Source of the DNA: Candidatus Poseidoniaceae archaeon
GTDB lineage: Archaea > Thermoplasmatota > Poseidoniia > Poseidoniales > Poseidoniaceae
DNA: 64,000 bases
NCBI GenBank assembly: GCA_965662895.1
Contig: CBFIJH010000001.1
Location: 96,001 to 160,000 of the forward strand
Reading direction: 5' to 3'
Below the pieces are notes generated by a model. That model was not told the DNA's origin, made no database searches, and saw only the letters and a program-made list of their open reading frames with translations. A program made the position numbers and the translations under genes. Of the stretch, positions 1 to 64,000 are shown one piece after another. Position 1 is the stretch's first letter; the number at the start of each line of letters is the position of its first letter.

Positions 1-416
1 CTCTGTTTGAGTTCAACCAAAATACCGCCAGTGCTTTTCGGATGCACAAAAGCGATGTACGAATTATGAGCTCCTTTTCGGGGAGATTCGTCAATCATGT
101 GGATGTCATTGTTCAATAGATGTTGAATCATCTCATCCAAGTTGTCGACAGCGAGGCACAACTGTTGGATCCCAGGTCCTCGTTTTGCAAGAAACCTTCC
201 GATTGGGGTCTCATGACCAGTTGGCTCAAGGATTTCGATGTTCGTTGCTGAATCAGGAATTTGATCCAACGGAAAAAAACGAGTGATGACGCCTTGGTCT
301 TCCACACGGTCGTCAGTGCCAGAACTCACCAAACCTATGAGTTCCCAAAATCGACTCCCCTCGTCCAAGCTATGTGCAGCGATTCCGACATGATCAATGG
401 TAATTCGTTGTTTCAT
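1..416 (-). CDS. mce: Methylmalonyl-CoA epimerase (VOC/glyoxalase family), 3' end truncated by window edge
   Basis: Not in ORF track. Manual translation from ATG 416 (GGTGA SD upstream) gives MKQRITIDHVGIAAHSL...IEILEP...PIGRFLAKRGPGIQQLCLAVDNL...IAFVHPKSTGGILVELKQ. Lies directly downstream of the mutase. Confidence 0.9.
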   Translation of the reverse strand, partial: MKQRITIDHVGIAAHSLDEGSRFWELIGLVSSGTDDRVEDQGVITRFFPLDQIPDSATNIEILEPTGHETPIGRFLAKRGPGIQQLCLAVDNLDEMIQHLLNNDIHMIDESPRKGAHNSYIAFVHPKSTGGILVELKQ

Positions 417-424
417 GTTCTCAC

Positions 425-1999
425 CTAGAATCCGCTGGGTGCAGAGTACGTGCCAAAGACTTCCTTCATGGCTTGCATGATTTCACCGAGTGTTGCATCA
501 GCTCGAACGGCATCAAGGACAAGAGGAAACAGGTTCGAGCCATCCTTTGCGGCGTTCGTAATACGTTCAAGAATCAGAATGACATCCTCACTCTTCCTAT
601 TTTGACGCAGTTCTTGCAGACGTTCGCATTGCTGTTGAAACACCTTTGGATTCAGTTTCATAGGCTTGATTTGAAGAGATTCGTCCATAGTACCGTGATT
701 AATACCTACAATTTTTCGGGAACCATCCTCAATTTCGTTGAAATAGCGATATGCTGTAGTATGAATTTCTTGTTGCTGATAGCCTTGCTCGATTGCTTTT
801 AATGCGCCACCCATCGATTCAATATGTCGAATCTCTTCTTTTGCTCGTTTGTAAATCTCATCGGTAAGGGATTCAATATGATAGGAACCAGCAAAAGGAT
901 CGACGACATCAGCAACACCCGATTCTTCTGCAATAATTTGTTGTGTACGTAAAGCGATGGTTGCACTTTCCTCTGTGGGTAGTCCCAATGCCTCATCATA
1001 ACTGTTGGTGTGCAGGCTTTGTGTACCACCACATACTGCAGCAAGCGCTTGAATCGTAACACGACTGATGTTGTTCAACGGTTGTTGTGCTGTCAACGAA
1101 ACACCGGCGACTTGTGTATGGAATCGTAATTGGGTTGAACGTGGATTTTTCGGAGAATAACGCTCTTTCATTAAATCGTGCCAGAGCCGTCGTGCAGCGC
1201 GAAATTTTGAGATCTCTTCAAGGAAATCATTGTGACAGTTGAAGAAAAACGATAACCTTGGAGCAAAAGAATCAACCTCCAGCCCTTTGGTATGAGCTGA
1301 TTCAACATAGGCAAGTGCATTTGATAGTGTGAACGCTAATTCTTGAACAGCGGTTGACCCGGCTTCTCGTATGTGATAACCTGAAATTGAAATGGTATTC
1401 CATTTCGGAATATTTTTCGAACAATGTTCGAAGATGTCCGTAATCAAGCGCATGGAATGCTCAGGTGGAAAGACGTATGTGCCGCGTGCAATGTATTCCT
1501 TGAGTATATCATTCTGGATTGTCCCTGAAATTTTTTCACTTGTAACACCTTGTTCTTCAGCCACAACGCAATACATTGCAAGTAAAATCATTGCAGGAGC
1601 GTTAATTGTCATGGATGTCGATACCTTGTTCAATGGTATCTGATCAAACAAATCTCTCATGTCCTGAAGGCAAGAAATTGAGACGCCAACCTTTCCTACT
1701 TCTCCTTCACTCAGCGGATCATCCGCATCAAGGCCTAGCTGTGTTGGTAAGTCGAAGGCGACTGAGAGGCCTTTTTGACCACGGTCGAGCAGGAGTCTAA
1801 AACGCTCATTTGTTTCTTTTGCTGAAGAGAAACCAGCATATTGGCGCATGGTCCACAATCTGTTGCGATACATTTTTTCGTGGATTCCTCGGGTGTATGG
1901 GGGCGATCCGGGAATTTCAGTAGCATCCTTGGGTTTGTGATACGCAGGAATGGGCAAGCCTCCAAGGGTTTCCCAGGATGACTTTCTCAACTCAACCAT
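425..1999 (-). CDS. Methylmalonyl-CoA mutase, substrate-binding (large/N-terminal) subunit
   Basis: PYTRG, WTMRQYAGF (Tyr variant, methylmalonyl-CoA type), GLSVAFDLPT, GTIQNDILKEY, SISGYHIREAG, QSLHTNSYDEA. No fused B12-binding domain. Start 1999 chosen from promoter-box spacing. Confidence 0.93.
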   Translation of the reverse strand: MVELRKSSWETLGGLPIPAYHKPKDATEIPGSPPYTRGIHEKMYRNRLWTMRQYAGFSSAKETNERFRLLLDRGQKGLSVAFDLPTQLGLDADDPLSEGEVGKVGVSISCLQDMRDLFDQIPLNKVSTSMTINAPAMILLAMYCVVAEEQGVTSEKISGTIQNDILKEYIARGTYVFPPEHSMRLITDIFEHCSKNIPKWNTISISGYHIREAGSTAVQELAFTLSNALAYVESAHTKGLEVDSFAPRLSFFFNCHNDFLEEISKFRAARRLWHDLMKERYSPKNPRSTQLRFHTQVAGVSLTAQQPLNNISRVTIQALAAVCGGTQSLHTNSYDEALGLPTEESATIALRTQQIIAEESGVADVVDPFAGSYHIESLTDEIYKRAKEEIRHIESMGGALKAIEQGYQQQEIHTTAYRYFNEIEDGSRKIVGINHGTMDESLQIKPMKLNPKVFQQQCERLQELRQNRKSEDVILILERITNAAKDGSNLFPLVLDAVRADATLGEIMQAMKEVFGTYSAPSGF

Positions 2000-2020
2000 G
2001 ACTCGCCCATGCAAAGACGA

Positions 2021-2028
2021 TTCATCAA
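2021..2028 (-). promoter_or_regulatory. Putative promoter box TTGATGAA at -29..-22 from the mutase ATG
   Basis: Same octamer class and spacing as upstream of many other genes in the window. Confidence 0.55.
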
Positions 2029-2040
2029 GCCTCGCATGAA

Positions 2041-2523
2041 TCAGTGCTGATGTCCGCCAGGTCCATGCGCATGGCCGTGCGCCAATTCTTCAGCAGAAGC
2101 CGCACGCACATCAACAACTTCAACACTAAACTGCAGGGTTTCTCCTGCAAGTTTGTGATTAAAATCTACTGTGACGGTTTCACCCTCAACGGATACAACG
2201 TTGAATGGACCAACATCTGACATGAGGGTCATACCTGGTTCCGGTTTTATATCTCCAAACATTTCGGATGGAATCTGTTGAATTGCTTCAGCATTTTTTT
2301 CTCCATAAGCGCGCTCTGGCTCAAGCGTAAACGTTCGGCGCTCACCTTTTTTAGCACCCATCAATTCTTGCTCAAATCCAGGAATCATTTGCTTGTGCCC
2401 GACGAGAAACGTCAGTGGATCGCGACCCTCACTGCTATCAAAAACTTCGCCGGTTTCAGGTAGAGTACCTGTGTAATGTACTGATGCGACCGCATCCTTT
2501 TCTATTGTTGCCATATTGTTCAT
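2041..2523 (-). CDS. slyD: FKBP-type peptidyl-prolyl isomerase, SlyD family
   Basis: VHYTGTL, FDSS, PLTFLVG, IPGFE, AYG, VDFNHKLAG; His-rich tail HGHAHGPGGHQH. Confidence 0.92.
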   Translation of the reverse strand: MNNMATIEKDAVASVHYTGTLPETGEVFDSSEGRDPLTFLVGHKQMIPGFEQELMGAKKGERRTFTLEPERAYGEKNAEAIQQIPSEMFGDIKPEPGMTLMSDVGPFNVVSVEGETVTVDFNHKLAGETLQFSVEVVDVRAASAEELAHGHAHGPGGHQH

Positions 2524-3401
2524 CTCTTCGTTGTCAAGGCCTTGACGAGGACTCTTAGTTGTTCGGCAATTTCTGGACTGATAATCAGTTGTTCTTGTTT
2601 CTCTTCAATGAAATCAAATGACGCTTCTACACCAATACGTTCACCCTTTGCCCAAATTTGTCCGAGTAGATTTGAACGGTGTTCCTCTGCAACAAATTCA
2701 TTGTCAAGAATATCACGTGCAGCGTATTTGTAATCGTTGTATCGTTGCCGATTCAATTTCTTGACCTTTGGTTGTCGCCCGCCACCGTCATCATAACGTG
2801 AACGTCGTCTTCGATGTTCTCGTTTTTTCGGTGTCTTCGTGGCAATTTGTTTGAATACATTTTTCGATGAAGTACTTTCGACTTCTGGAAGGATTTCGAC
2901 TTCTGGACCGACTACTTCTTCAGGTATCTTCTCTTGAATAGGGGCTTCAGACATCTTGATTGTTTCTTCAATGGTGTTTGTAACGGGGGTGACCTTCGGT
3001 TCAAGAATCGATTCTGTTTTCTTAACGGACTCTTGCGATTGTTTCCTTAACTCGGCAAGACGATCGGCTCGTGAGACTTGTTGAGGCGCATTGTTCGAAT
3101 CAGTCTTTCGAATATCGTCAATATCTACAGCAGGTTTTTGCACAGAAGGCTTTGCTTGTTGTGCCTGTGCTCCGAGTCTTTTTCTTGCTTCCTCTTGCTT
3201 TCTGCGCAAATCATCTTGAACTGCGGTTTGACGAGTCGGGGTGCGTTGCTGACCAGCGTGGCTTGGGGGCGCGGAGGAGTTTCGCTCGCTTCGCTTTTTT
3301 TGGCGAACTTGGTTGGCATTTGCAGCAAATGGATTGAATGGTTCATCCGGTTTTCTGCGCCTGTCTCGAATTTTAAATCCCCCAGTATTCGTAACTCTCA
3401 T
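2520..3401 (-). CDS. Hypothetical protein: long charged/disordered N-terminus, Arg-rich patch and small helical C-terminal domain
   Basis: Uninterrupted ORF between kae1 and slyD, overlapping the slyD start (ATGA). Start uncertain. Confidence 0.7.
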   Translation of the reverse strand: MRVTNTGGFKIRDRRRKPDEPFNPFAANANQVRQKKRSERNSSAPPSHAGQQRTPTRQTAVQDDLRRKQEEARKRLGAQAQQAKPSVQKPAVDIDDIRKTDSNNAPQQVSRADRLAELRKQSQESVKKTESILEPKVTPVTNTIEETIKMSEAPIQEKIPEEVVGPEVEILPEVESTSSKNVFKQIATKTPKKREHRRRRSRYDDGGGRQPKVKKLNRQRYNDYKYAARDILDNEFVAEEHRSNLLGQIWAKGERIGVEASFDFIEEKQEQLIISPEIAEQLRVLVKALTTKR

Positions 3402-3433
3402 TCGACTTGTTAAAAACAATCCGCTACTATCGC

Positions 3434-4450
3434 CTAACTCCAGATGATTGCTGTATCATCCGTGCGCAGGTATTGATTGATTCCACTCGTCTCAAAAGTT
3501 GTCTTCCTGCCAGATTTCAGTTCGATGTATCCGAGCAGTCCAATCATGGTACCGTTATCGATGCAGTACATTCTTGGAGGTGCATGCGAAGTTGCCTCTC
3601 GGTCCTTCGCCATTTGTGAAGACATTTCCCTTAATCGATTGTTGCAGGCTACGCCTCCTCCAAGTAAGACTTCATTTTTACCGCTGTGCGCAAGGGCTCG
3701 TTCAGCAACTTCGATGCAGGCTGCAAATGCATGTTCTTGTAACGACCAACAAACAGCATCCAGATCCTTTCCTTTTTCGATAAGACGTTGTGCAGCAGTG
3801 AGGATGCCCGAAAATGCAAGATCCATACCACGAACCGGATAAGGAAGTTCAAGCCCATCCAGCGTAGCGTCAGGATTATTCTCAATGTATTGTTTCGCTA
3901 GTTTTTCTATGACAGGACCGCCAGGGAATGGAAATCCTTGTTGTCGTGCGAATTTGTCCAGCATATTTCCTATACCTATATCCAAGGTTTCGCCGAGAAC
4001 TCTGTATTTTCCTTGCAATTTAGCGATAACTTGTGTATTTCCTCCACTGACATAGAGGAGAACCGGGTCGTCACATGCACATTGTTGCCTTCCGATTTCA
4101 ATGTGGGCAACACAATGGTTGACGCCAATTAAGGGGACGTTGAGTTTGCTTGCTAAGGTTCTCGCAACAGATGCACCGATTCTTAGACATGGTCCAAGAC
4201 CCGGTCCTTGTGAATAGGAGATTGCACCAATATCGGATGGCTTCAATTGCTGTGACTCCAATACTCGAAAAAACAAGTCGGCGGCAAAATCTCTGTGATG
4301 ATCTGCAGCTTCTCGAGGATGAATTCCACCTTCAAGAGGTTTGATGGTATCTCCAATTGAGGGATATGGAATGCCATCTGCATCAACGAGACCGAATGAA
4401 AATGTGTGCGCTGTGGACTCAATCCCTATAGTCCATTTGCTTTCTTGCAT
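3434..4450 (-). CDS. kae1: tRNA N6-adenosine threonylcarbamoyltransferase Kae1 (KEOPS), not fused to Bud32
   Basis: GIESTAHT, GGIHPREAADHH, GPGLGPCL, VNHCVAHIE, LYVSGGNTQ, GGGVACN, DNGTMI, RTD. Confidence 0.95.
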   Translation of the reverse strand: MQESKWTIGIESTAHTFSFGLVDADGIPYPSIGDTIKPLEGGIHPREAADHHRDFAADLFFRVLESQQLKPSDIGAISYSQGPGLGPCLRIGASVARTLASKLNVPLIGVNHCVAHIEIGRQQCACDDPVLLYVSGGNTQVIAKLQGKYRVLGETLDIGIGNMLDKFARQQGFPFPGGPVIEKLAKQYIENNPDATLDGLELPYPVRGMDLAFSGILTAAQRLIEKGKDLDAVCWSLQEHAFAACIEVAERALAHSGKNEVLLGGGVACNNRLREMSSQMAKDREATSHAPPRMYCIDNGTMIGLLGYIELKSGRKTTFETSGINQYLRTDDTAIIWS

Positions 4451-4471
4451 GGATACCCCTACATGCGATTG

Positions 4472-4479
4472 TTCTTGAA
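4472..4479. promoter_or_regulatory. Putative bidirectional promoter box TTCTTGAA/TTCAAGAA shared by kae1 and hutI
   Basis: Exactly 21 nt separate the box from the kae1 ATG (4450, minus) and from the hutI ATG (4501, plus). Confidence 0.6.
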
Positions 4480-4500
4480 CTCTCACCTACAGCAATGTAC

Positions 4501-5715
4501 ATGCGAACCATATTCCACAATATAGGTTCCATACAAACGCTTGATGAAAACGATTCATTAATTTTTGGAAAAAGTATTGTTGTAGAAAGTAATGTCATAG
4601 TAGATATTTGTGATTCAATAGAAGAATATCAATCCTCAGATTCAAAACTTGTCGATGCAGGTGGCAAAGCGATAGTTCCTGGATTTATTGATGCGCATAA
4701 CCACCTGTTGTGGTCTGGTGATCGATTTAACGAACATAATTTGCGGATGCAAGGCAAATCCTATTCGGATATTGCAAAACTTGGCGGAGGAATAATGCAG
4801 ACGGTTCGCCAGACGCGGGGAAGCAGTGATCAGGAATTACGAGACTTAGGGAAGTCCAGACTACAAGAAGCCCTGCGATACGGTACAACATTCATTGAAG
4901 CGAAATCTGGATATGGACTATCAACAGACTCTGAAATTCGATTGCTGACAATAGCAAAGCAACTAAACGAAGAGGAAAACCTACCCTCGCTTCATTCAAC
5001 ATGGATGGGGGCACACGCTGTTACACCTGAACATACATATTCGACATATACTGAGGAAATACTCTCTGACCAATTACCCTCGATTCTTGACTCAAACCTA
5101 GCTGATTCCGCTGATGTGTTTTGTGAACCTGGATGGTTTACATTGGAACAATCCGAGGACATTTTGCGAGCTTCGAGAAAAGGCGGTCTTGATTTACGAA
5201 TGCATGTTGATGAATTTGTTAATGGAGGTGGTGGTGAACTGGCTGCAGAACTCAAAGTCCGCACAGCGGATCACGCCCATCATACCTCTCGGGACACGCG
5301 TCTGAACATGCGAGATGCTGGAGTCATGACAGGTTTCTTGCCGGGCACACCGTATTGCAATGGTGATTCTTGGCCGGATTTTCAGCAAGCTGAATCGGAC
5401 AACGTGCCATTTACGCTCGCTACGGATTTTAATCCGAATTGTTTCATTAACAGCATTCCATTCATTGGATCCTTGGCTGTGCAACGGAATGGTATGACGC
5501 CATATCGAGCACTTGATTGTGTCACTCGACAAGCAGCGCTCTCAACACCACGTTTGGATGGTTTAGAACATGGTTCGATTAAAATCGGCTCAGTAGCAAA
5601 TTTCAACATCCTCAAGAGTAAACACTGGGAGAGTTGGTGCATGACCCCCGCCACGTCTCCAATTGATTCCGTTTGTCTTGAGGGACAATTTATTGAGTTT
5701 TTATCAAACTCTTAA
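4501..5715 (+). CDS. hutI: Imidazolonepropionase
   Basis: PGFIDAHNH, GGGIMQTV, EAKSGYGL, GAHA, DVFCE, MHVDE, ATDFNP; hutH and hutU nearby. Confidence 0.9.
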   Translation: MRTIFHNIGSIQTLDENDSLIFGKSIVVESNVIVDICDSIEEYQSSDSKLVDAGGKAIVPGFIDAHNHLLWSGDRFNEHNLRMQGKSYSDIAKLGGGIMQTVRQTRGSSDQELRDLGKSRLQEALRYGTTFIEAKSGYGLSTDSEIRLLTIAKQLNEEENLPSLHSTWMGAHAVTPEHTYSTYTEEILSDQLPSILDSNLADSADVFCEPGWFTLEQSEDILRASRKGGLDLRMHVDEFVNGGGGELAAELKVRTADHAHHTSRDTRLNMRDAGVMTGFLPGTPYCNGDSWPDFQQAESDNVPFTLATDFNPNCFINSIPFIGSLAVQRNGMTPYRALDCVTRQAALSTPRLDGLEHGSIKIGSVANFNILKSKHWESWCMTPATSPIDSVCLEGQFIEFLSNS

Positions 5716-5765
5716 CGTAAAGAAATATTTTTGAACAGTAATCTTGAAGTAAATGAGGGATATTC

Positions 5766-6098
5766 ATGGCATGGTTGGAAACGGTTGTATGTTCATCGCT
5801 GAAAAAAGTCGATGCAAGGTTCTTGAGGATCCTCAACTCGCATCAAGAACTCAAACGAAGACAAGACGGGTGTCTTCTTGCGTGGGCTGCGAGATCTGTT
5901 GATGGCCAACCACTGTTTCTTGTCCAAACGTTGTACAAATCCCGTAGCTACATGAAATCGATCACAAAGTTGGTCTCAAACAAGTTGGACCAAGAGCATG
6001 GTCCACTCGAGTCTTTCATGAGTGGTCCTCCTCTAGTTGGCATTTTCGAGGTTGACGAGTTGAAATTCCTCGAACAACTCGAATCTCTCAAAAATTAG
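5766..6098 (+). CDS. Hypothetical protein (110 aa), possibly dimeric alpha+beta barrel fold
   Basis: ORF with GAGGGA SD; alternating strand/helix pattern; fold is a guess. Confidence 0.6.
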   Translation: MAWLETVVCSSLKKVDARFLRILNSHQELKRRQDGCLLAWAARSVDGQPLFLVQTLYKSRSYMKSITKLVSNKLDQEHGPLESFMSGPPLVGIFEVDELKFLEQLESLKN

Positions 6099-6107
6099 AA
6101 CCCCTAC

Positions 6108-6135
6108 GCGTCGTATAATGGTAGTTATACGTCAT
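6108..6135. other. Candidate dif-like tyrosine-recombinase site (11-6-11), or a palindromic operator
   Basis: GCGTCGTATAA-TGGTAG-TTATACGTCAT; perfect CGTATAA/TTATACG inverted repeat around a 6-bp spacer, in an intergenic region. Confidence 0.45.
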
Positions 6136-6328
6136 TCTTCTGACTAACCCACATTGAAGAGCGTCTTCATTTTCCCATGAGTAGTGTGCAGTACGCTGTT
6201 TACACATATTTCAAGTTGATGAATTTTCAAAAATTCCTTTTTTGATGGTGCAAAGTAGGGGGTAAAAGGCGGATAATTGGCATTTCTTTGCCAAAGAGTT
6301 CATACAGTTCCTTCTATGGTTTGATTCC

Positions 6329-6481
6329 ATGACATCGATTGAGGGTTTTTGTCTGAAATGCAAAACATATGGACCAATCAAAAATGGGAAGGAAGTCAAA
6401 ATGGCAAATGGTCGAACACGATTTGCTGGTATGTGTTCACAGGATGGATGTACTGGAAAAATTTCCAAAATCATTTCCTAA
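6329..6481 (+). CDS. 50-aa Zn-ribbon-like microprotein (DUF5679-like)
   Basis: Below ORF-track cutoff. Manual translation MTSIEGFCLKCKTYGPIKNGKEVKMANGRTRFAGMCSQDGCTGKISKIIS; FCxKC...NGR..GxC...C pattern. Confidence 0.75.
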   Translation: MTSIEGFCLKCKTYGPIKNGKEVKMANGRTRFAGMCSQDGCTGKISKIIS

Positions 6482-6505
6482 ACCAAATCCATTCCTACCG
6501 ATGTG

Positions 6506-6513
6506 AATAAATA
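6506..6513 (+). promoter_or_regulatory. TATA-like box for tRNA-Val
   Basis: AATAAATA ending 27 nt upstream of the mature tRNA 5' end. Confidence 0.45.
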
Positions 6514-6539
6514 CGCGTCTATGGTGGAACAACTACCTA

Positions 6540-6615
6540 GGGCTCGTGGTCTAGGGGTTATGACGTTGCCTTGACATGGCAAAGATCGAGAGTTCGATTC
6601 TCTCCGAGCCCACCA
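6540..6615 (+). tRNA. tRNA-Val(GAC), CCA encoded, no intron
   Basis: Acceptor GGGCTCG/CGAGCCC, anticodon arm TTGCC-TTGACAT-GGCAA, T arm GAGAG-TTCGATT-CTCTC, 3' ACCA. Confidence 0.96.
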
Positions 6616-6675
6616 GTGATATTCCATCATATATTCTAAGTAAATCGTTTCTACTAATCATTTAATGAATAATAT

Positions 6676-7029
6676 TTATTCACTAATCACTTCGACATCT
6701 TCAGGCTTGTATCTGGTTTCCACGTTCACTGGCTCATCATCATCAAGATCTGAAAAATCAGTATTCCCTCCTTGCCATGATTGAATTTCATTTGTTTCAT
6801 CAAACGATTCCGAGACCAACTTTGCAGATGATGATAATGAATAAGCTGATGGATCGATTTCTCTTTCCTGTACGCGTTCTGAAGGAGTAGGGGCTTTTCT
6901 TTCTTCCATTGGCAGGGTGGAATGGAATAATCCACATTCAGGGCATTTGAACGTTCCTTTTGTTTCGATTGTACCGCATGATGGGCAACGAACCGTTGAA
7001 AGTAGAGTGAAAAGAGGGTCGTTCGACAA
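6676..7029 (-). CDS. Small Zn-ribbon protein with acidic tail
   Basis: CPSCG...FKCPECG; starts 2 nt after the stop of the EF-hand gene (TTG start). Confidence 0.65.
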   Translation of the reverse strand: MSNDPLFTLLSTVRCPSCGTIETKGTFKCPECGLFHSTLPMEERKAPTPSERVQEREIDPSAYSLSSSAKLVSESFDETNEIQSWQGGNTDFSDLDDDEPVNVETRYKPEDVEVISE

Positions 7030-7031
7030 AG

Positions 7032-9065
7032 TTAGTCCTCTGGAATGAACATTTCATCTTGATAGCCGACAATTTCATCGCCAGTTTCGTCTTCTTCAAT
7101 AACGACAGTTCCTTCTTCATCGTCGAATTCAATAATTGTGCCATAGTAATCTTCTCCATCAATTTCTAGGCCGACGTAGGATCCAACGTCGAATTCATCA
7201 CCCTCGTCCTCTTCATTTTCATCAATGACCTCGTCACCATCTTCAACCAAATCTTCCTCAATTTCATTGGCCTCGTCAACTTCGTTTTCATCGTTTGGTT
7301 CTGCGTTCTCTTCGATAGCTTCCTTTACTTCTTCTCGGTCTTCGTTGATGTCTTTCATCGCCTTGACTCGTGCTCTCCATCCTGGTGCAAGGATAAGGTG
7401 TGTGTAGAGGCTCCATATCAGTCCCGCTCCAGCGAGTGTCATAAGGACAACAGCATCCCAATAGAATGCACCTGGCATCGAAGATGCCTTTCCTGCTAAT
7501 GGCGTGAGTGAATTTTTACACTTGCCCTCTTGTATAGCAGGATCGCATGGATAAACATCGCCTTCGCTGACAATTTGGCCATCATCTGTTTGCCATTCTG
7601 TGAACTGCGATTCCTGATCGGAACGAATATCCAGTTCAACCAACCCTCCAGTCCCATCAATAAAGGGGAACAGTCCGTTGACTAGCAGTCCAACAATCAG
7701 TATTGCAAACGATGCATGAATCAACGGCCAGAACACATCATGCCACTTCTTTGACATCGCTCGGCTTTGCCATGGACTCGGGAATGTTTTGACCGTCTCT
7801 GCTTCTTCATCTTCGATTGAAACAATTCCATCCTCATGGCGTTCAATTGCGTCGACAAACTCAATCATATCGATGTTGCCATCTCCATCAGCATCCATTG
7901 AGTCCATCAAAACGTCAGCTTCGTCTTCTGTAAGACCTTCAGGAAGCATATCGTTTAATTTTTCAATGACCTCTACTTTTGTTAGCATGCGATTACCATC
8001 ATCATCAAGGTCTCCAAATGCTTTTGCTAGAGATTTGCCTTGTTCATCGATGATGTCGAGGAGTAGATCCATAATTTCAGGAGCACTTCGTGATGCAACA
8101 GTTTGTGTTTCGAACTCCTCGAGTGTTTCATCTTGTCCTACATCCGCCGATTCTTCGATTAGTTCCTCGTCGTCGTCAAGCGATTCATCGAGTTCCTCGT
8201 CGTGAATCTCATCACGCTTGTCTTCATGTTCTAACTCAACAATATCCTCTGTAAATTCCTGTTCGTCTTCGGTTTCAGGACTGTTATCGTCTTCTGTGTC
8301 AACAACGGATTCTTCGGTTGTTGTATCTTCAGATTCTTCCTCAATTTCCTCTTGAGATTGTTCTGGATCTTGAAGTTCCTGTTCATCGAATTCCTCTTGA
8401 GTATTCCATGAATCTGCGGCCGCTTGAAGTTCTTCTTTCTTGAGATACGCGTTACCATCTGCATTGTAATCCTGGGCGAAAGCAATAAACGACTCTCTTT
8501 CCGATGCTTCAATGTTGTTGGAATCCATGACCTGTGTCAAAACATTTTCATTGAATCCTAGACGTTCATCCTCTTGGTTTGAGTTCTCTTCCTCATGGGT
8601 CGCTTCTTCTATTGAATCCCCAACAATGATGCTCTGAAGTTCTTTCAAATCAATCAGGCTATCACCATCTTCGTCGATGGCTTCAACGAGCCGATCAACT
8701 TGGGAAGGAGGTAAGTCTGCTAAATTGAGGGAAAGGAGTCCTTCCCGTAATTCACTTGAATCAATCATATTGTCATTGTTGGTATCAAATCGTCCAAACA
8801 ATGTTTTCACATCCATTTTGTTGTTCGCCATCCAAGTTCGAAGGATATCGACAACATCATCTGCAACGAAAACTACACCACACTCCGGGCACTTTGTTGA
8901 ATCAAGTGGGACAAGCGCATTGCATGCTCCACATTCGCCCAATGCTTCATCTGATACCCCAGAAAAAGAGATGCCACACTCCGGGCATTCGCTTGAATCC
9001 ACAGGTACAATCGCTCGACACGACCCACATTCTGCCATAGCAACTTCTTCATTTTCTTCAGCCAT
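7032..9065 (-). CDS. Membrane protein: double Zn-ribbon, multiple EF-hands, two TM helices, C-terminal Tudor/SH3-like domain
   Basis: CGSC/CPEC/CGAC/CPEC; EF loops DTNNDNMIDSSE, DEDGDSLIDLKE, DDDGNRMLTKVE, DADGDGNIDMIE; two hydrophobic segments; very acidic. Confidence 0.8.
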   Translation of the reverse strand: MAEENEEVAMAECGSCRAIVPVDSSECPECGISFSGVSDEALGECGACNALVPLDSTKCPECGVVFVADDVVDILRTWMANNKMDVKTLFGRFDTNNDNMIDSSELREGLLSLNLADLPPSQVDRLVEAIDEDGDSLIDLKELQSIIVGDSIEEATHEEENSNQEDERLGFNENVLTQVMDSNNIEASERESFIAFAQDYNADGNAYLKKEELQAAADSWNTQEEFDEQELQDPEQSQEEIEEESEDTTTEESVVDTEDDNSPETEDEQEFTEDIVELEHEDKRDEIHDEELDESLDDDEELIEESADVGQDETLEEFETQTVASRSAPEIMDLLLDIIDEQGKSLAKAFGDLDDDGNRMLTKVEVIEKLNDMLPEGLTEDEADVLMDSMDADGDGNIDMIEFVDAIERHEDGIVSIEDEEAETVKTFPSPWQSRAMSKKWHDVFWPLIHASFAILIVGLLVNGLFPFIDGTGGLVELDIRSDQESQFTEWQTDDGQIVSEGDVYPCDPAIQEGKCKNSLTPLAGKASSMPGAFYWDAVVLMTLAGAGLIWSLYTHLILAPGWRARVKAMKDINEDREEVKEAIEENAEPNDENEVDEANEIEEDLVEDGDEVIDENEEDEGDEFDVGSYVGLEIDGEDYYGTIIEFDDEEGTVVIEEDETGDEIVGYQDEMFIPED

Positions 9066-9174
9066 GATTTGTCACTAACCTAAACCAAGACACGAGCGGA
9101 TATAATGATTGATGGTCATTTGGACGATAGAACCTATTTATCTCCAAGAATGAGGCGTATCTGGAGGGAGTGCG

Positions 9175-10029
9175 ATGTCTGGTCAAATGAGTTCGGTCAT
9201 ATCCACATCGACGGAGTTTTTTATTGAAAGAATCGATCGTCTGGATGTTCATCCAAATCATCGACAAATATTCATATCCAGATATCCGCAAACCCGGCTC
9301 ATAGAGCATGTCGATATCTCACAGATCGAATGCCATTGGTTGTCGTCGCTTGAAGGGAAAGGTTCAATCCCGCCCAGTTTAGAAAAAATCAATCATTTTA
9401 TTGAATCAAGCATTCAATCGGGTTATGGAACCATATTTTTGGAAGGGATCGAGTGGTTGCTTTCCCTCCATGGGTTTGATGCTGTTTATTCAATGATACG
9501 TGTGCTATCCGAGAGAGTGTCAACAAGCAATTGGAACATATTTGTCTCAATTTCAGAAAGCAGCCTTGCACCGCGTGAGTTGTCGAGATTTTACCGTGAG
9601 GCTCCATTGTATGAGTTTTCTGAAGTGCAACAAGTAGTATCAGCCGATACAATTGGTCAAGCAAAATCCTCTACAATTGAAGTTGAGCATATTGAGATCG
9701 ATCTGAACGATGATGGAACGCCGAAATTGATGTTACTTACACGTTTGCCACGAGAGGGGTTCACAAAACAACTCCTACAACGTCGTATTTTACAGTGGAG
9801 AAGAATGGGTCTTGATACATCAGATGTCGAAGCAACATTGTACCAAGACGATATGGAAGAAACCTACAATTGTTATCGAATCATCGAAGAAAAGGTTCGT
9901 AGAGCAACGGAGCTTGAACGTTTCATCAATGAGAACGTCGACGATAGTCATGAACGTACAATCGCAATGTTCCGCATACGCCAATTAACAGGACTCGATG
10001 AGTTGGAATCTAAATACTATTCAAATTGA
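9175..10029 (+). CDS. DUF835-like domain protein (degenerate RecA/KaiC-like fold) with helical C-terminal extension
   Basis: ISRYP, HWLS, IPPSLEKI, IFLEGIEWLLSLHGFDAV pattern typical of DUF835; C-terminal WRRMGLDTSDVE. Confidence 0.65.
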   Translation: MSGQMSSVISTSTEFFIERIDRLDVHPNHRQIFISRYPQTRLIEHVDISQIECHWLSSLEGKGSIPPSLEKINHFIESSIQSGYGTIFLEGIEWLLSLHGFDAVYSMIRVLSERVSTSNWNIFVSISESSLAPRELSRFYREAPLYEFSEVQQVVSADTIGQAKSSTIEVEHIEIDLNDDGTPKLMLLTRLPREGFTKQLLQRRILQWRRMGLDTSDVEATLYQDDMEETYNCYRIIEEKVRRATELERFINENVDDSHERTIAMFRIRQLTGLDELESKYYSN

Positions 10030-11580
10030 CTTCTTAATCGGAGCGTTCAATGATGATTGAACGATTGACAACCACTTGCTGTGTGTGAGTTCTCGCGCAA
10101 TGGAAATAATTTCGACGCTTGTACTTCGATCTTCAAAAGCATCCTCAATCGAATTATCCAAACATCGGATCATTGCCTGTACGCATGTTGAAGATGATTT
10201 ATCGATAATTTTTAGTGCTCGATGAGCGACAAATGCTTCACAGGCGAGAACTTCAGAGCAACGTTCAATCGCCTGAAGCAAATTCCAACTTGCTGTTGCA
10301 CCCATGCTCACATGATCTTCTTGGCCAGCAGATGTTGTGGTTGAAAACGCCGTGCGTGGCGTTACGTGTCCATGCAGTTCGCCTAGTGCTGCTGCTGCTG
10401 CGTATTGAACAATCATCAAACCAGACTCTAATCCCGGATTCTTTGCGAGAAAAGGATAGAGGGCTCGCCGATTTTTGTCGAGCATTTGGTCGATACGACG
10501 TTCACTAATCGAAGCCAATTCAAACAATCCCAAACTCATCGCATCAGATACGAATCCCAGAACTTCTGCATGGAAATTTCCTTGAGATACGACTTCATGA
10601 GGACCAGGATTCACTTTATCAGGAAAAATAAGCGGGTTATCTGTAGCAGAATTTAGTTCGATTGAAACCGTATCAATCAATTTCCGAAGCGTTTCTTGAA
10701 CGGGCCCATGAACTTGTGGAATACAACGGAATGAGTACGGATCTTGAACTTGGTTGCAATCCTTGTGATCATGAAGAATCGTCGAATCAGAAAGGATTGA
10801 ACGCATTCGATTTGAAACAAAAATTTGCCCAGGATGCGGCCGTGCTTGCTGAATCCTATCGTCAAACGGCGTGAGGGTTGATTCCGTTGCATCAATCGAC
10901 ATCCCTGCAATAATATCTGAATATGTCAGAAGGTGTCGGAGTTGTTCGATGGCAATGGAGAGCATACCAGTGATAAGACTCGTTCCATTGATTAACGACA
11001 AACCGTCTTTAGCTCGAAGCGTAAGCGGCACCAACTCGCATCGCCGAATGGCTTCCATAGCATCGATTTCCTCCCCATTTAATTCGACTTTCCCTTCTCC
11101 AATGAGAGCGCACGCCAAATGCGACAACGGTGCTAAATCTCCACTTGCGCCCAAACTACCGATTCGAGGTACGATTGGATGAATGGAATTGTTGAGAAAA
11201 GCAACGAGTTGGTGTACGACGTCAGAGTGGCAACCAGAATGTCCTTTAATCAATGAATTGATGCGTACGCACATCATGGCTCTCACAAGTTCAGTTGGTA
11301 ATTCTGGGCCCAGCCCTGTTGCATGCGATCGAATGAGATTCAACTGAAGTTGTTCGACTTCGTGTTGTTGGATTCGGGTGTGAACAAGTGAGCCAAAACC
11401 AGTACTGATCCCGTACACGGTTTCATCACCGTCAACAATGCGTTCTACGACTTGACGCGCATCCTGAACCTTCATCATGGCCTCAGGGGCGATTTCTACT
11501 TCAGCTCTATTGTGAGCAATATCGAAAACATCGAGAGTGTTTAGTGTCATACCATCCAAGGTCACGGTTCGCTTAGTCAT
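10021..11580 (-). CDS. hutH: Histidine ammonia-lyase
   Basis: YGISTGFG, NLIRSHA, MIO motif GSLGASGDLAPL, LINGT, QDPYSFRCIPQVHG, GNFH, QEDHVSMG; GGTGA SD before ATG 11580. Confidence 0.95.
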   Translation of the reverse strand: MTKRTVTLDGMTLNTLDVFDIAHNRAEVEIAPEAMMKVQDARQVVERIVDGDETVYGISTGFGSLVHTRIQQHEVEQLQLNLIRSHATGLGPELPTELVRAMMCVRINSLIKGHSGCHSDVVHQLVAFLNNSIHPIVPRIGSLGASGDLAPLSHLACALIGEGKVELNGEEIDAMEAIRRCELVPLTLRAKDGLSLINGTSLITGMLSIAIEQLRHLLTYSDIIAGMSIDATESTLTPFDDRIQQARPHPGQIFVSNRMRSILSDSTILHDHKDCNQVQDPYSFRCIPQVHGPVQETLRKLIDTVSIELNSATDNPLIFPDKVNPGPHEVVSQGNFHAEVLGFVSDAMSLGLFELASISERRIDQMLDKNRRALYPFLAKNPGLESGLMIVQYAAAAALGELHGHVTPRTAFSTTTSAGQEDHVSMGATASWNLLQAIERCSEVLACEAFVAHRALKIIDKSSSTCVQAMIRCLDNSIEDAFEDRSTSVEIISIARELTHSKWLSIVQSSLNAPIKKSI

Positions 11581-13591
11581 TCGATTCACCATCCAACAAC
11601 GTGTCCAAGACCTGAGAGTCAACGATATTTGGGAGTGTTATGGTCAAATCTGGATTCAAATCCATTGCTCGCTTGATTGATGTTACAGCTCCACTGTTTC
11701 GAGCCCATGCTCGGCGTGCTACGCCATTGGTCACGTCCCAATGGAGCATTGACACAAGACGTCGTTCAGCATCTTGACTACCATCGATGACCAAACCGAA
11801 TCCTCCGTTGGAAACTTCTCCCCAACCAACCCCGCCCCCGTTATGGAGACTTACCCATGTCGCACCACGCATGGCATCACCAACGAAATTTTGCACAGAC
11901 ATATCTGCAGTCCACTTCGAACCGTCGCGAATATTTGCAGTCTCACGATAAGGAGAATCGGTGCCACTTACGTCATGATGATCGCGTCCCAAAATAATCG
12001 GTGCAGATATTCTCCCATCTGCAATTGCTTGATTCAAAGCTGTTGCAATTCTTGTCCGACCTTGTTCATCAGCATAGAGTATACGAGCTTTTGAACCCAC
12101 TACCAAATTGTGATCATTCGCATTACGAATCCATTCCAAATTATCCGAAATCTGTTGACGAATATCTGGGTCTTTTTCTTGTTCAAACATCTCGTAAAGT
12201 ACTCGTTCAGCAATCTTGTCGGACTCGACAAGGTCAGCATCAAGTCCGGATGAGCACACCCAACGGAATGGCCCGAAACCTCGATCGAAGCATAAAGGAC
12301 CCATGATATCTTCAACATACGAAGGGTACTTGTAGGAACCATCGTGCTTGAAAATATCAGCCTCAGCTCGACCAGCCTCGAGGAGGAATGCGTTGCCGTA
12401 ATCCCAAAAGAACATACCTTTCGAGGAGAGAATATTGATTGCGGCGACGTGCCTTTTTAGAGAAGATTGGACTCGTTTCTTAAATTCGGCTGGTTCCTCG
12501 TGCATCAAGGATTGCGCATCCTCAAAGGATAAGTCTGCAGGAAAGTATCCTCCCTGAAATGGATTGTGGAGTGAAGTTTGATCGCTACCGAGATGGATGA
12601 AAATATCTCGTTCAACAACTCGTTCCCATAAATCGACAATATTCCCTACAAAACCAATTGAAGTCCCCATCTTTTGCTCCGATGCGGTCATCATTGCATC
12701 AATCGCTTCATCCACATCGTAGGATAACTGTTCGACCCAACCCTGTCCGTATCGCTTTTCAGCAGCAATAGGGTTGGATTCTGCCACAATGCAGGCTGCA
12801 CCAGCAATCACTGCTGCTTTTGCTTGCGCACCCGACATTCCACCAAGTCCCGATGTAATGAATCGCATTCCACCCAAGTTCCCTTCAGCAGGTATGCCGA
12901 ATTTCATTCGAGCAGCGTTCATTAACGTGATTGTGGTTCCATGTACAATACCTTGAGGACCAATGTACATGTACGACCCTGCCGTCATCTGACCGTATTG
13001 TGTGACGCCCATTGCATTGAGTCGCTCGTATTCATCCGGTGTCGAATAATTTGGAATCATCATCCCGTTTGTAACGACAACTCTTGGAGCCGATGGGTTT
13101 GATGGGAATAGGCCAAGTGGGTGCCCTGAGTACATAACCAAAGTTTGCTCATCGTTCATCTCAGAGAGATACTTCATGACCAAACGGTATTGCGCCCAAT
13201 TTTGGAAGACAGCGCCGTTTCCTCCATACGTGATTAATTCGTTTGGAAATTGTGCGACTTTTGGATCGAGATTGTTGTCGATCATCAACATGATTCCTGC
13301 AGCTTGTTGAGATTTTGCAGCATATTCATCGATTGGACGTGCATATATTTCGCCGTGGGGGCGGTATCTGTACATATAGATTCGACCGTATGTCCGTAGT
13401 TCGTTGAGAAACTCCTTGCTTAGTTCTTCATGATGCTGCGGCTCAAAATACCTCAATGCGTTTTGGAGTGCCAACCGTTCATCCCTCCGAGAAAGAATTT
13501 GTTTTCGTACTGGTGCATGATCGACACCGTTGAGCAGGCCCGGGTGTTTCGGAGGGATTTCAGGTATGCCAATGCTTTCGTTTTTATCCAT
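11573..13591 (-). CDS. hutU: Urocanate hydratase, long (~670 aa) form
   Basis: NNLDPKVAQFP, YGQMTAGSYMYIGPQGIVHGT, GLGGMSGAQ, SDQTSLHNP, GRDHHDVSGTDSPYRET, HNGGGVGWG. Confidence 0.96.
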   Translation of the reverse strand: MDKNESIGIPEIPPKHPGLLNGVDHAPVRKQILSRRDERLALQNALRYFEPQHHEELSKEFLNELRTYGRIYMYRYRPHGEIYARPIDEYAAKSQQAAGIMLMIDNNLDPKVAQFPNELITYGGNGAVFQNWAQYRLVMKYLSEMNDEQTLVMYSGHPLGLFPSNPSAPRVVVTNGMMIPNYSTPDEYERLNAMGVTQYGQMTAGSYMYIGPQGIVHGTTITLMNAARMKFGIPAEGNLGGMRFITSGLGGMSGAQAKAAVIAGAACIVAESNPIAAEKRYGQGWVEQLSYDVDEAIDAMMTASEQKMGTSIGFVGNIVDLWERVVERDIFIHLGSDQTSLHNPFQGGYFPADLSFEDAQSLMHEEPAEFKKRVQSSLKRHVAAINILSSKGMFFWDYGNAFLLEAGRAEADIFKHDGSYKYPSYVEDIMGPLCFDRGFGPFRWVCSSGLDADLVESDKIAERVLYEMFEQEKDPDIRQQISDNLEWIRNANDHNLVVGSKARILYADEQGRTRIATALNQAIADGRISAPIILGRDHHDVSGTDSPYRETANIRDGSKWTADMSVQNFVGDAMRGATWVSLHNGGGVGWGEVSNGGFGLVIDGSQDAERRLVSMLHWDVTNGVARRAWARNSGAVTSIKRAMDLNPDLTITLPNIVDSQVLDTLLDGESND

Positions 13592-13695
13592 ACATCTTGC
13601 CCCCCGTTATCTCTTCGAGTCAGCCGAAGGACTTGAGTATTATTCATCACACCATGAGGCGACGGGTTGAAGAACACAAAGCATCTCATAAGAAC

Positions 13696-15582
13696 ATGAC
13701 CAGCGAAGAGCCGCTCGACGCTGTTGTTCTCGATGTTGAAAAAGATGCGACAAATTCATTCAATGCTGTCCTCGGTGCGACGATAGCAGTTTGCATTGTG
13801 TTTTTGTTTATCTCGGCAAATTTTGGCGATTCAATGTCGACAATTGCCTCCAGTGATGATACTGAACAATCATACGTCCCAGTTTGGGAGCGATACACCC
13901 AAGATTATGAAACTGATGCTGACAATGGTAGCGTGCTTAACCGTGGTCCGTACAAACTCCTTGAAACTGCAAATGAGTGGAATTCCACCCACTATTTCGT
14001 CGAATATGAAATCCCAATCGAAGAAGGGGGTGCTGCACCAAACGGTTTGATCAGTCTTGCTGTTTGGTTGCCCGATGCGGTCGAAGAAGGAATCAAAGTC
14101 CCTGTTATTGCGGAAAGCGGTCCTTATTTTCAAGAGCCTTCGGTGCAAACCGATAGTATCGAAGTTCCAGGAAGCTGGCTCGGGACGATGATTATTGACC
14201 AAATTTTACCCCATGGATACGCATTTGCTCAAATATCTGTTTCTGGTACCGGTCAATCGAATCACTGCATGGATCTTATGGGAACTGCAGAACAATTGGG
14301 CAATGATGCAGCCGTTCGCTGGCTTGGGGAACAAAATTGGAGCAATGGGAACGTTGGCTTGATTGGTAAATCCTATGATGGGTCGACGCCGTGGCAAGCA
14401 GCAATGTTCGGTAGTGAACACGATTATTTGAAGACAATTGTACCGATATCCGGCTTGATTGGTGTCAAAGAATTAATGTGGAGAAATGGTAGTTCAGAGG
14501 CTCGTGCTCCAATCATGCACAATGGCGTGTATGGTTCATATGGAATCGATGGAGATGAGGAGGATTATCAAAACCTCTGTCCAGATTATGTTATTGGTCC
14601 AGGTACAGGTGCTTCTGCATATCTTCTTGGTTCTGAGATCTTTGGTGATTATTGGGCAGAACGATACTTTCTCGATCGAGTTCTTGAGCATTACACAGGC
14701 TCAGTGTATCTGATTCAAGGAATGCATGATTGGAATGTTGACCCACACATGGCCGTTCCAACGATGAATGCGCTCATCGACGCAGGTATTGAAGCCAAAG
14801 GCTTGTTTGGCCAGTGGGACCATGATTACCCTGATCGTCCAATTCAGTTGTACGAACGAAGTGACATAGGCGGAAGAGGCGGAGAGGCATTTCCACAGAT
14901 GATTCGTTACGATTGGATGCAAGACTTGCTTGAATGGTTTGAGTACTATCTCCAAGAAAGGGGTCCAAAACCGGGCCAATGGATTGAAGTCCAGGACAAC
15001 TATGGCGAATGGAGGATTGAATTCAATCGATATCCACCAGATGATGCAAACCAATGGACTGCCAGTCTTGGCGGCGAATTATCGAATGTTGGTGGCTCCT
15101 TGACAATTCTTCCAGATGCGACAACTGGCCCAGTTTGGGAGACTGAACCATTGACAGAAACGTTGCGAGTTGCAGGAACGCCGAGATTGCACGTGGATGT
15201 CACTACCGCGAGTGTTGGTGGACAACTGTATGCTCTTTTCGAAGATTGTTACGAGGATGAATGCATTCACGTAGGACATGCAATTATGGACTTGCGATAT
15301 CATGCAGGCGGTGATGAAATTCAAACATGGATACCCGTCATAGAGACTATTAATGCCAAAATGGAATTCTTCCCTCTGGATGCAGTCATCGCAGAAGGGC
15401 ATACGATTCGTCTTTCGTTGGCCTCAACAGGTGAAGATTATCTTCCAGCAAGTACATCTTCAATCGTAACCATTCAAGAAGGTGAAAGTTCAATATTGCA
15501 ATTGGATGTCATCGATCCCAATTCTGAGGACGAACGACTGTATTTCACGCCTCCAATTTGTGATCACGAGCTTTGCTCTTAG
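13696..15582 (+). CDS. Membrane-anchored CocE/NonD (S15, X-Pro dipeptidyl-peptidase-like) serine hydrolase
   Basis: N-terminal TM helix, nucleophile motif GKSYDG, GMHDWNV, GQWDHDYP, C-terminal beta domain. Confidence 0.85.
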   Translation: MTSEEPLDAVVLDVEKDATNSFNAVLGATIAVCIVFLFISANFGDSMSTIASSDDTEQSYVPVWERYTQDYETDADNGSVLNRGPYKLLETANEWNSTHYFVEYEIPIEEGGAAPNGLISLAVWLPDAVEEGIKVPVIAESGPYFQEPSVQTDSIEVPGSWLGTMIIDQILPHGYAFAQISVSGTGQSNHCMDLMGTAEQLGNDAAVRWLGEQNWSNGNVGLIGKSYDGSTPWQAAMFGSEHDYLKTIVPISGLIGVKELMWRNGSSEARAPIMHNGVYGSYGIDGDEEDYQNLCPDYVIGPGTGASAYLLGSEIFGDYWAERYFLDRVLEHYTGSVYLIQGMHDWNVDPHMAVPTMNALIDAGIEAKGLFGQWDHDYPDRPIQLYERSDIGGRGGEAFPQMIRYDWMQDLLEWFEYYLQERGPKPGQWIEVQDNYGEWRIEFNRYPPDDANQWTASLGGELSNVGGSLTILPDATTGPVWETEPLTETLRVAGTPRLHVDVTTASVGGQLYALFEDCYEDECIHVGHAIMDLRYHAGGDEIQTWIPVIETINAKMEFFPLDAVIAEGHTIRLSLASTGEDYLPASTSSIVTIQEGESSILQLDVIDPNSEDERLYFTPPICDHELCS

Positions 15583-16816
15583 GGTTCCAAATCGTAAAGA
15601 TGCAACCACTGAAAATCATAATACAAGCAAACAACAGAACACCTTGTTGAAGATTCACGTAATTGTTTTCAATCAAGTATCCTGCAGAAATGGTTGAAAT
15701 GACTTGGCCGATAGAAAGCATGAGCATATCGGTCGAAAATACCCTGCCGCGCATCTCATCCTCAACCCATTGTTGCGTCAATACCGTGGAGAGGACCCAA
15801 TTTCCACCACTGGCAGAATGTGCGAGAGTTACGAGGGCTAGAGTAAGAAGGAGAGGTCCATTGAGGCTCAATCCCACAAGGAAATAGAACAAGCCGCTTG
15901 CGACGATGAGTATGCCAATCAATCTTGGCCACTTTTCAGAATTTTTGAAAAATCTGCGCGCAAATATTGGCCCGATACCCGTTCCAACACCTCTTGCAAA
16001 GAAGAAGATTCCAAAGCCCAAGGCTGCCCCAACAAATTCAATATCATTTCCTGCTAAGACTAAAAATACACCAGCAAGACCGCCTCCTGCTATGTTCCAT
16101 GACGTTTTTGCAAAAATAATTCGAAACAATCGCGGGTCTGACTTGATTCTCTTTTGACCGAGCCAGATGTCCTTGACAGCAGATGACAGTATTGAGCCTG
16201 AAGATGGCTTATCGTATGTCTGTGGTACAGTCAATGGGATGAGGATCAGTGTTCCAATCAAAAATGTTAACGAATCGATAACAAATGCGACTGTAACTCC
16301 AAATTCTGAAACAACCAAACCACCTACGAATGCACCCAAGCATAGTGCAGTGGACCATGTGGCGCTATCCAAAGCATTGGCTGTTGTAAGATCTTCTTTG
16401 CTTACGATGTTTGGTAATGCAGCACGCTCTGCAGTGACATACAAACCATGCAATGCCATCATGACTCCAGAACAAAGAAACATCCACCACATGTCTTCTG
16501 GACCATCGACAGCGATGAATGCTAATGCGAGAAAGACCTGTAGAATGTTGGTAGCAATCATGAGGGTCTTTCGATTAAGCCTATCAGCTAGCAAACCAAA
16601 AAAAGGCTGCATAAGGGCGAAACATCCCATGCGGACCGCCATAAGCACACCAAGCAGCAGTTCCGACTCAGTGTATTGCAGAATGATCAAGAAAAGTGCA
16701 ATTGTGTTGAACCATTCTCCAAACATCGAAATGAAAGCAGCAATCCAGAATTTGCGATAGGTATCGTTCTCACGAACCAAACGAACGTATGGGTTGTCCA
16801 TCATTCTCTCACTCAT
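15545..16816 (-). CDS. MFS transporter
   Basis: About 12 TM helices; motif A GLLADRLNRK; EMRGRVFS. Confidence 0.9.
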   Translation of the reverse strand: MSERMMDNPYVRLVRENDTYRKFWIAAFISMFGEWFNTIALFLIILQYTESELLLGVLMAVRMGCFALMQPFFGLLADRLNRKTLMIATNILQVFLALAFIAVDGPEDMWWMFLCSGVMMALHGLYVTAERAALPNIVSKEDLTTANALDSATWSTALCLGAFVGGLVVSEFGVTVAFVIDSLTFLIGTLILIPLTVPQTYDKPSSGSILSSAVKDIWLGQKRIKSDPRLFRIIFAKTSWNIAGGGLAGVFLVLAGNDIEFVGAALGFGIFFFARGVGTGIGPIFARRFFKNSEKWPRLIGILIVASGLFYFLVGLSLNGPLLLTLALVTLAHSASGGNWVLSTVLTQQWVEDEMRGRVFSTDMLMLSIGQVISTISAGYLIENNYVNLQQGVLLFACIMIFSGCIFTIWNPKSKARDHKLEA

Positions 16817-19101
16817 TCCTCTTCAGATTGTGAATCTTCTGAAGTGGAAAGAGATACCTCAATCCATTTTGATGTTGGCGTGTTGGAAATGCTTGCTGTC
16901 GAATCAATGGGAACGAGTTCATTTGCTTCTGGGAAATAGGCTGCCAGATTACCACGTGGAATTTCATAAGGAACGACTATCCAATCATTCGAATGGCGTG
17001 TAGCGGTATCGAAATGACTCGTCATGTGTACAACATCCCTTGATTTGATTCCCCTTTCTGACATGTCGAGTGCGTTCATGAAAACGATACGACGGTTGCC
17101 ATGGACACCCCGATATCGATCATGAAGCCCATAGATTGTTGTGTTGTACTGGTCGTGGCTACGGATGGTCATCAGTACATATCTGTTCTGGTTTACTTGC
17201 AGATTCGGTAATTCGTGGACAGTAAAATGAGCCTTACCAGATTTAGTGTTAAAGGTACATTGATCTCTCGGGGGGTTCGGAAGCAAAAAACCATTTTCTT
17301 GACGAACGCGATTGTTGTAATTGTCAAATCCTTCTAGCGCCACAGCCATTATGTCGCGAATGTAATCATAATTATCTTTGCATTTCTCCCAGTTCAACAG
17401 TTCAGGACAAAGGCGCATACCGAGTTGTGCAACAAGCGATGGTTCGCTCATCAACATGCTTGATGTTGGTTTCATTGAGCCCTTCGAGCGGTGTACGACC
17501 CCCATTGAGTTTTCAACTGTGACAAACTGTTCACCTGAACTTTGGACATCTTTTTCTGTTCGGCCAAGAACTGGAAGTATGAGTGCTGTTTTGCCTGTTA
17601 CAAGATGACTTCGATTTAATTTCGTTGAAATCTGTACCGTTAAGCCAACATTCTGTAGAGCTTGGGCTGTGTAACGTGTATCCGGTGTTGCAGATAGGAA
17701 GTTTCCTCCCATGGCGAGAAATACATCGACCTTTCCAGAATGCATAGCATGAATGGCATGAACAACGTCATAGCCATGTTCCTTGGGCATCTTAAATCCA
17801 AGCTCGGTCTCCAACTTCTGTAAGAACGAGTCACTTGGCGCCTCCCATATTCCAACCGTTCGATCTCCTTGCACATTCGAATGGCCACGAACTGGACAAA
17901 GACCAGCCCCTTTGCGCCCAATGTGGCCGCCCATGAGCAAAAGATTCACCACTTCTTGAATCACTTGTACACCATTTCTGTGTTGTGTCAATCCCATAGC
18001 CCAGCATGCAATCGTAGCATTGGATTCTTTGCACATGGATGCAATGGTTTGAATCATTTCGCGTGATATTCCTGAGTCTTGTTCAATACGACTCCAAGGA
18101 ACATTGGAGAGGGATGATCTTAATGCATTTAATCCGATTGTTTTATTTTCAATGAAATTTTTGTCAATCGAATTTGAATGGAGGATTTCCTTCATTACGC
18201 CCTTAAGCAATGCCGCATCGCCGCCAATTCGAACCGGTACGTACAGGTCTGCGAGTTGAGTGGATTGAAAATCTGCAACCATGTAATCCTGGGGGTGCTT
18301 GAACCGTTGAAGGCCTGTTTCAGGTAATGGATTGATGCTGATTATTTTCGCTCCGTTCTTTTTTGCATCCCGCAAGGCAGTTAGCATACGGGGATGATTT
18401 GTTCCAGGGTTTTGTCCAATAACGAGAATAAGATCGGAATGATTGAAATCTTCCAAATGTACGGTCCCTTTTCCAATTCCTATTGTCTCGACGAGTGCCT
18501 TACCGCTCGATTCGTGGCACATGTTGGAACAATCTGGAAGATTGTTTGTTCCCAATCCACGGACAAGAGCTTGGTAAAGGAACGCAGCTTCATTTGACGT
18601 GCGTCCGGATGTGTAGTATACACCGCGATGTGGAGAATCCATCGACTGAATCACACTGGAAATGACATCGAGTGCCTCTTCCCAGTCAATGGGCTTGTAG
18701 TGCGTAGCATTTTGTTCAAGAATCATTGGTTGCGCTATGCGCCCTTGACTGTTCAACCAGTAATCTGATTTCTTCAACAACTCATCCACAGAGTATTTTG
18801 CGAAAAACTTGGCGTTTACCTTGGCTTTCATCGCTTCATCGGCTACTGCTTTCGCACCATTTTCACAGAATTCGAAAGAAGTTCTGTGTTCGGGATCAGG
18901 CCAAGCACAACCAGGACAATCAAATCCATTTTTTTGATTGATGGTAAGCAGTGTGCGAACTGTTTTTGTTACGCCCATTTTGCGAATTCCGTGGTTCAGG
19001 GATGATACAGCAGCGGGTATACCAGCTGCTGACTTTTTGACGCTTGAAAGACGTAATTTTGTCCTGTCAGGGGGTGTTGTCCCATCTACCACCTCATCCA
19101 T
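16813..19101 (-). CDS. FdhF/YdeP family molybdopterin oxidoreductase
   Basis: GFDCPGCAWPD, EFCENGAKAVA, YTSGRTSNEAA, NNLPDCSNMCHE, RGHSNVQG, RSHDQYNTTIYG. Start 19101 has a TTGATGAG box at -29..-22. Confidence 0.92.
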   Translation of the reverse strand: MDEVVDGTTPPDRTKLRLSSVKKSAAGIPAAVSSLNHGIRKMGVTKTVRTLLTINQKNGFDCPGCAWPDPEHRTSFEFCENGAKAVADEAMKAKVNAKFFAKYSVDELLKKSDYWLNSQGRIAQPMILEQNATHYKPIDWEEALDVISSVIQSMDSPHRGVYYTSGRTSNEAAFLYQALVRGLGTNNLPDCSNMCHESSGKALVETIGIGKGTVHLEDFNHSDLILVIGQNPGTNHPRMLTALRDAKKNGAKIISINPLPETGLQRFKHPQDYMVADFQSTQLADLYVPVRIGGDAALLKGVMKEILHSNSIDKNFIENKTIGLNALRSSLSNVPWSRIEQDSGISREMIQTIASMCKESNATIACWAMGLTQHRNGVQVIQEVVNLLLMGGHIGRKGAGLCPVRGHSNVQGDRTVGIWEAPSDSFLQKLETELGFKMPKEHGYDVVHAIHAMHSGKVDVFLAMGGNFLSATPDTRYTAQALQNVGLTVQISTKLNRSHLVTGKTALILPVLGRTEKDVQSSGEQFVTVENSMGVVHRSKGSMKPTSSMLMSEPSLVAQLGMRLCPELLNWEKCKDNYDYIRDIMAVALEGFDNYNNRVRQENGFLLPNPPRDQCTFNTKSGKAHFTVHELPNLQVNQNRYVLMTIRSHDQYNTTIYGLHDRYRGVHGNRRIVFMNALDMSERGIKSRDVVHMTSHFDTATRHSNDWIVVPYEIPRGNLAAYFPEANELVPIDSTASISNTPTSKWIEVSLSTSEDSQSEEE

Positions 19102-19150
19102 GGCTGATGCAATGCAACCTGACTCATCAATGCTTGGAGCGAATATGAAT

Positions 19151-19930
19151 TTAGATTCCGATTTTCCAAGCTCCTTGCTCTTTAACAAAGGCATAGAGAA
19201 TTATTCTATGCTCCCGTGCGAGTTGGATGGCTGCTGTTGAAAGGGCGCCATAGGATGCGATGGCAGGTATACCCGTACGTACTGCTTTCGCAACGAGATC
19301 CCATCCACATCGTCCCGAGAGTAAGAGCATAGAAGATTGATACTCTTCCATGCCATCAAAAACTGCATGTCCAATGGCCTTGTCGACTGCGTTGTGTCTT
19401 CCAATATCCTCGCACACGTATCGCACACCGTTTTTGAAATCAAAGAAACCTGCACCATGACTTCCTCCACTCATCGTGAACGTATGCATTTTTTGAGTTA
19501 GAGAGGATAAAGCCTCCTGAACAGTTGGTAGGTCTAAATCACGAAATGCATCGCTTCGATTTCGTTTTAGGAAACTGTCGACAAACAAATCAGGATGGTT
19601 GCAGGCTCCACAAGAACTTGTCACAACTCGTTCTTTTGTTGGAATCTCGATTTGTTGGCGATACTCCACAGTGATATGCGGTGATTGTTCAAGGGCAAAA
19701 TCTGATCGATGTATTGGCGACGAGATGTATCCTTCTGCTAACAAATGGCCTGCATGCAATTCGATAAGATTGGTTGGTGTTGCCAAAAGTGTCGTATGCG
19801 TGTACATGTCTCCGAGTGAATTTTTTGCATCGAGTCGAATAGCAGTTTCCTCGACAATTGCCTCTTTTTGCAATCGCAATCCCGAGGTTGTCAATCGTTG
19901 CAAAGGCAATTCCTTCGCACCATTAGTCAT
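19151..19930 (-). CDS. fdhD: Formate dehydrogenase accessory sulfurtransferase FdhD
   Basis: SSCGAC, GGSHGAG, EDIGRHNAVDKAIG, LSGR; adjacent to the YdeP-like gene. Confidence 0.88.
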   Translation of the reverse strand: MTNGAKELPLQRLTTSGLRLQKEAIVEETAIRLDAKNSLGDMYTHTTLLATPTNLIELHAGHLLAEGYISSPIHRSDFALEQSPHITVEYRQQIEIPTKERVVTSSCGACNHPDLFVDSFLKRNRSDAFRDLDLPTVQEALSSLTQKMHTFTMSGGSHGAGFFDFKNGVRYVCEDIGRHNAVDKAIGHAVFDGMEEYQSSMLLLSGRCGWDLVAKAVRTGIPAIASYGALSTAAIQLAREHRIILYAFVKEQGAWKIGI

Positions 19931-20465
19931 ACGGTTCAACCTCAATATCAAAAAATTCAAACTGCAAGGAGACAAGTTCTGCAGAACTTTTCGCTTCTGC
20001 ATAAGCAATTAACGGCTCTTGGTTGAGTTCAAAAAACCGTTCGCCCCATCGGAATTTGCTCAACAATTCACGCGCCTGGTCATCTCGCCCCATCAAAACA
20101 AGGGATGCAGCAAGTGCTTCGACCGTCGTTAGTTTTCCAGGTTTCCCCCAGTTAACAGGATTGGCTGCGAGTAACAATGGTAGCATTCGTGGTTGCAACC
20201 GAGTTTTTCTCATGACGCGCTCGACAGATTCCTCGATCTGCGCCCAAGAGCAATCAAGTCCGACGAGCGCTCCATTTCTCTCAAAAACCTCCCTGTCCTC
20301 TGGACCAAGTACCTTTCCGCAAAGTGGTTCAAGGATGATTCCTCGCCTTGGTAGGCGTTTGAAATCTTTGTGCAATCGCAATAAATTATCCCTAGATGCA
20401 CGAACGGCTGTATTTTTTTTGGGGTCATCCTGTGCCAACCATAAGGCATGAACGGCGATATCCAT
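19923..20465 (-). CDS. tsr3: 16S rRNA aminocarboxypropyltransferase Tsr3 (DUF367)
   Basis: DDPKKNT, LDCSW, RMLPLLLAANPVNWGKPGKLTTVEALAA, FRWGERFFELN. Confidence 0.9.
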   Translation of the reverse strand: MDIAVHALWLAQDDPKKNTAVRASRDNLLRLHKDFKRLPRRGIILEPLCGKVLGPEDREVFERNGALVGLDCSWAQIEESVERVMRKTRLQPRMLPLLLAANPVNWGKPGKLTTVEALAASLVLMGRDDQARELLSKFRWGERFFELNQEPLIAYAEAKSSAELVSLQFEFFDIEVEPYD

Positions 20466-20469
20466 GAAC

Positions 20470-20961
20470 TCACCGAAGATCTTTCAGGTAATCGCCGATA
20501 GTCATCCCGCGACTGTTTGAGTTTTGTCCGAGCATTGCTTGGTGCTCCTTCGAAGAATCAACCATAAGTTCGATACCAAGAATCATTTCAAATTTCTTTA
20601 CAACGGCATCGGTTGGTGGTTTTCCTGATTCTGCAGATTTGATGACATTGATTGTTTCTGCCATTCGTTGACCCAATTGTGTTTGTGTCCAATTTTTCGA
20701 TTCACGGGCTGCTATGATCCTTCGAGAAAAATCACTTGCGAGTTCTTTTTCCTGTTTGTTCATGATGTTGTTTTTGCGAAAAGTACGTTGTTGTGGTTTG
20801 CTGGAGGGAACTCGCCGAGCACGTGCGAGACCAGGTGCTTCTTCTTTGGGTGCTAGGTTCATCTGTTGAACACACTTTGGACAAATTGCTAACATTGCCT
20901 TGTTCACTCGATGCTCACGTGTTGAAACTTTGGTTGCTCCACATAACTCGCAATCACCCAT
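20470..20961 (-). CDS. mbf1: Archaeal multiprotein-bridging factor aMBF1
   Basis: N-terminal CELCG...CPKC Zn-ribbon, Cro-type HTH (ARESKNWTQTQLG...ESG), C-terminal TIGD. Confidence 0.88.
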   Translation of the reverse strand: MGDCELCGATKVSTREHRVNKAMLAICPKCVQQMNLAPKEEAPGLARARRVPSSKPQQRTFRKNNIMNKQEKELASDFSRRIIAARESKNWTQTQLGQRMAETINVIKSAESGKPPTDAVVKKFEMILGIELMVDSSKEHQAMLGQNSNSRGMTIGDYLKDLR

Positions 20962-21069
20962 TATATCCCCATTGATTGCTCTTGAAGCCATTAGATGAAC
21001 CCTTCGTTGTTATCGCATTGATGCAACGATGTATTGATGAACTGTAGACACGAGGGCAGAACGGTTGCG

Positions 21070-22290
21070 ATGGGTACTGAAGTCGACAGAAATTCAGAGT
21101 CAATGAAGAACCATCGAGATGATGATTTTCAAAAATTGGAACAGGAATACAAAACACTCCAAGAAATGACACAAGAACTCATCAGTGAGCGAACACATAT
21201 CGAATCGGAACTTCGAAATCTGAAAAAGCAAGCAGGTAGGCTAGAAGAGGAAGTTCGTCACTTGCGTGCACCGCCACTTATCGTTGGAACGTTGCAAGAT
21301 GTTCTCGATCCTGAACGTGCCATCGTCAGATCATCAAACGGAACAGTTTTCCAAGTATCGTTGAACCAACGACTCGATCCTGAATTCCTTAAACCCGGCA
21401 CGAGAGTTGCATTAAACCAAGATTCACTCTCCCTCGTCGAAGTGCTGCACGATGCTTGGGATCCCATTGTAAGTGGTTCTGAGATGGTTGAGAGGCCTGA
21501 CATTTCTTATGACATGGTCGCAGGTCTCGACGATGAAATTCTTTCCGTGAGGGAGGCAATTGAGTTGCCGCTAACAAAACCAAAATTATTCCACAAAGTA
21601 GGAATTAAGCCACCAAAAGGCGTTTTGCTTGTCGGTCCACCAGGGTGCGGAAAGACACTACTCGCCAAAGCTGTTGCTCATCATACAAATGCTACATTTA
21701 TTCGCATGGTCGGTTCCGAACTCGCGCAAAAATACATTGGTGAAGGAGGACGTTTGGTCCGGGAATTGTTTTCCCTCGCAAAGGACAAATCGCCATCAAT
21801 CATTTTCCTCGATGAAATCGATGCAATAGGTGCCAAAAGATTGGATGGTTCGACGAGTGGAGACCGTGAAGTGCAACGAACCCTGATGCAATTGTTAGCG
21901 GAACTGGATGGATTCGATGAGTTGGAACATGTAAAAATCATAGCCGCTACAAACCGGCCTGATATTCTCGATGATGCTTTGCTTCGGCCAGGACGATTCG
22001 ATCGTATTATCGAGATACCTATACCGGACGAGAGTTCACGCTTGGCAATCCTGAAACTTCATCTTGCTAGCATGAATACGAAAGGCGTACGAGTACAAGC
22101 CATTGCAAAAGCAACAAATGGATTTAGTGGTGCAGAATTGAAAGCAACCTGCGTCGAAGCAGGAATGATTGCTATACGCTCTGAACGGGGAATTGTAGGT
22201 CATAAAGATGTAGCGCAGGCTGTCGAACGCATCAACAAAAAGAAATCACAATCTGGAGCCACCTCATCACCCGATGGTTTGTATGGATGA
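21070..22290 (+). CDS. pan: Proteasome-activating nucleotidase
   Basis: Coiled coil + OB domain, GPPGCGKT, pore loop KYIGEG, IFLDEIDA, ATNRPDILDDALLRPGRFDR, C-terminal HbYX motif LYG. Confidence 0.95.
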   Translation: MGTEVDRNSESMKNHRDDDFQKLEQEYKTLQEMTQELISERTHIESELRNLKKQAGRLEEEVRHLRAPPLIVGTLQDVLDPERAIVRSSNGTVFQVSLNQRLDPEFLKPGTRVALNQDSLSLVEVLHDAWDPIVSGSEMVERPDISYDMVAGLDDEILSVREAIELPLTKPKLFHKVGIKPPKGVLLVGPPGCGKTLLAKAVAHHTNATFIRMVGSELAQKYIGEGGRLVRELFSLAKDKSPSIIFLDEIDAIGAKRLDGSTSGDREVQRTLMQLLAELDGFDELEHVKIIAATNRPDILDDALLRPGRFDRIIEIPIPDESSRLAILKLHLASMNTKGVRVQAIAKATNGFSGAELKATCVEAGMIAIRSERGIVGHKDVAQAVERINKKKSQSGATSSPDGLYG

Positions 22291-22329
22291 TATGTGAATG
22301 TTCAAAGTCCGACTCACGAACCGTCGTGT

Positions 22330-23364
22330 ATGACAAGCACCATTGTAGAATGTGTTCCGAACATATCTGAAGGACGAGATTCTGAAAAAATATACAGAAT
22401 TGTCGATGCTGCCCGTCGCCAAGGTGTGAAAATACTCGGTGTCGAACCCGATCCTGATTACAACAGGACTGTAATCACATTTGCAGGAAACCCGGAATCC
22501 GTTGAACAAGCTGCAACATGTCTCATTGAGAAAGCAATTGATGAAATCGATATGCGCAACCATACTGGAGAGCATCCTCGAATGGGTTGCGTTGATGTTT
22601 GCCCCTTTATACCAATAAAGGGCATTACCATGGAGCAATGTGCAGAAATGGCTCGTCGCGTTGCACATAATATTTCAAAAAATGAAGTTCCGGTCTTTCT
22701 CTACGGCTTTGCTGCTACTTCCGAAGATCGAACCTCACTTTCAACATTAAGGAAAGGAGAATACGAAGGATTGAAAGATCGATTGAATCAATGTTCAACG
22801 ATTCATGGTGATGCAACATCCCTGCCTGACCTTGGGTCATTTGAGTGGACTGAAAAGTCGCAGAAAAGTGGTGGAATTACAATCGGTGCGAGAGATATTC
22901 TCTTGGCCTACAATGTGAATATCGATGATGCAGACCCCTATGTTGCGCAGCAGATTGGCTCTATTGTGCGCAGTTCTGGACGTTTGTTGAAATCAACGGA
23001 TGGTGAGCGACGATTTCGCACGAAAGGTCTCCTCATGCATGTGCAAGGCATGGGTGTCCCTCTCGAGACGCACCAAATTAGCCAAGTGTCAATGAATCTA
23101 CAAAATTACAGAATAACAAATCTGCATCATGCATTTGATACAATCGATAGTCTTTGCAAGAACATGAACAGTTCAACCAAAGGAAGTGAAATCGTTGGCT
23201 TGGTTCCACTTGATTCGATGGTCCAAGCGGGCAAATGGTACGGTGGAGAAGACCGAAGTGAATCCGAATATATTGAACTTGCAATAGCAAAATTGGGGTT
23301 GGATTCGATCAACAAATTTGAACCGAAAGAGCGAATTATCGAATATGCAATGATGGAGGAATAA
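22330..23364 (+). CDS. ftcD: Glutamate formiminotransferase
   Basis: VECVPNISEGRD, DPDYNRTV, IDMRNHTGEHPRMGCVDVCPF, GAR, QVSMNL, SEIVGLVP. Confidence 0.92.
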   Translation: MTSTIVECVPNISEGRDSEKIYRIVDAARRQGVKILGVEPDPDYNRTVITFAGNPESVEQAATCLIEKAIDEIDMRNHTGEHPRMGCVDVCPFIPIKGITMEQCAEMARRVAHNISKNEVPVFLYGFAATSEDRTSLSTLRKGEYEGLKDRLNQCSTIHGDATSLPDLGSFEWTEKSQKSGGITIGARDILLAYNVNIDDADPYVAQQIGSIVRSSGRLLKSTDGERRFRTKGLLMHVQGMGVPLETHQISQVSMNLQNYRITNLHHAFDTIDSLCKNMNSSTKGSEIVGLVPLDSMVQAGKWYGGEDRSESEYIELAIAKLGLDSINKFEPKERIIEYAMMEE

Positions 23365-23367
23365 AGT

Positions 23368-24000
23368 ATGAGTTGGGCGAATAAATCCTTACGAGAATTC
23401 CAAGACGCACTTGCAAGCGACGCACCAACTCCGGGAGGCGGTTCTGCCGTTGGAGTAGCACTTGGGCAAGCTGCCGCATTGTCAATAATGGTCAGTGACC
23501 TCACACTATCAAACGAAAAGTTCGCCGACGGATGGGCGGTTGCAGAACGTGTAAAGAATATTGGAATTCCTTTACTTCATCGAGGCTTGGATTTAGCCAT
23601 CGATGACAGCGATGCGTTCGATGCAGTCGTGAATTCTTTTCGACTACCGAAAGAAACTGAAGATGAGAAAAATCAGCGCAAACTTGCAATCCGTCAAGCA
23701 ACCTTAGGTGCAGCCGAAGTTCCATATCAAACGGCGTTGGCTGCACTTGAATTACTTCAGTACCTTCCAGAGTTAGCTGAAAAAGGGAACGGTAATGCTG
23801 CTTCTGATGCAGGTGTTGCTGGATTGTTGGCTTCAGCAGCGCTCAAGGGTGCTGTGTTTAATGTCCAGATCAATCTTCAATCATTACCAGACGATTATGG
23901 AGTTGAGATGCGGGAAAACCTACCGTCAATAATCGAAGATGGTCGAATTTATTCGAGGAAATGCATGGACGCGGTACGTATGCAGTTATCGGACAGTTGA
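23368..24000 (+). CDS. Formiminotetrahydrofolate cyclodeaminase
   Basis: LASDAPTPGGGS, DSDAFD, GNGNAASDA, NVQINL; directly follows the formiminotransferase. Confidence 0.9.
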   Translation: MSWANKSLREFQDALASDAPTPGGGSAVGVALGQAAALSIMVSDLTLSNEKFADGWAVAERVKNIGIPLLHRGLDLAIDDSDAFDAVVNSFRLPKETEDEKNQRKLAIRQATLGAAEVPYQTALAALELLQYLPELAEKGNGNAASDAGVAGLLASAALKGAVFNVQINLQSLPDDYGVEMRENLPSIIEDGRIYSRKCMDAVRMQLSDS

Positions 24001-26229
24001 ACCAGTCGTGATTTCACCATCAATTGTGATGAGTTTTACAGTTCCATCGTTATCGTCTGCTGCTAACATCATACCTTCACTAACAACGCCGCGGAGCGGG
24101 CGCGGTTTCAAATTCGCAACAAAAACGACGAACTTGTTGGTTAGTTCTGCCTCTGTATAGTATTCTTTTATGCCTGCACAAATTGTACGGCCATCTTCAC
24201 TTCCATCATCCAAATGGACAACATACAATCGATCTGCATTCGGATGGTTTTCGACTTTGGTAATTCGACCAACCTTAAGTTCAACTTTCATGAAGGTATC
24301 AAAATCAAGATATTCAATACCTTCTGGGGCTTCTTCTTTCATATTCTTCTTCTCCTTTTTCCCACCTTTGACGGCATGAATAACATTTTTCGATTCTTTT
24401 CCATCATCAACCAACGACTGTTCCTCCTGAACAATTTCTTCCACATCGAGTCGTTTGAACAGTGGCTCATAGGTAGGCAAAATGTCTGGGACAGAAACAG
24501 TCCAATTCGTTGCATCATGCCAAGATGTTTTCTCTATTTCATGGCTTATTCCAAGCATATTCCAGAGTCTCTTTGCACTGAACGGTAAGAAGGGTTGAGT
24601 GACAACAGCGAGATAGCGACAGATTCTCCAACCGAATGCCAGTGATGAGAGAGATTCGAAGCGACCTTCAGAATCTTTTTCAGATTTCAGATGTTTCCAG
24701 GGCATAGCGGATTGCAAGAGTTGGTTCCCGTGTTGTGCGGCAGTCATTGCCGTTCGTAATGCCTCTTTGTATCGATGCTTTTCGAGTGAGGTTGTCATGT
24801 TGGAGTGCAACTGCTCAAGCGTTGAGCATAATTCTGAATGAATATCAACGCTGTCGAATGCGGAAAGGGATTCGCCTCCGGGCGTATCTGGCAACCGTGA
24901 TGAGAGAGAAAGGACCCGATTCACAAAATTACCATATGTAGCGATGAGTTCATTGTTTATGCGGTCAACAAATTCATTCCAGGTAAAGTCCGTATCATGG
25001 GACTCGGGCATATTGATGCTGAGGTAATATCTCAACGTGTCTGGATCAAATCGTTCAAGGAAGGAAGGAAGCCAAATGGCATGCTTCCTCGATTTCGAAA
25101 ATTGACCACCGGCAAGCATGAGATATTCCATTGCAGGTACATTGTCTTCCAGGCGCAGGTCGCCATTCATTGGCAAGGTAATTGCGTCATCTGCAGTTTT
25201 TCCGTTTCGTGCATGATTAAGACCCATGAGAATAGCAGGCCATATTACTGTATGGAAAGGGACGTTGTCCTTGCCTAAGAAATAATAATGCCGTTGGTTT
25301 TTTTCAGAATCTTCGATCCACCAATCTTCCCAAGATTTTGTTGTAGCAAAAGATTCCGACCAAATTTGTGAACACGTAAGATAGCCTTGAACAGCTTCGA
25401 ACCAAACGTAAATACACTTGCCTATCCATTCATCCCCTTCAAGTGGAACTTCAATGCCCCATTCTAAATCTCGAGTGACTGCTCTCGGTCGCAATCCCAT
25501 ATCGAGCCATTGTTTCGTCATAGCCCGAACATTTGGTTTCCAAAATTGGTGATTGTTTGCTGCATGCTGTTCAAGTGCATTTTGAAACAAATCAAGACGA
25601 TAAAAAAGATGCTCAGTATCTCGAATCTCAACCGTCAATTCTGGATTCATCTTTGAAACAGGATTTTTGAGTTCCGTTGACTCATACGTTGCTCCACACG
25701 AATCACATTGGTCACCACGTGCGCCCTCTGCTCCACATGCAGGACATGTGCCTTCGATGTAGCGATCTGGTAGGAATCTACCTCCACCACCTGGATGAAT
25801 TTCAAAATACTGCTGCATTGTTCTCTTTTCAAAAAATCCTGCATTGTACAGCAATGAAAAATTTTCTTGAACATTTTCTTTGTGTCGTGGGTCGCTCGTT
25901 CGATTGAACAGTGAACCACCGTACTCAGCTCCACGCTGATCTATGTTCGGCATCCAAGTGCATCCTAAATCAAGCAATGCTTGTGCATTCACGTCGTGAA
26001 ATTCATCGACAATGCTTTGTGGGGAAACCCCTTCTTGTTCTGCAGTGACAGTAATTGGTGTTCCATGTTCATCTGAACCGGAGACCATTAAAACTCGATT
26101 TCCACGAGACCGTTCAAATCGTGCATAAATATCAGGGGGGAGATAACATCCGGCTACATGGCCTAAATGGAGTGGCCCATTTGCGTATGGCCATGCTACG
26201 CAAACCAGAACATGGTCGCCATCCGACAT
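23986..26229 (-). CDS. metG: Methionine--tRNA ligase with C-terminal Trbp111/EMAP domain
   Basis: WPYANGPLHLGH, GSDEHG, CPAC/CDSC knuckle, YVWFEA, GKDNVPFH, FSKS; C-terminal VANLKPRPLRGVVSEGM. Confidence 0.96.
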   Translation of the reverse strand: MSDGDHVLVCVAWPYANGPLHLGHVAGCYLPPDIYARFERSRGNRVLMVSGSDEHGTPITVTAEQEGVSPQSIVDEFHDVNAQALLDLGCTWMPNIDQRGAEYGGSLFNRTSDPRHKENVQENFSLLYNAGFFEKRTMQQYFEIHPGGGGRFLPDRYIEGTCPACGAEGARGDQCDSCGATYESTELKNPVSKMNPELTVEIRDTEHLFYRLDLFQNALEQHAANNHQFWKPNVRAMTKQWLDMGLRPRAVTRDLEWGIEVPLEGDEWIGKCIYVWFEAVQGYLTCSQIWSESFATTKSWEDWWIEDSEKNQRHYYFLGKDNVPFHTVIWPAILMGLNHARNGKTADDAITLPMNGDLRLEDNVPAMEYLMLAGGQFSKSRKHAIWLPSFLERFDPDTLRYYLSINMPESHDTDFTWNEFVDRINNELIATYGNFVNRVLSLSSRLPDTPGGESLSAFDSVDIHSELCSTLEQLHSNMTTSLEKHRYKEALRTAMTAAQHGNQLLQSAMPWKHLKSEKDSEGRFESLSSLAFGWRICRYLAVVTQPFLPFSAKRLWNMLGISHEIEKTSWHDATNWTVSVPDILPTYEPLFKRLDVEEIVQEEQSLVDDGKESKNVIHAVKGGKKEKKNMKEEAPEGIEYLDFDTFMKVELKVGRITKVENHPNADRLYVVHLDDGSEDGRTICAGIKEYYTEAELTNKFVVFVANLKPRPLRGVVSEGMMLAADDNDGTVKLITIDGEITTGSTVR

Positions 26230-26347
26230 GTTTAATCCTAACACCCATTGATTTTCAAACCAACCCATGAGGCCGTAACAAAACAACATTTTCAAGAAGC
26301 ATGAGGTACTGGGTCAACCATCCAACGGACAGGAGTTCACGTTCAAC

Positions 26348-27382
26348 ATGGACCTAACTTTACTCATTTTTTATACAATACTTGCTCTTGGCGTCTCGTT
26401 CTTATGCTCAATCCTTGAGGCTGTTGTCCTCTCCATTCCAAATACCCAAGTAGCAGTATGGGAAAAAGATGGAAATAGGCGCGGAGAATTATGGAGCAAA
26501 CTCAAAGCTGATGATGCTGTAAAGCCTCTTACTGCAATTTTGACTCTGAACACAATCGCCCATACGATGGGGGCTGCTGGTGTTGGTTCAGAGGTGCAAA
26601 ACCAATTAGGTAATGAATATCTTACCATCGCATCCGTCGTCCTAACACTGGCTGTCTTATTCCTCTCTGAAATTATTCCAAAGACCCTGGGAACTGCTTA
26701 CTGGCGTCAACTTTCACTGTTTACTGGGATTGTTTTAAACTCAATAACAATCGTTCTGGCCTTCCTTATCGTCCCGATTCAATGGATGAAGAAAGTTCTG
26801 CCAAGTGCTGATGGGCAATTGGTAACACGTGATGATTTGGTCGCTCTTGCAGATTTAGGCGAAGAGGAAGGTGCGCTAATGGAAGATGAAGAAACGGTCA
26901 TTCACAACCTCCTTCGATTGCGAGAAATTCCCATCACTGAAATCATGACGCCGCGTGTTGTTGTGACTGCGCTACAACAGGATAAAACGATCAAAGAGGT
27001 CCTTGAAGAGTTCCCAGTCCTCCGATTTTCTCGGATTCCAGTATATTCTGAAAAAATCGACGACATACAAGGGTTGGTTATACGTTCTGAACTTCTCGTT
27101 TCTGCGAGCCGTGACGAATGGGATCGCAAAGTTGTTGAATTCATGAAACCCGTTGAATTCATATCGACAAACGAAAACGTCGATGCTGCCCTTGAGATGT
27201 TTCTTGATCGGCGACAACAGTTCGCCGTTGTTCAGGATGAATTTAGTGGAACATCAGGAATCATCACAATGGAAGATGTCATCGAGACTCTCCTCGGCGA
27301 AGAAATCGTTGACGAGCTCGATGAAGTTGATGATATGCGGGAATTAGCTCGAGAGAAAGCGGAATCAGGAGAAGAAGAGTGA
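26348..27382 (+). CDS. CNNM/CorB-like (DUF21 + CBS pair) membrane protein
   Basis: SFLCSILEA, ILTLNTIAHT, SEIIPKT, IMTPR, FSRIPVY, VQDEF..GIITMEDVIE. Confidence 0.9.
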   Translation: MDLTLLIFYTILALGVSFLCSILEAVVLSIPNTQVAVWEKDGNRRGELWSKLKADDAVKPLTAILTLNTIAHTMGAAGVGSEVQNQLGNEYLTIASVVLTLAVLFLSEIIPKTLGTAYWRQLSLFTGIVLNSITIVLAFLIVPIQWMKKVLPSADGQLVTRDDLVALADLGEEEGALMEDEETVIHNLLRLREIPITEIMTPRVVVTALQQDKTIKEVLEEFPVLRFSRIPVYSEKIDDIQGLVIRSELLVSASRDEWDRKVVEFMKPVEFISTNENVDAALEMFLDRRQQFAVVQDEFSGTSGIITMEDVIETLLGEEIVDELDEVDDMRELAREKAESGEEE

Positions 27383-28357
27383 TTTCTCTCGCATCCATTC
27401 TTCGATCAACATATCTCGATGTGAATTTTTCGACTCATATGCGTGTTGTAATTTATCGGTAATGTGAAACGTGAAATCAGTGTCAATTTTGGAGTGTACA
27501 TCAATTAACAACTCTGAGTGAATCTTGCCGAGCGTTGCATCGAATTTAGCTTGCACAAGTAGAGTAGGGCAGACAGGTAACCCCCAGTTTGGTGTTGCAA
27601 GGTCTCCTACGTCATTTACCTGAAAAACTGGTGGATTGAGTTTGTTGTAGTATCGCAGCAAGCGATGCATCATGGCATGATGCAAGAATGAAGGAATCTT
27701 GAGATATTCACAGGTCTGGTTGTTGATGTACTCATATGAAGTGACTGGAGATTCCAAAATCATCCCTCGAGCGTTTTTTGAGGTCTCCAACTCAGGTCGT
27801 AGCACTCTTTGGGCTACAAAACCACCTAAACTGTGTCCATGAAGAATGAAACCATTGTCCAACCAACCACGATCGTTGAAAACTTTGAGAACCTCTTCTA
27901 AATCATGACAGACATGCAATGCTGCCCAATTCGAAACACGTTTGTTACCACCATGGGCTCTCATTTCAAACAAAATACAATTGTAACCCAATCGTTCATA
28001 CAGTTCACTTCGACCTGTCATATTTGCTGCACGTGAGTTCCATCCATGGATAAGAATGACAAGCGGCTTAGTTGCATCGAACGATTTCATCAGCCATCGT
28101 ACTGGGTACCTCATGACAACATGTTCTTCCCACTCCCATCCTTCTGGCGATGGTTGGTCGCTTCTATGTACAGGGAGCCGTAACATGAAGCCAAGACATA
28201 ACGCCAACCACAGATCAAGAACGATGAATGATAGGAGGTAGACTAGTAACTGCGTTCTATCGAGATAGGAACAAGCTAAAACAACGACGAACCAAAAGGA
28301 AAGGTGCCATACGAAAGCAGAGTGGCGATGTTTCAGCATGGTATCAAGAAGACTCAT
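27365..28357 (-). CDS. Membrane-anchored alpha/beta hydrolase
   Basis: Two N-terminal TM helices, LIHGW, RAHGG, GHSLGG nucleophile elbow, D and H candidates. Confidence 0.82.
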   Translation of the reverse strand: MSLLDTMLKHRHSAFVWHLSFWFVVVLACSYLDRTQLLVYLLSFIVLDLWLALCLGFMLRLPVHRSDQPSPEGWEWEEHVVMRYPVRWLMKSFDATKPLVILIHGWNSRAANMTGRSELYERLGYNCILFEMRAHGGNKRVSNWAALHVCHDLEEVLKVFNDRGWLDNGFILHGHSLGGFVAQRVLRPELETSKNARGMILESPVTSYEYINNQTCEYLKIPSFLHHAMMHRLLRYYNKLNPPVFQVNDVGDLATPNWGLPVCPTLLVQAKFDATLGKIHSELLIDVHSKIDTDFTFHITDKLQHAYESKNSHRDMLIEEWMREKSLFFS

Positions 28358-29250
28358 TCATCTTTTTTTGATGCTGAAGAATCCGAATCAGTCTGTTCAC
28401 TTGAGTCCTCACTTTCATCATCGGCAGCATCCGATTCTTCTTGTGATTTTGCTAATTTTTCTTCTTTTGCCTTTGCCCTTTCTTCAACACGCTTCGCATA
28501 TTTTTCTCCAAATTGGCTCATACTTTCGAGTCTGGCGCGGAAGCCAGAGGTTGCTTTTTCCTCTGGGATGTAACGAACCAGATAGCTAGCAAATATCAGA
28601 TCGACGAGACCTTGGTTCAAATCGCTGTTGCGAGTAAATTGCCAGTTGACAATCCATAAAATCATGAAGACCACTCCAAGGGATGTCATGACAATCGGCG
28701 CTGTACCCCCATCAGAGAGTTGTCCTGCTTGCGTAAAAATCATTAAGAGGCCAATGAGGAAAAGCAGGCCCAGGTTATTTACGAACAAACCATGAATGAA
28801 AATTGGCTTTGAACCATCTCCACGGACATAACGAGTGGACGATGTGTATTGGCCAAGGTTGCGACCCGTATACATTGGAAGGAAAATGGCATTGAAAAAG
28901 AGTGTAAGTATGGCAACAATAAACAAAATGGTTGTCTCCAGACCTCCGCTTTGTCCCCCAGTAAAGGCGGACATGAATAATGCGGTTATCAGGATGGAAA
29001 AGTTTGCGAGGAAATTCACCCACCAGCTGATGACACGACTGAGTTTAGGTGCGATCTCAAATTCAGATGACAATCCTTCAGGACGAGGTTTTTTTGTCCG
29101 CGCTTTTTTGGGTTTCTTTTCCTTCTTGGGTTTGGCCGGTGCAGATTTGGGTTCTTTCACAGGCTTGGCCTTTGCAACTTTCTGGGCCTTTTGGGCAACT
29201 TTCTTCGAAGCGCCTTTTTCATTTGATTCAACTTTATCGAGTAGTCCCAT
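28354..29250 (-). CDS. RDD-like membrane protein with Lys-rich N-terminus
   Basis: R..SWWVNF, GRNLGQ, QGLVDLIFASYLV resemble degenerate RDD motifs; four TM segments. Confidence 0.55.
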   Translation of the reverse strand: MGLLDKVESNEKGASKKVAQKAQKVAKAKPVKEPKSAPAKPKKEKKPKKARTKKPRPEGLSSEFEIAPKLSRVISWWVNFLANFSILITALFMSAFTGGQSGGLETTILFIVAILTLFFNAIFLPMYTGRNLGQYTSSTRYVRGDGSKPIFIHGLFVNNLGLLFLIGLLMIFTQAGQLSDGGTAPIVMTSLGVVFMILWIVNWQFTRNSDLNQGLVDLIFASYLVRYIPEEKATSGFRARLESMSQFGEKYAKRVEERAKAKEEKLAKSQEESDAADDESEDSSEQTDSDSSASKKDE

Positions 29251-29263
29251 ATTCTCGCCTCAT

Positions 29264-30259
29264 TCACGTGTACATTTCAGAAATTTGCTTGTAGATTGTA
29301 AAGTTCTCTGATTCTACAAACGATTGGATGGAAGCATCAGGCATGTTTCCAAGTTGTTCATCGATAATCTGGAAGAAAATACCACGTTGTTCATCATCAA
29401 TAGCACGAGGATCTTCACCCACCTGTTTGAACAATTCGAAGCCATCGGACGCAAGGAACGTTTGAATGGCATCTTCTGGAAGTTCATCACCCAATAAATC
29501 GTTAACAATTTCAAAGAATTGAGAAAACAAGGCATCTGCTTCGTCGTCGCTTTCACTTGCTTCGGCTTCCATTGGCTCATCATCGGATTCGTCGCTTGAA
29601 GGGGGTGTTGATACGGGCTCGCTCATAAGTGAACGACGTTCTTGCATCAATTTTTCAAGTTGAGGAACAATCATTCGCAATGTTTCCTTGTCGCCATCGG
29701 CTTTCGCCTCTTTGTATTGCGGTTTTAATTCTCGAATTAAATTCTCAACTTCCGTGAGGCGGTCAGTCTCTTCGACTTCAGCATCGAGCAACTCAACAGA
29801 GGGAGCACTTCGAGCAGCATTGAGAGCGTCTTCACGTTCTTTTTTCCTCAAAACGATGATGTCCCGATCAAGTTCATGCCCAAATCGATCTGCGTATCTG
29901 TCGAGAAGTGAACCGGACTCTCCAGAACCGATACGGTCAATTGCCCCATAGATTTGCGGCAGTGGTTTTGCTGAACGTTTCGCCCACAGCTCACCGTATT
30001 CGTTTGTCTCTTCAGTGGATTCAGGTAAAGCCGATGTTTGAGAGACTGGTGATGGAACTGTAGGGAGCGGTGCTGGAGCGGGAGATGGGGGCAACGCAGG
30101 TTGTGCTGTAGGGTCGGGCGTGGATGCGGCTGGAACCGGTGGAAGCGCTCCATCGGGCAAAGGAGGGAGGGGAGCCTCTGGGAGTGGTGGCATGTTCGGA
30201 AGTGGAGGCAATGGAGATGGTGGTGCTTGTCCGGATTTATTCTTTTTCCGACGTCGCAT
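29264..30259 (-). CDS. Hypothetical protein: Pro-rich N-terminus, coiled coil, duplicated C-terminal helical module
   Basis: GAGGTGA SD; PPLP repeats; two similar ~35-aa C-terminal units. Confidence 0.7.
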   Translation of the reverse strand: MRRRKKNKSGQAPPSPLPPLPNMPPLPEAPLPPLPDGALPPVPAASTPDPTAQPALPPSPAPAPLPTVPSPVSQTSALPESTEETNEYGELWAKRSAKPLPQIYGAIDRIGSGESGSLLDRYADRFGHELDRDIIVLRKKEREDALNAARSAPSVELLDAEVEETDRLTEVENLIRELKPQYKEAKADGDKETLRMIVPQLEKLMQERRSLMSEPVSTPPSSDESDDEPMEAEASESDDEADALFSQFFEIVNDLLGDELPEDAIQTFLASDGFELFKQVGEDPRAIDDEQRGIFFQIIDEQLGNMPDASIQSFVESENFTIYKQISEMYT

Positions 30260-30343
30260 ATGCTCACCTCTATTCTGACTGGATGCTATTCTACCCTTGA
30301 ACCTTACCACAATTAGAACAAGAAATTGCGAATCCTTGGATGG

Positions 30344-31549
30344 TCAGGGTTGAACTATACTCGCCCATCCTTTGAGACTAAGAAACGTTGCAGATGACTC
30401 AGAGACGTGCAATCGATCACCTTTTGCAACATCGTGTTGATCTTCGCCAAACCTCAAAACGGCATCATCCACAGTTATTTCTACGTCAATCGATTTGTCT
30501 TTCCCAAATACAAACGCTTCACTCAATGCATCAAATGGATTAGGCCCCTCAGGGTCAAGTCTCTCTAGAGGAAATTCTGTAACACGCATGCCTGTCTTTC
30601 CGTGCAACGACGTTGGCCAACGTATTTGCCTCCGAACATCGATTGTAACAACTTCATCTGTTTCCCCTGCAGCACCAAGAACAATGGATGAATCCGATTT
30701 CACGAGATTCAAAAAAAGGGCTTGATGGGCTCCCAATCGAGAGATTTGACCGTTGATAACGGCATTTCGTCGCTCAGTGTGGAGAAACATATCTGCCAGT
30801 TTCCGTATACTTGCCGGACCTTTGCCGGGTTTCCCTTCGCGCTGGAGATGGTCTTTCAATCCAAGATGGAGTTGTTTCATCTCTTTCGATGCGTTTTCAT
30901 CATTCTCTGCGATTCGAACAAGTTTATCGATAAGCAACGGGACTTGTTGCCGAATTCGTTTTGTCCACCCATTTGCACTCGCATCATGGAAGCGTGTTAA
31001 TCCACCTTGAACATCAACGCCTTCTCCACGAATGAATGAGACAAGTTCCCGCCGAGCCTCAGAATCGAGATGAAACAATGATGGATCTCGATAGTGAAGG
31101 TGGAATCCACGATGACCGGAGAAGGTCACCTGCAAGAATGATTCATCAAATCCAAATTCAGGTTCCAAAAAATCGTTCCATAATGCGTGCGCCTGGTCGC
31201 GAATAACATCCAACATCGCAGGAAAATCACGGTCTGTAACGCCCGGTAGGTGATCACCATCCAAATCAAAGATTAAGTCAGCACCATGCCAAATCTTGTC
31301 GTTCATTTTGAGTTCGTATGGTTTCTGCCAATAAGCAGTTGAGTAGAAGCATGAATGCATGGCACGATCCGATAAGAAGTGACGAAGTTCTTGCTCGTTT
31401 CGAAACGATTTATGTCGAAGAGGAGGACTTCCTCCAAACGGAATAAACATCCATTCTCTCTTGGGCATTCGTGGTGGACGCCAAAATTTAGATGTTCGGT
31501 AATATTGACCGAACCGGTGTGCAAATCGTGCCCATCCGGTTGAAGCCAT
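30344..31549 (-). CDS. priS: DNA primase catalytic small subunit
   Basis: REW, FYSTAYW, ADLIFDLDGD, FSGHRGFH, DEVVTIDVRRQIRWPTSLHGKTG. Confidence 0.93.
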   Translation of the reverse strand: MASTGWARFAHRFGQYYRTSKFWRPPRMPKREWMFIPFGGSPPLRHKSFRNEQELRHFLSDRAMHSCFYSTAYWQKPYELKMNDKIWHGADLIFDLDGDHLPGVTDRDFPAMLDVIRDQAHALWNDFLEPEFGFDESFLQVTFSGHRGFHLHYRDPSLFHLDSEARRELVSFIRGEGVDVQGGLTRFHDASANGWTKRIRQQVPLLIDKLVRIAENDENASKEMKQLHLGLKDHLQREGKPGKGPASIRKLADMFLHTERRNAVINGQISRLGAHQALFLNLVKSDSSIVLGAAGETDEVVTIDVRRQIRWPTSLHGKTGMRVTEFPLERLDPEGPNPFDALSEAFVFGKDKSIDVEITVDDAVLRFGEDQHDVAKGDRLHVSESSATFLSLKGWASIVQP

Positions 31550-31585
31550 ACCAAACCGTAGTGGTGACAGTTTTTGAACGAAACC

Positions 31586-31795
31586 CTAGTCTTTCTTCAT
31601 GTAGAATTTTTGTTCGGTTTCTCCGACAACTGTTACAGTGTCAGCACCTGTTTGTTCAACGTAGTGATCCCAACAATAGTAATGCTGATTGTGGACCATT
31701 GCCGCACCAAATGTAAGCCGTGTGCCACAATCATGACAACGCGGACCAATTTCACCATTAGGGGCTTGTGCGAGTTGTACGTGCTCATGTGGCAT
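31586..31795 (-). CDS. Small Zn-finger protein (C-x2-C-x17-C-x2-H)
   Basis: RCHDCGTRL...YYCWDHY; AGGTGA SD upstream of ATG 31795. Confidence 0.7.
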   Translation of the reverse strand: MPHEHVQLAQAPNGEIGPRCHDCGTRLTFGAAMVHNQHYYCWDHYVEQTGADTVTVVGETEQKFYMKKD

Positions 31796-31852
31796 TATCT
31801 CACCTGATTGCTGCAAGAAGTCTCGGTTCTAAAATGTCGTGATGGATTCTGT

Positions 31853-32332
31853 TCATGCCGACACGGTACTGTTGCTGACCCATTCAAGCAAATCCAGTGC
31901 TACCTCGCACGATTCACGGACTTCAACATTGTCATCTGTAAGGTATTTTTCCAAAACTGGCACGGCATCTCTGTTGCCTATGGCACCAAGTGCTTCTGCA
32001 GCCTCGTGACGTACCATAACGTGTTCTGATGAATCGGAAAGAATCTCGATGAGCGTAGGTAATGCTTCGTCCATTTGCATCTGGCCTAAGACGTAGGCCA
32101 GTTCATGCCGCAAAAGAGCGCTCTTTGATTCAAATGCTTCGCATAGTACAAGACAGGACTCCTCATTCCGTATATTTCGCAACTTGAAAACTGCTCTCAT
32201 GCGTTCGAACATTTTCTCTTCCTCATTATGAAGCGTAGCCCGTAGATTTTCAATTTCCACAGTTTCAAAAGGTGGGGCGGGGTCGACGGAACCATATTCA
32301 CTGGTTTCTGGTCGCTGCTCCACCGTTTTCAC
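31853..32332 (-). CDS. HEAT-repeat protein, half-size deoxyhypusine hydroxylase (DOHH)-like
   Basis: YGSVDPAPP, FERMRAVFKLRN, SALLRHELAYVLGQMQ, MVRHEAAEALGAIG, VRESCEVALD. The alternative GTG start at 32323 is also possible. Confidence 0.82.
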   Translation of the reverse strand: MKTVEQRPETSEYGSVDPAPPFETVEIENLRATLHNEEEKMFERMRAVFKLRNIRNEESCLVLCEAFESKSALLRHELAYVLGQMQMDEALPTLIEILSDSSEHVMVRHEAAEALGAIGNRDAVPVLEKYLTDDNVEVRESCEVALDLLEWVSNSTVSA

Positions 32333-33210
32333 TCCTGTGCACCAATGAAGACTAAATTGCTCACATCAAAATCCTCACGAATCAATCCGAGTTCCTGACC
32401 TTCTTTGAGGAATTGCCGTATCGATTCTCTGCCCTCTGGTTTGTAATCGATGGTTCGGTCGTTAACGTACATTGTAACGAATTTTTGATTGGTTTCATCA
32501 TCAATACCCCTACCCCATGCTTTGGCAAACTCAAGGGCATCATCAGGATGCTCGATCGAGTGTTCAATGCTCATTTTGGTATACATGGTGATGTCTTCCA
32601 TGATGGTTTGTCCAAGATCTCTTCTCACCACATTTCCACCCAATGGCATTGGTAGACCATCGGTTTTCTGGTTCCACCAAACACCAAGATCAATCAGGAC
32701 GTTCAGATCGTGCTCGACATAGGTGAGTTGCCCTTCATGGATGATAAGCCCGCATTGGTATGTATCGTCGAGAATACGTGGAATAATCTCATCGAATGGG
32801 ACGACTTCAACATTCACATCACCCCACGCCAATCGTAAACCAAGGTAGGCAGAAGTTTTCATACCAGGAACAGCAATTGTCGAAGATTTTGCTTCGTCAA
32901 GGGTGAGGCCAGACTTTGCGACAATCATCGGGCCGTAACCTTCACCCATGGATGCCCCGCAATTCATCAGCGCGTAATTGTGTGCAATCTCGGGATAGGC
33001 GTGAATTGAAACAGCTGAAACCTCGAGTTCCTGATTCATTGCTCGATGATTGAGTGTTTCAATGTCTTGTAATTCATGGACGAACTTGTATCCCGGCGTT
33101 GGAAAAGCATTGGTTGTCATAGCGTGAAACATGAATGCATCATCAGGGTCAGGTGAATGCCCGATTCGAACAATGAGGTTGCCATCTTCATCTCGGGGGA
33201 GTTGCGTCAT
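32329..33210 (-). CDS. mqnD: 1,4-dihydroxy-6-naphthoate synthase (futalosine pathway)
   Basis: GHSPDPDDAFMF, DIETLN, GASMGEGYGP, IIHEGQLTY, DLGVWW, LPMPLG, MYVN. Confidence 0.88.
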   Translation of the reverse strand: MTQLPRDEDGNLIVRIGHSPDPDDAFMFHAMTTNAFPTPGYKFVHELQDIETLNHRAMNQELEVSAVSIHAYPEIAHNYALMNCGASMGEGYGPMIVAKSGLTLDEAKSSTIAVPGMKTSAYLGLRLAWGDVNVEVVPFDEIIPRILDDTYQCGLIIHEGQLTYVEHDLNVLIDLGVWWNQKTDGLPMPLGGNVVRRDLGQTIMEDITMYTKMSIEHSIEHPDDALEFAKAWGRGIDDETNQKFVTMYVNDRTIDYKPEGRESIRQFLKEGQELGLIREDFDVSNLVFIGAQE

Positions 33211-33231
33211 ACAACAACCAAGTGCATTCCC

Positions 33232-33239
33232 TTCAAGAA
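33232..33239 (-). promoter_or_regulatory. Putative promoter box TTCTTGAA at -29..-22 from mqnD ATG
   Basis: Fixed-spacing octamer. Confidence 0.55.
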
Positions 33240-33316
33240 CCAACCGCATCATTTTGAAAACAAAATTTAGTTATTAGGAACGGATTGTTTATGTATTTCT
33301 TGAAATAGTTTCGAAC

Positions 33317-35542
33317 ATGGAAACAAGGCCGGGGCTAAGAAGCAGTCTCTTTGTCCTTGCCATCACATTCACACTGCTCAGCCTGACTTCTGCGGCGGCT
33401 CAGGAGAATCTGTTCTTTGTTGACTCTGTTGAGATACCGGATTCCGAGCCCGGAAAACGGACCATTGAAATGGACCAAACTGGGGCTTTTTATGCATCCC
33501 AAGGGAAAACAATTTACAAACTGTCTCCAAATCTAACGATTCTTGAACAACGATCCCTAGCAAACGAAATTCTCTCAACATCGATTTCACCTGATTCCTC
33601 AAAACTTGCCGTCACCCTACGTTCACCTGTTCAAGGTATTGATTCTGTCTTTGTTTTATCGACTGGAGACTTGAGCACCCTTGCTTCTAGCGACCTTACA
33701 GAATCCAATGCATACCTCCTCCAATGGTCACCAAATGGAGCAAAGTTGTTGACCAACGCCCCAGAAAATGGAATTATCGAGTTGAATCGTGATAACCTGG
33801 AGCAGGAACAACTCTACACAGGCAACCATACAGATGACGTTGTATGCCTCGATGTCTCAAAAGAGAGTGGCTCCATTCTCAGTGTCGACGTTCAGGGGAA
33901 CGTTCATTTGTGGAACAATCCGGGTGGAGAAATTTATTATGATGCTGTCACAGATTCAGAGGTTCTTGATTGCAAAATCGAACCAAATGATCAATACTTT
34001 GCTGTTTCAACAAAAGAAAACGGCATTCGGAGGTGGACTTTTTCCGGAACGGAACTCAAACCAATCGACTTCAACAATGCTCTCGATTTTGAATTTGGAC
34101 AAAAACCGAATACACTCGTCATTCATACAAAAACATCACATAATCGATTGGTTCAGTATGATATCGTAAATGATGAAATGCTCGATCAAATTACAATATT
34201 CCACGAGTTTGATGATTTTGTTGTTGTCAACTCTGACACGAACTCAATCAAATCGGTCGTGTTCGATTCGAACGTTGATTACATCGTCAAATATGGAAAC
34301 GAAGTTCAACGGCCAGGTACAGGCGTCTCTGGCATCGACACAGACGGCGACGGCATTCCTGACTCACTTGACGAAGATATTGATGGAGATGGAATAGAAA
34401 ATAGTTGGGACTTAAATTGTATTGATATTGGAATTGAGTGTGAGTACCTTCCTGATGAAGATTTCATGCGTACAATTGATTTGTACGTCAATGAAACACA
34501 TCTCAACATGCGACAAACGTTTACGTTGAATAAGCAATTCTCTTCGAGCATACGGGACCTAGCTCGGTTCTCTCTGAATGATGATATCCGACTCACATCT
34601 GATGAAACACAACACTTTGCTGATTCCATTTGTGAAAACATTAACACAAATGATGCAAGCATATTCTTGTTATCGCAACTCGCCCTTGAAAATGCATCAC
34701 TTCGTTTTGATGAAGCATATTGTACGATTGACGATGGGATGACACTCACACCTGCGGAAGACCGCGTGTCACACATTCGATACACAATCCATTATCGATA
34801 TGCATTCGAGGGCTTGCAGTCAATTGATGCCGTATCTGTTGATATCATGAACCATCGGTTTCCAAGTTCTGGCAGCATAACCGAACTCAGTGAACAACAT
34901 CCAATCCTGATTCAAATCGGAGGAGAGTCCATCGTTTCAGAAAAATATTCACCTTGGCATGTACAAGAGGAGATAATCACCTTCAAACTTCAATCAACTC
35001 AAGAAGATGAAACTATCATTTCTCCTGAGAATCTATTCAATTCGCCGATTACGTACGTTGTTCTCCTCATGGGAATAATCGTTATTGGTGTTGTAACACA
35101 ACGTTTGTATGATCAGATGACCAAATCAGGTTATGACATCGAATTGGATGATGAGGAAGATGACGCACTCAATGAGGAAATCGAAAACATCTACGAAGAA
35201 GTCTATGAGGATGAATGGGAAGATGATATTACCAGTAAACCTGGTGAAATAAAGGCCGGGAAACGCGTAGTTACGGCTCCAAGCAAGCAAGTTGCAGTTC
35301 GAAAGAAGAAAAAGGCGGATGCCCAAAGAATACTCGAAGAGTCATCAAATGAAGTTGTACGCAAAAGGAAGGCTCGCAAACCTTCACCTGATGCGATAAA
35401 AACCAAGCGTCGGAAATTAAGTGACACATCTACTCGGGACGCACAGCCAAGAAAACGTCGTTCAGTTAAGCGAGCTGTTCAAGTCGAGGATGAAAAAGAT
35501 GAAACCGTGAAACGGTTCGTATCAGAGTCACCAAAGGAATGA
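33317..35542 (+). CDS. Secreted/surface beta-propeller (WD40-like) protein with DxDxDG Ca-binding repeat, C-terminal TM anchor and charged cytoplasmic tail
   Basis: Signal peptide; SPDSSKLA, WSPNGAKL, HTDDVVCLD..VHLWN, IRRW; DTDGDGIPDSLDEDIDGDGIENSWD; TM YVVLLMGIIVIGVV. Confidence 0.75.
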   Translation: METRPGLRSSLFVLAITFTLLSLTSAAAQENLFFVDSVEIPDSEPGKRTIEMDQTGAFYASQGKTIYKLSPNLTILEQRSLANEILSTSISPDSSKLAVTLRSPVQGIDSVFVLSTGDLSTLASSDLTESNAYLLQWSPNGAKLLTNAPENGIIELNRDNLEQEQLYTGNHTDDVVCLDVSKESGSILSVDVQGNVHLWNNPGGEIYYDAVTDSEVLDCKIEPNDQYFAVSTKENGIRRWTFSGTELKPIDFNNALDFEFGQKPNTLVIHTKTSHNRLVQYDIVNDEMLDQITIFHEFDDFVVVNSDTNSIKSVVFDSNVDYIVKYGNEVQRPGTGVSGIDTDGDGIPDSLDEDIDGDGIENSWDLNCIDIGIECEYLPDEDFMRTIDLYVNETHLNMRQTFTLNKQFSSSIRDLARFSLNDDIRLTSDETQHFADSICENINTNDASIFLLSQLALENASLRFDEAYCTIDDGMTLTPAEDRVSHIRYTIHYRYAFEGLQSIDAVSVDIMNHRFPSSGSITELSEQHPILIQIGGESIVSEKYSPWHVQEEIITFKLQSTQEDETIISPENLFNSPITYVVLLMGIIVIGVVTQRLYDQMTKSGYDIELDDEEDDALNEEIENIYEEVYEDEWEDDITSKPGEIKAGKRVVTAPSKQVAVRKKKKADAQRILEESSNEVVRKRKARKPSPDAIKTKRRKLSDTSTRDAQPRKRRSVKRAVQVEDEKDETVKRFVSESPKE

Positions 35543-36340
35543 GATGTGATCCTTCATACCGCAGCATCGTGTGAGAAATTCCTGTAATCCTTTAACATGT
35601 TCATCATCCAGACGGTTAAAGACTTCACCAAAGTATTTGTTCAATCGGGTTAAGGACATGTCAGAATGAAGGTGCGCATGGAGAAGTACTTTTTCACGAG
35701 TTAATGAATCTGATTCAAAGGAATTTAATCTTTCCAGTAATGCGGTGTGTGCGGCTTTGACAGCATCAATTGGGGTGTCCTTACGAGCGGCGAATACACC
35801 GAATACCATTGGTTGACCTGTAAGGTCCAACCATGCTTGACCGAGGTCTAAACGAACCAGTTCAGGATTCGATTTTGCTCGATCGAGAGCCCTGTCACCA
35901 ATAAGGAGAGCACCATCACATCGTTCGAGCATGGAATCCAAATCCGGACCCATTTCAACCGGCCGAGGATCGATTCCACGCTCTCTGAAAAGATATTTCA
36001 GGAGGGCAACCGAAGATGAAGAGTCTGTGGGTAAGGCAATGTCGCGCATTTCTTCCAAAGGGCGGCTCCCAAATACAAGGACACTTCCGACTTCTCCCTT
36101 TGAACAGATACCAATTTCTGGTACGAGCGCTAGTTCATCGCTATGTTTTGCATAATCCGCAGCAGGAATAGGTGCGAGAACACAGTCCCTGCGCAAGAGA
36201 TGTCCTGTCAGCCACGATGGGGGAGCGGGTAAGACATTGAAGGATTCATCAAGGCCTACAAACAATGGATCACAATTCATGAAGGCGACGCGGCCGATTG
36301 TTTTCATCCAGAGGGGGGAATTTGTCAACACATCGATCAT
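35528..36340 (-). CDS. mqnA: Chorismate dehydratase (futalosine pathway)
   Basis: IGRVAFMNCDPL, GEVGSV, SSSSVALL, LLIGDRAL, DLGQAWLDLTGQPMVFGV. Confidence 0.88.
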   Translation of the reverse strand: MIDVLTNSPLWMKTIGRVAFMNCDPLFVGLDESFNVLPAPPSWLTGHLLRRDCVLAPIPAADYAKHSDELALVPEIGICSKGEVGSVLVFGSRPLEEMRDIALPTDSSSSVALLKYLFRERGIDPRPVEMGPDLDSMLERCDGALLIGDRALDRAKSNPELVRLDLGQAWLDLTGQPMVFGVFAARKDTPIDAVKAAHTALLERLNSFESDSLTREKVLLHAHLHSDMSLTRLNKYFGEVFNRLDDEHVKGLQEFLTRCCGMKDHISFLW

Positions 36341-36341
36341 C

Positions 36342-37541
36342 TCATGCCATTGGTAACCGCTTGACCGGCTCAGGTGGAATATATTCAGAAAAGTGAGTGT
36401 ACGTTGTATTGCGTTTAATCGGCGTACATTTTGCATTGTGGATGAGTTTTGCAAGTTGCTGAAGGTCGTGTGTCAACGGTGTGGTTGAACCTGCAAGATG
36501 CATAATGGATTCTTGTTGAACCGTTCCATCAATGTCATCGGCCCCAAATTGTAGCGCTAATTCAGCAAGTTCATCGCCAATATTCATGCGATAGGCTTTG
36601 ATGTGGGGAATGCTCTCAAGCAAAATCCTTGATACTGCGATCACTCGTAAGATTTCCTGTCCAGTCGAAAGTTGAGCCATGGGGAGACGTGTTGAATCAG
36701 GCAGGAATGGATAAGGAACAAAACATTGGAATCCGTTTGTTTGATTTGCTAGGTCTCTTAGTTTCAAGATGTGGTCAACTCTCTGGGAGGCTGTTTCGAT
36801 TGTACCAAAGAGCATTGTGCAGTTGCTGGGAAGACCAAGTTCATGCGCAGTTCTGTGAATGTCCAGATATTCTTGGCTTGACTCTTTCCCGTTGCATATG
36901 ACTGCTCGAACCTCATCATCAAGAATCTCTGCACCGCCGCCAGGAAGCGATGTAAGGCCTGCTTTCTTCAACACATCGAGTGTCGTTCCAATTGAAAGAT
37001 TCGAGATTTCAGCAAGATGCTTGATCTCAACTGCTGTTAATGCCTTGATGGACACGTGTGGATGTTCTTTGCGAATGCGCTTGAAGAGTTCTGAATAGTG
37101 TTCGACAGTCCATTCCGGATGAAGGCCCCCAACAGAGTGTACTTCATCGACAAAAGGTGAAAATTTGGTTAATTCTTCCATGTAAGCGTCGATGGATAAC
37201 GCATACGCATCATCTGCTTTTGGTCCTCGTCGAAATGCACAAAAGCGACAGGCTAGAACGCAGACATTTGTTTGATTAATGTGGACATTTGAATTAAAAA
37301 ATGCCTTGTCACCAAACATTGCAGTTTTGAAATGATGGGCTAATTTTCCGATCTCAAACAAATTTGGTTCTTCAAAGAGTTGTATTCCATCAGCATGATC
37401 GAGTTCTTGGTCATCAAGAATTATATCAACGATTCTTTGAACAGATTTTGCCCACTCATCGTTCTTCAGTTTGGTTTTGAGAATAGCCCTCCAATCTGGA
37501 TTGCGGCCGGCTACATCAGGTGTAGAGGACCATTCTTTCAT
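36342..37541 (-). CDS. mqnE: Aminodeoxyfutalosine synthase (radical SAM, CofH/MqnE family)
   Basis: TNVCVLACRFCAF, EVHSVGGLHP, IKALTAVEI, PGGGAEI, HIKAY, FGADDIDGT; directly upstream of mqnA. Confidence 0.82.
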   Translation of the reverse strand: MKEWSSTPDVAGRNPDWRAILKTKLKNDEWAKSVQRIVDIILDDQELDHADGIQLFEEPNLFEIGKLAHHFKTAMFGDKAFFNSNVHINQTNVCVLACRFCAFRRGPKADDAYALSIDAYMEELTKFSPFVDEVHSVGGLHPEWTVEHYSELFKRIRKEHPHVSIKALTAVEIKHLAEISNLSIGTTLDVLKKAGLTSLPGGGAEILDDEVRAVICNGKESSQEYLDIHRTAHELGLPSNCTMLFGTIETASQRVDHILKLRDLANQTNGFQCFVPYPFLPDSTRLPMAQLSTGQEILRVIAVSRILLESIPHIKAYRMNIGDELAELALQFGADDIDGTVQQESIMHLAGSTTPLTHDLQQLAKLIHNAKCTPIKRNTTYTHFSEYIPPEPVKRLPMA

Positions 37542-37562
37542 GGTAATCCCTTGGACTCATTC

Positions 37563-37570
37563 TTCATGAA
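37563..37570 (-). promoter_or_regulatory. Putative promoter box TTCATGAA at -29..-22 from mqnE ATG
   Basis: Fixed-spacing octamer. Confidence 0.55.
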
Positions 37571-37589
37571 GATGTGCATGCAACCATGT

Positions 37590-40487
37590 TCAGTGACGAA
37601 TCTTAAAGAAACCTGAATTCATCATGAATTTCCGGAACTCTTCAACCAAGAACACCGTTGAAGCTACCAAAACCAAAACCAGCCAATCGATGCCTTCGAG
37701 TGGTGTTGTACTGAGAAGATTTCCAAACTCGATACCGATAATTGGAAGTTGGAATGTGGCGAAATGAACGAACAAGAAGAGAAGGAACCCAGAAGCAAGA
37801 ATGGCGTAGTTAATTGCGCGGTTTGAGAACAAACCTAACGAGAAGAGACTTTCCTTTTCAGATCGGCAATTCAGAACATTGAACAACTGGTAGACAATAA
37901 ACACAGAGAAAGTCATGGTCTGGGCGGAAGCGAATGTCGAATCTGCATACGAACTCCATGCACTTAATGCAGGCTCGTTCCCTGCTTCACAATCCGCAAC
38001 GGAAAAACCGGCATCTGCTTCGGTTGCAAACGGAGCGAGGGTACATTCGTTTCCATACACACCGCCACCAGCGAGATAGAAAACAATTAACGTTCCAATG
38101 ACCATAACTGCACCAAGATAGAAAATAAGGCTGATGTCCTTTGGACTCGGCAATCCTTCATCGACTGGACGAGGTGGTCGAGCCATGACATCCCCGTGGC
38201 GTTTTTCAACACCAAGAGCAACTGCAGGTGGACCGTCCATCAAGATGTTGATGACGAGAATTTGTGTCGCTGTTAATGGCAATTCCCAGCCAAAAATGAA
38301 CGTCGAAATAACGATGAGTGCAACTGCAGCGACATTTGTCGATACTTGATAACGAACAAAGTTCCGAATATTCTGATAGATTTTCCTACCTTCCTCAACT
38401 GCATGAACAATGTTGGCAAAATTATCATCTTGCAGTACCATGTCTGCAGCATCTTTGGCAACATCCGTTCCTGCTACACCCATAGCGATTCCAATATTCG
38501 CACCTGATAATGCAGGAGCATCATTGACACCGTCACCGGTCATAGCAACAATTTCGCCTTGTTCTTGAAGGGATGAAACGATACGCATTTTCTGGTCAGG
38601 AGTGACACGTGAAAAAATTGCTTTTTCGACATTCATTGAGAGTTCATCATCGGACATGCTGCGTAAATCGGCTCCGCTAACTGGCTCAAATTCAGCGCCG
38701 TTTATCGATAGCTCTTGTCCAATGGATGATGCTGTCATGTGATGATCTCCCGTGATCATCTTGACCTTGATACCAGCATCCTGACAGATCCGAATCGCTT
38801 CCTTGACTTCAGGTCGGGGAGGGTCCATGATACCAACAAGACCAAGGAAAATCATATCACTTTCAACAACCGATACGTCGGTAATGTCCTCATCAGCGCC
38901 AAGTTTTTTCGCCGCCAAAGCGATGACACGCATTGATTGGGAACCCATTTCTTTGTTTCTTTTTGATGCTTCCTTCAGGTCATCCTCTGAAATTTTCACC
39001 AACTCGCCGTCCAAAAAGCGGTGCGTTGTAATTGGAACAAAACCTCCAGCAGCACCCTTTGCAAAGACCCAGCGTTCACCTTCGTATTCGTGAATGACAG
39101 ACATTCGCTTTCGTTCTGTGTCAAAGAAAAACTCATGGATGCGAGGATGACGCTGGGAAAATTTACGCACTTCTCCGTTCAATTTCCAGCCGAGAACTGC
39201 GCATGCAGAGTCAGTTGGATCACCAATAGCCGTCCAACGCCCGTCATTCTTACTGATCTGTGAGTTGTGACATAACGAAAGACATGCTGCAAGCAATCGG
39301 AATCCGGGATTGGATTGAAGGGTTGACATTGTCTCTTCATCGAGTTCAGTTCCATTAACACTCAACGCACCTTTTGGATTGAAGCCGTCCCCGGTTACGC
39401 CGTAGTATCCATCGACAGCGTGGAGTTGGCGAACTGTCATCTCGTTCTTCGTGAGCGTACCAGTTTTATCGGAACAAATGACAGTCGTCGAACCAAGTGT
39501 CTCAACAGCCTTCATTCTACGAACAATTGCTTTGTGTCTTGCCATATTTCGCATACCAAGAGATAGCGTAATGACAAGAATGATCGGCAAGCCTTCAGGT
39601 ACGATTGCGACAAAGATGGCGATGGCTGTGATGAATTGCTTGATCGCAACATCGCGCAACGGAATAGGGCCACCATAGGCAAGAATCAACTTGATGGAGA
39701 CAAGGAGAACTGCTACGACGAGAGCAATAAAACCAAGGAATCTACCCAAGGACTCCAGCTTAAGTTCGAGAGGCGTTTTAGGAGTTTGTGCTTCTGAGAT
39801 GTCGCTTGCGATTCGTCCGAGTTGCGTGCTCATGCCAGTTTCAGCGACAACACCGACCGCACGTCCTGTTGCGACTGTGGTGCCCATGTACAACATATTC
39901 CTACGATCTGCTAGAAGTGTGTTAACATCTATAGAGTCGAGATGTTTTGTAATTGGTTCTGATTCACCTGTCAGAGCAGATTCATCGACCCTACACTGAT
40001 ACACTTCAAGCAACCGTATATCTGCTGGTACGTTGATTCCCTCTTCTAACTTAACAATGTCTCCAGGGACCAGTTCTGTCGTAGGAATTTCTGATTCAAA
40101 TCCGTCTCTGAGCGTGATTGAATTGGAGATGCTCATTTGTTTAAGAGCGTCCATAGCTTGTTCTGCTTGTCCCTCCTGCCAAAAACCGAAGAATGCATTC
40201 GCTGTCAATACGAGGAAAATAAAGATCGCATCTCCGGGGTGGTCAGGCTTGATTGCTAAGGCAATAAGGGCAGCTGCAATCAGAAGATAATTGAGTGGAT
40301 CGTTGTATTGCGAGAGAAATCGAAGAAAGGCAGGCGTTGGTTCGGGCTGGTCGAGTTGATTTGGACCGTATTTCTTCATTCTCGAATGAATTTCACTTTG
40401 TGTTAATCCGTTTGGACTTGCATCCAAGACCGAAAGAACTTCGTCATCGCTCATCGAGTGCCAGTTCTGTTGAACCAAAAGAATCAC
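37590..40487 (-). CDS. P-type IIA cation (Ca2+) ATPase, SPCA/PMR1-like
   Basis: TGES, VPEGL, CSDKTGT, KGA, DPPR, MITGD, GDGVNDAP, INILMDGPPA. Confidence 0.92.
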   Translation of the reverse strand: MILLVQQNWHSMSDDEVLSVLDASPNGLTQSEIHSRMKKYGPNQLDQPEPTPAFLRFLSQYNDPLNYLLIAAALIALAIKPDHPGDAIFIFLVLTANAFFGFWQEGQAEQAMDALKQMSISNSITLRDGFESEIPTTELVPGDIVKLEEGINVPADIRLLEVYQCRVDESALTGESEPITKHLDSIDVNTLLADRRNMLYMGTTVATGRAVGVVAETGMSTQLGRIASDISEAQTPKTPLELKLESLGRFLGFIALVVAVLLVSIKLILAYGGPIPLRDVAIKQFITAIAIFVAIVPEGLPIILVITLSLGMRNMARHKAIVRRMKAVETLGSTTVICSDKTGTLTKNEMTVRQLHAVDGYYGVTGDGFNPKGALSVNGTELDEETMSTLQSNPGFRLLAACLSLCHNSQISKNDGRWTAIGDPTDSACAVLGWKLNGEVRKFSQRHPRIHEFFFDTERKRMSVIHEYEGERWVFAKGAAGGFVPITTHRFLDGELVKISEDDLKEASKRNKEMGSQSMRVIALAAKKLGADEDITDVSVVESDMIFLGLVGIMDPPRPEVKEAIRICQDAGIKVKMITGDHHMTASSIGQELSINGAEFEPVSGADLRSMSDDELSMNVEKAIFSRVTPDQKMRIVSSLQEQGEIVAMTGDGVNDAPALSGANIGIAMGVAGTDVAKDAADMVLQDDNFANIVHAVEEGRKIYQNIRNFVRYQVSTNVAAVALIVISTFIFGWELPLTATQILVINILMDGPPAVALGVEKRHGDVMARPPRPVDEGLPSPKDISLIFYLGAVMVIGTLIVFYLAGGGVYGNECTLAPFATEADAGFSVADCEAGNEPALSAWSSYADSTFASAQTMTFSVFIVYQLFNVLNCRSEKESLFSLGLFSNRAINYAILASGFLLFLFVHFATFQLPIIGIEFGNLLSTTPLEGIDWLVLVLVASTVFLVEEFRKFMMNSGFFKIRH

Positions 40488-40633
40488 CTCAGAAGTCGAC
40501 TTGGACTCCAGTAGGTTACCCTTTCTTGGTGGCTTTATGATTTTGATGGAGGAAATCCCATGAAATACTTCGCATGAATTTGTGCAAGAAGAAGGGCCGA
40601 ATCTTTCTCAAACTCCCTTGATTTGGAACCAAT

Positions 40634-42703
40634 ATGTCCGCGGAACACAACCCCTACATTCCAGCGGATGAAGAACCCAAAGAGCTCACACTCCGTGTCC
40701 TCATCGTCGGTGTTCTACTCGGCATCTTAATGACAGCAGCCAATGCGTATCTGGGACTTTATGCTGGAATGACAGTTTCAGCGAGCATACCAGCAGCGGT
40801 TATGTCGATGTTGATCTTGAGAAGTTTGTTCAAAGACGTGAGCATCCTCGAAAACAATGCAGTACAGACCATGGCTAGTGCTGGTGAATCTCTAGCTGCC
40901 GGTGTCATTTTTACCGTTCCTGCCATGTTGGTGATCGGTATATGGGTGGAGATAGAATGGTTTCCAACACTATCCATCGCTCTTCTAGGTGGCTTGCTTG
41001 GAACGATGTTTACCATTGCATTGCGCCGGTTGTTCATTGTCGAGGAAGCATTACCCTACCCCGAAGGTGTTGCTTGTCGAGAGGTACTCGTTGCAGGAGA
41101 AGAGGGTGGCAGTGGTGCTCTGGCGATCGTCTACGCACTTGGTATAGGTGCGCTCTACGGACTCATGGTCAAGGGTTTCAAAGTCACACACCACTCCGCA
41201 GAAGTTGCTTTTGAATTTATGAAAACAAGAATGTATGCTGGGATTGACCTCTCTGTGGCCTTGCTTTCCGTTGGATTCATTGTCGGAATCCGTATTGCAT
41301 CGTTTATTTTCTTGGGAGGAATTCTTGGATTTGGGATTCTTGTTCCTCTCTTTGGATATCTCAACGGTTGGCCAGAATCACCAACGCTTGCAGGTGGATT
41401 TGACAAACTCTGGTTGGAGCAGGTACGCTATGTTGGTGTTGGAGCAATGGTAGTTGGTGGAATTTACACACTGTGGAGTATGCGAAAAACCATCATAACT
41501 GGATTAAAGAAGTCCTTTGTTCAAAGCGAATCCGATACCGAACTCCATTTACGAACGGAAAAAGATCTACCGCTGAAGTGGGTTACGGTTGTTTGCGGAG
41601 TTCTTGTCGTCTTGACATTCTTCTTTTATTGGCTGATTACGGGATCACTGGTTCTTTCACTTGCTGGAGCGCTGTTCCTGGGATTTGTTGCGTTCTTTTT
41701 TGCAGCAGTAGCTGGCTACATTGCAGGGGTCGTAGGATCAAGCAACTCTCCTGTTTCAGGGATGACGATTGCAACGTTGTTGTTTACTGTCGGATTGGTT
41801 TGGATTGTCGGCTCCTTAATTCTCGGTCTATCGCAAACAGAACTCATGTATGCAACATTGCTCATAGCAGCAGTCGTGGCAAGTAGCGCTGCTATTGCTG
41901 GCGACGTCATGCAGGATCTGAAGACAGGTCATATGGTAGGCGCAACGCCTTGGCGTCAGCAAATTGCGGAGATTGTTGGAGTTGTTACCGGTGCGTTTGT
42001 TATTGGTCCAACGATTGCTCTTCTCCACAACGCTTTCCAAATATCATCGACAGCTTGCCAAGCAACAAACGAACGCATTCTCGCCGCAGGCAATGGTGGA
42101 GAGTTGTATGATTGCAGTGAGGCATTGTTCGCTCCACAAGCTGAACTCATTGGGGCGATTGTCAAAGGCGCTTTTGTCGGCGACATGAACCTGCCAATGG
42201 TTTTCCTTGGTGCCGCACTCGCTGTCGTTTTGATTCGTCTTTCAATGCCAGTCATGTCCGTAGCAATTGGAATTTATCTTCCGCTCAAACTCAGTGTTCC
42301 AATCATGCTTGGAGGTATTTTGTCCTCACTTGCTATCGGTGCGGCTTACTTACGCGTGGATGGGTCACTTGACAGTGAACCATCGAGTGAAGCACTGGAA
42401 GCAGCATCCGATGTCGAAAGCAGAGGTGTTCTCATTGGTGCAGGCTTTATTGCAGGGGAATCAATCCTTGGTGTTCTCATCGCCGTTCTCATTGTACTCA
42501 ACATCAATCTCGACAAGATTTTCGGTATCCACGAGTTATCACAAGGAATGTCACTCTTGTTCTTTGCGTGGTTCGTAGGCGTGTTCATATGGCTTGCAAC
42601 CAGGGCACTACCGGACGGTGGAAATCTAGCGAAGGAAATATTCGCTACAGCAACACATTCAGTCAAAAAATTCGTTCGTTCTCTACTCCCGCAATCAAAA
42701 TAA
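40634..42703 (+). CDS. OPT family oligopeptide transporter
   Basis: ELTLR, YLGLYAGMTVSASIPAAV, ENNAVQT, LPYPEG, SNSPVSG, MQDLKTG, APQA. Confidence 0.93.
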   Translation: MSAEHNPYIPADEEPKELTLRVLIVGVLLGILMTAANAYLGLYAGMTVSASIPAAVMSMLILRSLFKDVSILENNAVQTMASAGESLAAGVIFTVPAMLVIGIWVEIEWFPTLSIALLGGLLGTMFTIALRRLFIVEEALPYPEGVACREVLVAGEEGGSGALAIVYALGIGALYGLMVKGFKVTHHSAEVAFEFMKTRMYAGIDLSVALLSVGFIVGIRIASFIFLGGILGFGILVPLFGYLNGWPESPTLAGGFDKLWLEQVRYVGVGAMVVGGIYTLWSMRKTIITGLKKSFVQSESDTELHLRTEKDLPLKWVTVVCGVLVVLTFFFYWLITGSLVLSLAGALFLGFVAFFFAAVAGYIAGVVGSSNSPVSGMTIATLLFTVGLVWIVGSLILGLSQTELMYATLLIAAVVASSAAIAGDVMQDLKTGHMVGATPWRQQIAEIVGVVTGAFVIGPTIALLHNAFQISSTACQATNERILAAGNGGELYDCSEALFAPQAELIGAIVKGAFVGDMNLPMVFLGAALAVVLIRLSMPVMSVAIGIYLPLKLSVPIMLGGILSSLAIGAAYLRVDGSLDSEPSSEALEAASDVESRGVLIGAGFIAGESILGVLIAVLIVLNINLDKIFGIHELSQGMSLLFFAWFVGVFIWLATRALPDGGNLAKEIFATATHSVKKFVRSLLPQSK

Positions 42704-42756
42704 TCTGACGGTAATTATCAAAGGCTCAAAGCGATGGCCATTGTTTATTGGTCTGT

Positions 42757-43581
42757 ATGTCTGCATCAATCACGGAATTGGAGGAACTCGCTCGACGTTG
42801 TCGAATTGAAATTGTCAAAATGGTTCATCGCGCTCAAGCGGGCCATCCTGGCGGCTCACTTTCGGAAATCGACCTCATGGCTGCATTGTATTCAACTTCA
42901 TTGCGAGTACGGCCAGAAGAACCGGACTGGCCGGATCGTGATCGATTTATTCTTTCTAAAGGCCATGCATCACCTGGAATGTATGCTATTCTTGCAGAGA
43001 AGGGATTCATCCACCACGATGACCTACACTCGTATCGAGTACTTGGAGGAATATGTCAAGGACACGTCGATATGAAGTGGTGCCCAGGTGTTGATTTCAG
43101 TGCAGGCTCGCTTGGAATGGGCCTCTCTTTCGGCATGGGTTGTGCACTGGCTGCACGAATCGATGGAAGTGAGCGACGTGCGTTTGTCATGTTAGGCGAT
43201 GGTGAGATACAGGAAGGGTCGATATGGGAAGCGGCAATGGCAGCAACGCACCATGAACTCGGAAACCTGAAAGTAATTCTTGATCGAAACAGAATCCAGA
43301 ACGACGACTTTTGTGAAGCACAAATGCGTATGTTCGATATACCAGCAAAATGGAAGGCGTTCGGCTGGAATGTGATGGAGATTGATGGACACGACATGCA
43401 AGATGTTGTCAAAGGGATTGAATTTCTCGACAATACAAACGACGGCCCATCGATTTTGATTGCTCACACCATCAAGGGCAAAGGTGTATCCTACATGGAA
43501 GACAATCCATCGTTTCACGGAGCTGCACCGAACGATGAGCAATTTTCTCAGGCAATGGCTGAATTGGGGGCAATCGAATGA
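42757..43581 (+). CDS. Transketolase, N-terminal subunit
   Basis: GHPGGSLS, DRFILSKGH, GSLGMG, GDGEIQEG, IDGHD, TIKGKG, FHG. Confidence 0.94.
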   Translation: MSASITELEELARRCRIEIVKMVHRAQAGHPGGSLSEIDLMAALYSTSLRVRPEEPDWPDRDRFILSKGHASPGMYAILAEKGFIHHDDLHSYRVLGGICQGHVDMKWCPGVDFSAGSLGMGLSFGMGCALAARIDGSERRAFVMLGDGEIQEGSIWEAAMAATHHELGNLKVILDRNRIQNDDFCEAQMRMFDIPAKWKAFGWNVMEIDGHDMQDVVKGIEFLDNTNDGPSILIAHTIKGKGVSYMEDNPSFHGAAPNDEQFSQAMAELGAIE

Positions 43582-44516
43582 CACGAATGGCAGCAACTCG
43601 GGATGGTTACGGCCAGGCATTGCTTGAACTGGCAGAAAATGAGAAAGTGGTCGTTCTTGAAGCAGATTTAGGAAAATCAACGAAGTCTTTGCATTTCCGG
43701 AAACAGTATCCTGATCGAACAATCTCTTGTGGTATAGGCGAGCAAAACATGCTGCTCGTGGCTGCAGGAATGGCATCCAGTGGCTACATTCCATTTGCCT
43801 CAACATTTGCGATATTCACCGAACGAGCGTTTGAGCAAATGCGAAATGGCGTAGCCCGGCCAAACCTTCCAGTCCATTTGTGTGGTTCCCACGGTGGAAC
43901 ACACACGGGTACCGATGGTTCATCCGCACAATCCATTGAGGATTTAGCGATATACCGAACGCTACCAAACGTTACTGTTCTCCATCCATGCGATGATGTA
44001 AGCACTCGACTGTTAACCAAACAACTTGCGTCCTCAAACAATCCATCCTACATGCGAACCGCACGAAACAAAACACCCGTTATCTACGACGATGTTGATG
44101 AAACCTCCATTCAAGTTGGGAAGGGAATCGAACTACGCACCGGTGGTGACGTTGCGATTATTGCATGCGGAGTATTGGTATCCGAAGCACTCAATGCTGC
44201 AGATATTTTGCGTCAATCAGGAATTGAAGCAACAGTGATTGATATGCACACCATCAAACCACTCGATACAGAATTGGTTGACAAGGTTGCATCTCGTTGC
44301 GGGGCAATTGTAACGGCAGAAGATCATTCAATCATAGGAGGTTTGGGTGGTGCAGTCGCTGAACATCTTTCCAGTTCATCGTTGACTCCATTGGAGCGTG
44401 TTGGTGTTAAGGATCGATTCGGAGAATCTGGACAAGCGGATGAGATGCTTGAACTCATGGAGTTGAATGCTCCTCACATTGTCAAAGCTGTTCAAAGGGT
44501 CGTCAATCGGAAATGA
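43578..44516 (+). CDS. Transketolase, C-terminal subunit
   Basis: ATRDGYG, ADLGKST, GIGEQN, DGSSAQ, HTIKPLD, EDHSIIGGLG. Confidence 0.93.
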   Translation: MTRMAATRDGYGQALLELAENEKVVVLEADLGKSTKSLHFRKQYPDRTISCGIGEQNMLLVAAGMASSGYIPFASTFAIFTERAFEQMRNGVARPNLPVHLCGSHGGTHTGTDGSSAQSIEDLAIYRTLPNVTVLHPCDDVSTRLLTKQLASSNNPSYMRTARNKTPVIYDDVDETSIQVGKGIELRTGGDVAIIACGVLVSEALNAADILRQSGIEATVIDMHTIKPLDTELVDKVASRCGAIVTAEDHSIIGGLGGAVAEHLSSSSLTPLERVGVKDRFGESGQADEMLELMELNAPHIVKAVQRVVNRK

Positions 44517-44529
44517 TTGGACCATCATG

Positions 44530-44537
44530 TTCATGAA
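44530..44537 (+). promoter_or_regulatory. Putative promoter box TTCATGAA at -29..-22 from transaldolase ATG
   Basis: Fixed-spacing octamer. Confidence 0.55.
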
Positions 44538-44558
44538 TCGTCAATCTGAGCAGGCTCC

Positions 44559-45218
44559 ATGGAGTTCTTCCTCGATACTGCTGATGTTGACGAAATACGT
44601 GAAATTGCCGCCTGGGGAATCCTTGATGGTGTGACAACAAACCCTTCCCTTATCAAGAAAAGCGGTCGCGATTTCAAAGAAGTTGTTGGAGAGATTGCTG
44701 GCATTTGTTCAGGACCGATTTCCGCTGAAGTTACTGCAATGGATACGCAAGGAATGCTTGACCAGGCACGTCAATTAAAGTCTGAATTACCTGAAAATGT
44801 TATCATCAAGATTCCTTGCACCCCAGAAGGGCTTGCAGCAACCAAAGTTTTGACCGAGGAAAGAATCGACACCAACGTTACACTGATCTTTTCCGCTTCT
44901 CAGGCACTGATGGCAGCCAAAGCAGGGGCTACCTACGTTTCACCATTCATCGGTCGCATCGATGATACTGGGCACGATGGAATGAACCTCATCGCAGAAA
45001 TCATGGAGACTTGGGAAAAATACGATGTTTCGACAAAAGTGCTTGCAGCATCGATTCGTCATCCGACCCACGTGCTCCAATGCATGCAACTTGGCGCTCA
45101 CACGGCAACAATGCCAGCGAAAATTTTCAGGCAACTGATGAAGCATCCGCTTACAGACAAGGGCTTGGACGGATTCATGCGAGACTGGGCTGAAGTAGAA
45201 GCCGCAGGCAAGGCATAA
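44559..45218 (+). CDS. tal: Transaldolase (short TalC/FSA family)
   Basis: [21 protein letters not shown] (Schiff-base Lys), [18 protein letters not shown] (Phe variant), AASIR. Confidence 0.9.
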
Positions 45219-45287
45219 TCAAACAACCTTTCGAAAAGGAGCCTTCATGAATGATGGGGCACCAGACCAAACCAACGAGGGAGTGCT

Positions 45288-45863
45288 GTGAACGATATTC
45301 AAGAGCGTCTTCAAAAACTCCTCGATGGGGAGTTGGATGCAGTTGAAGTTGCAGAAGATCCTGCACTTGCATCTCTCGCTGACCGTCTATACGGAATCAA
45401 GATAAAGCCAGTTCAACCAAAGAAATTGCGAGATTTTGAAGAGACAACTGCACTGCCATCGGCACCACTGCCTGCGACGGATATGATGATTGAAGTCATT
45501 GGAGACGTTGCGCTTGACATACCTCCCGCACCAGCTGCAAATTTGCCATTACCGTCACCCTTACCGGAAGCCAAAGATTCGGCCACCAAGAAATCCTTTG
45601 GTGCAGTGAGTTATGTCTCGATGCTTGCTTTGTTCGCAGTTGTGATGAACATGTTTGGGTATCTCCACTCACTCGTTGGTTCAATGTGCACCAATGCATG
45701 TGCAAATGAAGGACATACGAAAATTAACCTTCTTGATATTTACAGACTCGATTCAATCAATGGATGGAGTCTTCCTGTCACAGAAGGCGTGATTGGAATT
45801 CCTGATATTATTGCTTGCTTCGGATTACTTGGAATAATCTTTGCGATGCGCAAGAAATCTTGA
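45288..45863 (+). CDS. Hypothetical membrane protein with two C-terminal TM helices
   Basis: GAGGGAG SD before GTG; Pro-rich linker; two hydrophobic segments with a CxxxC loop. Confidence 0.65.
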   Translation: MNDIQERLQKLLDGELDAVEVAEDPALASLADRLYGIKIKPVQPKKLRDFEETTALPSAPLPATDMMIEVIGDVALDIPPAPAANLPLPSPLPEAKDSATKKSFGAVSYVSMLALFAVVMNMFGYLHSLVGSMCTNACANEGHTKINLLDIYRLDSINGWSLPVTEGVIGIPDIIACFGLLGIIFAMRKKS

Positions 45864-45920
45864 ACAAACACATGAGTGATTCTCCGTCATCTTGATGAGC
45901 AAGCGATGAAAGGCCGTGAT

Positions 45921-47447
45921 ATGGGCAAACCAGCCAAAGCCAAGCGTGGCATACCAAGCAAAGTTGAAGATTTCAATGCTTGGTATCCGTTTATCGTTGA
46001 AGCTGCTGAACTTGTCGACAAGCGATACCCAATCAAGGGTATGGATGTCTGGAGGCCCTACGGCTGGAAAGCAATGCGTCAAATAGACGCTTTGACACAT
46101 TCTGAAATGGATCGTACTGGTCACGATGAAGTCAACTTTCCACTACTTATCCCAGAAGACTTGCTTGAGAAAGAGAATGCTTTGGTAGCTCGCCTCAAGC
46201 GTGCTCGAGAAGAAGGTGTTGACCCCGATGAACTGCGAGATGAGGACGAAGAAGCTGGCTTCAAAAAAGAAGTCTATTGGGTTAAGCATGCAGGAGAGAA
46301 TGAACTTGACATTCCGATGTTTCTTCGACCAACTAGCGAGACTGCGATGTATACGATGTTCCCACTCTGGATTCGCAGCCACAAAGATTTGCCACTCAAA
46401 GTGTACCAGATGGTCAATACATTTCGTTACGAAACAAAACAAACACGTTCGTTTATTCGTGTTCGAGAAATTCATTTCTTTGAGGCACACACCGCACACG
46501 CTGATGAAGCAGATGCAACGCGTCAAATTGAACAAGATTTGGAAATCGTTGATCGACTGATGGAAAAACTATGCTTACCGATAATCAAAGCAAAACGTCC
46601 AGTTTGGGACACATTCCCGGGTGCACATTACACTATAGGCATCGATGCTGTCATGCCAAACGGCCGAACGTTGCAAGTTGCGAGTTGCCATCACTATCTC
46701 GATCAATGGGCGAAAGCGTTTGATATCACCTATGAAAATCTTGAAGCCAAACAACAACATGTTCACCAGACGACCTATGGAATGTCCGAACGATTACTCG
46801 GTGCAGTCGTTGGAATGCACGGTGATGATTCGGGCCTCATTATGCCACCAGCCATAGCACCATGGCAAGTCGTTATCTGCCCAATGATTCGAAAGAACTC
46901 CGGAGTCGATACTGTCACAATTTCTCATGAAGTTGCAGATACACTGCGAGACGCAGGATTGCGCGTGCATGTCGATGACCGTGATCTCCACCCTGGTCAG
47001 AAATACTACGATTGGGAAATCAAAGGTGTCCCACTACGCTTGGACATCGGTCCACGAGATGTAGAACAGGGCACTGCATTTGCTGCAAAGCGTACGGGCG
47101 GTAAACAACCACTTCCTATGGAAACAATCGTTCAATCCGTTAACGATGTCTTGAGTGAGATCTCTGAAGAACTTCGCAAACGTTCAACTCAACATATCGA
47201 ACATGTGATTCAACCACTTCCCAAGTTCTCGGAAAAAGATGGGACGTGGAGCATGGATGCAGAGATAAGTGATGGGCACATCTACGAACTGGCTTTTGAT
47301 GGATCCGATGCTCACGCTGAAATCATTGAGCGATCAACTGGTTTGACCTTTTTAGGCGATTCGACCGATCAGTACGAAGAAGATCGACCTTGTCACTTAA
47401 CTGGAAAGCCAACAAAACGCCGAGTTCTTCTTGCGAAAACCTACTGA
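45921..47447 (+). CDS. proS: Proline--tRNA ligase (archaeal/eukaryotic type)
   Basis: RYPIKG, FPLLIP, LRPTSET, FRYETKQTRSFIRVREI, HQTTYGMSER, GVPLR, C-terminal AKTY. Confidence 0.95.
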   Translation: MGKPAKAKRGIPSKVEDFNAWYPFIVEAAELVDKRYPIKGMDVWRPYGWKAMRQIDALTHSEMDRTGHDEVNFPLLIPEDLLEKENALVARLKRAREEGVDPDELRDEDEEAGFKKEVYWVKHAGENELDIPMFLRPTSETAMYTMFPLWIRSHKDLPLKVYQMVNTFRYETKQTRSFIRVREIHFFEAHTAHADEADATRQIEQDLEIVDRLMEKLCLPIIKAKRPVWDTFPGAHYTIGIDAVMPNGRTLQVASCHHYLDQWAKAFDITYENLEAKQQHVHQTTYGMSERLLGAVVGMHGDDSGLIMPPAIAPWQVVICPMIRKNSGVDTVTISHEVADTLRDAGLRVHVDDRDLHPGQKYYDWEIKGVPLRLDIGPRDVEQGTAFAAKRTGGKQPLPMETIVQSVNDVLSEISEELRKRSTQHIEHVIQPLPKFSEKDGTWSMDAEISDGHIYELAFDGSDAHAEIIERSTGLTFLGDSTDQYEEDRPCHLTGKPTKRRVLLAKTY

Positions 47448-47785
47448 TTCTTGAGAAATTCAAGAATCAACTCGGGCGGTCTGCCAAGCACTGCTTGACC
47501 ATTGTGAATAAGGACAGGACGCTCCATACATTGTGGCTGTTCAAGAAGCAACGTTTGAATCGAATCAAGACTGAGTTGATGTACATCAACTTCACCAACA
47601 ATGTCCTTCTTTCGGACAATGTTTTCCAAAGATGCAAGAATTGCAACATCTTCCTCATCGATTCCTTCGGTTAGATATCGATAGTCTTCAAATTCAATGC
47701 CTGCTTCTTCGAGGAGTGCAACTGCTTGCCTAGATTTCGAACATCGTGGATTGTGGTACAATCGCAACGTTCCAACCCCATTCAC
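47441..47785 (-). CDS. ArsC/Spx family protein (arsenate reductase-like)
   Basis: LYHNPRCSKSR, ERPV, LGRPPE; GTGA overlap with srp54 stop. Confidence 0.8.
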   Translation of the reverse strand: MNGVGTLRLYHNPRCSKSRQAVALLEEAGIEFEDYRYLTEGIDEEDVAILASLENIVRKKDIVGEVDVHQLSLDSIQTLLLEQPQCMERPVLIHNGQAVLGRPPELILEFLKNQ

Positions 47786-49152
47786 ATGCCAAAGGAGGAC
47801 GGGTCCATATCCATTTCCCCGTCTTTCATCATCTTCCGCATTTGTTTGTTCAGTTTGCGGTTTCCACCCATTCCTTTCATCATCTTACGAGATCGTTTCC
47901 ACTGCGCAATCAATTCGCGAACATCTTTTTCCTTGACGCCTGAACCTCGAGCGATGCGTTGTATACGGTCTGCTTTTATTTTGGCGGGTTCGTTCTTCTC
48001 CCATGCGGTCATCGAATCCATAATGGTGCGATAACGGTCAAGGTTTCCTTGCATCGCTTCCTTTTGAGATTTCGACATACCGCCTAAGCCACCGAACATA
48101 TTTCCTGGCAAAAACGACATCAGCTTATCGATAGTTCCAACTTTTGCCATCATTTCCATCTGTTTGTACATATCGTTCAGCGTAAACCGACCCGACATGA
48201 GACGTTGCGTCAATCGCATCGCTTCCTCTTCATCCAAGTCTTCTGGAGCGAGGTCGATAAGACCGCGAATATCTCCCATTCCTAAGAGACGTGAAATAAA
48301 CCGATCGGCTTCGAATTTTTCGAGATCGGACACTTTTTCTCCAACACCAATGTGCACCAAGGGAGCACCTGTTGCAGCAACAGCAGACAGTGCTCCACCA
48401 CCACGAGCAGTTCCGTCGAGTTTCGTAACGACGATACCGGTTACCCCTGCTAAGTCGTGGAAGGATGCCGCTACAGGACCCGCTGCTTGTCCGACTTGAG
48501 CATCGATGACCAACCAACGTTCCGTAGCTCTTGTAATCGATGCAATGCGTTCGAGTTCTTCCACTAGTTCGTCATCAAGTTGGTGACGTCCAGCAGTGTC
48601 AACAATAACGAGATCCGCAGCAGAACATGCCGCAAGGCCATTGCGGACAATTGTTGCAGCGTCTTTCTCATCGGGTTCTCCATAAACTGTAACGCTTGAA
48701 TCTTCAAGCAATTGTGAGAGTTGCGCATAGGCTCCGGGTCGATGCACGTCCGCTTCGATTACTGCAACGCGCAAACCGTGTTTTTTTCTGTACCATTCCG
48801 CCAGTTTCGCAGTCGTTGTGGTTTTTCCTTGCCCATACAGACCGACAAGAAGCAGCGTTGCACCGCGTGGTTGGAATTCATGGTTGCTCCCCAAAATTCG
48901 CACCAATTCGAGATACAAGATGTTCATTGCGTGAGTTTGGAGATTGATGCCTGGGCGTGGTTCTTCCTCACGCATCCGTTCCTCGAGGCGATCAACGATT
49001 TCCTTGGTTTGTCGAACGTTAAAATCCGCTTCTTGTAATGCGCGACGAAGGCTCTTTGTCATCTCTTTGAGTTCTTCTTCATTGAGGCGCCGCTTGCTTC
49101 GGAGCAAACCGAGGGAACGGAAAATCCCACGTGAGAGTCCTTCTAGCGCCAT
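47782..49152 (-). CDS. srp54: Signal recognition particle protein SRP54
   Basis: GLYGQGKTTT, DVHRPGA, DTAGR, TKLDGTARGGGALS, Met-rich M domain with IMDSMT and RIARGSG. Confidence 0.95.
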   Translation of the reverse strand: MALEGLSRGIFRSLGLLRSKRRLNEEELKEMTKSLRRALQEADFNVRQTKEIVDRLEERMREEEPRPGINLQTHAMNILYLELVRILGSNHEFQPRGATLLLVGLYGQGKTTTTAKLAEWYRKKHGLRVAVIEADVHRPGAYAQLSQLLEDSSVTVYGEPDEKDAATIVRNGLAACSAADLVIVDTAGRHQLDDELVEELERIASITRATERWLVIDAQVGQAAGPVAASFHDLAGVTGIVVTKLDGTARGGGALSAVAATGAPLVHIGVGEKVSDLEKFEADRFISRLLGMGDIRGLIDLAPEDLDEEEAMRLTQRLMSGRFTLNDMYKQMEMMAKVGTIDKLMSFLPGNMFGGLGGMSKSQKEAMQGNLDRYRTIMDSMTAWEKNEPAKIKADRIQRIARGSGVKEKDVRELIAQWKRSRKMMKGMGGNRKLNKQMRKMMKDGEMDMDPSSFGM

Positions 49153-49190
49153 GTGGTGGCGTAGGCCCCCTCTCCTTTGAATCCAACGGC

Positions 49191-50444
49191 TCAGTTCTCA
49201 GAAAGAGGAATTTCGAGACGCAAAACATCGTCCTCAAGTTTGGCTTTAACTTGGGTGGATTTTGTCGGGAAGCGAGTCGGAATCGGGTGCTCACGTCCAT
49301 TTACTCCAACATAGAGAACGCCTTCTTCGCTACGCAAGGATAAATCCTCTCGTTCCAATCCAGGAAAATGAAGATGGATGATTTCAAAATCATCCCCCTC
49401 TTCAACGAACATGCCACGGTGGATGGAGTGCTTCAATCGGTCACCGATAGCATATGGACCTAATTCTTCTGAGAGCTGTTGAGGTTCACCGTACAATAGG
49501 AGCCCATAATCACGTAATCGTTCCAAACCTTGGACCTCAGAATCGAATAAATCCATCGTCGTAACATGAACATCAAGGCTCTCTTTCAATTCAGCAATGT
49601 GACCTTGTTCCTCAGAGCGTCGACGTTGCAAGAATGGGTGATCGAGTTCGGGCGTGACACGGTTCACCAAACAACCCGTAACAGGCAGTTCGTATTCATT
49701 CAGCGATGCACTTGCTCGTACTGTTTCGTTAACACCCATGCGCTCAGGGATGGTAACGAGAGTAAACGACGTTGTGGATGCATCACTCAGCACACGCCGA
49801 ACGTGCAGAACGCGACGACGAAAGCGTTCAAGTTCTTCTTTCATAGCATCACTCTGCTTTCGACCAAACAACATCGAACGAATTCCTCCCGATACCCGCA
49901 TCATCCTCAACAATCGGCCAGACCAAGCCTCGATGAGTTCGGGGAGGGAAAGAAAACGCAAGGTATGGCCAGTTGGAGCGGTATCGAAAACAATGACGTC
50001 CCACAATGGATTTTCAACATGTTTGAGCAATTCGTCGAATGCTATAGCTTCATCAAGTCCAGGAAGAATGAGTTCGCTTGAATCAACTTCCTCTTTGATG
50101 GACGCCATTTCATCTTTTGCGGATGAATCAAACATACCACCAAGTCCGCCAAAGGACGCAAGGGGAGATGAGGACATTCCAGAAAGACTTTCACCAAGTT
50201 TCGGCATAAATGTCGAAAGTTTAGCTTCGGGATTCAATTCGAGACCGTATAGTCCAGGCACGCCCTCAACTTCAGTCGGTTCAGAACCCAATTCAACACC
50301 TAAGGAGTCGGAGGTTGAATGCGCAGGGTCGCTTGATACAAGGAGAACTTTAAGTCCTGAATCAGCCAACCAGACGGCGGTAGAAGCGGAAGTTGTTGTC
50401 TTACCAACACCACCTTTTCCTCCAAACAATAGAAGTCTCGCCAT
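49191..50444 (-). CDS. ArsA/Get3 (TRC40)-family ATPase with C-terminal HSP20-like domain
   Basis: GKGGVGKTT, SDPAHS, PGLDE, DTAPTGHTLRFL, VNR; C-terminal FPGLEREDLSL...AKLEDDVLRL. Confidence 0.88.
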   Translation of the reverse strand: MARLLLFGGKGGVGKTTTSASTAVWLADSGLKVLLVSSDPAHSTSDSLGVELGSEPTEVEGVPGLYGLELNPEAKLSTFMPKLGESLSGMSSSPLASFGGLGGMFDSSAKDEMASIKEEVDSSELILPGLDEAIAFDELLKHVENPLWDVIVFDTAPTGHTLRFLSLPELIEAWSGRLLRMMRVSGGIRSMLFGRKQSDAMKEELERFRRRVLHVRRVLSDASTTSFTLVTIPERMGVNETVRASASLNEYELPVTGCLVNRVTPELDHPFLQRRRSEEQGHIAELKESLDVHVTTMDLFDSEVQGLERLRDYGLLLYGEPQQLSEELGPYAIGDRLKHSIHRGMFVEEGDDFEIIHLHFPGLEREDLSLRSEEGVLYVGVNGREHPIPTRFPTKSTQVKAKLEDDVLRLEIPLSEN

Positions 50445-50530
50445 GAAGGTGACAGTACAAGGAGGTGTTTGAACTCATTGCCTCCGAATATTCCTAATCA
50501 TATTATGTAGGCGAGGCCGCAGGATAAACT

Positions 50531-51325
50531 GTGGTCAACGATTTTGTCACCTTCCAAGTGGCTGCTGTATGCGGTCTAATCGGAATGACGCTTGGATGGC
50601 GCGGTGTGATGACAAAATATTCCGGTTTCTACGATCTTCCCACCGCCTGGAATCAAGTTTTTTGGGGGATTTTACTCGGTGGAGCCTTCGCTTCCTATGC
50701 AGATAGTTCCCTTTTCCTTCCGTATTATGAAGCACAAATATCTGGTGTTCGAACTGCAGAATTGAATGTTATTCGTCTCATCTTGGTCCCCTTAATCGCA
50801 ACGATTGGAATGCATTTTCTTCTCCGTAGGAAACGCGTTCGTAAAGGTGGATCTCAAGCAACAAGCGGTTGGGCACTCGGTCTTGCAGTTGGAGGTATGT
50901 TCGCTATTGTCCTTATCACTCGGAAGATTCAAGCAGGTTTTGGGTCGTCCATCGACGTTGCCACAATCGTGTTGATTGGGTTTTTTGCACCTCGAGTGGA
51001 GGCAGTGATTACTGCATATCATGGAACATTAATGCTCAGAGGTAAACGCTGGGGTGCAATTTTCCGTGCAACATTTTGGCGTGCATCCTCACTGACCATG
51101 TTTTACTTTGCTTGGTTTAGCCCCATTGCTTGGGTTTTCATTGTACCACCAGTTCTTCTCGTTCAGGATTCCGCTGAAAAATGGGTGTGGGATTCCGTCC
51201 CGAAGGAAGGTCGACGTCGCTGGAGGCGAATGCAGGCTGACAAAAAACGAGAACAACAAGCATCCTCCAGGCTGATACAAGCACCGAAACAAGCGCAGGT
51301 GGCTGCGATATTCGATGATGAATGA
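50531..51325 (+). CDS. Hypothetical multi-pass membrane protein
   Basis: About 7 hydrophobic segments; basic C-terminal tail. Confidence 0.7.
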   Translation: MVNDFVTFQVAAVCGLIGMTLGWRGVMTKYSGFYDLPTAWNQVFWGILLGGAFASYADSSLFLPYYEAQISGVRTAELNVIRLILVPLIATIGMHFLLRRKRVRKGGSQATSGWALGLAVGGMFAIVLITRKIQAGFGSSIDVATIVLIGFFAPRVEAVITAYHGTLMLRGKRWGAIFRATFWRASSLTMFYFAWFSPIAWVFIVPPVLLVQDSAEKWVWDSVPKEGRRRWRRMQADKKREQQASSRLIQAPKQAQVAAIFDDE

Positions 51326-51410
51326 AGTCGCCGCCAAAGACATCATGTATCAATGGTTTGGTCGGTCTTCTCACACAAGCATTAAACCATGACTGCGAAA
51401 GCAACAATGC

Positions 51411-53006
51411 ATGGGTTCCTGCCCTTACTGCAGCGCGACTACGTTGCCAGCGGACACTATCTGCTATTCATGTGGTCGGGTTTTGACGAACAGTTCCATC
51501 ATGGAACAGAGAATCCAGTTGCAAAAAGAACGTTACAACAATCTCAATGCATACAAAATGACGTCAACCCCGAAACGGCGTGGTGTTGTTCAAACAGATC
51601 GTGGCCGAACCAAGAACATCCTCAAAGGACGCAAGAATCGTTTCCGCAGCCTCATTATGCTTGGATTGGTTGCGTTCATTATGCTCTCACCTCAGGCAAG
51701 GGAGATGACGATTGGAAAAATTGGAGAGGCAAAAGAGTTCATCATGAATCCGACATCGGGATACCTCGTTTACGATATCGAGGCCGATTACACACTCAAT
51801 CGAATCATCACATACGAAAACGAAGACACAGATATGAATGAATTCTTCAACGAAACGTTACCAATATCACCCGATGTTTATGCATTGGAAGACAGCAATT
51901 TCATGTATTCGTACACCGATGGTTCTCAAGACTTGCCCAACCAAAAGATACAGGACGTGACCGAAATCGAGTTACGAGTAGACGGCCAATCGATCAATAT
52001 TCCAACCGAGAATTCAGCCATACGATCGCACAATGAGGCAATCGTTACGCAAGGAGGACACAAAATTTGGTGGCCCGGTACATCAGGTTCAGGTGTTCAC
52101 TATTGCATCGGGGGACCTTGTGTCAAGCTCAATGTAAATTTAGAGCCCAGTGAAACGCTCACTGTCGAATATTTGGTTACCATCAGCACGAAGTCCTACT
52201 CATGGTGGTCCGAAGTTGACGATGTCGATCCAAGGATTCCAGGATATTCTTCAGGTATTCTTGAGCAAAACAGTGGAACATTTGATGATTTCCAGAACCG
52301 TGGCCAGGGTGAACGTCAATCTGATTTCTCTGCGCTAAGGTGGTACAACAAAAATCGTCCAGATTACGCTATTGACGCAACAGGTGCAACCGTCATAGCA
52401 GCTGTTTCTGCTATCGATTCAAACCTTCCCGATGGCAACCAGAATGCGTATGCATTCGCTCGAGCTGCTTTCGATTATATTCGAGACAACATCGAATACT
52501 ACACTTGTCCGCCCGGTGATTCAAGTTGTGCAGGATTGCCCGCTCTCAGCGGCCCATCTTGTCTGGCAGCAGGCCAGGGTGATTGCGATGAACAAACCAA
52601 TGCTTTCCTGAGCCTTCTTCGTGCAAAAGGCATACCTGGCTGGTATGTGTTTGGAATCTTATCCAGCAATTCCTATTCAAAATGGGAAGCGCATGCTTGG
52701 GGTTACATCCAATTGCCAATGTCGACAGAATGGTGCAATGAAAACAAGATTGAACTCGACACGTGCTACATTGAAGCCTCGGTTGACGTAACCAACAACA
52801 AATGGCTGCTACACACAGCATCTGCGCTCATCGATTGGATAGAGCAACCCGACCCAGGTCGAGATGGAACCTACATCAACGCTTATTATCGGCCACTTTC
52901 TTATTCTGATACGGACGATGATGATGTCCGAGTACAACGCGACCGAATCTTTGCCTTGGAAGGCCCTGTGAGTTACGGTGGCGGTAAGTTCCCAGTTTAC
53001 AGTTGA
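51411..53006 (+). CDS. Transglutaminase-like (Cys-His-Asp) protein with N-terminal Zn-ribbon and TM anchor
   Basis: CPYC...CYSC; TM LIMLGLVAFIML; FDYIRDNIEY, GDCDEQ, LLRAKGIP, HAW, VDVT. Confidence 0.82.
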   Translation: MGSCPYCSATTLPADTICYSCGRVLTNSSIMEQRIQLQKERYNNLNAYKMTSTPKRRGVVQTDRGRTKNILKGRKNRFRSLIMLGLVAFIMLSPQAREMTIGKIGEAKEFIMNPTSGYLVYDIEADYTLNRIITYENEDTDMNEFFNETLPISPDVYALEDSNFMYSYTDGSQDLPNQKIQDVTEIELRVDGQSINIPTENSAIRSHNEAIVTQGGHKIWWPGTSGSGVHYCIGGPCVKLNVNLEPSETLTVEYLVTISTKSYSWWSEVDDVDPRIPGYSSGILEQNSGTFDDFQNRGQGERQSDFSALRWYNKNRPDYAIDATGATVIAAVSAIDSNLPDGNQNAYAFARAAFDYIRDNIEYYTCPPGDSSCAGLPALSGPSCLAAGQGDCDEQTNAFLSLLRAKGIPGWYVFGILSSNSYSKWEAHAWGYIQLPMSTEWCNENKIELDTCYIEASVDVTNNKWLLHTASALIDWIEQPDPGRDGTYINAYYRPLSYSDTDDDDVRVQRDRIFALEGPVSYGGGKFPVYS

Positions 53007-53017
53007 GGTGATGAATC

Positions 53018-54439
53018 ATGCGTGTAATTATTGGAGGAGCAGGTCGAGTAGGTTCAGAATTAGCTCGTGCAATGCGAGCAGAAACCATGGATGTTGTCCT
53101 CATTGACAGCGATTCAAGGGCAGTAAAAAATGCACAATCACTTGATGCCCTTGTGATTCATGGAGACATTACCTCCCGAGAATCCTTGCAAGAAGCAGGT
53201 ATCGGGGACGCAACCGTATTTGTGGCAGTCACAGATTCCGATGATCGCAATCTCATTGCATGTGCTCTTGCAGAAGATGAATACAAACGCCAGAATGGGG
53301 TTTCAATCAAAAACAATCTCCTTTCCATTGGTCGTTTTCGTGATAGGAATTACGTGAACGAACATGAACAAGGGCACTTATCCCGTTGGGCTGCGGTCGA
53401 TTATGCCATTGACCCAGTGGACGGAGCAATTCAACGTCTTGCAACAGGCCTGCGTTCCTCTGCGATCGAGGAAGTGATTCCGTTTGGACATGAAGCCTAC
53501 ATCATTGAGTTGAACGTTACAAAAAATGCTGAGCAAGTCATCTATCAGACACTCGGAGAGGCAAGTCTCGGGATTGAAGGTGGATTGCCGCTTATTGTTG
53601 GAGTTAAGCGAGACGGTGAGCCCAGTACTGTTCCTGGCAAAGATTTCACCTTGATGCCAAAAGATCGGATTGCAGTAGCAACAAGTGGCCTTGGCTCGTT
53701 TAGCCGTATCTTAACCGCATTTGGGCATGAATCGATTGATTTCCCAACACAACCACGAGTTGCCATCATTGGAGCAACAGATGTTGGGAGAAGAATTGCT
53801 GAAAATTGGCTCAAAAATGGTGCCTATGTTACTGTTATTGAACGCAACCTCAACATTGCAAATGCGCTTTCAGGCTCAGATATTGGCGCCCATGCGAGTT
53901 TGGATGTCATTCATGGAGATTTCTTGGACCGAAATATTCTGACCGAAATTGGAATCAATGAACATCACATCGCTATCGCTGCACTGGAAGACGATCACAT
54001 TTCTATTGCTGCTGCGCTTTTGGCAAGCGACATGGGTGTGACACGCACTGGACTCATTCTGAAGGACTCCGATCTTGTGACCGTCACTCAACGCATGGGA
54101 ATCACGTTTGCGGTGGACATCAAACGCGTTGCCGTCGATAACATTCTCGCCCACATCCATACAAAAGCATCTGGAGCGTACGCTATTCTCTCCAACATTC
54201 CTGACGTTGTTGGCATCAGTCAAACTGTTTCGAAAGATTCAAAATATGCTGGTAAAATGATTGGGAATTCAGGTTTACCAGATTGGTCAAGGATTGCATT
54301 CATACAGCGACGTAATACAACAGGCTACTGGGAAACATTGCGACCTGCGAGGGAAAAAACGATTGTTGAGGGTGATCGACTCATTTTGTTTTGCCGACCG
54401 GATCGTGTTGCCGATCTTGAGAAACGATTCAAGGTGTGA
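53018..54439 (+). CDS. trkA: Trk system K+ uptake protein TrkA
   Basis: GGAGRVG RCK-N, AVTDSDDRN, duplicated RCK-N/RCK-C; upstream of trkH. Confidence 0.88.
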   Translation: MRVIIGGAGRVGSELARAMRAETMDVVLIDSDSRAVKNAQSLDALVIHGDITSRESLQEAGIGDATVFVAVTDSDDRNLIACALAEDEYKRQNGVSIKNNLLSIGRFRDRNYVNEHEQGHLSRWAAVDYAIDPVDGAIQRLATGLRSSAIEEVIPFGHEAYIIELNVTKNAEQVIYQTLGEASLGIEGGLPLIVGVKRDGEPSTVPGKDFTLMPKDRIAVATSGLGSFSRILTAFGHESIDFPTQPRVAIIGATDVGRRIAENWLKNGAYVTVIERNLNIANALSGSDIGAHASLDVIHGDFLDRNILTEIGINEHHIAIAALEDDHISIAAALLASDMGVTRTGLILKDSDLVTVTQRMGITFAVDIKRVAVDNILAHIHTKASGAYAILSNIPDVVGISQTVSKDSKYAGKMIGNSGLPDWSRIAFIQRRNTTGYWETLRPAREKTIVEGDRLILFCRPDRVADLEKRFKV

Positions 54440-56082
54440 ACATGCGATTTGATGTTCTCAATCTCATCCTTGGATGGACGCTCGTTGCACTGACCGTTCC
54501 GTTGTTATTGTGCGTTCTCGTCACTGGATTTTTGGACGACTGGGAACTTGCATTACGAGCATTTTCGATACCTGCAGGTCTTTCTCTATTGATCGGTCTT
54601 CTGATGTTGCGCTTTGGAACAAAACGGAACACACACAACCGATTACGAGACCGAGAGGCGTTCGCAGCCGTAGCACTGGTATGGCCACTTGCCGTATTTA
54701 TTGGCGCACTTCCATATTGGTTCGGAGGAATGTTTCACGGGCCGTTTACGGATGGTTCAACATTCTTGGATGTGGCACGAGGAGCCGTAAATTCATGGTT
54801 TGAATCGATGTCAGGGTTCACAACGACAGGTGCTACAGTCATCTCAACATCCATGAGCCCGAATTGTTTACCAGGTATGGATTGCATCAATTCCCAACCT
54901 CGTGGTCTTCTGTTTTGGAGATCGTTAACGCAGTGGTTTGGAGGAATGGGAATCATCATGCTTGGAATGATGATTTTATCTCGCGTCATCGGGGGAGGTA
55001 TGGCTCTTGCCCGTGCAGAATTAACAGGACCCTCACTCTCACGCTTGAAACCAAAACTACAGGAGACTGCCTTGGCTTTGTGGGGCCTGTATTTGGCACT
55101 AACTCTGCTTGAATTGGTTCTTTTACGAACCCTTGGAGGCATGAATTGGTTTGATTCGATTAATCACGCACTCACTACAATGCCAACAGGAGGGTTTTCA
55201 ACGTATGACGCAAGTATTGGTCATTTTCAATCCTACACAGTTGAGTTGATCATAATCTTGTTCATGTTTATTGGTGGAATTAACTTTACATTGCTGTGGT
55301 TCATTCGAGAGGGACAATTTCGTAAAGCTGCAGGTGATGAAGAATTCAAGAATTACATCGTATACATATTGACAACATTCGTGTTCATTACCATAGCTTT
55401 GCTCGCTACTCGTGATTATACAACAGCAGATTCATTCATTGATTCGCTGTTCCACGTTGTTTCACTTGGAACATCGACAGGGTATACATCGACAGATTAC
55501 ATGCAATGGCCTGTTGTGACACATCTGTTTCTCTTCCTTCTCATGATTGTTGGAGCCTCAGCTGGGAGCACGAGTGGTGGGTTGAAACTTTTACGAATTA
55601 ACCTCGCATTCAAAGTGGCCATGCGAGAATTGGTACGAATTGCCCAACCACGTAAAGTGCAAAAAATCCGCATGAATGGAGAGGTGGTTGGTGATCAACA
55701 ACTCGGTCTCATCGTTGGAATGTTGTTCGTTTGGATTGGACTGTTCGCTATCTCTTCGATCCTACTCGCATTCATTGTTCCAGGAGAAAATTTTGAATCC
55801 ATTCTAGCCTTAGTCGCCTCGAGTTTGGGCAACACTGGGCCAACAATAGGAAATTATGGTCCAACCGAAACATGGGCAGGTCTCAATTCAGGTGCACTCG
55901 TCATAACATCGATCTTGATGTGGTTTGGACGTCTTGAACTTCTGACTGCCGTTATCTTGTTGCATCCACATACGTGGAGGTCGGAATCCAAAGATCAAGC
56001 ACCGCGAGGTGCTCTGGCTCGATTGAAGCGAATGGTTTCAAGGGAGCCTCATGAAGATTCAGAACAAGGTCCTTTGGGCTGA
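54436..56082 (+). CDS. trkH: Trk system K+ uptake membrane protein TrkH
   Basis: FESMSGFTTTGAT, WRSLTQWFGGMG, TGGFS, TSTGY, GSTSGGLK, LGNTGP, GRLE. Confidence 0.93.
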   Translation: MNMRFDVLNLILGWTLVALTVPLLLCVLVTGFLDDWELALRAFSIPAGLSLLIGLLMLRFGTKRNTHNRLRDREAFAAVALVWPLAVFIGALPYWFGGMFHGPFTDGSTFLDVARGAVNSWFESMSGFTTTGATVISTSMSPNCLPGMDCINSQPRGLLFWRSLTQWFGGMGIIMLGMMILSRVIGGGMALARAELTGPSLSRLKPKLQETALALWGLYLALTLLELVLLRTLGGMNWFDSINHALTTMPTGGFSTYDASIGHFQSYTVELIIILFMFIGGINFTLLWFIREGQFRKAAGDEEFKNYIVYILTTFVFITIALLATRDYTTADSFIDSLFHVVSLGTSTGYTSTDYMQWPVVTHLFLFLLMIVGASAGSTSGGLKLLRINLAFKVAMRELVRIAQPRKVQKIRMNGEVVGDQQLGLIVGMLFVWIGLFAISSILLAFIVPGENFESILALVASSLGNTGPTIGNYGPTETWAGLNSGALVITSILMWFGRLELLTAVILLHPHTWRSESKDQAPRGALARLKRMVSREPHEDSEQGPLG

Positions 56083-57582
56083 ATCGCGTTTTGGCTCTGG
56101 TTGTTGTTCGGGCTCAGATTCAGTTTCCACAACATCATCCAGCACTTCCAAGACCGAGTTAATAATCGGGCTCTTCCATTGCTCTTCAGCATCTTCATAT
56201 TCTTTGAGTAACGCTTTTGTCGATTTTCTCGACAGTGGTAAATTGCACAATGCAGCGTGCTCTTCAGCACTCAATCCCAAAGCAAGTGAAATTTCGAACC
56301 GATTGGGATCACCAAAAACTGGATTTTCTTGATGAAGCACACTCAACAATGGCATAAATTCTCTACGAACTGTCGAACGACTCGTTTTCGAGATATCAGC
56401 CAGATGATTGATGATTGCAGGACGCATCCACGAACCAGAGCGTCGTAAATAGTTCGGATAACTTGGATAGATACGAGATGGCAATGCTGTCGTATTTGCA
56501 ACACTTGCGGACAGAGAGGAGAGGTGAAGCGTCCAGTAGGAGGAGTGATGCGCAAGATCACGATACCTGCTTTCAACCGAACGATCTGCGAGAGTCAAAG
56601 CATTCGAACCTCGACGCATTGCCACAACATCAAACAACGAAGCGTTGTTCCAGTGAACCCAATTCATCAAATCCGAAGGTTGTTTGTCAATATTGCGGCC
56701 AATGGTGACAGCATCACTCGCAGAATCTGAGCGATAAAGCGATTCCATACCTGGGAACACTTCAGTTGTCATATCCCGAAGACCAGCATCGAGATGCTGT
56801 CGGACGGAAACTGCTTCCAACTTCTCAATTCCACCAGAGGTTAACACCTGCAAATCCCGAACGAGAGCACGAAGGTCACCATGATTCCCGTCAACGAGAA
56901 CATCGATAGCATCGTTTGTGTATTCAATGGATTCTTCACGAAGGACTCGTCGTGCAATTCGCCGTAATGCCTCATCAGAAACACGATCAAACGTAACCGT
57001 CAACAAATGTCGACTGAATCTGTCTTTTGTATTTCTCCAAGTCGATGATGAGCGTCCCCACAAACCCATAATGTCGTTGCATGCAAGGATAACCGGTTGT
57101 TTGGTTGCCTCCAAGAGTCGAAGAAGTTCAGCTTTCCCTCCCGAATCACCCGAAAGGGCGACCGATTCATCGTTCTCAATTCCTTTCCGGATACGATCTT
57201 CACTTACCGCCCGAAGCCCTCCGCCGATGTGGTCAACCTCATCCAGCAAGATAAGTGTCCGCTGTTGAGGTTTTGTCGGGTCGTGAAACAAGGACCGATG
57301 TGTGGATGATTGTGTTGCTGCTTTACGTATTGCTACAGCATTGCGTGTATCGCTAGCATTCAGTTCGATAACTGTCCATCCCATATCTTGGGCAATCGCT
57401 CGGGCAACTGTTGTTTTTCCCACACCAGGAGGACCGACCAAGAGTATACCCTTCTTTTTCGGTTGGCCACTCACCCAACCATCAAGCCATTCTCGGATTT
57501 TACGACGTTGTTGTTCATTCCCCTCGAGTTGATGCTCAGACGAGGGGCGATGGCGCTCAGTCCAGTCTGAAGCACCGCTCAT
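56059..57582 (-). CDS. rfcL: Replication factor C large subunit
   Basis: WTERHRP, GPPGVGKTT, IELNASD, LLDEVD, ILACND, GDLR; C-terminal PIP box QRTLF. Confidence 0.92.
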   Translation of the reverse strand: MSGASDWTERHRPSSEHQLEGNEQQRRKIREWLDGWVSGQPKKKGILLVGPPGVGKTTVARAIAQDMGWTVIELNASDTRNAVAIRKAATQSSTHRSLFHDPTKPQQRTLILLDEVDHIGGGLRAVSEDRIRKGIENDESVALSGDSGGKAELLRLLEATKQPVILACNDIMGLWGRSSSTWRNTKDRFSRHLLTVTFDRVSDEALRRIARRVLREESIEYTNDAIDVLVDGNHGDLRALVRDLQVLTSGGIEKLEAVSVRQHLDAGLRDMTTEVFPGMESLYRSDSASDAVTIGRNIDKQPSDLMNWVHWNNASLFDVVAMRRGSNALTLADRSVESRYRDLAHHSSYWTLHLSSLSASVANTTALPSRIYPSYPNYLRRSGSWMRPAIINHLADISKTSRSTVRREFMPLLSVLHQENPVFGDPNRFEISLALGLSAEEHAALCNLPLSRKSTKALLKEYEDAEEQWKSPIINSVLEVLDDVVETESEPEQQPEPKRDSAQRTLF

Positions 57583-57603
57583 ATCACCGAGTCAACACGA
57601 CGG

Positions 57604-57611
57604 TTCATGAA
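57604..57611 (-). promoter_or_regulatory. Putative promoter box TTCATGAA at -29..-22 from rfcL ATG
   Basis: Fixed-spacing octamer. Confidence 0.55.
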
Positions 57612-57624
57612 GATGTTTCTTTGC

Positions 57625-59304
57625 TCATAGGAACGGAAGTTCGTCAATCGATATCCGGATTTGCGAACCATCATCACGATTACGAAGTGTGACTGTGTAA
57701 TCTTCAACAGACTGGTGGTCGACAGTCAAACAAATCGGAACACCGATTTCGTCGGCGCGAGCATAACGTTTCCCGATTGATCCACTTCCGTCATAAAGCG
57801 AAACCAGACCTGTTTTTTGACAACAACGTTGATGCAATTCAACCGCCAAAGTATCCATTCCATCTTTTTCAAACAGAGGAAGAATCGCAATATCGATTGG
57901 AGCGATCGATTCTGCGATTTTGAGCATTCGGTACGGTTCGCCACCTTTCTCGGTCTCTTCGTACGCATGATCGAGGACATGCCAGAGGATTCGATCGATT
58001 CCAAAAGCGGGTTCAACGACGTGTGGAATGTACCATTCACCAGTTTCTTTGACGGTTCGTTGAATACGTTTGACATGTTCTGGACCTATAGTCAGGATAC
58101 GACTATCCGAAAGTTCAACGTCGATAGGAAATTGTGTATCCGAATCAAACGTTTCGACAATGCTCTTGATTTGCCCCGCATCAGCTCGAAACGCCGGTCC
58201 AGCGGTACCACCATCAATCGTCCAACCATCGATTTCGATGATCTTTGGTTCAGGAAATTCTCGGCGAGCCCGGAGCGTTTTTCCAGTCGCTTGTTCATGC
58301 GCTTCCAAATCGTAACAACCTCGGTGGGCAATTCCCACACATTCGACCCAACCATACGAACCCTCAATCTCAACATCCCAACAATCCGATGCGTAATGGG
58401 CCATTTCATCTGGAGCATGTTGTCGGAATCGTAATCGTGATGGGTGGATACCGACCTCAACGAGGAAATCGTATGTTTTGCCCATGAAGTAACCGACAGT
58501 CGAATGGCGAACAAGATTGGTTTCAACAGCGTCCGGAAGTGTCATTTCGTGCAGGGTTCCTTCTCCATCAATGAGGTTGAATTCAACAAAAGACCATTGC
58601 GAAAAATCATGTTTGATCTCGTTTTGAGGGTCGATGAAATATTCCAATTCAGCCATGTTGAACTCTCGAAGCCGAATCATACCTTGACGTGGTGATATTT
58701 CGTTTCTGTATCCTTTCCCAACTTGAACTGCGCCAAACGGTAAACGCTCGCGAAAGTGGCGATACAAAGCAGGAAATGATGTGAACATACCTTGTGCTGT
58801 TTCAGGCCGGAGGAAACCATCCCTTCCTGAGGTTCCTGCGCCAATGGTTGTTGCGAACATTAAGTTCTGTGCAGTGACTTCTCCCCAATCTTTTAATCCA
58901 CAGGAAGGGCATTCAGGATTTATTGATTGCAAAAACGACTGCAATTCAGACTTTGAAAGTGCATCCGGATTTGGGTGGGAATCCTCCAAAAGCGTGTCTG
59001 CACGACTCGCTTCGTTGCATTGTCCACACACAGTCATAAAATCCGAAAATTCTCCAACGTGGCCACTGGCTTCTAGTACCTCGTACGGGGTCACAGTTGG
59101 ACAGGAGATTTCAACGACGTTACCAAGGGAAAGCCAATGATCGACCCAAACCTGGTTCAATCGAGAGCGAAGTCGTCCACCAACGGGTCCAAAGTCGTAC
59201 AGGCCTTTTGCACCACCATACAAATCAAATGCAGGGAGAAGAATACCTCGTTGCTTTAACATTCCTTGCAAACGTTCCAGGCGTTCATTCTTCCTGGTCA
59301 ACAA
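57625..59304 (-). CDS. glyS: Glycine--tRNA ligase (alpha2, archaeal/eukaryotic type)
   Basis: LYGG, DFGPVG, ASGHV, LRPETAQG, RNEISPRQG, REFNMAE, VVEPAFGIDR, SIGKRYARADEIG. Confidence 0.95.
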   Translation of the reverse strand: MLTRKNERLERLQGMLKQRGILLPAFDLYGGAKGLYDFGPVGGRLRSRLNQVWVDHWLSLGNVVEISCPTVTPYEVLEASGHVGEFSDFMTVCGQCNEASRADTLLEDSHPNPDALSKSELQSFLQSINPECPSCGLKDWGEVTAQNLMFATTIGAGTSGRDGFLRPETAQGMFTSFPALYRHFRERLPFGAVQVGKGYRNEISPRQGMIRLREFNMAELEYFIDPQNEIKHDFSQWSFVEFNLIDGEGTLHEMTLPDAVETNLVRHSTVGYFMGKTYDFLVEVGIHPSRLRFRQHAPDEMAHYASDCWDVEIEGSYGWVECVGIAHRGCYDLEAHEQATGKTLRARREFPEPKIIEIDGWTIDGGTAGPAFRADAGQIKSIVETFDSDTQFPIDVELSDSRILTIGPEHVKRIQRTVKETGEWYIPHVVEPAFGIDRILWHVLDHAYEETEKGGEPYRMLKIAESIAPIDIAILPLFEKDGMDTLAVELHQRCCQKTGLVSLYDGSGSIGKRYARADEIGVPICLTVDHQSVEDYTVTLRNRDDGSQIRISIDELPFL

Positions 59305-59396
59305 ATCCCCTCAACCTACGCTGAAGGAGATGGCATTTCAACTTGACCTCATGAGAAAAGGCTTGATTTGAAAAACTACGGTCTGTTCGGACAACC

Positions 59397-59711
59397 ATGG
59401 GACAATCCATGGTGGCCATCACTGAGGCGGATTGTACTGGTTGTGACTTGTGCATACCCCATTGCCCATTCGAAGCACTGCTCCCGCTCAACGAAAATCC
59501 TCAAGTACGCAAACACAAGAAGCGACCAGTAATTGTCCTTGCATCGCAATGCGTTGGTTGTCTCTCATGCATTGGATCATGCCCGACCAAGGCACTGCAT
59601 GAAATCCTCATCCCCCCTATCACCACGACGTCACCGCTTCTAATCCCTGCAGATGACCCTGAAACAGAAACAATTCTTCGATGGGGTCGAAAGGGCATCG
59701 GTTGGGCCTAG
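59397..59711 (+). CDS. 2x[4Fe-4S] ferredoxin
   Basis: CTGCDLCIPHCP and CVGCLSCIGSCP. Confidence 0.88.
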   Translation: MGQSMVAITEADCTGCDLCIPHCPFEALLPLNENPQVRKHKKRPVIVLASQCVGCLSCIGSCPTKALHEILIPPITTTSPLLIPADDPETETILRWGRKGIGWA

Positions 59712-59777
59712 GGAAAAAACGAAACAATCATATGTATCATACCAAGCCTCCACACCACTGAGATTGGTGGAAAAAAT

Positions 59778-62700
59778 ATGCCTGAGATACAATATCTCGA
59801 ACATCCGACAGAGACGGATGCTTTGATGGACAAATTAAGTCCGCCAGTTCGAAACTGGTTTCGAGAAAAGTTCCCGGATTTCACACGACCACAGAAACTC
59901 GCCATACCGACGATTATGGATGGAGGCCACCTCCTTCTTTGTTCACCAACAGGTTCAGGTAAAACACTCACGGCATTTTTGACAATTATCGATCAATTGG
60001 TAAGAAAGGCACTCGATGGGAAACTGGAAAAAAGAATTCATTGTGTCTACATTTCACCGATCAAAGCACTTGCGAATGACATCCAGAAAAATCTCATCGG
60101 ACCGCTCACAGAAATTTCCGAACGGTTTCTACCGGATCGAGCACAAGAAATCCGTGTTGGATTACGAACAGGAGACACGCCCCAATCCGAACGACAAAAA
60201 ATGTTGAGGAATCCTCCACATATTCTGATTACAACTCCTGAAAGTCTTGCTATCGCTATTACTTCGCCACGATTCCAACCCATCATTAGTGATGTTGAAT
60301 ACATGATTATCGATGAACTGCACTCTCTGGTTCCCACCAAACGAGGGGTTCACTTGGCACTCACCCTTGCGTATCTGGATACACTCCTTGACCGACCTCT
60401 ACAACGTATCGGAATTTCTGCAACCATGGAGCCTCTGGAAACCGTTGCCGAGTATTTGGTGGCAAGCGACGACCGAGAATCACGTGGTGACAATCAAAAG
60501 GTCCACATTGCGAAAGTATCGGGTTCGAGAGAACTTGACTTAGACATACTTTTGCCGCACACAAAATTTAGCGATTTACCCGTCCTCAAGATACTGGATG
60601 AAAACATCAATGTTATTGCAGACCTCATTACAGCGCACACAACTACGCTTGTTTTTGCGAATACGAGAAAAATGACTGAAACACTCGTTCAACGCTTAAG
60701 ACGACCAGAATTTGGCCTCGGTGAACTTGTTGCAGGACACCACGGTTCGATGGACAAGAAAATCCGACTTAATGTTGAGCAGCAGCTCAAAAAAGGTCAC
60801 CTCCGCGCCGTCGTGACATCCTCGTCTCTCGAAATGGGAATTGACATCGGTGCCGTCGATATGGTCATACAACTTGGCTCCCCAGGTGACATCGCAACAG
60901 CGCTGCAGCGTATTGGTCGTGCAGGACACCACGTTGGTGGCATCCCTCGCGCTCGGTTTTTGCCATCAAGCGTCGATGACCTTATCGAACTTGCAGCCCT
61001 ACAAGCTGCTATTCAGTCAGGAGATATGGATCGATTGGACTTTCCGGAAAATTGTCTTGACGTCGTAGCTCAATTCCTTATTGGATTGGTCATCATCAAT
61101 GAAATCGATATCGATGAGGCATTTGAAATCGTATCAAGCGCCTGGAATTACAGGAATTTTGAGTACGACGATTTCATCGAAGTTCTTGACATGCTTGAAG
61201 AAGAGCGACGTGTTTGGGTGGATTGGGAAGACAATACGTACGGAAAACGTGGATATTCTCGTATGATTTATTATACAAACATCGGTACAATCGCCCCGGA
61301 TAATTCCTATCTTGTCTTCAATGCAGAAGGGTCGATTCTCGGACAACTTTCTGGTTCCTTCGTGTCGAATCTTCGAGGAGGCGATGTCATTCTGCTCGGT
61401 GGTTCCACCTACCGTGTTACGAACATACAAGGGACGAGAGTGAATGTATCGAGTGTCACGGGTTACCGTCCAACCGTTCCATCGTGGTCGGGTGAAGCTC
61501 GCTCAAGGAGCCGTGAATTGTCATCATCTCTTCTCGATTTGATTCGACATTGTGTCGTTGCACTTCGTCGTGAACAGGACCCACGTTTGGTACTGAGAGA
61601 AGCCTATGGTCTATCAAATGCGGTCGCTAATGCCATTGCTCGACATTTGGAAGAACATACCATCGATTCCTTTCAAGTTCCTGAACCAAATCGAATTCTC
61701 ATTGAACAGGTCATCGGTGCCGGCCATCCTGCATATCTGATTACGACCTGTCGAGGTCGAGCATTCAACACGGCCTTGGGTTACTTTATGGCAGGAATCG
61801 CTGAATCGTCGGGCGTCAGTGTCATCGAATTGTCGTTTGATGAGAATGGATTACTTATTCGAACTGCTCAAGAAGTCGATCCAGCGCAACTGTATGATGC
61901 GTTTCGCTCAAACAACCACATCGAGGTTATCGAACGATACATCATCAACACACAAATTTTTGCAAAACGGTTCCGAGAGGTTGCAGGACGCTCTTTGATT
62001 ATTCCAAAGCGGGTCGGTGCTGAAGAAATTAGCCCGCAACAATTCCAACAAAAAGCTGAGGCATTGCTCACGCGTCATCGAACAATGGAAGGATCTTTGC
62101 TCATGCGTGAGGCAAAGAATGAGGTTCTGTTTGGCGATATCGATGTTTATGGATTGAACCAATTTTTGGAATCCTGCATCGAGGGTGATGCACGTATCGT
62201 CCACACGAAGGTGACCATACCGTCTCGACTTGGAATGAGCCTCTACATGTCTGCATTTGAGGACCTTATGTCCATGAAGACACGCGCCTTCCTTGTCAAG
62301 GACATCGATCCTGAAGTTCTTCGTCGTCTAATGGGAACGCGAAGCCTTGCAACTGAGATGACCAAAGAACAACTCGACAAGTACTACAGCGATAAAGCAC
62401 CCGTGCCCAATTCACCCGATTCACTGTTTGAATTGATGCAACACGGTGGTGGCCTTGACCGTCAATTCAACAACCCTTTGTATCGTGATAAATTGGATGG
62501 AATTGAACTTGAAGTCATACGTTCGTGGGTTGAAAACTTGTGCCAACGTGGCAAAATTACCAAGGTTGATGGTACTGGAGAAGCAGAAATCGATGGCAAA
62601 TGGTTTAATCCATTCATGGCTGAAATCCATGGTACGCTAGCATGTCTGGCAAGCAGTGATTCGACGTCAATCATCGATCTACGAGATTATGACACAAAGG

Positions 62701-64000
62701 ACATGTCGTTTAACATCGCTACAAAATTTGATGGCACAACTCCAATCGAATGGGAAACGATTTCGGTCGGGGACCCGCACGAGGCATTACGGGTAAAAGT
62801 TCTCGAAATTTTGGGCTCCGAAGGGCCAAAAACAACCGAAGCGCTTCAACAACGTCTTCCATTCTCTGAAAAATCCGTTGATCGGATTGTTCACGAATTG
62901 GAGACGCGTAACGTAATTTCTGTCGGATTTTTCACGCAAACAGAGGATGCTGAAGTCATTTTGAAGGTCGATGAACATCGAATCACAGGAGGAGAAGAGG
63001 ACGTCGTTGAATACCGATGGATTCAGAATCTCGTGCTCGATAAATCGTTCAAAAAATACGACGATGTCTTTGAAGCATTCAATCAACACGTCTTCGTTCA
63101 GAAACAACAGGAACTCCTCTACAGAATTTCGGATTTCCGTTTCAAAGATTGGAAAGATTTGCAATTGGACTCCGATGTGATCAGTGGACGCTTGCTCCAC
63201 AATCGAGTAGGATACACGACAAAGAACAACATCCCAATGCTGCTTGGTCTCAAACCCGAACCCTGGATAGGTGCAATGGAAGAAGAAGTGTTGTCAAAAC
63301 TTCAACCACATGAAAACATTACACGTCAAGAATTGGTTCAAGACTTCCCGAAAGGAGAGGAACATCGACAACTTGAACGCGACGTCAAGAATGCGATTTC
63401 AAACCTAGAGCGCCAGATGCTTTTCGTCAAACAGTTTGAAGAGGTCATTGGACGAAGACGACGACTGTCGCTGTTCCACAAGGTCCACGGCGTCTACAGT
63501 CCGATGGAGTTCGAAGCTGCTCTGGAGGAGGTTGTTCGGCGGATGGGTCCTGTGAAAGCAAGCACGTTGCGATTCTATGTTTCAAGAAATTACGAAGACC
63601 TGCTCGTAGCCCTTCACAATCTCGAAACAAGTGGCCGAATTTCAAAAGTAACGGCTCTCGTACCGGACACTGAGGACTTCTATTGCACCCCTGATGAAGT
63701 CGAATTGTTGCAAGTTCCTCGACGAGAAGACCGTACGATTCGGATTCTAACACAATCCGATCCCTATGTCTCACGGTTCATCTGGGAGGTTCGCTCTGCT
63801 TTGGATCGAGGCTGGTATCTCCCAGTTTTCAAAGGCGTCGATCCTGTCGGCAAGGTTTTGATGTTCAAAGTCAATGATTATTTGGAGATCAAAGATATGC
63901 ATGTGCCTACAGCATACTTTGAAGAATTCTGCGATGCTTTCAACGTCTTGCTTGAAAATCATGCCGACCAACTCGTCGATGTTGCAGTGTTAAGCAACGT
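59778..64000 (+). CDS. lhr: Lhr-family SF2 helicase, long form with C-terminal extension; 3' truncated by window edge
   Basis: Absent from ORF track because it has no stop in the window. Manual reading gives SPTGSGKT, YISPIKALAND, RTGDT, TTPESL, DELH, ISAT, HHGS, SSLEMGID, QRIGRAGH, IGTI; the same frame reads as protein at the window end (>1400 aa). Confidence 0.9.
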   Translation, partial: MPEIQYLEHPTETDALMDKLSPPVRNWFREKFPDFTRPQKLAIPTIMDGGHLLLCSPTGSGKTLTAFLTIIDQLVRKALDGKLEKRIHCVYISPIKALANDIQKNLIGPLTEISERFLPDRAQEIRVGLRTGDTPQSERQKMLRNPPHILITTPESLAIAITSPRFQPIISDVEYMIIDELHSLVPTKRGVHLALTLAYLDTLLDRPLQRIGISATMEPLETVAEYLVASDDRESRGDNQKVHIAKVSGSRELDLDILLPHTKFSDLPVLKILDENINVIADLITAHTTTLVFANTRKMTETLVQRLRRPEFGLGELVAGHHGSMDKKIRLNVEQQLKKGHLRAVVTSSSLEMGIDIGAVDMVIQLGSPGDIATALQRIGRAGHHVGGIPRARFLPSSVDDLIELAALQAAIQSGDMDRLDFPENCLDVVAQFLIGLVIINEIDIDEAFEIVSSAWNYRNFEYDDFIEVLDMLEEERRVWVDWEDNTYGKRGYSRMIYYTNIGTIAPDNSYLVFNAEGSILGQLSGSFVSNLRGGDVILLGGSTYRVTNIQGTRVNVSSVTGYRPTVPSWSGEARSRSRELSSSLLDLIRHCVVALRREQDPRLVLREAYGLSNAVANAIARHLEEHTIDSFQVPEPNRILIEQVIGAGHPAYLITTCRGRAFNTALGYFMAGIAESSGVSVIELSFDENGLLIRTAQEVDPAQLYDAFRSNNHIEVIERYIINTQIFAKRFREVAGRSLIIPKRVGAEEISPQQFQQKAEALLTRHRTMEGSLLMREAKNEVLFGDIDVYGLNQFLESCIEGDARIVHTKVTIPSRLGMSLYMSAFEDLMSMKTRAFLVKDIDPEVLRRLMGTRSLATEMTKEQLDKYYSDKAPVPNSPDSLFELMQHGGGLDRQFNNPLYRDKLDGIELEVIRSWVENLCQRGKITKVDGTGEAEIDGKWFNPFMAEIHGTLACLASSDSTSIIDLRDYDTKDMSFNIATKFDGTTPIEWETISVGDPHEALRVKVLEILGSEGPKTTEALQQRLPFSEKSVDRIVHELETRNVISVGFFTQTEDAEVILKVDEHRITGGEEDVVEYRWIQNLVLDKSFKKYDDVFEAFNQHVFVQKQQELLYRISDFRFKDWKDLQLDSDVISGRLLHNRVGYTTKNNIPMLLGLKPEPWIGAMEEEVLSKLQPHENITRQELVQDFPKGEEHRQLERDVKNAISNLERQMLFVKQFEEVIGRRRRLSLFHKVHGVYSPMEFEAALEEVVRRMGPVKASTLRFYVSRNYEDLLVALHNLETSGRISKVTALVPDTEDFYCTPDEVELLQVPRREDRTIRILTQSDPYVSRFIWEVRSALDRGWYLPVFKGVDPVGKVLMFKVNDYLEIKDMHVPTAYFEEFCDAFNVLLENHADQLVDVAVLSN

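What the first reader, a model, noticed from the sequence alone, without database searches (positions are those of the whole stretch)
31853..32332. Half-size deoxyhypusine hydroxylase (DOHH): candidate homodimeric archaeal hypusine-forming enzyme
Seen: a 159-aa HEAT protein with YGSVDPAPP, FERMRAVFKLRN, SALLRHELAYVLGQMQ, MVRHEAAEALGAIG and VRESCEVALD; its His-Glu motifs (H76-E77, H109-E110) are 33 residues apart. Known: eukaryotic DOHH (~300 aa) is an internal duplication of two 4-HEAT halves, each with two HE motifs 33 residues apart (human H56/H89 and H207/H240), joined by a YxSVDPAPP linker, with the diiron site built from both halves. This ORF follows the linker plus C-half closely and also has N-half features (LLxHELAYxLGQMQ, LEW). 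Archaeal aIF5A is deoxyhypusinated or hypusinated, but as far as I know no archaeal DOHH has been characterised. Inference: a single-module homodimer could rebuild the diiron site and may be the pre-duplication form of DOHH, giving O2-dependent hypusination in an aerobic marine archaeon. It is translationally coupled behind mqnD, so another hydroxylation role cannot be excluded.
Basis: partly seen in the sequence, partly recalled or inferred. Interest (0 to 1): 0.9.

Follow-up and report, generated by a model that had tools for sequence, protein, structure and literature searches.

The report
Half-size archaeal deoxyhypusine hydroxylase homologue
A marine archaeon carries a half-length version of the iron enzyme that eukaryotes use to finish the unusual amino acid hypusine, and two copies probably pair up to do the same job, which may show how the eukaryotic enzyme first arose.

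Summary
It is a specific relative of deoxyhypusine hydroxylase (DOHH), not a generic PBS-lyase HEAT protein. It matches human DOHH (4D4Z) at E 1.7e-67, and both halves of the human enzyme align to it. Every iron-binding and substrate-binding residue is kept.

It is not a fragment. The half-size gene is found in 109 of 401 Thermoplasmatota genomes, 104 of which carry cytochrome oxidase. A more distant half-size group exists in TACK archaea.

A homodimer model scores 0.88 against 0.26 for the best control. It places H76, H109 and M106 on the two-fold axis, but it may echo the solved human structure.

aIF5A is present. The canonical deoxyhypusine synthase is missing from this 92%-complete assembly but present in all four relatives checked.

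The link to the upstream menaquinone gene is lineage-specific: 13 of 20 other carriers have no such gene.

Trees keep the half-size proteins outside both eukaryotic half-clades. The best tree nests the eukaryotic halves within the archaeal half-size radiation, but likelihood tests do not settle this.

Activity, iron binding and the substrate are untested. I found no paper describing an archaeal DOHH.

The parts
31853..32332 (-). Half-size DOHH homologue, 159 aa (156 aa if translation starts at the GTG at 32323). It consists of one N-terminal arm plus four HEAT repeats.
   Evidence: ORF and translation. PDB phmmer gives human DOHH at E 1.7e-67 with both halves matched. Pfam gives HEAT_2 at 3.9e-25 and HEAT_PBS at 8e-17. 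Alternative start.
32270..32296 (-). N-terminal arm motif YGSVDPAPP (residues 13-21). It is the counterpart of the inter-domain linker motif of eukaryotic DOHH.
   Evidence: A DPAP-type motif is present in 37 of 38 half-size loci. D17 and P18 are invariant in 35 of 35 aligned sequences. DP[AT]P occurs in the linker of 95 of 105 full-length DOHHs. Residues 8-21 lie in the predicted dimer interface.
32102..32107 (-). First His-Glu motif (H76-E77). It aligns with human H56-E57 and H207-E208.
   Evidence: Codons CAT GAA read. Alignment to 4d4z. Roles of the human residues from PMC9117371. Invariant in 35 of 35.
32003..32008 (-). Second His-Glu motif (H109-E110). It aligns with human H89-E90 and H240-E241.
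   Evidence: Codons CAC GAG read. Alignment. Invariant in 35 of 35. H109 is at the predicted dimer interface.
32329..33252 (-). Its stop codon overlaps the start of the half-size DOHH gene.
   Evidence: PF02621 at E 1.5e-65. Adjacent in 18 of 19 same-family loci; the 19th ends at a contig edge. Fused in frame with the half-size gene in L041.
31586..31816 (-). Conserved small Cys/His-rich ORF (76 aa) just downstream. Context only; function unknown.
   Evidence: Found downstream in 18 of 19 same-family loci. Only weak LIM and PP0621 hits, all below cut-offs.
30344..31549 (-). DNA primase small subunit PriS. Context, and a marker that the genome is archaeal.
   Evidence: PF01896 at 1.4e-16 and NCBIfam PriS at 6.7e-60. 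Syntenic in 19 of 19 same-family loci.
35564..37406 (-). A second PF02621 gene (35564-36301) and an MqnC/MqnE-like radical-SAM gene (36393-37406). They show that the neighbourhood is a futalosine-pathway menaquinone cluster.
   Evidence: Whole-genome family searches, converted to window coordinates.

Best explanation
The gene encodes one 'half' of a deoxyhypusine hydroxylase: an N-terminal arm followed by four HEAT repeats that carry two His-Glu motifs. Two identical chains most likely pack face to face around a two-fold axis. Each chain would give a His-His-Glu set to one iron, rebuilding the non-haem diiron centre that eukaryotic DOHH builds from its N- and C-halves. With O2, this homodimer would hydroxylate the deoxyhypusine side chain on the conserved lysine of aIF5A (loop SKPGKHGSAK) to make hypusine. 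Shown here: specific homology to DOHH, conservation of every catalytic and side-chain-binding residue, conservation of the half-size form across many aerobic archaea, and the presence of aIF5A. Inferred: homodimerisation (model only), iron binding, O2 chemistry and the identity of the substrate. By parsimony the half-size form looks like the state before the duplication and fusion that produced eukaryotic DOHH.
For: Homology:
- Human DOHH 4d4z scores E 1.7e-67 and both halves match. Natural PBS lyase CpcE scores only 9.3e-09.
- Lyase NCBIfam models fall far below their cut-offs.

Active site:
- Through the alignment, H76/E77/G83/H109/E110 correspond to human H56/E57/G63/H89/E90 and to H207/E208/G214/H240/E241.
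- A review passage names these as the diiron anchors and the residues that bind the deoxyhypusine side chain (PMC9117371).
- All five are invariant in 35 of 35 half-size sequences.

Not a fragment:
- 102 of the 120 best relatives are 139-166 aa.
- 109 of 401 genomes of the phylum carry the gene in half-size frames.
- This genome has one copy.

Dimer:
- ipSAE is 0.88 (runs 0.89, 0.88, 0.87) against a best control of 0.26. Partner pLDDT is at least 89 and the runs share at least 72% of contacts.
- In the tool's calibration, 20 of 30 proteins solved as pairs of one chain reached the mark, as did 1 of 23 solved as single chains.
- The interface is symmetric. It includes the arm (residues 8-21), H76, H109 and E113, with M106 touching M106'.

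Oxygen:
- 104 of 109 carriers also have COX1 (my hand count).
- No carrier lies in the six families with zero COX1 that I tallied (f4, f5, f15, f18, f26, f29; 147 genomes).

Pathway:
- aIF5A with the modification loop is present.
- A canonical DHS is present in 4 of 4 relatives checked.

Independence from menaquinone synthesis:
- PF02621 is found in only 7 of 20 carriers from other families, and in 0 of 8 in family f28.

Evolution:
- Core identity of the half-size proteins is 41.6% to N-halves and 44.6% to C-halves. N- and C-halves of the same protein share 37.6%.
- The N and C clans each exclude the half-size proteins (96 and 92; 97/85 and 99/96).
Against: - No biochemical data of any kind exist for this protein.
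- In 119 loci with 1.5-4 kb flanks, the gene never sits beside aIF5A, DHS, agmatinase or the SpeD-like gene. Context therefore gives no support for a hypusine role.
- In Poseidoniales the gene is coupled to, and in one genome fused with, an MqnA/MqnD-family gene.
- The canonical DHS is not found in this genome. Only a SpeY-like paralogue in an agmatinase/SpeD-like cluster is found. The whole region seen in a relative is missing, which suggests an assembly gap but does not prove one.
- The gene is dispensable in some relatives: it is found in 23 of 37 genomes of the sister family and 15 of 21 of one genus.
- Early amino-acid analyses found deoxyhypusine with little or no hypusine in the Euryarchaeota tested, including Thermoplasmales (PMC5178350 passage).
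- The dimer score may reflect the model's memory of the two-domain human structure.
Confidence: 0.6

Rival explanations
1. It is a homodimeric diiron oxygenase of the DOHH type, but it acts on something other than aIF5A. Candidates are a free or protein-bound polyamine such as homospermidine, or, in Poseidoniales, a step linked to the menaquinone gene it is coupled to.
For: - Translational coupling to the MqnA/MqnD-family gene in 18 of 19 same-family loci, and an in-frame fusion in L041.
- No neighbourhood link to aIF5A or DHS in 119 loci.
- These genomes carry an agmatinase/SpeD-like/DHS-like polyamine cluster. PMC10407285 describes that cluster type as speB-speDA-speY.
Against: - 13 of 20 carriers outside Poseidoniales have no PF02621 gene, so a menaquinone role cannot be the family's general function.
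- From my own knowledge, the futalosine pathway needs no hydroxylation step.
- The residues that hold the deoxyhypusine side chain in human DOHH (E57/E208 and G63/G214 equivalents) are invariant.
- Identity to eukaryotic halves is 42-46% over the core, which is high for enzymes with different substrates.
Confidence: 0.25
2. The half-size gene is not ancestral. It is a secondary truncation, linker plus C-half, of a two-half DOHH that archaea acquired from a stem or crown eukaryote.
For: - The arm motif matches the eukaryotic linker.
- All 150 half-size sequences are slightly closer to C-halves than to N-halves (44.6% against 41.6%).
- With generic HEAT outgroups, none of the three rootings is rejected (p-AU 0.59, 0.41, 0.44).
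Against: - The C-half clan excludes all half-size sequences (92; 99/96).
- Half-size proteins are closer to both halves than the halves are to each other.
- They carry the N-half state at one of the two diagnostic columns: L at column 74.
- A more distant half-size group exists in TACK archaea. When the tree is rooted on that group, other Thermoplasmatota half-size lineages branch below the clade that holds the eukaryotic halves (100/98).
- That nesting is not decisive. Forcing all half-size proteins into one clade costs 8.2 lnL (p-AU 0.13).
Confidence: 0.15
3. It is a non-catalytic HEAT-repeat scaffold or a PBS-lyase-like protein that merely resembles DOHH.
For: Pfam and NCBIfam return only generic HEAT and PBS-lyase families. 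NCBI names relatives 'HEAT repeat domain-containing protein'.
Against: - The lyase models score 26-35 bits against cut-offs of 300-600.
- DOHH scores 58 orders of magnitude better than natural CpcE.
- Both His-Glu motifs and their surrounding residues are invariant across sequences that are only 39-94% identical overall.
Confidence: 0.04
4. It is a gene fragment or pseudogene left from a full-length DOHH.
For: It is half the length of every characterised DOHH.
Against: - The same-size gene is intact in over 100 genomes. Only 2 of the listed matches contain internal stops (G240, G264).
- The upstream gene is an intact, unrelated PF02621 gene that overlaps the start codon.
- There is no second half anywhere in this genome.
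Confidence: 0.01

Closest known systems
Eukaryotic deoxyhypusine hydroxylase (human DOHH, PDB 4D4Z/4D50; yeast Lia1; Drosophila nero)
   Same: HEAT-repeat fold. Two His-Glu motifs 33 residues apart per four-repeat module. The same flanking signatures (SALLRHE.AY.LGQ and MVRHE..EALG). The SVDPAPP motif. 42-46% core identity to either half.
   Different: It has one four-repeat module per chain instead of two, so the diiron site must form between two identical chains. The SVDPAPP segment is an N-terminal arm rather than an inter-domain linker. The host is an archaeon, a domain in which two papers state that no DOHH orthologue is known (PMC5178350; PMC8153317). The expected substrate is aIF5A rather than eIF5A.
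TACK-type half-size HEAT proteins (Candidatus Marsarchaeota G1/G2, 'Thermoprotei archaeon', Candidatus Caldarchaeum sp.). They are uncharacterised; sources name them PBS lyase, HEAT repeat protein or deoxyhypusine monooxygenase.
   Same: They are 163-181 aa and keep both His-Glu motifs and the GQ that follows the first one. Apart from their own group, their next-best relatives are eukaryotic DOHHs.
   Different: They have no DPAPP arm. The His-Glu spacing is 32. The glutamate equivalent to E113 is replaced. P0303 is only 40% identical to the query, and only over query residues 67-159.
Phycobilisome lyase and degradation HEAT proteins (CpcE, CpeY, NblB) and YibA-type PBS-HEAT proteins
   Same: The same Pfam repeat type, HEAT_PBS and HEAT_2.
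   Different: They score far below the family cut-offs and far below DOHH in PDB (5n3u CpcE at 9.3e-09; 1oyz YibA at 4.4e-04). Eight generic HEAT-repeat segments used as an outgroup contained one His-Glu dipeptide in total.

Membership tests
Deoxyhypusine hydroxylase (DOHH, EC 1.14.99.29) | Sequence similarity to characterised DOHH well above that to generic HEAT or PBS-lyase proteins | tested here: met
   4d4z_A at E 1.7e-67 against natural CpcE 5n3u at 9.3e-09. Full-length eukaryotic DOHHs (Phytophthora, Geosiphon, Hirondellea) are 43-50% identical.
Deoxyhypusine hydroxylase (DOHH, EC 1.14.99.29) | [quoted passage not shown] | tested here: inconclusive
   Each chain has two motifs (H76-E77 and H109-E110). 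They align with both human pairs and are invariant in 35 of 35. Four motifs arise only if the protein dimerises, which is predicted but not shown.
Deoxyhypusine hydroxylase (DOHH, EC 1.14.99.29) | Eight tandem HEAT repeats in a symmetrical dyad within one polypeptide | tested here: not met
   The chain is 159 aa, equal to one linker plus one half. There is a single copy in the genome. The dyad could exist only as a homodimer.
Deoxyhypusine hydroxylase (DOHH, EC 1.14.99.29) | Residues that bind the deoxyhypusine side chain (human E57, E90, E208, E241 and the glycines after the first motif of each half) | tested here: met
   E77, E110 and G83 align with them and are invariant in 35 of 35. The residue list comes from PMC9117371.
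Deoxyhypusine hydroxylase (DOHH, EC 1.14.99.29) | Binds two irons and forms a long-lived peroxo-diiron(III) intermediate | not testable with these tools
   This needs purified protein. The complex model carried two Fe ions, but small molecules are not scored.
Deoxyhypusine hydroxylase (DOHH, EC 1.14.99.29) | Hydroxylates deoxyhypusine on (e/a)IF5A, and the substrate pathway is present | tested here: inconclusive
   aIF5A is present with the KPGKHGSAK loop. The canonical DHS is not found in this 92%-complete assembly but is present in 4 of 4 relatives. Activity is untested.
PBS-lyase HEAT proteins (CpcE/CpeY/NblB) | Score above the NCBIfam equivalog cut-off | tested here: not met
   NblB 35 bits against a cut-off of 300; CpeY 31.7 against 600; CpcE 26 against 330.

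The most novel reading that the evidence does not exclude
Half-size DOHH is the ancestral, homodimeric form of the enzyme and arose in aerobic archaea. The abundant planktonic Poseidoniales and their relatives therefore make true hypusine with O2. Eukaryotic DOHH arose by tandem duplication and fusion of such a gene, losing the first arm, from a lineage close to the Poseidoniales/f28 type. That would make this oxygen-dependent step of translation-factor maturation an archaeal invention passed to eukaryotes.
Probability: 0.4. Interest if true: 0.9.

Novelty: new variant of a known kind. Interest (0 to 1): 0.8.

Why it matters
Reviews and primary papers state that archaea have deoxyhypusine synthase but no DOHH orthologue (PMC5178350, 2016; PMC8153317, 2021). 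How, and whether, archaea make hypusine has been open since the 1990s. This family gives a concrete candidate that can be cloned, and it occurs in one of the most abundant archaeal groups of the surface ocean.

It also offers a natural 'half enzyme'. A diiron oxygenase built across a homodimer interface of a protein-binding repeat fold is the simplest route to the de novo birth of this oxidase, a question discussed in PMC9040561. It is also the obvious precursor of the eight-repeat eukaryotic enzyme.

It does not solve the Sulfolobus case. No HEAT_2 protein was detected in the Sulfolobus acidocaldarius control genome.

Automatic pipelines (JGI, Atlas cluster names) already label these proteins 'deoxyhypusine monooxygenase'. 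The novelty therefore lies in recognising the half-size architecture, its distribution and its evolutionary position, not in the bare similarity.

Tried and rejected
- **RNA evidence.** The look-up of sequencing runs listed no RNA holder. It listed 4 runs from one study whose kind is not on record. Read laying was not used. This says nothing about expression.
- **Gene neighbourhood.** tblastn with aIF5A, both DHS types, agmatinase and the SpeD-like protein found nothing in 119 loci. Neighbours are not conserved among distant families.
- **Rooting with generic HEAT segments.** The quick tree left the half-size proteins unresolved. The constrained trees N+C and H+C both beat the quick free tree. 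An AU test of the three rootings, on fast-search trees of a reduced 53-row set, rejected none. To make that set I dropped 11 long-branch full-length proteins and 3 long outgroup rows. One IQ-TREE run timed out with no output, and the full searches did not finish.
- **Fast tree with the TACK outgroup.** It grouped the Poseidoniales-type proteins with N-halves. The careful mixture-model tree collapsed this to a trichotomy, so I do not rely on it.
- **The phylum-wide DHS search.** Its place list was cut, so it could not be used to look for co-localisation.
- **PF01287.** It found no aIF5A in the genome and rang in only 3 control genomes. TIGR00037 found it.
- **Long ORFs around the gene in GC-rich loci** (L028, L029, L035, L040, L042). 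These are open-frame artefacts, not fusions.
- **Asgard, Nitrososphaerota and Bathyarchaeota genomes.** I could not search them directly. The Atlas rows for the last two are untested leads.
- **Supplementary tables of Poseidoniales genome papers.** These were closed. They may already list KO K06072.
Full report
**Observation**

The window holds a 159-aa ORF at 31853..32332 on the minus strand with a GTG start. The two His-Glu pairs start at residues 76 and 109; their codons are CAT GAA at 32102-32107 and CAC GAG at 32003-32008.

The GTG overlaps the TGA stop of the upstream gene as GTGA. A second in-frame GTG three codons downstream (32323) lines up with the ATG used by close relatives, so the protein may be 156 aa.

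The upstream gene belongs to PF02621, the MqnA/MqnD family (E 1.5e-65). Downstream lie a 76-aa Cys/His-rich ORF and the primase subunit PriS.

**What family it is**

Pfam and NCBIfam return only generic HEAT families: HEAT_2 at 3.9e-25 and HEAT_PBS at 8e-17. The phycobilisome lyase models score 26-35 bits against cut-offs of 300-600.

Against PDB sequences the best hit by far is human deoxyhypusine hydroxylase 4d4z_A (E 1.7e-67, 229 bits). There are two matches, and neither needs a gap:
- query 26-153 on the N-half (104 bits);
- query 8-151 on the linker plus C-half (123 bits).

The next hits are designed alphaRep consensus repeats (4.8e-34 and weaker). Natural CpcE scores only 9.3e-09.

A review passage lists the human motifs H56-E57, H89-E90, H207-E208 and H240-E241. 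Six of these residues anchor the diiron centre. E57, E90, E208, E241 and two glycines bind the deoxyhypusine side chain (PMC9117371; four conserved His-Glu motifs are also noted in PMC3306375).

The PDB chain index runs five ahead of the residue number in both matches. With that offset, query H76, E77, G83, H109 and E110 fall on H56/H207, E57/E208, G63/G214, H89/H240 and E90/E241. The review prints 'G65' where this alignment gives 63.

**Not a fragment, and how widespread it is**

- The word-indexed protein search gave 3246 hits. Of the 120 listed, 102 are 139-166 aa at 64-94% identity, on contigs up to 921 kb. The other 18 are 241-273 aa at 45-52% identity, among them a beetle DOHH.
- JGI names several of the half-size proteins 'deoxyhypusine monooxygenase'. 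One NCBI record calls its protein 'hypothetical protein', and other relatives are named 'HEAT repeat domain-containing protein'.
- The exhaustive representative search lists about 300-aa proteins with two matched stretches at 43-50% identity. The three for which a look-up gave an organism name are eukaryotes: Geosiphon, Phytophthora and Hirondellea.
- A six-frame search of 401 genomes of the window's phylum finds the gene in 109. By family the counts are f1 51/57 (the window's own family), f2 23/37, f28 18/19, f9 7/9, f25 3/3, f27 2/6 and f17 1/1. It finds none in f3 (0/10), f4 (0/14), f5 (0/48), f15 (0/53), f18 (0/24) or f21 (0/9).
- The window's genome has one copy.
- Apparent long ORFs in GC-rich genomes are open-frame artefacts.
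- Record titles from the species-genome collection place the closest 80 loci in Candidatus Poseidoniaceae / Poseidoniales (Marine Group II, Thermoplasmatota). 406 loci in that collection encode a relative.

**Conserved anatomy**

In an alignment of 35 half-size proteins (39-94% identical to the query), the invariant residues include D17, P18, R75, H76, E77, G83, Q84, M106, V107, R108, H109, E110, E113 and G116.

The N-terminal [ST]xDPAP[PA] arm is present in 37 of 38 loci. In 105 full-length DOHHs the same motif lies in the inter-domain linker in 95. It lies ahead of the N-half in only 2.

The archaeal protein is therefore arm plus four HEAT repeats. The eukaryotic enzyme is four HEAT repeats, arm, four HEAT repeats.

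**Dimer**

I submitted two copies of the protein, with the 35-row alignment and two Fe ions riding along.
- The score was 0.88 (three runs: 0.89, 0.88, 0.87) against a best control of 0.26.
- Partner pLDDT was at least 89, and the runs shared at least 72% of contacts.
- In the tool's calibration, 20 of 30 proteins solved as pairs of one chain reached the mark, as did 1 of 23 solved as single chains.

The interface is symmetric. It comprises the arm (8-21) and residues 40-42, 71-73, H76, 83-84, 104-106, H109, E113, 136-137, 140-148 and 151. M106 touches M106', and H76 and H109 touch M106'. This places the two His-His-Glu sets face to face on the two-fold axis, as a diiron site needs.

The tool warns that a pass can come from likeness to solved structures. 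Here the two-domain human enzyme is an obvious template, so the result shows compatibility, not binding.

**Pathway context**

aIF5A is present on the same contig, 82 kb away. It carries the loop SKSKPGKHGSAKARL, and its closest solved relatives are archaeal IF5As.

The only DHS-family gene found in this genome (E 1.2e-44) sits in an agmatinase/SpeD-like/DHS-like cluster. PMC10407285 describes this arrangement in Marine Group II as speB-speDA-speY.

Most relatives have two DHS-family genes, the better one at about E 1e-89. The four I examined each have both types.

Three searches of this genome were made with material from a same-genus relative:
- its canonical DHS found only a weak match to the SpeY-like gene (E 9.4e-5);
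- its 3.9-kb surrounding DNA found nothing;
- its 419-aa neighbour found nothing.

The genome is 92% complete, so this looks like a missing region rather than a specific loss. It remains a gap in the evidence.

**Oxygen**

COX1 is found in 173 of the same 401 genomes. Comparing the two genome lists by hand, 104 of the 109 carriers have COX1. The five exceptions (G273, G145, G360, G064, G307) belong to families whose other members have it.

The six families with zero COX1 that I tallied (f4, f5, f15, f18, f26, f29; 147 genomes) hold no carrier. Several COX1-positive families (f3, f21, f22, f24, f34) also lack the gene.

Related genomes are not independent samples, so this is a pattern and not a statistical test.

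**The menaquinone link**

In the window's family the order PF02621 gene, half-size gene, small ORF, PriS is conserved. The PF02621 gene is adjacent in 18 of 19 loci (the 19th ends at a contig edge), and PriS is present in 19 of 19.

The window also holds a second PF02621 gene and an MqnC/E-like radical-SAM gene.

In one genome of the sister family (G092, locus L041) the two genes form one 460-aa ORF with no start codon near the junction.

Outside Poseidoniales the neighbour is different. Of 20 carriers from seven other families, 13 have no PF02621 match, including 0 of 8 in f28. The coupling is therefore a feature of this lineage and does not define the family's function.

**A second archaeal group**

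A 163-aa protein from Candidatus Marsarchaeota (P0303) is 40% identical to query residues 67-159. Its relatives are 163-181 aa and are named from Marsarchaeota G2, a 'Thermoprotei archaeon' and Candidatus Caldarchaeum. After its own group, its next-best hits are eukaryotic DOHHs.

This group keeps both His-Glu motifs (spacing 32) and the GQ after the first motif. It lacks the arm and the E113 equivalent.

The Atlas also lists 162-170-aa HEAT clusters from Nitrososphaerota and Bathyarchaeota. I could not test those.

HEAT_2 did not ring in the Sulfolobus acidocaldarius control genome. This family therefore does not explain the hypusine reported in Sulfolobus (PMC5178350).

**Evolution**

Over 128 core columns, with the arm excluded:
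- half-size proteins are 41.6% identical to N-halves and 44.6% to C-halves, and all 150 are closer to C;
- N- and C-halves of the same protein are 37.6% identical;
- of the two columns that separate the N and C consensus, the half-size proteins follow N at one and C at the other.

With eight generic HEAT segments as outgroup, the N clan (SH-aLRT 96) and the C clan (92) each exclude the half-size proteins, which sit unresolved at the base on short branches. The three possible rootings are not distinguished (p-AU 0.59, 0.41, 0.44).

With the TACK-type group as a closer outgroup, I built a careful mixture-model tree of 60 rows by 110 columns. It gives:
- TACK-type clan 100/100;
- half-size + N + C 100/100;
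- N clan 97/85;
- C clan 99/96;
- a 100/98 clade made of the Poseidoniales/f28 half-size proteins, the N clan and the C clan as a trichotomy, nested among the other Thermoplasmatota half-size lineages.

Holding N+C together costs 0.15 lnL (p-AU 0.455). Holding all half-size proteins together costs 8.2 lnL (p-AU 0.13; I named that group after seeing the tree).

What is firm is that the half-size proteins are not nested inside either eukaryotic half. Both archaeal groups are half-size, so half-size is the parsimonious ancestral state. Whether the eukaryotic halves truly arise from within Thermoplasmatota diversity is suggested but not established. Asgard genomes were not sampled.

**Literature**

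Six full-text searches found no paper describing an archaeal or half-size DOHH. For most hits I saw only the listing and the start of the abstract.

I read passages of the following:
[quoted passage not shown] - PMC9117371;
- PMC3306375;
- PMC10407285;
- PMC9040561, which treats DOHH as an oxidase born from a non-enzymatic HEAT scaffold and does not mention half-size forms;
- PMC6737245, which was not relevant.

Supplementary tables were closed. KO tables of Poseidoniales genome papers may already list this gene.

**Verdict**

This is a half-size, probably homodimeric, DOHH-type diiron protein conserved in aerobic Thermoplasmatota. Its most likely role is O2-dependent hydroxylation of deoxyhypusine on aIF5A (confidence 0.6). 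The main rival is the same chemistry on another substrate (0.25).

It is a new variant of a known enzyme kind. It has real evolutionary interest and can be tested directly at the bench.

Noticed in passing
L041 (G092:C2), ORF 1471-2853 (-): In-frame fusion of the MqnA/MqnD-family protein with the half-size DOHH (460 aa). The junction reads ...GIEFVGETVSPPRSRFDSVDPAPP... and has no start codon near it. It is seen in one genome only and could be a real fusion or a one-base assembly error.
   Followed up: partly
window 31586-31816 (-): A 76-aa Cys/His-rich ORF (RCHDCG...YYCWDHY) is conserved between the half-size DOHH gene and priS in 18 of 19 same-family loci. It has only weak LIM and PP0621 hits, all below cut-offs. 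Function unknown.
   Followed up: partly
P0303 and P0361-P0386 (proteins): A second, armless half-size DOHH-like family (163-181 aa) occurs in Candidatus Marsarchaeota, a 'Thermoprotei archaeon' and Candidatus Caldarchaeum. It keeps both His-Glu motifs with a spacing of 32. The Atlas suggests similar clusters in Nitrososphaerota and Bathyarchaeota; those are untested.
   Followed up: partly
L002 (G000:C7:79489-83391), ORFs 62-1072, 1073-1459 and 1456-2418 (+): A tightly packed agmatinase-like / SpeD-like (128 aa) / DHS-like (320 aa) cluster. It is the speB-speDA-speY arrangement reported for Marine Group II in PMC10407285.
   Followed up: partly
G000 whole genome, compared with L130 (G117:C11): The canonical DHS (about E 1e-89 in relatives), its 419-aa neighbour and the surrounding 3.9 kb are not found in the window's 92%-complete genome. 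This is probably an assembly gap.
   Followed up: yes
L049 and L052: Two contigs filed under bacterial MAG names (Salipiger bermudensis; uncultured Rhodobiaceae bacterium) carry a half-size gene 75-77% identical to the query, as do the Poseidoniales loci around them in the list. These are probably mis-binned archaeal contigs.
   Followed up: no
P0223 (full-length DOHH): One of only 2 of 105 full-length DOHHs with DPAP-type motifs at its N-terminus, ahead of the N-half (MSAEDPAPKPEQARDPAPL...). It may be a remnant of a first arm, or chance.
   Followed up: no
G354 (C29:4238-4687 and C55:24590-25039); also G274 and G098: A few genomes hold a second full or partial copy of the half-size gene. This could be duplication or bin contamination.
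   Followed up: no
window 33317-35542 (+): A 741-aa ORF on the opposite strand lies between the two PF02621 genes. It has a hydrophobic N-terminus, Asp-rich DxDGDG repeats, a late hydrophobic segment and a Lys/Arg-rich tail. Its N-terminal part is conserved only in close relatives.
   Followed up: no
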